Shown here: in pieces, positions 1 through 46,145 of the stretch | How positions within the stretch are numbered: position 1 is the stretch's first letter | How the letters are laid out: each line of letters starts with the position of its first letter | Source: Macrostomum lignano | Taxonomy: Eukaryota | Length of the DNA stretch: 46,145 nucleotides | Direction of reading: 5' to 3' | NCBI GenBank assembly: GCA_002269645.1 | Contig: NIVC01001080.1 | Coordinates: forward strand, 1 to 46,145 | Program-made: the position numbers and the translations under genes | The notes under the pieces: generated by a model | What the model was told of the DNA's origin: nothing | Database searches by the model: none | What the model saw: the letters and a program-made list of their open reading frames with translations, nothing else

Positions 1-325
1 AGTTGTGTGTACTGGCTCTCCACGTTTAACTTTCCTACGGCATTCACTACAAGCCTTTAGCTTCAATTTATTACATTTTTATTACAAGCGCAAAAACCTT
101 GTCTATAACGCTATCGTTTTGTAGGTCTTTGATAAAATGTCTTCTGGTCTTATTACAGATGATAGTAAGGAACTAGAAAAGTTGAGGTGGAGCTCAGAAC
201 CTCAAAAAGCTACATGTAGTCTAATTTTTTACGGACCAATCAGTGCAACCCAATTGCAATGCTCCCGTTTATAAACCAATGCCTCAGCTCAAGACAAAAA
301 AATCTCTCCAAGTGAACACCTTGTC

Positions 326-853
326 ATGGACAAACTAGGCAACAACCTGACGTCAACCGGCGGAGATGAGGCGGTCCAGGTGTTCAGCCAGACTCTTATT
401 TCTGCTTTGGAAATCTGCTGGACTGGCGGGGACTCCGCTTCCCGCCGCCTCCTGTGCGCTCTGGCCTCAGTACTCGGCATTCTTTCGGGCATCCGACACT
501 CGTTGTCGTGCTGATTGGAGCGCCCGGCAACGCCCTGTCTGCCTGGCTGCTGCTCCGTCGAGCTCGCGCCAAGGAGCGCCGGACGCGCCAGAGCGTCTAC
601 CTGGGCGCCGCGTCGGCCGCGAACTGCGGCGCGGTGCTGAGCTACGGGCTGCTACAGTTCTTCCTGCCCTACGGCCTGCCGTGGCTCAGCGGCGGCTCAG
701 CCGGTCTGATTATCGGCGACGTGTCCGATGCTGCCTGTCGGACAGTCAGCTTCCTGATGGCCTGGCTGATCCTGCTGGCATATGGGCTGCTCACCGCAAT
801 GGCGTGCGACAGAGCGTTGGCCATGTGGCGCCCGTTCCGCAGTCAGCGGCTCG
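326..853 (+). CDS. Rhodopsin-like (class A) orphan GPCR, paralogue A, exon 1 (N-terminus, TM1-TM3); 1-bp frameshift at 493-494
   Basis: ATG326 MDKLGNNLTS (N-glycosylation sequon) runs to ...LGILSGI, then one C is missing relative to paralogue B, then PTLVVVLIGAPGN (TM1 GN motif) ... ACRTV (TM3 Cys) ... MACDRALA (DRY-like). Donor G|GTAATG at 853/854, phase 1. Confidence 0.8.
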
Positions 854-929
854 GTAATGACGCTTGGGAAACTGCTCCAGCTGAGCTATGTGGTTCTTTA
901 GAATGGGTTGCTCGGGATAAGTGCTGTGT

Positions 930-1264
930 ACTTGGTTCTAAATGAGTTTAATTGGTCCTTCATGCTGTTTACCTGGTCCTTCATGTTGTTTACTTGGTCC
1001 TTCATGTTGTTTACTTGGCTCTACATGAGTTTACTTGGTTCTACATGAGTTTATTTGGTTCTACATGAGTTTACTTGGCTCTACATGAGTTTACTTGGTC
1101 TTTCATGTTGTTTACTTGGCTCTACATGAGTTTACTTGGTCTTTCATGTTGTTTACTTGGTCCTTCATGTTGTTTACTTGGCTCTACATGAGTTTACTTG
1201 GCTCTACATGAGTTTACTTGGCTCTATATGAGTTTACTTGGTTCTAAATGAGTTTACTTGGTCC
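930..1264. repeat. 20-21 bp minisatellite (TTTACTTGGCTCTACATGAG / TTTACTTGGTCCTTCATGTTG) in the GPCR A intron
   Basis: About 16 interspersed variant units read directly. Confidence 0.9.
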
Positions 1265-2101
1265 TATTGTTTGACAACTCAGCCATTGGGTTATGAAGTT
1301 ATGAAGCTTGCGTGATGTGTCAGGGACTTAAGCAAACGTTTGAGCAAACGGAAACAGCTCATTCAAATTCTTTTTTGGCGGAGGGCTGGAATCGATTGAG
1401 ACTGTCAGAACTGTCAGACTGTCAGAATGTCAAACATGGGTAAAAAGGCGCTTTTGATTCTCTTTCAACTGAATCTGTCCACTACAGAAACTTTATGCAT
1501 TCAAACTGCAGACTATAAATTAATTTCAAAGGCTGCCGTCACTGTTAATCAGTTTACAGCTGTTCCATCGAAATCAAATCCTCGGAGACATACTGTATAT
1601 GTGATTGAATACAATGATTCGAGAGAATACAGTCATCAGGTTCCGCCGTCATTATTGGACTTTAGTTGTCCATGGTTCCAGTCCAGTTTTAGGTCTTTTT
1701 TCCTGAGGCGTTTGAACTTTAACTGTATACTGTGAAAGCTACCATCGAATTTTATGCGTCTACAAATCCGTATATTGGAGAGTTTCAGAGCACCTACGCA
1801 GACAATATGTTGGTTCGGGAAGTTGTTATGCAGGAAGTTTTTGATCTGCAAACAGACTTTATTGGCTTCGGCATCATTTTACAGAAAAACGGTCTAAAAT
1901 GTAAATTATGTTTTCATTTTTACGAAAATTGACTGTCAGACATTTGACTGTCACAATTTGGCTGCACAAGTTCAAAATTAGTCAAAACATCGGCAGTCAA
2001 ATAGCTGATAAAGATGTATCCCTTGTTTCTGGAGTTCCTTTTGAAGAATAAAAAATCAGAAAATGCCGCTTAAAAAGTGTCATTGAATGCTCACCTACCA
2101 G

Positions 2102-2723
2102 GTCGCGGATCGGCCATCCAAGTGAGCTCGTTGATCTCCCTGGCAACCGGAATCGTGGCCAGCTACGCCCTCGCTGTGACTCGCTGGACCAGTAGCAAGG
2201 CGACATCCTGCTCAAAGAATCCGTTCGAATCAGCTGTCCCAGCCGGCTTCAATGTCTTCTATGGCATCTGGCTCGGCTTCCACCGGCGCTGCTGGTGCTG
2301 AGCATATTGGCCGCCAACGCCACCCTCCTGGCTCGAGTAGTGCGGGTTCGCCGGATTCGCCAGCAGCTGGTGGCCACAAATCGGCCGGGTCAACAGAGTC
2401 AGGCGCGTTGCCGAGTCAGGATGCTGGGCGACAGCAGCATCCGGAGCAGCATGCTCTGTCTGGCCGTCTCTAGTGCCTCGCTGGCCACATCGCTACCGTG
2501 CGTCGCTATGACAACGCTGGCCTACTCACTCAGCCTGTGGCCCAGCGCGGACCCGACTCTGCTGCCTGCCGTTCTGCTGCTCTGCCACATCAGCGAGCTG
2601 CTGGTTGTGTTCCAGCTGTCAATCAGCTGGATGCTGCTGGCCTGGCGAAGCTCCGAGTTCAGCCGTCGGCTGCTTCGATGCCTGAAATGCCAGGTGCCAG
2701 CCGGAGCCGGAGCTAGTGCTTAG
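2102..2723 (+). CDS. GPCR paralogue A, exon 2 (TM4-TM7, C-tail); 1-bp frameshift at 2280-2281
   Basis: Acceptor CCTACCAG|GT at 2101/2102 matches phase 1 (G|GT = Gly). Aligns to paralogue B exon 2 (TRW, GF/YPP, ANxxLL, LSISWLLLAWRS.EF) once one C is restored at TTCC(C)ACCG. Stop TAG 2721-2723. Either a pseudogene or an assembly error. Confidence 0.8.
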
Positions 2724-2999
2724 AGCGTCGGACTCATAAATGAAAGGTCGGAGGTTCGATTCTAAACCCATATGAACAATCTGTGTCCTGAAGCATTGAT
2801 TCAGTTCACCCAGCTGTAAAGTGGGTGCCAGCATTAGCTGGGATAATTGAGGGTGTGTGTGGCGAACCCCCCCCCCAGTGCTTGGACTGAACAGCCGTAT
2901 GCAGCCTTCAGATGAGCCCGCGCGAAATAGCTGCGGCTGAGCTGTCGGTTGCACATCTGCCCGTTAAGGCAGGTGTAATCAATTATTATATTATTATTG
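2711..2999 (+). mobile_element. tRNA-derived SINE, family 1, copy A
   Basis: A-box-like CTAGTG..TTAGAGCG, B-box GGTTCGATTC, body CAGTTCACCCAGCTGTAAA.TGGG, (ATT)n tail. Homologous along its length to copies at 37.3, 40.7 and 44.0 kb. Confidence 0.9.
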
Positions 3000-4319
3000 A
3001 AAAGTGAGAAAAGCCCATGAAGAACAGTTTATACTGCTTAATACAGTTGGATGAGCAAATAAACAAAACCTTTTTAAAGAGCCCGCGTGAAACTAACTTT
3101 CTGCTGCCCATTAGCGCAACGTATTCAAACATCTTAGTCTCAAACTATCCTATGCGTTCGATATAGCTGGTCGATAGTTCGTACGCAATGCACAGTCTAA
3201 TGTACAGCCAACTCTAATTCGTATCTCGTATAGAAAAAATCGTCCTCGACTGGAAAGGATTGTGGATAGTCTATGGCCAGCCCTGCTGACCACGCCGAAT
3301 AAGAACGGATTTTATTAACTTCAGCGATCAATTTAAGAGTGATCAAATTCTTTCAAGTTAATGAATTAATGGATAAATGATTCACAGTAAAATGAAAATT
3401 GGCGACTACTGATAGCTAAAGTTTATTGTAGCAATTAAAATACTACAAATACTACAATTTTTCGTCACAGAAGAAACTTATGAAGCTTACTAAATAAACA
3501 AATAACATTGAGAGCGTCAGTCAGAAAATATTCAATTGTAAGTTTATGAAATATATGTTTCACTTTCCTCCAAGAAAAGACGACGAACACGCGAGATTCA
3601 AAAGCTTAAAAAGTAAGCGTCGGGAAAAGTACATTATTCTTATTATTTACGCAAAAGATAACTTGACGGCATACACTAGTATAGAAATGAAATCATAAAT
3701 TTGACTATACTACTCTCAAAAGAAGTAGTATTAACCGTTTTGAACTTTCCACCTAATTGGTTTATTTATTGAAACAGGCACACCGAGTAAGCAGGACCTT
3801 CTTATTGCCTTCGTCACTGTACGATCTTACCATCACTATTGTTGTACACTATGAATGAGAGAGTTTTTGAGTATCTACAACTGGCAGACGGACACACTAT
3901 GCTAGATTAGAGCAAACCAGCTCTTGACTTCTACCAGCTATAGAACTATCGACTTCAGTTTTCAATTAAGGATTAGAAACAAGTTCCATAGTAATGTGCT
4001 TTTCTTGCATTCCCTCACTTTCCCCACGCCTTCGCGACCCCACTGAGGGCTGCTACTGTTGGTTTAGCAACCAGGTGTCTACCTAGTCTCCCGGATAACG
4101 CGTTTTTATAGTCTTTCAATACAATATTATCTGCAGTAATGTACTACGTAGACTACGTAGTTACTACGTTCGCACTTTAGGCGACTATTGTCGCACAACC
4201 GGTGAGAGGCATTACTGACCATTCCGCCGACTCCCCTGAGCAGGCACACAAGCGCGCGGATACGTACGCAGTCATACGCACAGGCACACCCTCACACAGG
4301 AGTGTACAGCGGCCCTAAC

Positions 4320-4495
4320 TTTATTTATCGTTAGGCATGTACACCTCACTGTGCCTTGGGGTCGGCCCTCAAGGGCGTTAATTGAATGAGCAGAGCCAAG
4401 CCGAGGTTTCAATTTAGCCCCAAATTAATGTGACTGCACTGGGAATCGAGCCTGGGCTCCTGGCACATCAGATCGCACCACTGGGCTGTGGCCCT
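4320..4495 (-). mobile_element. Probable tRNA-derived SINE of a second family
   Basis: Minus strand begins GGCCACAGCCCAGTGG (A-box-like) and has GGCTCGATTCC (B-box), ending in an A-rich AACGATAAATAAAG. Single copy in the window. Confidence 0.4.
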
Positions 4496-4607
4496 CCCTC
4501 AGGTTAGGTTGGGTATCAAGCTCTCCACTCCAACTCAGTCTCAGGCGTCAAGCAAGCTACCTAAAATACATGTATGCAAAATTTATCAACCTGCTGCTCA
4601 TAGCAAG

Positions 4608-5259
4608 AGTATTGGTTTTGTCAGCCTAACTGAGAATAAAGCCATCCAAAGTGAGAATCCTGCCTACGCTAACTGCGAAGGGCCTGGCTGCGTGCAGCCT
4701 TAGTCTATGGGCCATAGACTATAAAGGACAAGCAAAGTGATAAAAAGCCATCCAATGTGAGAATCGATTGGTCTATGCGTCGTATTCTTTTATTTTTATA
4801 CCTTCTGAGCCATATGACTAGCCAATAGCTTGAACGGAATAACGGAAACAGGAACACACTGGATGATACAGTACAGTAAAGTAAAGAGTTAAAATAGCCG
4901 TCCCTCAATGCACTGCCCAAAGAGTCGTCTGCAATGCAGGTCCCATGCGGCAGCCTTCCCAGCAGTGACTGTGTCGTCAATCGCTTCGCGCGCCTCCCTC
5001 TCTAACAGCATGTTCCTGTTTCCGTTATTCCGTTCAAGCTATTGGCTAGTCATATGGCTCAGAAGGTATAAAAATAAAAGAATACGACGCATAGACCAAT
5101 CGATTCTCACATTGGATGGCTTTTTATCACTTTGCTTGTCCTTTATAGTCTATGGCCCATAGACTAAGGCTGCACGCAGCCAGGCCCTTCGCAGTCAGCG
5201 TAGGCAGGATTCTCACTTTGGATGGCTTTATTCTCAGTTAGGCTGACAAAAGCAATACT
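4608..5259. mobile_element. Foldback/MITE-like element: 249-bp inverted repeats (4608-4856 and 5011-5259) with a 154-bp spacer
   Basis: Arms are reverse complements with two mismatches seen. Each arm contains TAGTCTATGG-N-CCATAGACTA and a repeated AAAGCCATCCAA.GTGAGAATC motif. No clear TSD found. Confidence 0.75.
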
Positions 5260-5610
5260 ACAAAAGTGTAATATACTCAAGTGAAGCCATCAAGGCATGT
5301 ATATAATTCTGTTGTAGCACAGCACGACTTAAGGGATTATTGTACAGTGAAAGTGACGTTGTGCGCAAAAAACCGATGCATAGCTAAGGCCGGCTAGTCA
5401 ACCCTACAAGTCAACCTCACTACCAACCAATCCGAACCTCAAGACGAGTTCCAGCGAATCACAGAGCGACGGCTAACTCTGAAAGGGAACAAGGCCAAAT
5501 GAACTCAAGCTTGTAAACATATCAACGTTTGAAGGCTGCGTAAATGAGTATAGTATGGGAGAAGGCTGGGGCAGAAGCGCTATACTACCGTCCAACAGAC
5601 CAATCTGCTA

Positions 5611-6275
5611 TCAATCTAGCGACTTCTCCACAGCTGAGTTTCTTGTCGCTGTATCACCACCGCCACTTCCTCCGCTGCTGACGGAGACGTCCTGACCACG
5701 GCGATGCAGCAAACAGGCCGTCAAATCTCGTTGGAACTCCCGACTGCGCCAGGCCAGCAGCAGCCAGCTGATTGACAGGTCGAAGACAATGAGCAGCTCG
5801 GTGATGTGGCACACCATGATTACAGTTTCAAGCAGGGCGAGGTTCGACTCGGGGCTGACAGTGTACGTCATGACTGCGGTGGTCAGACAGGGCGCCGAGC
5901 TGATCAAGAGGGCGCAGGACATCGCTAGACAGACGGTGCAGCTGCGAACGGCGCTGTCAGCTGCTCCAGCCGCTGCAGCCTTGACCTGCGCCTGCATCAG
6001 CTCCTGTCGGCGTCGGCGGATGCGCACTACTCGAACCAGGAGGGCAGAGTTCGCCACCAGCATGGCCAGTATGAGTAGCACTGGCGGGTAGCCAAGCCCG
6101 ATGTCGTAGAGGATGTTGAAACTGCTCATCCCGGAGTCTGAGCTAGCGTACTTGGCGCAGGACATCGACCCAGTGACCGGGTTGGCGATCCAACGGGTCG
6201 CGGCGAACAGATAAGCGGCCGTGGCAACGGTTGCTAGGCAGACCAGCCCGCAGACTTTGTAGGCCACGCTGCTGT
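5611..6275 (-). CDS. Rhodopsin-like orphan GPCR, paralogue B, exon 2 (TM4-TM7, C-tail)
   Basis: Acceptor ATATTCAG|AC at 6276/6275 gives G|AC = Asp with exon 1 (phase 1). Open frame with four hydrophobic segments, an ECL2 Cys (SCAKY) and a basic ICL3 (RVVRIRRRR). TGA at 5613-5611. Confidence 0.88.
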
Positions 6276-6610
6276 CTGAATATGGGGTGCGAGGATCGAA
6301 TTAGTGGAACCCGACCCACCCGTATTACTGCTTGACGTATGCATAACATACCCATTTGACTAAATGTTCAACCTGGAAGACAGAATACAAAACCAGATCA
6401 CCAAGTGTTTAGCATGAAGGCCAAAGGTCAAGCCAAAAGATGATTAGAAGTTATTAGGGCCGCTGTCAACCCTGTGTGAGCGTGTGTATGAGTGCGTGCC
6501 TGAGTACAGTATTGGCGCGCTTGTAAGTGCTCAGGAGTCAGCGGAATGGGCGGATGCTGGCGCCCGCAGCCCTCCTACATGATGCCCGAAAGATTCCCAT
6601 GCGTCATTAC

Positions 6611-7205
6611 CGAGCCGCTGACTGCGGAACGGACGCCACATGGCCAACGCTCTGTCGCACGCCATTGCGGTGAGCAGCCCATATGCCAGCAGGATCAGCC
6701 AGGCCATCAGGAAGCTGACTGTCCGACAGGCAGCATCGGACACGTCGCCGATAATCAGACCGGCTGAGCCGCCGCTGAGCCACGGCAGGCCGTAGGGCAG
6801 GAAGAACTGCAGCAGCCCGTAGCTCAGCACCGCGCCGCAGTTCGCGGCCGACGCGGCGCCCAGGTAGACGCTCTGGCGCGTCCGGCGCTCCTTGGCGCGA
6901 GCTCGACGGAGCAGCAGCCAGGCAGACAGGGCGTTGCCGGGCGCTCCAATCAGCACGACAACGAGCGTCGGGATGCCCGAAAGAATGCCGAGTACTGAGG
7001 CCAGAGCGCACAGGAGGCGATTCCAGTCGGCGTTATCTGGAGTGCCGCAATGGCTGTGAATGTTAAACAAATTCCGGCCATTTTCATTGACTAGCGTTGA
7101 GTTTCCTCTGGCCCTAGCAACTGTAGCTAGAGCTGTCAGACGGTGAATCGAAAACGCGGAATTTTTCGTCAGTTCGAACAGAAATTTGGCGCTTTGCAGG
7201 CTCAT
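6611..7205 (-). CDS. GPCR paralogue B, exon 1 (TM1-TM3); start uncertain
   Basis: GIPTLVVVLIGAPGN...MACDRALA in an intact frame; donor G|GTAATG at 6611/6610. Candidate ATG at 7205 (the extension includes the sequon NST). Alternatively an upstream exon could splice to TTCACAG near 7052. Confidence 0.8.
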
Positions 7206-7600
7206 ATGCGTTGCTAACTGGACCAAAGTTTTTTTCAACTGAAGTTCTTGAATTTTTTACGGGTTAATGAGATATTTTATAAAAAAACACGTTGAAGCAG
7301 TGTTTCACTTCAAGTAAGTAATTGGGAAAATATTTATTGCGCATGGCTGGCACAGGCATGTATGGGATAGTGACACCTGCAGTTGACAGCTTTCACATGG
7401 AGCTATTCTTAAACTTTGTCAGTTGATAACGAACTTGGTTTAACCCTGACTTAGGGCGACAAATTGGTAAAAATTTACCCAAGGACAACCCAAAAAGTCG
7501 GGCTCTTAGCGTTCGATTCTTTGCTAACATCACTACTCAGAGTACGACGTAAAAAGACCCTGAAAGAATAAAAGAGTGTACAAGATGGATTCATTTTTCA

Positions 7601-9389
7601 AAGATAGTGTCCCATTCCTGAAGATGGTGTCTCATTCCTGAAGATGGTGTCTCATTCCTGAAGATGGTGTCTCATTCCTGAAGATGGTCTCCTATTCCTG
7701 AAGATGGTGTCTCATTCCTGAAGATGGTGTCTCATTCCTGAAGATGGTGTCTCATTACTGAAGATGGTGTCTCATTCCTGAAGATGGTCTCCTATTCCTG
7801 ATGATGGTGTCTCATTCCTGAAGATGGTCTCCTATTCCTGAAGATGGTGTCTCATTCCTGAAGATGGTCTCCTATTCCTGAAGATGGTGTCTCATTACTG
7901 AAGATGGTGTCTCATTCCTGAAGATGGTGTCTCATTCCTGAAGATGGTGTCTCATTCCTGAAGATGGTGTCTCATTCCTGAAGATGGTCTCCTATTTCTG
8001 AAGATGGTGTCTCATTCCTGAAGATGGTCTCCTATTCCTGATGATGGTGTCTCATTCCTGAAGATGGTCTCCTATTCCTGAAGATGGTGTCTCATTCCTG
8101 AAGATGGTCTCCTATTCCTGAAGATGGTGTCTCATTACTGAAGATGGTGTCTCATTCCTGAAGATGGTGTCTCATTCCTGAAGATGGTGTCTCATTCCTG
8201 AAGATGGTGTCTCATTCCTGAAGATGGTCTCCTATTTCTGAAGATGGTGTCTCATTCCTGAAGATGGTGTCTCATTCCTGAAGATGGTGTCTCATTCCTG
8301 ATGATGGTGTCTCATTCCTGAAGATGGTGTCTCATTCCTGAAGATGGTCTCCTATTCCTGAAGATGGTGTCTCATTCCTGAAGATGGTGTCTCATTCCTG
8401 AAGATGGTGTCTCATTACTGAAGATGGTGTCTCATTCCTGAAGATGGTGTCTCATTCCTGAAGATGGTCTCCTATTCCTGAAGATGGTGTCTCATTCCTG
8501 AAGATGGTGTCTCATTCCTGAAGATGGTCTCCTATTCCTGAAGATGGTGTCTCATTCCTGAAGATGGTCTCCTATTCCTGAAGATGGTGTCTCATTCCTG
8601 AAGATGGTCTCCTATTCCTGAAGATGGTGTCTCATTCCTGAAGATGGTGTCTCATTACTGAAGATGGTGTCTCATTCCTGAAGATGGTCTCCTATTCCTG
8701 ATGATGGTGTCTCATTCCTGAAGATGGTCTCCTATTCCTGAAGATGGTGTCTCATTCCTGAAGATGGTCTCCTATTCCTGATGATGGTGTCTCATTCCTG
8801 AAGATGGTCTCCTATTCCTGAAGATGGTGTCTCATTCCTGAAGATGGTCTCCTATTCCTGAAGATGGTGTCTCATTACTGAAGATGGTGTCTCATTCCTG
8901 AAGATGGTCTCCTATTCCTGATGATGGTGTCTCATTCCTGAAGATGGTGTCTCATTCCTGAAGATGGTGTCTCATTCCTGAAGATGGTGTCTCATTCCTG
9001 AAGATGGTGTCTCATTCCTGAAGATGGTGTCTCATTCCTGAAGATGGTGTCTCATTCCTGAAGATGGTGTCTCATTCCTGAAGATGGTCTCCTATTACTG
9101 AAGATGGTGTCTCATTCCTGAAGATGGTCTCCTATTCCTGATGATGGTGTCTCATTCCTGAAGATGGTGTCTCATTCCTGAAGATGGTGTCTCATTCCTG
9201 AAGATGGTGTCTCATTCCTGAAGATGGTGTCTCATTCCTGAAGATGGTCTCCTATTCCTGATGATGGTGTCTCATTCCTGAAGATGGTGTCTCATTCCTG
9301 AAGATGGTGTCTCATTCCTGAAGATGGTGTCTCATTCCTGAAGATGGTGTCTCATTACTGAAGATGGTGTCTCATTCCTGAAGATGGTG
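7601..9389. repeat. 20-bp minisatellite (AAGATGGTGTCTCATTCCTG), about 89 units
   Basis: Constant 20-bp period with recurring variants (GGTCTCCTATT, CATTACTG, ATGATGG). Confidence 0.98.
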
Positions 9390-9815
9390 CTGTAGTTACA
9401 GATGCAGTTACAGATTGCAGATGCGGTTACATTCTGAAGATAACCCTGTAATGCCTTTAATTTAATGATGCTGAAAAATGTGCTCTATAAAAATCCTTAG
9501 AACATATTTGCTACTGTATTTAAACTAAATCAGGCGATTAATTAGCCAATAATTTTGATTCTGCAAAAGCTCGTTTACTGTGAGGCTTGCAGATGACATA
9601 TATAGAGAGAGATTTCGAGAGAAAAAGCGAGGCACAAAAACAGTACAGCAGATCGACTGATCATTGCAGCGAGATTATCCGCTTAGTGTACTGGATTTCA
9701 GACACAGAAGAGGAGAGAATCGCCCACTCTCCTCACGGCGAGGCCCAGCTAGAAAAATGCCTTACTACAGGCGATTTTTTCAACTATCTGCCCGTTGCCT
9801 CAAAGTGCTATGGGA

Positions 9816-9818
<3 letters not shown>

Positions 9819-9860
<42 letters not shown>
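9819..9860. repeat. (GA)n microsatellite
   Basis: Direct read. Confidence 0.95.
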
Positions 9861-9863
<3 letters not shown>

Positions 9864-10320
9864 CGATAGAGGGTAGGCTGCTTGGGTAGGAAATTACGGG
9901 GAAACGAACGATTTTTGGGGACCAGAAACGGAGCTGGAGAGCGAGAAGCGGTGAAGGCTGAGGTACTCGCGTCCCAGCAGAACTGGTGAGAAAGTACAGG
10001 AGTGCAGCATCAGACACTTGCGATGGGGTTTGCGCGCCTGGCCAGTATTTTCTGCCTTGGATTGGCATTGATTGGCTGGGCGTGGACGTACTGGAGGCGT
10101 CAGGCAGAGGGCAGAGGGGCAGAGGGCAGAGGGTGAAGCCAGGAGATGCACATGCGGCCAACTCCCCAGAATTATTGAAATTGTCCAACTCTCTTAGAGC
10201 TGCATGGGGAAAGACACTGAGAGAGAATTTCTAATGATGATCTGGGATTTATCAGTATTTCATTGCTTTGTATTTTGGTAGTTTAGGTAGAAAATGCCTG
10301 CGTTTAATATTCACGCCGAG

Positions 10321-10387
10321 ATGAATTCATCTGGATTCAAGATCGTGATGACGCTGTTCGTGTTGCTTCACACGGCCTCCTGTCAAG
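10321..10387 (+). CDS. Quiver/Sleepless-like Ly6/uPAR protein, exon 1 (signal peptide)
   Basis: MNSSGFKIVMTLFVLLHTASCQ hydrophobic leader; donor CAAG|GTGAGA at 10387/10388, phase 1, matching exon 2. An alternative in-frame ATG lies at 10294. Confidence 0.75.
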
Positions 10388-10589
10388 GTGAGATAGCAAC
10401 TTACACTACATGTCTGCAGTTTCTATATTCTCTAATTATGAATATGACTAAAAACGTGCAGATGTGTCAAGCCTCTTGGGTGTAGGGGTTCGCAATGTCT
10501 GTTGGTCGGGAAAATTCGAATTACAGCCAGTGGACTCTGACGCAGCCAGAAGGGAGTGTCAATAGTCTCAGGAATTAGTTAGCCTTGGT

Positions 10590-10915
10590 ATTTACTTACT
10601 TGACTCAGCTGTAGGGGATTCCAGGCATCCGGGTGCAGTGGGGAGGCGTTGCCGCCCATTCCTCTAGCCCCTAGCGACCACGGGCAGCGCGGTCCCCCTC
10701 CAGAGAATCCAGGAGGTGGATAGTCGCTCGCCCGGTAGCCCTTAGTTAGCGGACGAGCTGGCAGAGATTCTCGGGCACGAAAACGTTGGAAATGTTCGGG
10801 TTTGGACTGAGGTCTGTCCAGAGTAAAGGCGGGGCAGTCACAGATGAAGTGCTCCGCATTCTCGACACCGGAGAGGCAGAATGGGCATTCCTCGATACCG
10901 ATTTTTACCCTGGAA
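10590..10915 (-). mobile_element. 5'-truncated non-LTR retrotransposon (LINE) 3' fragment inside the Quiver-like intron
   Basis: Minus-strand translation [29 protein letters not shown] fits the C-x2-C...E-x2-EH-x4-CP zinc knuckle at the end of LINE ORF2, followed by a UTR-like stretch and an AGTCAAGTAAGTAAA short-repeat tail. Confidence 0.65.
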
Positions 10916-11118
10916 GTGACGATGTCTGGTAAAACAGCCATGTCCCGAGAGGGCCATGGTGACCACCCCGATGTCCCTGCGGTTGAGTCCAAGCAGGTCC
11001 CTGTGGAGGGCGGGGGTTGGCCCTGGTCCCGATTTGCGTCAGTACCAAGACTACAGCATACCACAGAACATTTCCGACACTCACAGTTGAAACCGTCGCG
11101 CCCCAACCCCATGCGCAG

Positions 11119-11555
11119 TTTTCCCCTCGGACTCGGCCGGCGGCATCAGCTGCTTCCAGTGCCACTCGGTGAACAACTCGGACCCCACGTGTCACGACCC
11201 GTTCAACTCGGCTCTGCACCCAATAAAGACCAGCATCTGCTCCGAGGGCCGGCGCGATCACCGAGGCAAGTTTCCTGGCCGGTACTGCTTCAAGATAAAA
11301 GGCAGACGAGCCTCCGACGGAGTGGAAATCGTTGTTAGACGCTGCAGCGTTGACACATTGGTTGACAACACGTTGAAGAGTCACTACGGCCACTTCAAGA
11401 TCGTCTCCGGCAACACTACGGAGCAGTTCTTCGGCACCGTGTCGATGTGCCGCTTTGACGGATGCAACGCAGCATCGGCGCTGAGCTCAACCATCTGGCT
11501 AACCCTTGGTGTTGCCCTATCACTGCTCCTACGTGCAACTGGTTGCGGCTTCTAG
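11119..11555 (+). CDS. Quiver/Sleepless-like Ly6/uPAR (three-finger) protein, exon 2; predicted GPI-anchored, about 167 aa in total
   Basis: Acceptor GCGCAG|TT, phase 1. ISCFQCHSVNNSDPTCHDPF (Quiver-type N-terminal motif), YCFKI, VRRC, CRFDGCN (terminal CN), small-residue omega region AASALSS and a hydrophobic tail. TAG at 11553-11555. Confidence 0.88.
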
Positions 11556-11689
11556 TGTCCAGGTTGACTGACGTGAACTACTGAAAAGATAAATATCGTG
11601 ACAATGCTGAGAGGAAGGGGGCAGAATAACTGCTCCCGACTCAACTCCCGAAATCTTGGTTTTGATTCAGTTTGCAGATTAGCCTGCAG

Positions 11690-12317
11690 GCCAACCCCCT
11701 GAGTCAAACCCGTGGAAGCCAACCCCCTGAGTCAAACCCGTGGAAGCCAACCCCCTGAGTCAAACCCATGGAAGCCAACCCCCTGAGTCAAACCCATGGA
11801 AGCCAACCCCCTGAGTCAAACCCATGGAAGCCAACCCCCTGAGTCAAACCCGTGGAAGCCAACCCCCTGAGTCAAACCCGTGGAAGCCAACCCCCTGAGT
11901 CAAACCCATGGAAGCCAACCCCCTGAGTCAAACCCATGGAAGCCAACCCCCTGAGTCAAACCCGTGGAAGCCAACCCCCTGAGTCAAACCCGTGGAAGCC
12001 AACCCCCTGAGTCAAACCCGTGGAAGCCAACCCCCTGAGTCAAACCCATGGAAGCCAACCCCCTGAGTCAAACCCGTGGAAGCCAACCCCCTGAGTCAAA
12101 CCCATGGAAGCCAACCCCCTGAGTCAAACCCATGGAAGTCAACCCATGAGTCAATCCCATGGAAGTCAACCCATGAGTCAAACCCATGGAAGTCAACCCA
12201 TGAGTCAAAATCATGGAAGTCAACCCCTGAGTCAAACTTATGAAAGTCAACCCCTGAGTCAAACCCATGGAAGTCAACCCCTGAGTCAAACTTATGGAAG
12301 TCAACCCCATGAGTCAA
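11690..12317. repeat. 28-bp minisatellite (GCCAACCCCCTGAGTCAAACCCRTGGAA) x16 grading into about 7 units of ~27 bp
   Basis: Direct read; every unit contains TGAGTCA. Confidence 0.97.
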
Positions 12318-13027
12318 AAGTCCAGTCATAAATACTGCACATCCTGTGTGAGTGTATGTACTCAGGGCTCAATCGAGTCAACACAGATGTACATGTAGCT
12401 GGGTTCCGACTGTTGCTTGAGCTCTTGAAATTGCCTACTTAAAGTGTTCAAAGCCCATCTGCGTACTAATTAGCACAGGACTAATTAATAACTGCGCCTT
12501 TGCGCCATTGCAATTCGAGGACCCATGCAGCAGCTCCTCCGACTGCACACTACAGGTAGGAAACCTAAACATCGATAGGCCTAATTCGCCTTCAGAAACT
12601 ACCTGCATTCATTTTAGTTTCGTGTTTTAATCATTGCTTTTTTCACTCTTTTCTTAAACACACATCTGCAGTAAAACAAATTGTTTAATTTTTTGTCTAT
12701 AGAAGATAATTCCTCATCGAAGCTACGTCGATTTCGAATTAAAAAGGTACGTTGTAATGTATAGGGATGTTTCTGTATGGTCATCGATTGAAAAGGAAAG
12801 CTCTTATTACGGAATCAAGGTCATCGATAATCTAATACCTGTCTATTTCATGCGTTCAGTTGAAATCTCATAATCTCATTTGACATTATAATTTTTCCAA
12901 CATTGAATGTATACTCGTATACTACTTTTTGTTTGAATATCCCTTCGATTAAACAGCTTCTGCAAATTTGCGGTAATGGACTGCGATCCCTTTTAATCGC
13001 TATGGTTATTTTTGTTTGTACATTTGC

Positions 13028-13429
<402 letters not shown>

Positions 13430-14826
13430 TTCTAGTTGACTATTGTCCTCAATTTAATAGACAGACAGTGTATTGTACCTAACATAGAGACTATTGATTT
13501 TTTTAATCTAGATAATAACTGAGCAGCAATGCTACTGTAAGTAGGATCCGGTTGATTGTTTCGTCTTTTCTTCGTTGACACGTGCACTGCAAAATCTGCT
13601 CCATCGACATGAGTGCCAATTCTCACAATGCTTACCTGTTGGTCATGGATTGTAAAGGAAAGATATTAATGCGGAATCACGGTAAGTGAAAAGTCTACCT
13701 CTTTTTCTACCCGAATCCAACTGGGGAGCGAACTCACGGTCTATGAAATATGGTTAATATCGTCAGCTCTGTGGGGATGACCAATCTGAACACGTCAGAA
13801 GGTCCAGGGATCCTTGACTACCAGTATAAGCCTGCATTTCTTCATTTTTTTGCTATGAAAATTACCTTTTGTGAGTTTCTTAAAAGTGAATCGACTCTGA
13901 GTTGCATCCCGCATTTTGTTGGATGGTTGGTAAAGTTACCTTGGGACCTGAAACCCGCTTACTCTTGAAATGCATGAGGGGAAATTTCTAAACTGGCTGA
14001 ATTCGAGGCCAAACTGAGAGGATTCTGAAGAGCCGCGTGACGCACAGAGGGGAGGGGTTTTGAAATTCTCCTCCATCAGTCAGTTTAATCTGGCGCTGAG
14101 TCACTATGAAACCCCCAGACCCTAAGCAGCTTCAGGCAGCATATGGCAAACAGCCACCCTCCCCGCGATTATAACTACCGCTATAATTCAGATTACATAT
14201 TTATTTACACATTCGATTTTAAACTGGTCATGGACTACTAAAAAAGAGATCTGAAATGAAATCCCGAAGAAGAATTTGACCCTATTCCAGATTCTAGATC
14301 TAGAAGTCTTTGTCCCATATTTCGGTGTCCTGTTGCTGGAATCCTATTATTCATAGGAGCTCGATAATTGTGTAAACAATCCACCAGCTTCAAATACAAA
14401 TTGTGTAAACAATTCGGAGTTGTTGCTGAAACTGGGACCAAAAACTGGGGAAGTCGGTAAACAAAGTTGCTGGAGAATGAAGGAGATGGTCGAGGCTCTG
14501 AGTGACAGCATACAAGAAAGCAGACACAGCTACCGTTTTTAGATCGATTTATTAAAAATATTCGGCAATCCAGTTTGCTACAAAGAAGGCAAAACTCCAA
14601 CTAGAGAAGGCTCTAGGCTCTAGAGCACTGAGATATGTCAAATATAAAGTACATTCCTTTCCTTGAGACAATCCTCAAGAAAATTTCTAATTACAAGTGA
14701 GATCTTCTTTGCTTTTTGTGTGGACCAACGCAATTTTATAAAAAAATCATTAATAAAGTCATTAATGAAAATTTTAAAAATAAATTAGTCTATAAATTTG
14801 TTTGAATTAGAAAGTCGTAGATTTCG

Positions 14827-15623
14827 TAGATGTAGATGTGGTCAGTCATGTGTCAGTAGATGTGGTTAGTCTTGTGTCAGTAGATGTGGTCAGTCATGTG
14901 TCAGTAGATGTGGTTAGTCTTGTGTCAGTAGATGTGGTCAGTCATGTGTCAGTAGATGTGGTCAGTCTTGTGTCAGTAGATGTGGTCAGTCATGTGTCAG
15001 TAGATGTGGTTAGTCTTGTGTCAGTAGATGTGGTCAGTCTTGTGTCAGTAGATGTGGTCAGTCTTGTGTCAGTAGATGTGGTCAGTCTTGTGTCAGTAGA
15101 TGTGGTCAGTCTTGTGTCAGTAGATGTGGTCAGTCTTGTGTCAGTAGATGTGGTTAGTCTTGTGTCAGTAGATGTGGTCAGTCTTGTGTCAGTAGATGTG
15201 GTCAGTCTTGTGTCAGTAGATGTGGTCAGTCTTGTGTCAGTAGATGTGGTCAGTCTTGTGTCAGTAGATGTGGTTAGTCTTGTGTCAGTAGATGTGGTCA
15301 GTCATGTGTCAATAGATGTGGTTAGTCTTGTGTCAGTAGATGTGGTCAGTCATGTGTCAGTAGATGTGGTTAGTCTTGTGTCAGTAGATGTGGTCAGTCA
15401 TGTGTCAGTAGATGTGGTCAGTCTTGTGTCAGTAGATGTGGTTAGTCTTGTGTCAGTAGATGTGGTTAGTCTTGTGTCAGTAGATGTGGTTAGTCTTGTG
15501 TCAGTAGATGTGGTCAGTCTTGTGTCAGTAGATGTGGTCAGTCTTGTGTCAGTAGATGTGGTCAGTCTTGTGTCAGTAGATGTGGTCAGTCTTGTGTCAG
15601 TAGATGTGGTCAGTCTTGTGTCA
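14827..15623. repeat. 24-bp minisatellite (GTAGATGTGGTCAGTCTTGTGTCA), about 33 units
   Basis: Direct read; 8-aa periodic ORF confirms the 24-bp period. Confidence 0.97.
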
Positions 15624-16372
15624 AGCTACGATCCCAAGTAGGAGGAGAGAAGACTCTGAGCCCAGAGTCACCAAACAGAGGTTAGAGGGGGCACCCACCG
15701 CTCCAATGGAATAATACATCGAGTAGAGGAACAGTTACTCGTCGTCCAGATTCAACATCGGCTGGTTATTGCGTCATCAAGTCTATACCATTTTAGCTTG
15801 TGTTTGAGCCAGCCAAACAGAAAATATGACACGATGTTTGAATTAAAAAAATTTGGTTCTTCCCAGAGAGTTTGCTTGCGAATCGCTCCTAATGGCCGGT
15901 GCGAGACTTCCGCGTGTTTCGTTGAAGGCAGTTTCGTTTCAATTAATTTCACTCCAGTTTATATACGGCAGTCACAATAAAAAATTGAATGCTTTATGGC
16001 GCTCTCCTCAAGTTTCTTTTTCAACATGAGGGTTCGTTCTAAAACATTTTTTCCCGTTACAAAATGCTGTAGAGGAATTATTGTATGAGACTGCGGTAGT
16101 GCAAAAACTGCTGCTATTACTGACTCACCGCAGCTTTTTAAACCCCCCAAAGACGACATTTTCAGCCTAAAAACTGGCTAATGAGTTGCAGACCTGTTGC
16201 TGCGGCCACTGTGAGAACGTCCGGTTTTGGTGCCAGGGCGCCTCGCCTACAAACTCTGCATGGGGAATTTGAAGTCAGGGCATCGGAATAATTTAGTGAA
16301 TTAATTGGCTTCTCACCCGTGCTGCGCTGAATTTTGACGGAGAGAGCTGACATTACGAGCGTATCTCAAATT

Positions 16373-16980
16373 CTTCAGTCACCCACGATCCTTCAGTCAC
16401 CCACGATTCTTTAGTGACCCACGATTCTTCAGTGACCCACGATCCTTCAGTGACCCACGATCCTTCAGTGACCCATGATCCTTCTGTGACCCACGATCCT
16501 TCTGTGACCCATGGTCCTTCTGTGACCCACGATTCTTCAGTGACCCACGATCCTTCAGTGACCCACGATCCTTCAGTGACCCACGATCCTTCGCTGTACC
16601 ACGATCCTTCAGTGACCCACGATCCTTCTGTAACGCACGATCCTTCAGTGACCCACGATCCTTCGCTGTACCACGATCCTTCAGTGACCCACGATCCTTC
16701 AGTGACCCACGATCCTTCAGTGACCCACGATCCTTCTGTAACGCACGATCCTTCAGTGACCCACGATCCTTCGCTGTACCACGATCCTTCAGTGACCCAT
16801 GATCCTTCTGTGACCCACGATCCTTCAGTGACCCACGATCCTTCAGTGACCCATGATCCTTCTGTGACCCACGATCCTTCAGTGACCCACGATCCTTCTG
16901 TGACCCACGATCCTTCAGTGACCCACGGTCCTTGTGTGACACATGATCCTTCTGTGACCCACGATTCTTCAGTGACACAT
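16373..16980. repeat. 18-bp minisatellite (GTGACCCACGATCCTTCA), about 34 units
   Basis: Direct read; 6-aa periodic ORFs on both strands. Confidence 0.97.
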
Positions 16981-17496
16981 CGCGACATTTAGAAACTTTT
17001 TTGTATTTTTACTTTCAAGCCACGAAGCCCAATTCAAATATGACAATAGCATTAGCATCTGTTAGGCTATTATTAGGCAATTAGGCAATGACTTCAACAG
17101 CTCTACTCGTAGATGACTGTTTCCTATTGGTTGAGGCCCTCCAGCCAATGAGGTGCCGCCTACATTCAGAGAGGCGTTTTTTCATTGTTAAAAGTTATTG
17201 TCAAAGCTTTTAAAAGAACACCTACAATTTTCTTTTCCAAAGAAAAGAATTAAGAATAGAAATTAATAAACTTCTGAAAAAGTTTTTTATATAAGAATTA
17301 GTTGCTATCAAATTGGTTCTGGTAAGTGATTATCGGTTTCTTAAAATTCATTCTTAGAAAAGTCTTATTCAGAAAAACTATTTAGTGGTCCATAGGTCCA
17401 ACTTTCTCAAGCTACGGGAGACATGCCAATGCTCTGTCCCCCCGCCCCACTTTGTGACCCGTTGTGGAAATCAATAATTTTGCTTTTAAAGCGTCA

Positions 17497-17765
17497 AAAA
17501 TGAGTGCCCTCACCTACGGTGCCAAAATGAGTGTCTGCGGCGCCAAAATGAGTGTCTGCGGCGCCAAAATGAGTGTCTGTGGCGCCAAAATGAGTGCCTG
17601 TGGCAACAAATTGAGCGTCTGCGGCGCCAAAATGAGTGTCTGCGGCGCCAAAATGAGTGTCTGTGGCGCCAAAATGAGTGCCTGTGGCAACAAATTGAGC
17701 GTCTGCGGCGCCAAAATGAGTGTCTGTGGCGCCAAAATGAGTGTCTGCGGCGCCAAAATGAGTGC
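17497..17765. repeat. 21-bp minisatellite (GGCGCCAAAATGAGTGTCTGC), about 12 units with an 84-bp higher-order repeat
   Basis: The variant GCCTGTGGCAACAAATTGAGCG occurs twice, 84 bp apart. Confidence 0.95.
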
Positions 17766-18472
17766 TAACAACATCGATTCCGATTCAACAATGTAGGATT
17801 CTATTCATGTAGAATTCTTGGCTTTGTCCCATCCACCCCTCAACATAAAATACATGGCGGCGCCCCAGTTCTCAAGGTCTCGTTTGGCGCCTCTGAAGTC
17901 CAATGCTTTGCTTTGAAACTAAAAACTGGCCTCACCAAAGTACAACTTGTTATCCCAGACGACAAGACGTAACAAGCGTTCACTGCTTGCTGGTTCTAAC
18001 AACATTTCCAGCAGCTCTCGTTAATACCTGCCCGATCAAGTTGTCGCCCCACTGTAAACCCCAAACCTTGTAGTCGTCATAAACGACTTTTGGTTTTTTA
18101 TATAAATTCTACCTCGGGAGGAAGCGCAATCCAGTAGCAGATCCAGTGGTAAACTCTGTTTTTCAACTCTCCACATGCCTCGCGGGTCACCAATTTTTTT
18201 TTTACTTTTATATGCCGGTCCGGTATCGTAAAATTTTTAATTTCCATCAGTTAGGCGAAGTGCTATAGCGTTAGCAGCACTAACTAGCTAAGGACACTGG
18301 GGACATTGTAAACAGTAGCCTTCAGTTGCCACCCAGGCTTTGAAAGGCGTGAATCGCAGCAATTGATGTGCTAATTGCAGCTGTCTGCACACACTGACTA
18401 TGAATTCAATAGTTGAAGTTTCAGATCCCTAATGAATTCAGGTGTAAGACATTGTGCTGACTGGTAGTATTT

Positions 18473-18849
18473 GGGGCGCCAGCACCAAGGTGCTTTAGCA
18501 CCAAGGGGCTTTAGCACCAAGGGGCTTTAGCACCAAGGGGCTTTAGCACCAAGGGGCTTTAGCACCAAGGGGCTTTAGCACCAAGGGGCGCCAGCACCAA
18601 GGGGCGCCAGCACCAAGGGGCGCCAGCACCAAGGGGCGCCAGCACCAAGGGGCGCCAGCACCAAGGGGCGCCAGCACCAAGGGGCGCCAGCACCAAGGGG
18701 CGCCAGCACCAAGGGGCGCCAGCACCAAGGGGCGCCAGCACCAAGGGGCGCCAGCACCAAGGGGCGCCAGCACCAAGGGGCGCCAGCACCAAGGGGCGCC
18801 AGCACCAAGGGGCGCCAGCACCAAGGGGCGCCAGCACCAAGGGGCGCCA
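18473..18849. repeat. 16-bp minisatellite (GCACCAAGGGGCGCCA; 5' units GCACCAAGGGGCTTTA), about 23 units
   Basis: Direct read; two homogeneous sub-blocks. Confidence 0.97.
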
Positions 18850-19296
18850 GATGAGACGTCGGACTGACTGACAAAGCTCTGGAGTTTAGATATGAGTTGA
18901 GTTTATCAGGTATAAGAATGTATCTGTTGCACAATGAGGGTTTTATCAGTGAGTCAGGGAAGCCATTGATCCACACTAGTAGCAGGCCTCACGCAGTCAG
19001 CTCAGATAAGATAAATCCTACAGATTTTCTAGGCACAAAGTTTATCTTTAGAAAAATTATAACGATTCGTTAAGAAGATCCGCGCGCCCAGATTAACAAT
19101 GGGATTTAAATTTTAATCCCCCAGAGGATCACCACAATCAGTACTGCATTGTTCCCAAAAGTTACAAGTTCGTGCTTAATTTGGGAGATCGCTGTGGAAA
19201 TATCGGCTGCTTCTTGGAGCAGATTTCTGATAAACAGAATTAGATTCGAAGAAAACTCTTACAGTGCATCGGCTCGTTCAAATCCTTCATTGTGTT

Positions 19297-20320
19297 TCAG
19301 AAATACCCCCTCAGATGCTTCAGTGTGTCAAAAATACCCCCTCAGATACTTCAGTGTCTCAGAAATACCCCTCTCAGATACTTCAGTGTGTCTCAGAAAT
19401 ACCCCCTCAGATACTTCAGTGTCTCAGAAATACCCCTCTCAGATACTTCAGTGTGTCTCAGAAATACCCCCTCAGATGCTTCAGTGTGTCAAAAATACCC
19501 CCTCAGATACTTCAGTGTCTCAGAAATACCCCTCTCAGATACTTCAGTGTGTCTCAGAAATACCCCTCTCAGATACTTCAGTGTGTCTCAGAAATACCCC
19601 CTCAGATACTTCAGTGTCTCAGAAATACCCCTCTCAGATACTTCAGTGTGTCTCAGAAATACCCCCTCAGATGCTTCAGTGTGTCAAAAATACCCCCTCA
19701 GATACTTCAGTGTCTCAGAAATACCCCCTCAGATGCTTCAGTGTGTCAAAAATACCCCCTCAGATACTTCAGTGTCTCAGAAATACCCCCTCAGATACTT
19801 CAGTGTCTCAGAAATACCCCCTCAGATACTTCAGTGTCTCAGAAATACCCCCTCAGATTGTATCGAGTGGGTCTCAGAAATTTCACCTCAGATGCTTCAG
19901 TGTCTCAGAAATACCCTCAGATACTTCAGTGTGTCTCAGAAATACCCCTCTCAGATACTTCAGTGGGTCTCAGAAATACCCCTCTCAGATACTTCAGTGT
20001 GTCTCAGAAATACCCCTCTCAGATACTTCAGTGGGTCTCAGAAATACCCCTCTCAGATACTTCAGTGTGTCTTAGAAATACCCCTCAGAGTTTCTCAGTG
20101 GGTCTCAAAAATACCCCATCAGATGCTTCAGTGTGTCTCAGAAATACCTCCTCAGATGCTTCAGTGGGTCTCAGAAATACCCCCTCAGATTTTTCAGTGT
20201 GTTCTCAAAAATACCCCTCAGATTCTTCTCTGCGTCTAAAAAAACCCCCCTCAGATGCTTCAGTGTGTCTTAGAAATACCCTCAGATACTTCAGTGTGTC
20301 TCAGAACCCCCCCCTCAGAT
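19297..20320. repeat. ~32-35 bp minisatellite (CAGAAATACCCC[C/TC]TCAGATACTTCAGTGT[GT]CT), about 30 units
   Basis: Direct read; degenerates toward the 3' end. Confidence 0.96.
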
Positions 20321-21145
20321 TTTATCATGAAGTTAGACTTGAATCTTAACAATCCCTCAAATATGTAAAATGCGAATCAAGCAAGGCAGTAACAGAGACT
20401 AATCCAGCATGATACGGCTTGCCAGCCAAGTGGAGGTGGGCAAACATGGCTCCTCAATATTTTTCATTTAGTCGCACGCATGCAGTCTTGATTTTAGCTT
20501 CATAGCTGTATAACTTTCCGTGTGCTGCGGCGGCTTATCAATCAAATCAGAGAGATCGAACCCCCTCCCCTCCCCTACCGCCAGGGTCGGGGGTCGGGGT
20601 CTTTATCCACACATGCCCCCGCCAGCCACCAGCTGCACCAGCTATAAGTGGGCTCTGAAACCTGACCCCTGCCTCTCCCCGAGCCCAGTAAACAGTCGGA
20701 CCCCAGCCACCCACGCGCAGCTAGGCAGCTCGAACCCCGTAGCTTCCATTTAATCATCTTTCCTTTTAATACTTGTTGGCTGGCCGTTCAATATTTGTCT
20801 TAATTGCTCGACCCACCTGCCCAACCACCTCCCCCCGCCGACCCCGCGAGATCCTTGAAGTCGTTGAATTTTTTTCTATCGGTTCTATAAAACTGTCTTT
20901 ACAACCTTGGGCCAAAGTGAGTCAGCCGATTAACTGGCACCCGCAGCTGGCGAGAAGCTGGCGTGACCGTTCGCCATCGTATTTCCGATGTCAAGTCTTT
21001 GTTCAAAGGGTGAGGTTGGCAGTCAGAAATAGTCATAGCCAGGTATCCCGAGCAATGATAGACAGAAATTACAATAAGTCATAGCTGAGAAATAGAGTCA
21101 GTCATGACCAACATTTAGAATTGGTCATAGCAGGGAGTCGGAATC

Positions 21146-21264
21146 GGTCATAACTGGAATCAGAATCGGTCATAACTGGAATCAGAATCGGTCATAATTG
21201 GGAATCGGAGTCGGTCATAACTGGGAATCGGAATCGGTCATAACTGGGAATCGGAATCGGTCAT
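21146..21264. repeat. 22-23 bp tandem repeat (ATCGGTCATAACTGG[G]AATCRGA), about 5 units with degenerate flanks
   Basis: Direct read. Confidence 0.85.
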
Positions 21265-21535
21265 GTATTATACTTGTAGTTAGAAATCGATCATAACTTA
21301 TAGCTCGAAATCGATCATAGCAAGGAATTAGAATGCTCATCTGTATCACTGACACTTATTCTGTCTAGCAGACAGCAGAGCACAATGAAAGCAGCAAAGA
21401 GCATACATACGCGTTCGTACTAAGGCTGTAACCGCACCGCACCGCACAGCACCAGCTCCAGACCCGTGCACTCAAAACATTCGGGTAGCCGAAAACCGAT
21501 AAAAATCTCTTCGGAGTCGAGAAGCTTAAAAAAGT

Positions 21536-21541
<6 letters not shown>

Positions 21542-21580
<39 letters not shown>
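21542..21580. repeat. (GA)n microsatellite
   Basis: Direct read. Confidence 0.95.
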
Positions 21581-21588
<8 letters not shown>

Positions 21589-21840
21589 GGGGCAGAATTT
21601 ACAGCCATTCGAACTTTTTGTCTGTTCGATTGAGACAGATTGGCGAGACGAAAAAGCTGCGGTTAAAAGCTGAGTTGCTCGGAATGAGAAGCAGGGGCTG
21701 GCGACTCAAGCAGTGCAGCTGGCGATCTTGATAAGAGGGGCTTTGAGACACGCGGCGACAGCTATAAACACTGAGTCGGCGAGCTCTGACGGCTGAGCAG
21801 AGTGGGCGGACTGACTCAAATATGCGGCGTGCACTAATAC

Positions 21841-22834
<994 letters not shown>

Positions 22835-23710
22835 TTAGAAACACCCTAAGGCACAGCGGAAATAGACTTAAAGAGTTGAAATTCGCTAGAAAGCTTAGTA
22901 ACCACTAGTTCCCATAGCAATCAGGCATACAACGGATACAGGTGAGCAAACGCATTCGCTGTGGAAGTGGGCGTTCATTTGGCAAAGAGAAGGACTCAAC
23001 CAATATTGACCTTCTTGCCCCCTTCAGTCTCGCTGCCTTTTGCAGCTTGCTTTGAATCACTTTTGCTGAAACAGTCCCAGGAAAGAACTTCGTCTTTAGC
23101 TCTGACTCTGACTAGCAAAACTTGTACTTGAGTCATCTGTGCCGTTGGAGTGGTCTAAAAAGGAAACACAGTTGCTTTGACAATCTGTGCCAAGTTTGCG
23201 CACTTTGCCTATTTCCTCTTCGGAGAGTTTGCTCACGAAAAAATATGTGTTGTGTGCCGAAGGGGCCAGAAATACTTGAAGAGTTTCAGCGCTCTGTCTT
23301 CTTCTTCTTAGCTGGCAAAGCAATAAATTGTAGAGTTTGGCTTGGTGCCCCCCCCCAGCTTAGTCAGGCTGATATGTCAAGTTCGTTTATCTAATCTGAG
23401 ACAAGTATTAGCCAATATTTGCTCTGGAGTTATCCTACGCTTTGAGCACACAGCCGACGGCCTAAGAGAGAGAGAGAAAGAGAGAGATATCTTCTGCTTT
23501 TGCGCCTGCAAGAAATTTTCTATTCTTATATAATGTAGGCGTATTTTGGAGACTTAGACTAGGAACTCGCTTCTTGCTCAAACTCTGCTGGCTTCGAGTT
23601 GCTAAGGCTGGTTCGTGGAGTTCTTAGATATTCAGTCTGGATTGGACTGAGCCGCCTTTAACTCATATGCAGTGTCAATTTCTGCCCACACAAGACGTTC
23701 CGTAAGTATT

Positions 23711-24585
<875 letters not shown>

Positions 24586-25268
24586 ATTTAGGTCTGTATT
24601 TCTCACCTATTTAATTTATGCTATTTTTGACCTACCTAGGGACTCAGCAATTTCCTATCCATATTCTAGCTAATGCTCCACGGCCAGGACTCCATCAACC
24701 CTGCCAGTTTAGAGCTTAGCCAGGGACTTCTCTAAGTCATGCTATCTTATAACTGATACTGCTCGACCTCTTGTCGCTCCTTATCTCCTTGGTGCAATCT
24801 AGACTCGTAGCTCGGTTTTATTGTCTGGGCAGCTTTAAAAATGAAAATCATTCCGACCGGCACGATATCGCAGTTGAGAATCTCAATCAACGAGTAGTGC
24901 GAACTGGGGGGTTTCAAGTTGAGGGGGGGGGACCAATATCGTATGTAGGCGTGACTCGGGGCCCACCAGTGCGGATTTCAAGCTCGGAGACTTCCAAGTT
25001 AGTCTCGCGGAGCAGAACAATGAGACTCACTTTCTGATTGATGCCTCGGGAGACCTCTGTGTGTGTGTGTGTGTCTGAGTCAGAGCAACGTGCGCGGGTC
25101 TGCTGAGTGAGCGTTTTGCGCAATTCCGAGCTCTGGAAAAGATTTTTATTGAACTCAATTGCTCTGTTAGAGTGGCTGTTAGGTCACTGTCTAAATTTTA
25201 GAATCATTCTGTAAGAACGGCATGCTGGATGAATGAGTCAAGATTACCTGTTTGTTGATACGGCTACC

Positions 25269-25803
25269 CAGCTGTTAGACAAGGATACATGCCTGTTAGA
25301 CATGGATACCTGGCTGTTAGACATGGATATCTGGCTGTTAGACAAAGATACCTGGCTGTTAGACATGAATAGCTGGCTGTTAGACATGGATACCTGCTGT
25401 TAGACATGAATACCTGGCTGTTAGACATGGATACCTGGCTGTTAGACATGAATACCTGGCTGTTAGGCATGGATACCTGGCTGTTAGACATGAATACCTG
25501 GCTGTTGGACATGAATACCTGGCTGTTAGGCATGGATACCTGGCCGTTGGACATGAATACCTGGCTGTTAGGCATGGATACCTGGCTGTTAGACATGGGT
25601 ACCTGGCTGTAAGACATGAATACCTGGCTGTTAGGCATGGATATCTGGCTGTAAGACATGAATACCTGGCTGTTAGGCATGGATATCTGGCTGTAAGACA
25701 TGGATACCTGGCTGTTAGGCATGGATATCTGGCTGTAAGACATGGATACCTGGCTGTTAGACATGAATACTTGCCTGTTAGACATGGATACCTGCCTGTT
25801 AGA
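25269..25803. repeat. 21-bp minisatellite (ACCTGGCTGTTAGACATGGAT), about 25 units
   Basis: Direct read; 7-aa periodic ORFs. Confidence 0.96.
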
Positions 25804-26470
25804 GATATTAGATAAAGCTACAAAGCTATAGTTAGATTAAAAATGCATTGGTTGTTAGCTAAAGACACACCTTAAACAAAAAATCATAAGAACTATCTAT
25901 ATACTCAAATACCTTTCCGCCCAAAGAGGCATGCTGGAATGGCGCAATAAAATATAATATAAAACATCATTTTACTGCGAAGACCATCAATTTCGTACCT
26001 TTTTCATTTGTTAAGGAATTTTCGGTTAACAATTCACAATTCAGCACATTAGGCGTCTCTAAGAATCGTGCATATATTTGAATAATTTAGCAAGCTAATT
26101 TAACTTAAGTTTCGCCTCTGATCCGCGTTCAGTGATAAATTTTCGAACTTGCTGAAATTTCTTTGCTGTGCCAGAAATTCTGTACAGAAATGCAGACCGT
26201 AGGGCCACTTTTGCTCTGGATTTCGGACACTCAACTCGGTTTTAAACAGCTTGGATACGGGCCATATCTGCGAATTAATAAATATATGAATGATGTCCCG
26301 CGGGGCTGGCAGTAAAAACCGGTCTTTGTGGTCGTGCGCCTTGATTGTCTGCCTCATTTTTTAAACAAAATACGCAACCTTTTCCAAGGAGTCCAGGAAC
26401 CGAAGTCTGGAGTGCCGAAGACATGGGATGGGGCGTTTTCACAAGTCTCAATCACCTAAACCCTCTTATA

Positions 26471-26862
26471 TAAGACCTAAACTTTAAAAGACCTAAAATT
26501 CATAAGAAGACTTAAATAAGACCTAAACTTTATAAGACCTAAACTTCATGAGACCTAAACTTCATGAGACCTAAACTTCATGAGACCTAAACTTCATGAG
26601 ATCTCAGCTTCATAAGGCCTAAACTTCATGAGATCTCAGCTTCATAAGGCCTAAACTTCATGAGATCTCAGCTTCATAAGGCCTAAACTTCATGAGATCT
26701 CAGCTTCATAAGGCCTAAACTTCATGAGATCTCAGCTTCATAAGGCCTAAACTTCATGAGATCTCAGCTTCATAAGGCCTAAACTTCATGAGATCTCAGC
26801 TTCATAAGGCCTAAACTTCATGAGATCTCAGCTTCATAAGGCCTAAACTTCATGAGATCTAG
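26471..26862. repeat. 16-bp monomer (GACCTAAACTTCATGA) changing into a 32-bp dimer (GATCTCAGCTTCATAAGGCCTAAACTTCATGA)
   Basis: Direct read. Confidence 0.94.
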
Positions 26863-27524
26863 ACTTTTAATTGAAGATTTGATATTTTGGCTTCAGTTTT
26901 CATAGTATATTAATACCCATAATATAAGAGCTTATAGCTGTTATTTGAAGGTCATGGTATGGCTATATTGGCCCACTGTTCTAGCTTGGTACGCTTTGCC
27001 CTAGGACCTAATATGTAATGGACCCTCAAAAATGGAGTTATGATAACTTCAGTAAAATATGAATAGGATAAACTCGCGTATCTTCCTTTGTGTGCATTGT
27101 GAGTCACCCCACCTATCCCCAGGGGAACCCTGGTTCAGTTTGCTCACTTACAATTTATAATATTATTTTTTGCCGTTCTAATTTTCATAGAATATTTTAA
27201 CTTCAATTTTTAATCTCTTTTTTTTAGCTAAACAAAATGTGTATTTGTTAGCGCCGATGCAGGAAATGGGGGCGGTCAAAATTGCTGCGGTTTTTAAGTA
27301 ACAGCCTGCAAAGTTTTTCTTTTTTGCTCTTTCTGTTTAATACTTTTGCGCAGAAATCGGGACTTCGGCTTATTCATTTTGGCCCGTTCGGCTGAGGTGG
27401 GGCTGTCCAGTCTCTGGGCCTGGGCAATGGCGGTCTAAGCAAGAGAAAACAAAGAGGAGAGGATGCAATTCTTGTTGCCATTGCTTTTAAATGTACTCGC
27501 TGGGCGCTGAAGTTTTACGGATTT

Positions 27525-27920
27525 GGAGTGCTGTAATTGGAGTGCTTTTTTAGGTGTGTTTTTAAAGAAGTGCTTTTAATGGGAGTGCCTTTATGGGAGT
27601 GATTTTATAGGAGTGCTTTTATGGGGTGCTTTTATGGAGTGCTTTTATGAGAGTGCTTTTATAGGAGTGTTTTTGGGAGTTCTGAAATAGGAGTTCTGTA
27701 ATGTGAATGCTATCATGGGAGTGCTGTAATAGGTGTGCTGTAATGGGTGTGCTGTAATGGGTGTGCTGTAATGGGTGTGCTGTAATGGGTGTGCTGTAAT
27801 GGGTGTGCTGTAATGGGTGTGCTGTAATGGGTGTGCTGTAATGGGTGTGCTGTAATGGGTGTGCTGTAATGGGTGTGCTGTAATGGGTGTGCTGTAATGG
27901 GTGTGCTGTAATGGGTGTGC
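27525..27920. repeat. 14-bp minisatellite (TAATGGGTGTGCTG): perfect from ~27735 to 27920, degenerate GGAGTGCTTTTA-type units upstream
   Basis: Direct read. Confidence 0.92.
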
Positions 27921-29214
27921 ATTTATGGGAGAGTTGTAATGGAAGTGCTATAATGTACTGAAATGAAATGCTATAAATGCACGCGGTTTTTTCTGGGTGG
28001 TGCTGCACATGGGGCATTGCAAATGCATAAAATGCGCTTTCAGAACGGGCGGTCCAAGTTGCAGTCTGGAAGAACTGAAGACTTCAAACCCCAACTCAAC
28101 TATCTGATATAGATCTTTCACAAAAATCATGCTTTTTTTCTTCGATTGAATTTATGGCTTTGATTTACACAGGATTGCTCTTATCATTAATTCCATATGG
28201 GTGTTCCCCTATGCCGCTTCATCCCCAGCATCCCCCCAGATGCACTTAGCAGTTCAGTCTGTTCACCTCGGTGTGGCAGCCAGATGATGCTCTGCTGCTG
28301 GGGGCTCGGGGCGCGACCCCCCATACTTGCTTGACTTCAGGTGCGGGATTTCAGATTGCGGCCGTTTGTTACAAAAAGGCCACTTCTGTTGTGCGACCAC
28401 CGCTGCTGCTGCAGCAAGAACCCGTACCCCCCAATCTACTGGAAAAAGAGACACATTCGAAATTCGAGAGCTACTTTTTTGAAAGGCGCGGACGGAAGCT
28501 TCATCAGTCAGAATCCTTTCTGCGCCATGGATTTCTAATAAGTTTAATGTCTGGATTGGAAAATTGAACAAAAAGCGCTTCTTTTTCGGCCCCTATCCGG
28601 ATCCTGTAAACCTTAGAGTCCCTGGTCCCAGAGCCGCTCCCATGGCCCTCCCTGTCCTCTCCGCTACAGGCTTTTAACTCGGATGTCGCGTGCCCCCCTG
28701 CGTCATCTCCCGCATTAGAAACTGGGTGTAAACACAGGGTTGGGTAAAGTCTGTACAGGTTACAGCATTCCCTGCTCCCTACCTGAAATCCCCTCCACCG
28801 CGCTTACCCCCCGCGGGGGTCCTCGCCACTTTGCCAATAGCGGACCTGTGGGGCTCCTGGGGGGGGGCTGTTGGTGGTTTAAACAAGTAGAAATTCGGAC
28901 CAGGAATTGCTTTCTGGCTTTGTAACGCCAGGGTCGCCCGGACACCGGCACGGCTGTGTTGGATATCCCGAAACCCAAACAGGCTGCGGTTTATTGCAAG
29001 CAGGTGAATAAATTTCCCCTTCACTTGGGGGGGGGGGTTGGATTAAATGGCCGCCGACAGTCCCTCGGGCCTCCGTGGTCTCTAGCCAAGTTATTTTTCG
29101 AGTTTTACTTCGACATAACCAAAAAGGATATCTCCAAGAATCAACTGCAGCCCGGGAGAAGACAAATTTCTAGCATTGGGGTGTCTTCGAGTTTTTCTGA
29201 TTCTATTAATAGAT

Positions 29215-29494
29215 GTCCTCGATCGAACAGCTTGGGAGTCCCTTGATCGAACAGCTTGGGAGTCCCTTGATCGAACAGCTTGGGAGTCCCTTGATCGAAC
29301 AGCTTGGGAGTCCCTTGATCGAACAGCCAGACAGTCCCTTGATCGAACAGCCAGGCAGTCCCTTGATCGAACAGCTTGGGAGTCCCTTGATCGAACAGCC
29401 AGACAATCCCTTGTTCGAACAGCCAGACAATCCCTTGATCCAACAGCCAGACAGTCCCTTGATCGAACAGCCAGACAGTCCCTTGATCGAACAG
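29215..29494. repeat. 24-bp minisatellite (TCCCTTGATCGAACAGCTTGGGAG / ...CCAGACAG), about 12 units
   Basis: Direct read; 8-aa periodic ORFs. Confidence 0.95.
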
Positions 29495-30367
29495 TCATAT
29501 AACCTGGAATAGCAAAGGCGATATTGGCTCACACTAACATGCGAGGAGGGCACAGCTTATAGAAATTTCAAGTATGGGCGGAGCCAAGCTGAGAGCATGG
29601 GGAAGGGAGAGACGCGGCCCTCGAATCCGCGCGGGTTTACTCACTGTGTCCGCGTGATCTAATAATAAGAGCCACTTAACGAGACGGCAGGTGTGGCTTT
29701 CGCTCTCCGTAGGCGAGTGACTCAATACCGTAGATATCAAGCAGGCGATAGAGAATGGAACTATAGCGGTCTCCTAGCGGCCACTCGCTCCGTTTCTCAA
29801 CAACAGTTTTAACCTCCGGACCCGGTTGACTGCAGCCAATTTTAGGCTTCATTGTTGAGAATTGAATAGCAACTCGCAGTTTTACCACAGCGCGGAGGTG
29901 GGAGAATGAGTTGGAAACACTGTTGCTTTGAAGAATGGGGTGAGTCCTGTCGAGGAAGCGTGTATGGGGAAATGAAGTTGAGGAGTTTTACAACCAAGCA
30001 GTTCTGGGAACCCCCCCCCCCCTAGAGACCAACCTCGCCGTGTGCCTTAAAACTGTGTGAAATTGTCAATCAAAGAGCCAGTCTTGATTGACAGCTGGGC
30101 AGGTAAGGGGGAGTTTGGCCCGCTGCATCTCCCTAGCCAGGTGAAGCGAAAGCAGACTCAGGAAATGAGTAGGAGGGAGGCAGCGCTCCTCAGCCAAAAA
30201 AAGAAATGTTTAAGTTTTGCAGAAATTTCCCAATACTTCGGCGTTGCATGGCTGAACTCTCAGCTGGTTTGCTAGCAAAATCACCCGGAGCAGTCAGGAA
30301 CGGTTGGCATATTTAAATTATTTTAAAATTTCCCAAAAGCAGCCTTGTTGATTAGCCTTCTACTGTG

Positions 30368-30983
30368 CCTGACCCCCTCTAAATCCCCTGACCCCTTCTA
30401 ATTACTCTGACCCCTTCCAGTTTCCCTGACCACTTCTTGTTCCCCTGACCCCTTCTAGTTTCCCTGACCCTTCCAGTTCCCCTGACCCCTTCTAGTTCCC
30501 CTGACCCCTTCTAGTTTCCCTGACCCCTTCTAGTTCCCCTGACCCCTTCTAGTTTCCCTGACCCCTTCTAGTTTCCCTGACCCTCCCAGTTCCCCTGACC
30601 CCTTCTAGTTCCCCTGACCCCTTCTAGTTTCCCTGACCCTTCCAGTTCCCCTGACCCCTTCTAGTTCCCCTGACCCCTTCTAGTTTCCCTGACCCCTTCT
30701 AGTTTCCCTGACCCTTCCAGTTCCCCTGACCCCTTCTAGTTTCCCTGACCCTTCCAGTTCCCCTGACCCCTTCTAGTTTCCCTGACCCTTCCAGTTCCCC
30801 TGACCCCTTCTAGTTCCCCTGACCCTTCCAGTTCCCCTGACCCCTTCTAGTTCCTCTGACCCCTTCTAGTTCCCCTGACCCCTTCCGGTTCCCCTGACCC
30901 CTTCTAGTTCCCTTGACCCCTTCTAGTTCCCTTGACCTCTTATAGTTCCCCTGACCCCTTCTAGTTCCCCTGACCCCTTCTAG
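30368..30983. repeat. ~20-bp pyrimidine-rich minisatellite (CCTGACCCCTTCTAGTTCCC), about 30 units
   Basis: Direct read. Confidence 0.96.
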
Positions 30984-31644
30984 CACCCGAGCTTAGTCAA
31001 CAATCTGACAACAATCTAACATCTAGCTTAGCAAAACAATTTAGTCAGGTTTTTTACCACAGCTACCAAATCCGCTGTCTCCAGTGTCTGATTCAATACA
31101 CTGTGCTAGCGCCAAGCCCACCAGTCGGTATAAGCCAGCGCTGTTAGTCAGACCGGCTGGCAGGCAGACAGGCAGACAAGACGTCGTCAGTTCCTGCCTA
31201 GACGGGTGGATTGGCGACGCTGTCTGCCCCCCCTCTCTTCTTCCCCGAGGCTTCGCCAGCCAGCCGCGGCTGCTGCAGCGACCGTCAGGCAGGCAGACAG
31301 AGGCGGAGTCTCCCAGTCCACAAGCAGAGCTCAGCCAGCTCTCATTGAATTCAAGAAGAAGCCAACTTCTTCTCCAGAAAGGCCCCCCTTGCGTGCACGC
31401 AAGCTAACCGGCCCACATGATAGCTAAAGGGGATTTAGCAGCACGATAATAATATAACAACACAGAGATTGGTTGGATAATGCCAGCCCTCTCTGACCTC
31501 CAGCGAACACGCGCTACCGCATTGGGATTAAAAGACCAATTATTAGATAACAATAGTAATATGAATAATAATAATGATGGGGAAGAAAAGTTGAGAATAA
31601 AATTCCTCGCAACGCTCAAAGCCAGAAGACGGGAGTTATAATAA

Positions 31645-32776
31645 ATGACAGAACAGACAACAGACAAGACAGTGAATGATTGAGTGACAATACAGTGAAT
31701 GAGAGATTGACGCGACAGTGAATGATAGAGTGACACGACAGTGAATGAGAGAGCCAGCCAGAGTGACAAGACAGTGTTTGAGAGAGTGAAACGCGAGTGA
31801 ATGAGAGAGCCAGCCAGAGTGACAAGACAGTGTTTGAGAGAGTGAAACGCGAGTGAATGAGAGAGCCAGCCAGAGTGACAAGACAGTGAATGAGGGAGTG
31901 AAAAGCGAGTGAATGAGAGAGCCAGCCAGAGTGACAAGACAGTGATTGAGAGAGTGAAAAGCGAGTGAATGAGAGAGCCAACCGGAGTGACAGGACAGTG
32001 AATGAGGGAGTGAAAAGCGAGTGAATGAGAGAGCCAGCCAGAGTGACAAGACAGTGTTTGAGAGAGTGAAAAGCAAGTGAATGAGAGAGCCAGCCAGAGT
32101 GACAAGACAGTGATTGAGAGAGCGAAAAGCGAGTGAATGAGAGAGCCAACCAGAGGGACAAGACAGTGAATGAGGGAGTGAAAAGCGAGTGAATGAGAGA
32201 GCCAGCCAGAGTGACAAGACAGTGAATGAGGGAATGAAAAGCGAGTGAATGAGAGAGCCAGCCAGAGTGACAAGACAGTGAATGAGGGAGTGAAAAGCGA
32301 GTGAAAGAGAGAGCCAGCCAGAGTGACAAGACAGTATTTGAGAGAGTGAAAAGCGAGTGAAAGAGAGAGCCAGCCAGAGTGACAAGACAGTGATTGAGAG
32401 AGCGAAAAGCGAGTGAATGAGAGAGCCAGCCAGAGTGACAAGACAGTGATTGAGAGAGTGAAAAGCGAGTGAATGAGAGAGCCAGCCAGAGTGACAAGAC
32501 AGTGAATGAGGGAATGAAAAGCGAGTGAATGAGAGAGCCAGCCAGAGTGACAAGACAGTGAATGAGGGAGTGAAAAGCGAGTGAAAGAGAGAGCCAGCCA
32601 GAGTGACAAGACAGTATTTGAGAGAGTGAAGAGCGAGTGAATGACAGAGCCAGCCAGAGTGACAAGACAGTGATTGAGAGAGCGAAAAGCGAGTGAATGA
32701 GAGAGCCAACCGGAGTGACAAGACAGTGAATGAGGGAGTGAAAAGCGAGTGAATGAGAGAGCCAGCCAGAGTGACA
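31645..32776. repeat. 56-bp purine-rich minisatellite (GAGAGCCAGCCAGAGTGACAAGACAGTGAATGAGGGAGTGAAAAGCGAGTGAATGA), about 19 units
   Basis: Direct read; the 56-aa periodicity of minus-strand ORFs equals 3 x 56 bp. Confidence 0.96.
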
Positions 32777-32928
32777 GAGCTGGTGATCCAGCAGGAATGC
32801 GGACGCAGCTAAAAGCCGGTCGCTAATGGGTCTGCAGACACAACCATAGACTTGACTGATCTGTGCCCAGCCACTCAATGCTTGGTATTATAGCCATCCA
32901 CTTTCAGCCACGGGCCGCGCTGTCCTCT

Positions 32929-33620
32929 CCCCGCCCCGCTCCCCAATTCTATCCGCTGTAAAAGCAAACCAATTGACCTGTTTGCCCGGCCCAATACAAA
33001 TGTATATACATACTTATCGGGAGAAAAAAACACAGAATCCCGGGTCAAAAGCGTTTCCAGCAGCTAATGGCTGGCAATTTGCCCATTGGCATCCCAGAAA
33101 TTCTCCTCTTTGACTTTAAAATCCCGGGATATCGAGGGTAAGAAGCGCCAATGTGACGGCGCTTGCAACTCGAGATTCGAGTTCTCCGACACATGTTGCA
33201 GTCAGTTCCCGGGCTCTGGGATTGGCGAAGTGGCTTAAAGCGTTTTTTAAATCACCCGAGCCTCAGCAGCCACGCCATTGGGTGCCGGACAGAGCCGGGC
33301 GATCCATTGGACACAAAACTTGCCATTAAACAGTTTTCTTCTCCAAGGCCGAAGCCAAGCCATGCTCGAGGATTTGTCTTTGCAGGCTTTTTTGTTCCCC
33401 TAGTAGAAAGCCAGTTTTCATTCCTGGACCGCCGCAGGAGTTGCTGCCCTGATTGGCAGCTGAAAATAAAAGCAAAACTGCATTTAATTTCAGTTTCTGT
33501 TACAACTACAACGAAGTCTGACGAAACTGTTCCATGGCTGCAACTCCAATCTGCCAGCTGTTTTGCTGCTGAGAACTGCTTCTAGAAGAGACTAGTCCGG
33601 AAACACTTCCTCTACGGCAG
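32929..33620 (+). promoter_or_regulatory. Candidate CCAAT-rich promoter and non-coding first exon, possibly of the ROR gene
   Basis: GC box CCCCGCCCC near 32930; 11 CCAAT/ATTGG motifs between 32943 and 33636; consensus donor CAG|GTAAGC at 33620/33621; possible acceptor TTGCAG| at 37093 just before the ROR ATG. Confidence 0.4.
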
Positions 33621-33649
33621 GTAAGCTCTTTCCAATGGCTCAAGTAAAT

Positions 33650-33823
<174 letters not shown>

Positions 33824-34216
33824 CGAGGTAAAATCCACCTGGGCGAACCAGCATCGGATTCTGTCCAAAAGCCCAACAACATTAATGATACTCGTCGCAG
33901 TGAACTGAAATTTTCTAACTTTCTGTGCCAGAAAAACTTTTATTCTCTTGTTTGTTTTCTCCTAAGTCGCGAAATCGGCAAGATTAGTCATCTCTGTTGC
34001 ATTTTTTACCGTCTTGTTTAAATGCGCATTTCCCGCGGCCTTTACAGCGGTCTCTTTAACACGATGAAAATATTCTGGCCAAGAAATTTAGCTCGTTAAT
34101 TTTTTAAGTTCGAAATTTTCCAATTGGACGCCGCAAGGTTGCTGATGAAGGTTACAATAGTTGGCTTATTCAGCATCCTCGGCCTCACCTTCAGTGGAAT
34201 TGTGAAGCTATGCAAA

Positions 34217-34538
<322 letters not shown>

Positions 34539-35006
34539 ACTCTGTTAGCTGCGCTAAAGCTCCCCCCCCCTAGAAGAGCCGGTTGCGCAATCAGCTTTGG
34601 CAGAAAAAAGCACATTAAGTGAGGAGCCATGTTTCTGTTTAAAAAAAGTCCTGTGGCCCAACGGCAGCAGCCATAGAAGATCTGAGGTCCCAACTCAAGT
34701 GGCTCGCTAGCCTCTCGGAGCTGCTGCATGCGATTCTGTATCAATTTTTCCCTTCCGCACTTCCATTTTGTCGCTCAATATTTCGCTGAAGTTGCCGAGA
34801 ATAAAAGCCGCACCAGCCGATCGATGCTGGTGCGAAAGAAATCGAAGCAAAAAAACGCGATTGCGTAATCATCGCCGGATGCCGGTGGGCCAGGGGTGGG
34901 GGAATGATGGCGGCTTAGGAATCCAGAGATGTGCCAGTGGATTTAAGCTCGAGCACTGAATACCGGTTTGAACGCTTCCGTCTGCCTGCCAGTCTTCTTA
35001 AGCCCA

Positions 35007-35310
35007 AGTGTCTGTCTTGGTGTCTGTCTTGGTGTCTGTCTTTATGTGTCTGTCTTTATGTGTCTGTCTTTATGTGTCTGTCTTTATGTGTCTGTCTTTA
35101 TGTGTCTGTCTTTATGTGTCTTGTTGTCGGTCTTGGTGTGTCTTGTTGTCTGTCTTGATGCGTCTTGGTGTTTGTCTTTGTGTCGGTTTTAGTGTGTCTG
35201 GTTGTCTGTCTTAGTGTGTCTTCTTGTCTGTCTAAGTGTATCTTGTTGTCTGTCTTAGTGTGTCTTGTTGTCTTGTGTCATTCTGTCAGTTTATCTTAGT
35301 GTCTGCCTGT
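35007..35310. repeat. TGTC-derived 14-bp repeat (TGTGTCTGTCTTTA) with degenerate continuation
   Basis: Direct read. Confidence 0.85.
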
Positions 35311-36055
35311 CTGGTGCTAATGCAGACAAATCTCATGCCTCATGTCTCATGTCGGGCTGACGCCAGACGATACCCCGCTGGCACCCTCGCAGCTCGCCTA
35401 GCCCCGCAGACGAGCAGTCTCAGCAGAGAGTCTGAGTAAAGTCGCAGCGGCTGCGTGACGGCTGTCAGTCAAACAGAAATTGCGCTCCTTCTCGCCCAGC
35501 CTCAGTTCCTCCGTTACGCTGCGGCGCATCCTGTCCGAAAAATTGAGAGAAAAATGATTTCATTTCCTCACTTTCTCCCAATCAGCTTTCAGTGACTCAG
35601 CGCTAAAGACACTCCTTGCCTCCCTTGCATGAGCTGGCGAGAGCTGCCCTCTCCACCCCCCCCCCCAGATCGTTTCCGCGCACCCAGAACAATGGCAGGG
35701 GAATCTCGTCCTCTGATTGACAGACAGATACGCCTCCTACTCCAGCGGGCACTGACTCACTTTGCTCCAACGATGTCTCCAAGAGCAGCCGCAGTCGCAG
35801 AGCATGGCCCTGTCAATTAACCCTCACGGTGGGCAGGTGTTGGGCTGTTGTTCACTGATTTAATTTGGTAGGTTGGGTTGGAGGGGGTTGTGGTCGTCTC
35901 CAAGTGTATGGTCCGTTGTTGTCCATTCACAAATTCGACAATTGCTATTGTGATTGGCACCCGTGATTGAGGCCATAAAACAGTAATGAAGCATAGTAAT
36001 ATTTTCCTCAAAGATTTGGCCGACTTTTATTCATATGTACGAGTACATACGGCAC

Positions 36056-36377
36056 CCTCTGGTTCAGATGTATCTGTGTCACCTCCTCAGGTACGGATGT
36101 ATCTGTGTCACCTCCTCAGGTGCGGATGTATCTGTGTCACCTCCTCAGGTGCGGATGTATCTGTGTCACCTCCTCAGGTACGGATGTATCTGTGTCACCT
36201 CCTCAGGTGCGGATGTATCTGTGTCACCTCCTCAGGTGCGGATGTATCTGTGTCACCTCCTCAGGTGCGGATGTATCTGTGTCACCTCCTCAGGTGCGGA
36301 TGTATCTGTGTCACCTCCTCAGGTGCGGATGTATCTGTGTCACCTCCTCAGGTACAAATGTACCTGTGTCACCTCCT
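36056..36377. repeat. 29-bp minisatellite (GGATGTATCTGTGTCACCTCCTCAGGTGC), about 11 units
   Basis: Direct read. Confidence 0.96.
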
Positions 36378-37100
36378 TAAGTGCAAGCTGAATGTCTCTT
36401 CATAGACTAATGTCTTTGTCATATCAGGTGCAATTTAAAAGTACACCTAATCTAAAAATCATATTTATTTTTATCATTTGATTTGTTTCCCAGCTTCATC
36501 GATTATACAGTAGGTGACAAATAAAAGCCAATTTTTATTGATTGAGCTAATAACAGACTGAACAAAGAGCAGCCAAAAAATGAAGCAGTTAATTTAAACA
36601 AAACTAGGCGTCCTCATTTGCTTGTTCTGCCTGGCAAACTTGCAGCAGGTCTTGAATGCGATAAAAATAAATTTATATTTGAGACGGGGAATTAATTGCA
36701 TTCTCGCTGAGAGAGAGAGAGATGGGGGGGGGGGAGGAACTGAGCGACAGCCGGCCATTGCCTGTCGTTCAACTAAAGAACAACACGACGTGCGTGACGC
36801 GGCGGTGTTTTTGCTCTGAATAAATTATCCGCCCAAAAACTAACCAATCAGTCAGGGAATTCCCTGAGAGGCAGAACTGCGGGTCAGGGCCGGTTTGGGA
36901 GGAAAACTCGTTGGAGGCCGATGAAGGTAGACAGAGTTTCCTCTTGATGGCGCCTCAGTTCTGAGTTTGTTACAGACAAATTACCAACCAAAAACTTGTC
37001 CCATTTTTCCCCAAGAGACTCGTCCAGTGTCTCCGCATGTCCAGCGTTTTGTGTTGCAAGGTCTCACACGGTGTGCTTGGCCTCCAATTGCAGGTAGAAA

Positions 37101-37213
37101 ATGGCTTGTCGCAGCCAATCGACTCTTATGCTTCTAGCAGCCTTCTCGCACCTGCTGCTGGCCAGAACGGCGGAAGCGGCTCAAAGTTCATCGAGCGCTG
37201 CTCTGCCTGAAAT
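37101..37213 (+). CDS. ROR: ROR receptor tyrosine kinase, coding exon 1 (signal peptide)
   Basis: MACRSQSTLMLLAAFSHLLLARTAEAAQSSSSAALPE; donor AT|GTGAGC, phase 2, joins C38037 to give ATC (Ile). Too short to appear in the ORF track. Confidence 0.75.
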
Positions 37214-37298
37214 GTGAGCGGCTTTGTTAATTTTATTATTTGCCTTTGGGGCACTGGTTGGTCAATTTTAGGACATTAAAAACTGGTTTTGACAATTT

Positions 37299-37610
37299 CA
37301 ATGATAATATAATAATTGATTGCACCTGCCCTAATGGGCAGATGGGCAACCGACAGCTCAGCCGCAGCTATTGCGCGGCGCATCTGAAGGCTGCGTACGG
37401 CTGTTCAGACCAAGGACTGGGGGGTCGCCACACACACCCTCAATTACCCCAGCTAATGCTGGCACCCATTTTACAGCTGGGTGAACTGAAGCAATGCAGA
37501 GTTAAGTGTCTTGCTTGCTCAAGGACACAAATTGTTCCGAGTGGGCCGGGAATCGAACCCCCGACCTTCAAGTCGTGATTCCAACGCTCTAACCACTAGG
37601 CTAAAACCCC
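37299..37610 (-). mobile_element. tRNA-derived SINE, family 1, copy B (ROR intron 1)
   Basis: Minus strand GGGGTTTTAGCCTAGTGGTTAGAGCG...GGTTCGATTCCC, same body as copy A, AT-rich tail. Confidence 0.92.
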
Positions 37611-38036
37611 CATATTCATGTTAAATTTCAGGTATGCTATTAAGGGCACCGTGCTAGGGGAAGGGCTAGGGGAATCATTTAGGGCAGTTGTGAAATTAAT
37701 TTTCCCAGTCCAGGCGGTTGCTAGGAGAGCGTCACGGAAAAGACAGGCGTTGGCTAAAGTAATAATTTATATAATAATAATAATAATTAAATAATTAAAT
37801 AATAATCTACTCATCTTTCTCCTATTTAAAGGACAGGGACAGGGAGAGAGGTTAAGGACAGTCAGACTGTTGCGAGCTTGTGGCAAAAGCACCTTCATTT
37901 TTCAGCGCTCTTATGGCACTAAAAATGCCACTCTGATACGTTAACCCCAGATAGCTTAGTCATTTTATAGGAATTAAGTACTACGGCATGCAAAAGCAAG
38001 TAACGACCTCCAAATATTACTTTGCGTCTTCTCTAG

Positions 38037-38267
38037 CCCGGACAGTGTCCGAAGAAAACCGGACGATTTGTCCGGCCTACGCCAGTCCATCACCCTGGCC
38101 AGGGAGATTCAAAACGAGACGAAATACCTGGGCGAGCAGGTGGTTATCTACTGCGACATTGTGGGTACACCGGTGCCAAACTACCAGTGGTACAAGGACG
38201 GCGCGCCATTGCCTGACGGAGGCGCTGATCGTCGGATCCGCGCCGAGGTCACTCTGTACGGGGCAGT
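38037..38267 (+). CDS. ROR: ROR exon 2 (Ig domain, first half)
   Basis: Acceptor CTTCTCTAG|; IQNETKYLGEQVVIYCDIVGTPVPNYQWYKDG (Ig Cys and Trp); donor GT|GTGAGT, phase 2. Confidence 0.9.
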
Positions 38268-38324
38268 GTGAGTTGCTTCTGCCCTGGCTTGGATTTAAAA
38301 TCAATCTTGGACTCTTCACTCTGA

Positions 38325-38450
38325 TACCTCCTCTCTCGGATCCTTCTCTCTGATGACCCACTCTCAGATCCTTCTCTCTGATGCCCTACACTCGGATCCT
38401 TCTCTCTGATCCCCACTCAGAGGATCCTCAGATGCTTGCCTGTAAGGAGC
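38325..38450. repeat. ~28-bp tandem repeat (CTCTCGGATCCTTCTCTCTGATG...), 3-4 degenerate units in ROR intron 2
   Basis: Direct read. Confidence 0.7.
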
Positions 38451-38539
38451 ATCCCGACTGTCAGTTCATAAGTGCATGCTCACTTCTTTTCTCAAAGCAC
38501 CTCGGTGACAGCTGTTCCGACATCGCTCCCAAATTGCAG

Positions 38540-38856
38540 GCTGAGGATCCGGCAGCTCAGAGTGGCGGACTCGGGCAGCTATCGCTGCTTGGGCTCAAAC
38601 CCAGCCGGCCGAGTCGACACCACCGGGTTTCTGATTGTCTACCCAACCAGGCGACCCTCGCGTAAGGACGGCAAAGATAAGCCGGATGCACCGTCTGACG
38701 TTGGAGGCGAGGGCGCCAAAGGAGACTCAGGAGCGGTGCAGACCGGCTTCTGCCAGCGCTTCAAACCGAACGTCTGCAGAGGATTTCTGGGCGGGCGAGA
38801 CGTCTTTGTACGGTCGAATATGTTCCAGTTTAACAAGGAGGCCGAACTGCTGCACC
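38540..38856 (+). CDS. ROR: ROR exon 3 (Ig second half, start of Frizzled CRD)
   Basis: Acceptor TTGCAG|G; LRIRQLRVADSGSYRC (D-x-G-x-Y-x-C) and GFCQRFKPNVC (CRD C1, C2); donor C|GTGAGT, phase 1. Confidence 0.92.
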
Positions 38857-39034
38857 GTGAGTTGTCTGGCCGTTGCTTGTTACAGCTGCTATTTGACAGA
38901 GAATGTCAACTTCTCAAAACCACCCTCAAACTGAACGGAATCTGAACTGGACTGTTCGACTCTCAAAATTGAGGCATCTAACAAACCAACGTCTTCTGAC
39001 CTTAAAAGAGGAAAAGAGAAAGAGGAAAAGTAGC

Positions 39035-39092
39035 CCTGTGCAATCCTGTGCAATCCTGTGCAATCCTGTGCAATCCTGTGCAATCCTGTGCA
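39035..39092. repeat. 10-bp tandem repeat (CCTGTGCAAT) x6
   Basis: Direct read. Confidence 0.9.
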
Positions 39093-39373
39093 ATGATACT
39101 GCGAACAACCAACTCCATTGCAGAGCCTTAATTTAGGACATGATGAAGTTCCGAAATTCCTCAAATTCATTCCCAGGGGCTACAAAGACAGGGGTCACAT
39201 GGGATGCTTTGGGCTCCGTTGTTTTGACCTCGTGCTCCATTTCAATGCCTGAAAAATAATGGCGCTCTGAAGCACCATTCAGAGCGTGAAAAATAAATAA
39301 AAACTACCTGAGAGTTAAATACGACCCAGAAGGTTATCCACATCTCTCCATCGTCTTTTCACGCGCACCGCAG

Positions 39374-39625
39374 TGCTACAACGAATGGCGGACATAGTGA
39401 ACGACACCCAGTGCACCCAGCCCGTCATGGAGACCCTGTGCCGATACAATTTTCCCGAGTGCCATCGACCGGTTTCCCCTGATGGCGCCGAGATTTTGGC
39501 GCCAATACCACGGCGCCTGTGCCGAACCGACTGCGAGAAAGTGACTCAGCACTGGTGCCGTGAGAACTTCGAGAAACTGCGAGCGAGCTTTAGCTACTAC
39601 CAGGAGAACACCCACTCAGACATTG
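39374..39625 (+). CDS. ROR: ROR exon 4 (Frizzled CRD core)
   Basis: Acceptor CGCAG|TG; CTQPVMETLCRYNFPEC...RLCRTDCE...WC (CRD C3-C8); donor G|GTAAGA, phase 1. Confidence 0.93.
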
Positions 39626-39702
39626 GTAAGAAATTTTCTAGCACAGAAGGAGTGCATTGTAGTCTTCTTTGAATTTGACTGCTCAACCTGCTCTCATTGC
39701 AG

Positions 39703-40185
39703 ACTATCTGGGGCTGCTGCCCAACTGTGCTGCGCTGCCCGCCGAGACCACTCTGTGCGTCAGTCTGGCGCCGGAGCTGCAGTCGACGACTTCGCCGCCT
39801 CAGCTGCCTCAAACGTCAACACGCAGCAGGCCAGCTGTCCAAGACTGCTATAACGCCAGCGATGCCACGGGCTATCGTGGACCGGCCGCGCGTAGTCGCT
39901 CCGGTCGCGTCTGCCTACCGTGGAGCCTCGTGCCCGGCTACGGAGCCCTTGGCGACCACAACCAGTGCCGCAGCCTGCCCGTTGCTGGCCCGTCTCTGGG
40001 GGTCGCCGGGTCCGCGGCAACTCCGCCGCCACCGCCGCCGCCCTGGTGCTTCGTGTCCGGCGCGGGCGAATGGGAGGACTGCGGCCTGCCGCCCTGCTCG
40101 CAGCCGCCGCAGCCTCCACCGGCGCGACCAGTTTTCCCCAATACGCCTCCTCTGGTGAAGTCGCCGCCGAAGCGAGCTGGTGGCG
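39703..40185 (+). CDS. ROR: ROR exon 5 (end of CRD, Kringle domain)
   Basis: Acceptor ATTGCAG|AC; LPNC...LC (CRD C9, C10); Kringle CYN...GYRG...SGRVCLPW...NQCR...PWCF...WEDCGLPPC; donor G|GTAAGT, phase 1. Confidence 0.93.
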
Positions 40186-40354
40186 GTAAGTTTGAACTCT
40201 ACATGGTGCACTGCAATTCACATTTAGCATGGACACCGTTGACGTGTTTACAATTGAAAGAAAATTATTTGTTCCTCCATTCAAGGCCACGCCATTGCTG
40301 ATGGAAACCGCAAAGTTGGAGACGAAGGAGACAGTGAAAAAATAGTCGTGTCAG

Positions 40355-40628
40355 TCAAGGAAATTCTACCTGTCGTGATTTCCCTGGCCGTCCTCTTACT
40401 CGTTGCCATCGTTCTAACCATAGTCTTCTGCGTTTATCGACGCTCAGCCAAGGCAGCCGCCGCTGCCGACGCGGCAGCAGCCGCAGCCGCCGACGATCCG
40501 TGCGGGCTGGCCAGCGGCAAGGCAATGCGGCTGGCGGCCACCAAGAAGTCCGTCTCGGACGTCAGACTGGATCTGCAGTGCACAACGCCGTTGCTCACGG
40601 CGCAGGAGTTTCCCATTACTCAGATTCG
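40355..40628 (+). CDS. ROR: ROR exon 6 (transmembrane helix, juxtamembrane region)
   Basis: ILPVVISLAVLLLVAIVLTIVFCVYRR; acceptor at 40354/40355 (an in-phase alternative exists at 40345/40346); donor CG|GTGAGA, phase 2. Confidence 0.88.
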
Positions 40629-40664
40629 GTGAGAAAAGCTTGACCGAAAACCCAGACTCATTTT

Positions 40665-40933
40665 AATGATGATAATTGATTAAACCTGCCTTAATGGCCA
40701 GATGTGCAACCGACAGCTCAGCCGCAGCTATTGCGCGGCGCACCTGAAAGCTGCGTACGGCTGTTCTGTCCAAGGACTGGGGGGGGGGGGTGTCGCCACA
40801 CAGCCTCAATTACCCTACCCATTTTACAGCTGGGTGAACTGAAGCAATACAGAGTTAAGTGTCTTGCTCAAGGAGAATCGAACCCCGACATTTCAGTCGC
40901 CCTCCGACTCTCTAACCACTGGGCTACAATCCC
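40665..40933 (-). mobile_element. tRNA-derived SINE, family 1, copy C (ROR intron 6), internally deleted
   Basis: Same body as copies A, B and D; AATCGAACC is the reverse complement of the B-box; head GGGATTGTAGCCCAGTGG. Confidence 0.88.
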
Positions 40934-41162
40934 AGTTGTAGGATTTTTATTGAAGACTCAATTTGACCCTTATAGTGCTTGCTACGAACTGAATGCCATG
41001 GAAACATCCTGTAAGCTTGCCGTACAAGCCAATGTAGAACGTAGACGTCCCCTCTCGGGAAGTACATGCAGCGAGAATCTCAGAGCTCTAGGAACCAAAA
41101 TTCTATTGCATCCAAATCCCAATGCAGATTTAATTATTCCAAAACTTCTCTCCCACTTTCAG

Positions 41163-42333
41163 ATTCGGAGAACTTCTCGGCGAGTCAGCGTTCGGTCGCG
41201 TCTACAAAGGTGAACTGATAGGCGTCTACAGCGAGACGTCTCTGACACCGGTGGCCATCAAGTGCTTGAACGGCAGTGCAGATGCGGCCCTGAAGGAGGA
41301 ATTCTCCCAGGAGCTTCAGCAGCTGGCCGGCCTGTCCCATCCCAATCTGCTGCGACTTCTGGGCGTGTCGCTGCGCCAGAGCCCCTGCTGCCTGGCCATG
41401 GAGCTGCCTCCGCACGGCGACCTTCACGAGTTCCTGGCCTACAGAAGTCCTCGAAGCGAACACAGCGGCGACTATCACGATCCCCTGAGCCAGGCTCAGA
41501 TGTTCCACATGGCCACTCAGGTGGCCTCCGCTGTGGAATACCTGACCCTGAGGTGCCTCGTCCATCGGGACATCGCGGCAAGAAATATTCAGCTGGGCGA
41601 CAAGCTGGAGTGCAAACTGAGCGACCTGGGCCAGTGCCGCGACATCTACGCGCCTGACTACTACCTGCTACGGCCGGGCAGCCGCCTGCCCATCCGCTGG
41701 ATGCCGCCCGAGGCCACGCTCTACGGCCAGTTCTCAACCCACAGCGATGCCTACAGCTTCGGGGTGCTGCTGTGGGAGATCTGGTCCTACGGCCTGCAGC
41801 CCTACTACGGCTATTCGAATAGTGACGTCATTGAGCTGGTGCGCAAGCGCCAGCTATTGGCCTGCCCGCCGGACTGCCCACCCAGGCTGTACAGCCTCAT
41901 GCTAGAGTGCTGGACCCAGCCGATGGTACATCGAGTGTCGGCCACTGAGATCTGCAATCGATTGAGACAGCTTCAAGCGGAGGTTCTGGTCGAACTGTCG
42001 ACTTCATCTCAGGGCTCGTCGGGCAACACCAACTCGACTGCGTTCAGCGGCGAACGGCCGATGGGGCAGCTGGCTCAGCCGGCCTCTCAGCGAGTCATTC
42101 CGGTGCCAGTGCCGCAGTTGAGTCCCCCAGGGTCCAGCGCGGGATCCGCGGCTCGACAACGGCGTACAGCAGCGGCGGCGGAAGCAGCTCAATGGTGCAG
42201 AGCTACCAGCTGCACGGACCGCCTCAGAGGCAGCCACTGGGACTGCGGCAGAACTTCCACTCCACCATGGCTGTCTGAACCGAACGGATTGCCGGCAATC
42301 AAAGTGCTGGATTTCCCCCCCCCCCCCGACTGA
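41163..42333 (+). CDS. ROR: ROR exon 7 (tyrosine kinase domain and S/P-rich tail); tail probably frameshifted at ~42151, true stop possibly 42278
   Basis: Acceptor ACTTTCAG|A, phase 2; LGESAFGRVYKG, VAIK, HRDIAARN, DLG (ROR-type replacement of DFG), IYAPDYY (YxxDYY loop), LPIRWMPPE, SDAYSFGVLLWE. Confidence 0.95.
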
Positions 42334-44043
42334 CATTTCCCATCCAAGATTTCAACTGCCTGACGCGATAGCGGTACTGGTGGCCGGGCATATGGCTGCA
42401 GCTTTTTGTAGTGCCGAGAGACCCGCTGGCGGACTGCATTGCATGTCGCCATCTGGCAATACCATCTCTGGACCGATTTGATAGGACCGAAGCCGCCGTG
42501 ACAAAGAGGGACACTCACTGTGATGGGCACAGCTGATGGAATGCAATTTGGACGCGATTCGAGAAGGAACTTTATGACGGCCCCCCAATCCTGTACAAGC
42601 GATCGTGACTTTGCATTGACATCCCAGGGACGCCTGACCCCAGCTAAAACCGCTGCAGTTTCGAGAGCCGAAAGTTCAGCCATTTTTACTAATAACATCA
42701 AGAGATAAACATTTTGACACAAGTGCAGCTGAGTTTCTTGGCTTTCCTTCACACTGTATCTGTTCCCGTAAGAAGCAATCGGCACCTCAACTTCATATCT
42801 ACTCGCTATAATTGTCAGTTTGAAAAAAAACTCTCCCGGAGCGACTTCACTGCGAACTCGTTGCATTATCAACACACCGTTGTTTTGAAGACGCTGGAAG
42901 CACAAAAATGCTTGTACATTTTGATCACTTTATTTCTGTTTAATCTTGTCAGTTCAACTCTCGTGTCTGGATGGCCTTTTGTTTTTATTTTGAGATAGGG
43001 AACTGCAAATGCGGGTCTCTAATAGCTGAAATATACTCCTGTTTCATACTTGCTTAATCGAAACTATGACTTTTATAACTGCGAGTCATAGTAATTTTCG
43101 ATAGGGATCGTGTTTGAACGTCAGCGCTGGCTGTGGCACGATGTCACCGAAGGCAGCCGATATTCATGAAAACTGAAAAGCATTCAAAGGAGTACATTCT
43201 GCTGAAATATGACCACATGTACATGTAGATGTATTTATTCGGTTCAGAATGGTTTCATATTCTCAACTACGAGTTCTATAAAGTACAAAACTGTTTACTT
43301 ATTGAATCACCTTTCCATCTAAAGAAGAGAATTCATGGCAAGAAGAGATGTGCAGAAAAAGCAGCGGGCCTCTGCATGCGCTGGAAGGCAGAGACGGCGG
43401 TTGCTAACCCCTGCCCCCAGGTGACTGACACTTTCAAGGGTGAGTCTCGAAGGTTGCGTCCAGTCAGCAATACTGGCCACCCTGAGCAGGAATTTCACAC
43501 TTTTCACTGAGCCAACAGCTGCCTGAGCTAAAGCAGCCTGTGCTGCTTTTAGAAGAAGAAGGAAAACGAAGCCAAAAAGTTGCTACAGAGTGGGTGGAGA
43601 GAGAAAAGTGAAGCAAAAGAAAATGCAATCCCGCAGACACTGAGCCGCAAGTGCCCAGCTCAGCTCAGAGGCAAACGAGCGCACGCAAACTCAAGCCCAG
43701 CTATATTTCAGAATTTAATAAGGAGGCCACTTAAACCTGTCTGTCTCCTAGTGCCGTCAAGTCAAATTCTTGGCTGCAAGCTCAGACTTTGAAGCGCGGC
43801 TTTTCGCTGGCGCAAGCAGAGCAGAGGCTACCCAGGAAAATATTCTGGACTGCAGCTTTCAACATGGGCCTGACATGACAAGGTCTAGATTTTCCGTTAT
43901 GCTTTAGACTGCTCTAGACAATAACAAAAATAATCAAATAATAACAGCGTCACAGGGTGCACTTAAAAGACTTGGGAGCGAACCTAGACCGGATCCGGGC
44001 AGAAGGCCAGAAGGCAGTCGACAAAATGACAATTGCGCATCAC

Positions 44044-44372
44044 TATTACTAATACTAATAATCATTATAATTGACTACACCTGCTTTGACGAACAGATGT
44101 GCAACCGACAGCTCAGCCGCAGCCATTGCGCGGTGCATCTGAAGGCTGCGTACGGCTGTTCAGTCCAAGGACTGGGGGTCTCCACACACCCTCAATTACC
44201 CCAGCTAATGCTGCATGGCATGGCACCCATTTTACAGCTGGGTGAACTGAAGCAATGCAAAGTAGTGTTTTGCACAAATTGTGGGACACAAATTGTTCCG
44301 AGTGGGCCAAGAATCGAACCCCCGATCTTTCAATAGGTGAGTCCGGCGCTCTAGCCACTAGGCTACAACCCC
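44044..44372 (-). mobile_element. tRNA-derived SINE, family 1, copy D
   Basis: Minus strand GGGGTTGTAGCCTAGTGGCTAGAGCGCCGGACTC...GGTTCGATTC, shared body, AT-rich tail at 44044-44072. Confidence 0.92.
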
Positions 44373-45354
44373 TTAGCTACAACCCCCTTAGCTACAACCA
44401 CCTTCTAGACTACAATCTCTTTGGCTACAACCCCCTTAGCTACAACCCCCTTCTAGACTACAATCTCTTTGGCTACAACCCCCTTTAGCTACAACCCCCT
44501 TACCTACACCCCCTTAGCTACAACCCCCTTCTAGACTACAATCTCTTTGGCTACAACCCCCTTTAGCTACAACCCCCTTACTTACACCCCCTTAGCTACA
44601 ACCCCCTTAGCTACAACCCCCTTAGGTACAACCCCCTTAGCTACAACCCCCTTAGCTACAACCCCCTTAGCTACAACCCCCTTAGCTACTTAACCCCCTT
44701 AGCTACAACCCCCTTAGGTACAAACCCCTTAGCTACAACCCCCTTAGCTACAACCCCCTTAGCTACAACTCTTTAGCTACAACCCCCTTAGCTACAACCC
44801 CCTTAGCTAAAACCCCCTTAGCTACAACCCCCTTAGCTACAACCCCCTTAGCTACAACCCCCTTAGCTACAACCCCCTCAGCTTAACCCCTTTAGCTAAA
44901 CCCCCTTAGCTACAACCCCCTTAGCTACAACCCCCTTAGCTACAACCCCCTTAGCTACAACCCCCTTAGCTAAAACCCCCTTAGCTACAACCCCCTTAGC
45001 TACAACCCCCTTAGCTACAACCCCCCTTAGCTACAACCCCCTTAGCTACAACCCCCTTAGCTACAACCTCCTTAGCTACAACCCCCTTAGCTACAACCCC
45101 CTTAGCTACAACCCCCTTAGCTACACCCCCTTAGCTACAACCCCCTTAGCTACTTAACCCCCTTAGCTACAACCCCTTAGGTACAAACCCCTTAGCTACA
45201 ACCCCCTTAGCTACAACCCCCTTAGCTACAACCCCCTTAGCTACAACTCTTTTAGTTACAACCCCCTTAGCTACACCCCCTTAGCTACAACCCCCTTAGC
45301 TACAACTTCCTTAGCTAGAACCCCTTAGCTACAACCCCCTTAGCTACAACCCCT
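44362..45354. repeat. 15-bp minisatellite (GCTACAACCCCCTTA), about 65 units, contiguous with the SINE D head
   Basis: Direct read; early units include a longer CTAGACTACAATCTCTTTGG variant three times. Confidence 0.97.
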
Positions 45355-45458
45355 CTGCAAGCGCAGAACTAATAGAAATTATCAGAAGTACAGCACTCGT
45401 ACAATGAACTAATGAACTAATAATAATATTTTAAGATACACCTGTTGAATAATTTCGC

Positions 45459-45968
45459 CTACACATCCTATACATCCTATACATCCTGCACATCCTACAC
45501 ATCCTACACATCCTGCACATCCTACACATCCTACACATCCTACACATCCTACACATCCTGCACATCCTACACATCCTGCACATCCTACACATCCTACACA
45601 TCCTGCACATCCTACACATCCTGCACATCCTACACATTCTTACACATCCTGCACATCCTACACATCCTACACATCCTGCACATCCTACACATCCTGCACA
45701 TCCTACACATCCTGCACATCCTACACATCCTACACATCCTGCACATCCTACACATCCTGCACATCCTACACATTCTTACACATCCTGCACATCCTACACA
45801 TCCTACACATCCTGCACATCCTACACATCCTGCACATCCTACACATCCTGCACATCCTGCACATCCTACACATCCTACACATCCTGCACATCCTACACAT
45901 CCTGCACATCCTACACATCCTTCACATCCTACACATCCTACACATCCTGCACATCCTACACATCCTAC
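45459..45968. repeat. 10-bp minisatellite (CACATCCTAC / CACATCCTGC), about 50 units
   Basis: Direct read. Confidence 0.97.
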
Positions 45969-46145
45969 TTTCGTTAATAACTAATCTGTTCTAAATATGA
46001 TCAGCTTATATTATATTAGAACAGCCATAAGATATACGGTTCTTTTATCATAAACTTGAAAAAGGAAAAAAATTGATGTCACCTGTATATTTGAAACTGT
46101 ATATTTGAAATCGGTTAACAAAAACTGGTGTCAAAGTCAGCCGAT

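What the first reader, a model, noticed from the sequence alone, without database searches (positions are those of the whole stretch)
446..870. Near-identical ~425-bp tract shared by two otherwise diverged, oppositely oriented GPCR paralogues
Seen: 446-870 (+) equals 7019-6594 (-) apart from four substitutions (three synonymous at 498, 654 and 831; one intronic at 864) and one 1-bp indel. The tract covers TM1-TM3 and 17 nt of intron. The N-termini and the rest of the introns (1248 vs 335 bp) are unrelated, and exon 2 proteins share only blocks such as TRW and LSISWLLLAWRS. Inference: recent gene conversion between inverted paralogues has homogenised the TM1-3 half while TM4-7 stay distinct, a way of making chimeric receptors.
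Basis: partly seen in the sequence, partly recalled or inferred. Interest (0 to 1): 0.7.

Follow-up and report, generated by a model that had tools for sequence, protein, structure and literature searches.

The report
Gene conversion between two flatworm receptor genes
Two neighbouring, oppositely oriented orphan receptor genes of the flatworm Macrostomum lignano share a 428-bp nearly identical stretch because one copy was pasted over the other by gene conversion, which is a well-known and ordinary process.

Summary
Window 446-873 (+) matches 7019-6591 (-) with 5 substitutions and one 1-bp indel, inside two tail-to-tail rhodopsin-type GPCR genes: A (326..2723, +) and B (7205..5611, -). Synonymous divergence is 0.027 in the tract and about 1.0 in exon 2. 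A third paralogue, C, shows that TM1-3 is not intrinsically conserved. Interlocus gene conversion is the best explanation.

- The indel lies in coding sequence and frameshifts gene A. A second 1-bp deletion at 2280-2281 does the same.
- The window is contig NIVC01001080.1 of the M. lignano Mlig_3_7 assembly. A near-identical contig, NIVC01000376.1, has both bases present, so A is intact there (383 aa). The frameshifts are most likely consensus errors.
- A diverged homeologous locus, NIVC01000384.1, carries B' with the same tract. B therefore owned the tract before the loci split.

B is strongly constrained (dN/dS 0.07) and A is relaxed (0.78). This favours B as donor and A as recipient. The event dates to about the homeologue split or later, but this is only weakly resolved. 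This is a new example of a known kind (compare CCR2/CCR5) and of low interest.

The parts
446..873 (+). Arm 1 of the conversion tract, in gene A. It holds codons 41-176 (TM1, ICL1, TM2, ECL1, TM3, start of ICL2) plus the first 20 nt of the intron.
6591..7019 (-). Arm 2 of the conversion tract, in gene B. It holds codons 63-198 plus the first 20 nt of the intron.
326..853 (+). Gene A exon 1. The A-specific N-terminus is 326-445. A 1-bp deletion at the CC run 493-494 breaks the frame in this contig only.
854..2101 (+). Gene A intron (1248 nt, GT..AG). It contains a 20-nt minisatellite at 929-1266.
2102..2723 (+). Gene A exon 2 (TM4-TM7 and tail). A second 1-bp deletion at the CC run 2280-2281 occurs in this contig only. 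The last three codons and the stop come from a SINE-like repeat.
6611..7205 (-). Gene B exon 1. The B-specific N-terminus of 62 codons is 7205-7020.
6276..6610 (-). Gene B intron (335 nt). The homeologue B' has 2557 nt here.
5611..6275 (-). Gene B exon 2 (TM4-TM7 and tail). The whole gene is intact at 419 aa.

Best explanation
A and B are an old adjacent inverted (tail-to-tail) pair of platyhelminth-type orphan rhodopsin-like GPCR genes in Macrostomum lignano. A 428-bp segment was copied non-reciprocally from one gene onto the positionally homologous segment of the other by interlocus gene conversion, that is, homology-guided repair of a break using the inverted paralogue 5.7 kb away. The segment runs from the first codon of TM1 to 20 nt past the exon 1 splice donor. 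The rest of the genes kept their ancient divergence. What is shown: the tract, its sharp limits, the dS contrast, the in-frame homologous replacement, and the presence of the same tract in B' of a diverged homeologous locus. What is inferred: B is the donor and A the recipient; the last exchange dates to about the homeologue split or later; the two frameshifts of A in this contig are consensus errors of a redundant contig. It is not resolved whether there was one event or repeated homogenisation.
For: The tract is 99% identical over 428 nt, with dS 0.027 and dN 0. Exon 2 has dS of about 1.0 and dN 0.48, and the N-termini are unalignable. Identity extends into the intron, so protein-level selection cannot explain it. 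Paralogue C (L001 5906..4357) is 53% identical to A and B in TM1-3, with dS 1.3. TM1-3 is therefore not a frozen region, and about 55 amino-acid differences would be expected where none is seen. The conserved Cys lies exactly 10 codons before the tract start in A, B and C, and the junction is in frame, so this is a homologous replacement and not a random insertion. Copy-specific differences recur in a second contig, where A is intact. The homeologous locus L002 has B' with B-type flanks and the same tract. In the tract, A-B differ at 5 sites, B-B' at 9 and A-B' at 8. B-B' has dN/dS of 0.07 and A-A' has 0.78. All three proteins pass the Pfam 7tm_1 gathering score. Precedent for mosaic conversion in GPCR pairs and in adjacent inverted paralogues is in PMC2720389 and PMC3966223.
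Against: No reads were available, and all three contigs come from one PacBio data set and one assembler. The flanking divergence (about 60% nt identity in exon 2) is too high for canonical homologous invasion, so the pre-event state of TM1-3 must have been more similar, or the mechanism was atypical. There is no clear GC-biased-conversion signature: GC3 is 0.81 in the tract, 0.75-0.77 in exon 2 and 0.79 in C's TM1-3. The test of paralogues being closer than homeologues is only weakly significant (Poisson p 0.045-0.13). A' exon 1 could not be retrieved, so neither direction nor date is proven.
Confidence: 0.85

Rival explanations
1. Long-term concerted evolution. Exon 1 TM1-3 has been re-homogenised repeatedly since the old duplication, possibly kept by selection for a shared module such as a dimer interface, rather than being overwritten once.
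For: Homology-dependent conversion between sequences as diverged as exon 2 (about 60% nt) is hard to start. This is easier to explain if the tract never diverged (inference; PMC3966223). B' already had the tract before the homeologue split. Mosaic, boundary-conserved conversion is described for CCR2/CCR5 and EMR2/CD97 (PMC2720389).
Against: Both limits are abrupt, with no gradient of older, longer tracts. GC3 is not clearly raised. A is under relaxed constraint, which argues against selection for a shared module.
Confidence: 0.35
2. Assembly artefact. One of the two arms is a mis-assembled or mis-polished copy of the other.
For: Mlig_3_7 is highly redundant (180 Mb in blocks at least 95% identical) and was polished with short reads. 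This contig carries 1-bp consensus-type errors.
Against: The two arms keep the same five copy-specific differences in two contigs. The sister contig keeps A's own base at 498, only 4 nt from the restored C, so its A sequence was not overwritten with B's. A diverged homeologous contig shows the tract in the same B context. Polishing cannot rewrite 428 nt of about 40% divergence. The junction is in frame at homologous codons.
Confidence: 0.03
3. Non-homologous partial duplication or template switching. A 428-bp piece of one gene was copied into the other by replication-based or end-joining repair rather than by homologous conversion.
For: The limits are abrupt and the flanks are unalignable. A 13-nt copy of tract positions 36-48 sits directly after the tract in B's intron, and 0 of 20000 random 30-mers match the tract that well.
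Against: The replacement is codon-exact and positionally homologous at both ends. In B' the 13-mer is imperfect (ACTTTCAGGCATC), and its first base in B is a derived substitution, so the footprint largely dissolves. B-type flanks plus the tract predate the homeologue split.
Confidence: 0.08
4. Gene A in this contig is a real, very recent pseudogene with two genuine 1-bp deletions, so the converted copy is dead.
For: There are two frameshifts in 1.15 kb. dN/dS of A against A' is 0.78. A's C-terminal tail is replaced by a SINE-like repeat. The window and NIVC01000376.1 differ by 2 true-looking SNVs, so they may be distinct genomic copies.
Against: Window and sister contig differ by 7 one-base indels, nearly all in short runs, but only 2 SNVs in about 12 kb of unique sequence. 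That ratio is typical of long-read consensus error and not of mutation. No stop codon occurs in either corrected frame. A and A' are intact at both sites in the other contigs.
Confidence: 0.2

Closest known systems
Mosaic interlocus gene conversion in mammalian GPCR pairs (CCR2/CCR5; EMR2/CD97/EMR3), as summarised in PMC2720389
   Same: Neighbouring GPCR paralogues have one part of the coding region homogenised by conversion while other parts stay diverged. The limits are sharp, giving a chimeric (mosaic) gene.
   Different: This case is in a flatworm orphan receptor family and the pair is inverted tail-to-tail. The diverged part is far older (dS about 1). One partner shows relaxed constraint. 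No evidence exists yet that the mosaic is maintained across species or serves dimerisation.
Gene conversion between adjacent inverted paralogues in Caenorhabditis (hsp16 modules, hsp70-7/hsp70-8; review PMC3966223)
   Same: Close inverted duplicates a few hundred bp to a few kb apart exchange short tracts. Conversion depends on local identity rather than average identity.
   Different: Those pairs are similar over their whole length. Here only 428 bp of a gene pair of about 1.2-kb coding length is shared.
[quoted passage not shown]
   Same: Both are platyhelminth-restricted, highly diverged rhodopsin-like receptors with degenerate TM2, TM3 and TM7 motifs. The nearest non-Macrostomum relatives here are cestode and trematode hypothetical GPCRs.
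   Different: PROF1 genes are described as intronless, whereas A and B have an intron after TM3 and C has one after TM1. The TM7 motif here is S/N-W-x-L-L rather than N/D-F-x-x-Y/F. No phylogeny was done, so the genes are not filed as PROF1.

Membership tests
Interlocus (non-allelic) gene conversion tract | A segment of two paralogues with much lower divergence than its flanks, including at synonymous sites | tested here: met
   dS is 0.027 in the tract and about 1.0 in exon 2. The permutation maximum is 63 nt against 409 nt observed.
Interlocus (non-allelic) gene conversion tract | Identity not explained by protein-level constraint (it extends into non-coding sequence, and an outgroup paralogue is diverged there) | tested here: met
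   Identity covers 17-20 nt of shared intron. Paralogue C is 53% identical at the amino-acid level with dS 1.3 in TM1-3.
Interlocus (non-allelic) gene conversion tract | Tree discordance: paralogues within a locus are closer than each is to its own homeologue or orthologue in the tract, but not outside it | tested here: inconclusive
   In the tract, A-B differ at 5 sites, B-B' at 9 and A-B' at 8 of 428. In exon 2, B-B' is 98.3% identical and A-B about 60%. The direction fits, but Poisson p is only 0.045-0.13. A' exon 1 was not retrievable.
Interlocus (non-allelic) gene conversion tract | Non-reciprocal transfer with an identifiable donor and recipient | tested here: inconclusive
   B' carries the tract with B-type flanks, and B is constrained while A is relaxed. 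This favours B to A but does not prove it.
Interlocus (non-allelic) gene conversion tract | Both copies physically present on single molecules (not an assembly artefact) | not testable with these tools
   There was no read access. Indirect support comes from three contigs of GCA_002269645.1.
Rhodopsin-like GPCR (Pfam 7tm_1) | Profile match above the curated threshold | tested here: met
   B scores 40.8 bits, A (intact version) 31.8 and C 31.4, against a cut-off of 30.5.
Rhodopsin-like GPCR (Pfam 7tm_1) | Seven transmembrane segments and class A landmark motifs (N in TM1, DRY, NPxxY) | tested here: inconclusive
   Hydropathy peaks fall at about six distinct positions in A and B and about five in C, with TM2 below threshold in A and B. 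The GN motif in TM1 and DR-A/V at the end of TM3 are present. TM7 has SWxLL or NWLLL instead of NPxxY.
PROF1 (platyhelminth rhodopsin-like orphan family 1) | Intronless genes | tested here: not met
   A and B have an intron after TM3, and C has one after TM1 (definition from PMC3261222).
PROF1 (platyhelminth rhodopsin-like orphan family 1) | Family motifs in TM2, TM3 and TM7, and phylogenetic placement | tested here: inconclusive
   TM2 is ISAAN in C and ASAAN in A and B, and DRV in C fits PROF1-II. DRA and the TM7 S/N-W-x-L-L motif do not fit. No tree was built.
Pseudogene (gene A of this contig) | Reading-frame disruptions that are real in the genome | tested here: inconclusive
   The window has two 1-bp deletions. 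Both are absent from NIVC01000376.1, and the exon 2 one is also absent from NIVC01000384.1. The 7:2 ratio of indels to SNVs points to consensus error.

The most novel reading that the evidence does not exclude
The 428-bp inverted repeat may be more than a fossil of one conversion. It could be a maintained recombination substrate. Crossing-over between the arms would flip the 5.7-kb spacer and swap the two exon 2 halves (TM4-7) between the two promoters and N-termini. Alternatively, the shared TM1-3 module could be kept identical by selection, for example for heteromer formation. Read-through across the convergent pair could also yield a 428-bp hairpin RNA.
Probability: 0.05. Interest if true: 0.55.

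Novelty: new member of a known kind. Interest (0 to 1): 0.22.

Why it matters
This is a clean, small example of mosaic gene conversion in a lineage-specific flatworm receptor family. It sits in a neopolyploid genome whose redundancy allows paralogue-versus-homeologue comparisons. In practice it warns annotators of M. lignano about three things. Contig NIVC01001080.1 is a near-duplicate of part of NIVC01000376.1 and carries 1-bp consensus errors that break a gene. Genes B and C do not appear among the called genes of the stretches fetched. Exon-wise trees of this family will be discordant. It does not open a new mechanism.

Tried and rejected
- Protein-level constraint as the cause of identity: rejected by dS, the shared intron bases and outgroup C.
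- Chance: rejected.
- GC-biased conversion signature: not seen.
- Templated-insertion footprint, the 13-mer TCTTTCGGGCATC directly after the tract in B: striking in the window alone, but imperfect in the homeologue and partly created by a derived substitution. It was set aside.
- Homology searches of the word-indexed protein collection with B and with P0001 gave nothing beyond P0001 itself. No orthologue from another species was found, so no exon-wise species trees could be built.
- A' exon 1 of the homeologous locus lies about 1.3-2 kb beyond the 10-kb flank limit. No annotated gene allowed walking to it.
- Other copies of the tract in the window, L001 or L002: none besides A, B and B'.
- Spacer inversion between contigs: none, as all three are collinear.
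- tRNA and Rfam scans of the region: no hits.
- PROF1 membership: not supported.

Full report
**Observation**

The repeat finder reports inverted arms at 493-873/6591-6971 (381 nt, 99%) and 446-494/6971-7019 (49 nt, 100%). A global alignment gives substitutions at 498, 654, 831 and 864, and a 1-bp indel at the C run 493-494. Beyond both ends similarity collapses at once. A word-7 BLASTN of the two gene regions finds only two further pieces of homology, both in exon 2: 68 nt at 88% and 126 nt at 71%. Shuffling the difference pattern 20000 times never gave a run longer than 63 nt with at most 3 differences, against 409 nt observed.

**Gene models**

- B (minus strand) is intact: ATG 7205, exon 1 to 6611, GT..AG intron of 335 nt, exon 2 6275-5611, 419 aa. 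It matches Pfam 7tm_1 at 40.8 bits against a cut-off of 30.5.
- A (plus strand): ATG 326, exon 1 to 853, intron of 1248 nt, exon 2 2102-2723.
- As assembled here, A needs two frame corrections. The other is CC at 2280-2281 in TM5. With both restored the ORF is clean at 383 aa.
- The genes are convergent (tail-to-tail), with 2.9 kb between their stops.
- The tract covers codons 41-176 of A and 63-198 of B. This is TM1 with its GN motif, ICL1, TM2, ECL1 with GLPWLSGG, TM3 with DRA, and the start of ICL2, followed by the first bases of the intron.

**Divergence**

| Region | Comparison | dS | dN | Other |
|---|---|---|---|---|
| Tract (136 codons) | A-B | 0.027 | 0 | |
| Exon 2 (186 codons) | A-B | about 1.0 | 0.48 | 47% aa identity |
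| N-termini | A-B | | | unalignable |

These values are Nei-Gojobori estimates.

**Source**

An exhaustive profile search returned a 198-aa protein that is gene A exon 1 read through into the intron, without the frameshift. It is PAA84399.1, BOX15_Mlig016690g1, from Macrostomum lignano. Its locus L001 (NIVC01000376.1, assembly Mlig_3_7, GCA_002269645.1) is collinear with window 1-10897 at 99.7%.

A look-up of the neighbouring sleepless/QVR gene showed that the window itself is contig NIVC01001080.1 (46,145 bp) of the same assembly. L003 equals window 294-21555 exactly.

The window and NIVC01000376.1 differ by the following in about 12 kb of unique sequence, plus tandem-array differences:
- seven 1-bp indels, nearly all in short runs;
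- only two SNVs.

Mlig_3_7 is a Canu assembly of PacBio reads polished with Pilon. It is stated to hold 180 Mb of duplicated blocks at least 95% identical (PMC5730564). An indel-to-SNV ratio of 7:2 is what consensus error looks like, not mutation.

In the sister contig both C runs are CCC while A's own base at 498 is kept, so its A sequence was not overwritten with B's. I therefore read the two frameshifts of A as contig-specific errors, with probability about 0.8. In any case an intact A exists in the genome.

**Outgroup**

L001 also contains a third paralogue, C (L001 5906..4357, minus strand, head-to-head with A, just outside the window). It is 407 aa, scores 31.4 bits on 7tm_1, and has its intron after TM1 instead of after TM3.

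| Region | Comparison | aa identity | dS | dN |
|---|---|---|---|---|
| TM1-3 | A/B vs C | 53% | 1.3 | 0.41 |
| Exon 2 | A-C | 40% | | 0.60 |
| Exon 2 | B-C | 39% | | 0.62 |
| Exon 2 | A-B | 47% | | 0.48 |

TM1-3 is therefore not unusually conserved in this family. By scaling, A and B should differ at roughly 55 of the 136 residues where they differ at none.

A conserved Cys lies exactly 10 codons upstream of the first tract codon in A, B and C. The 5' limit thus falls inside positionally homologous but diverged sequence, and the replacement is codon-exact. This is the signature of homology-guided conversion rather than of a random insertion.

**Homeologous locus**

L002 (NIVC01000384.1:557240-578364) is a diverged copy of the locus. 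Intergenic identity is about 91%, B's 3' flank 96.6% and B exon 2 98.3%. It holds:
- A' exon 2 from codon 206 onward; the fetched stretch ends there, so A' exon 1 was out of reach;
- a complete, intact B' (419 aa) with an intron of 2557 nt.

B' has B-type N-terminus and intron flanks and the same tract. Three-way comparison over 428 nt gives:
- six sites where A=B but B' differs;
- two sites where A alone differs (498, 654);
- three sites where B alone differs (831, 864, 871).

The pairwise distances are therefore A-B 5, B-B' 9 and A-B' 8.

Two conclusions follow. First, the tract really ends at 873, because the T that B carries at the site aligned to 871 is derived. Second, B already owned this tract when the two loci split.

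If the last A/B exchange were older than the split, A-B should be at least as distant as B-B'. It is smaller, but only weakly so (Poisson p 0.045-0.13). If the exchange is younger than the split, B must be the donor and A the recipient.

**Constraint**

| Comparison | dS | dN |
|---|---|---|
| B-B' exon 2 | 0.054 | 0.004 |
| B-B' tract | 0.036 | 0.007 |
| B-B' N-terminus | 0.073 | 0.073 |
| A-A' exon 2 (178 codons) | 0.050 | 0.039 |

The nonsynonymous/synonymous counts are 15/7 for A and 2/9 for B (Fisher p=0.010). B is a strongly constrained gene. A is relaxed or rapidly evolving.

A's last three codons and stop come from a SINE-like repeat (2713-3002) that is also present in A', so it predates the split. 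Together with the previous paragraph, this makes B to A the more likely direction. It also leaves open whether the chimeric A is a working receptor.

The GenBank model of A is an RNA-seq-derived transcript whose ORF runs from exon 1 into the intron. This shows transcription but not correct splicing. B and C do not appear among the called genes of the stretches fetched.

**Mechanism**

The best-supported account is interlocus gene conversion between adjacent inverted paralogues.

One difficulty remains. With about 60% nucleotide identity in the unconverted halves, ordinary strand invasion would be inefficient. So either TM1-3 was still much more similar before the last event (repeated homogenisation), or the event used very short homologies.

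A possible repair footprint was examined. A 13-nt copy of tract positions 36-48 sits directly after the tract in B's intron, and none of 20000 random 30-mers matched the tract that well. It loses most of its force because B' has ACTTTCAGGCATC there, and the first base of the 13-mer is a derived change in B.

No elevated GC3 marks the tract. No spacer inversion is seen among the three contigs.

**Comparison with known cases**

- Mosaic conversion that homogenises part of neighbouring GPCR genes while the rest diverges is documented for CCR2/CCR5 and EMR2/CD97 (PMC2720389).
- Conversion between adjacent inverted paralogues is documented in Caenorhabditis (PMC3966223).
- The receptors themselves have their nearest non-Macrostomum relatives in cestode and trematode hypothetical GPCRs. 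They recall the PROF1 family (PMC3261222). However, they have introns and a different TM7 motif, so I do not file them there.

**Verdict**

It is an ordinary member of a known kind. The finding is now placed in its genomic context: three copies of the locus in a redundant neopolyploid assembly.

Noticed in passing
window 1-46145: The window is the whole contig NIVC01001080.1 of Macrostomum lignano Mlig_3_7. At least its first 13.4 kb duplicates part of NIVC01000376.1 at about 99.6%. The differences are mostly 1-bp indels (window 39, 206, 493-494, 913, 2280-2281, 11863, 12031), two SNVs (11186, 12655) and tandem-array length. It looks like a redundant or haplotype contig with residual consensus errors.
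   Followed up: yes
L001 4357-5906 (minus strand; about 3.8 kb upstream of window position 1): A third paralogue, C, of the same GPCR family lies head-to-head with A. It is 407 aa, has its intron after TM1 instead of after TM3, and does not appear among the called genes of the locus.
   Followed up: yes
window 2713-3002 (+); also 37599-37296, 44361-44056, 40848-40664 (-): A SINE-like repeat of about 290 bp has a tRNA-like head (ARAGORN and Rfam give no hit). The copy at 2713 supplies the last three codons and the stop of gene A. It is also present in the homeologue A'.
   Followed up: partly
window 4611-5256: A foldback element has 254-nt arms (4608-4861/5006-5259, 98%) and a 144-nt loop, flanked by a TA duplication. 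It is absent from the homeologous locus (empty site AGAGTA|CTAAAA in L002 near 2402). It resembles a Tc1/mariner-type MITE inserted after the loci split.
   Followed up: partly
window 7601-9389 and 929-1266: A minisatellite with a 20/40-nt unit (about 45 copies of 40 nt) lies 400 bp upstream of gene B. A different 20-nt minisatellite lies inside gene A's intron. The first differs by one unit and by unit variants between the two near-identical contigs.
   Followed up: partly
window 6276-6610 versus L002 3421-5977: Gene B's intron is 335 nt here but 2557 nt in the homeologue B', an insertion or deletion of about 2.2 kb.
   Followed up: no
window about 10319-11555 (+): A Ly6/sleepless (QVR, PF17064) gene lies here (PAA72553.1; PAA84400.1 in the sister contig). 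Its homeologue PAA84270.1 served as the handle to reach the third copy of the locus.
   Followed up: partly
window about 38000-42333 (+): A multi-exon receptor tyrosine kinase gene is present. PK_Tyr_Ser-Thr scores 227 bits on 41251-42333, and there are weak Ig-like and kringle-like matches upstream. It looks ROR-like. No frameshift was noticed in the exons read.
   Followed up: partly
window 10579-11112 (-): An ORF contains [27 protein letters not shown]. The same motif sits inside the 2481-aa fused M. lignano gene model A0A1I8HJ75 (P0002). It is probably a piece of a repeated element.
   Followed up: no
window 12900-36400 (many places): A very high density of micro- and minisatellite arrays is present (GTCT-type arrays at about 13.0-13.5, 23.6-24.7 and 34.1-34.6 kb; arrays at 14.8-15.6, 16.4-17.0, 19.1-20.3, 21.8-22.8 and 31.4-32.9 kb). 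These produce long spurious ORFs.
   Followed up: no
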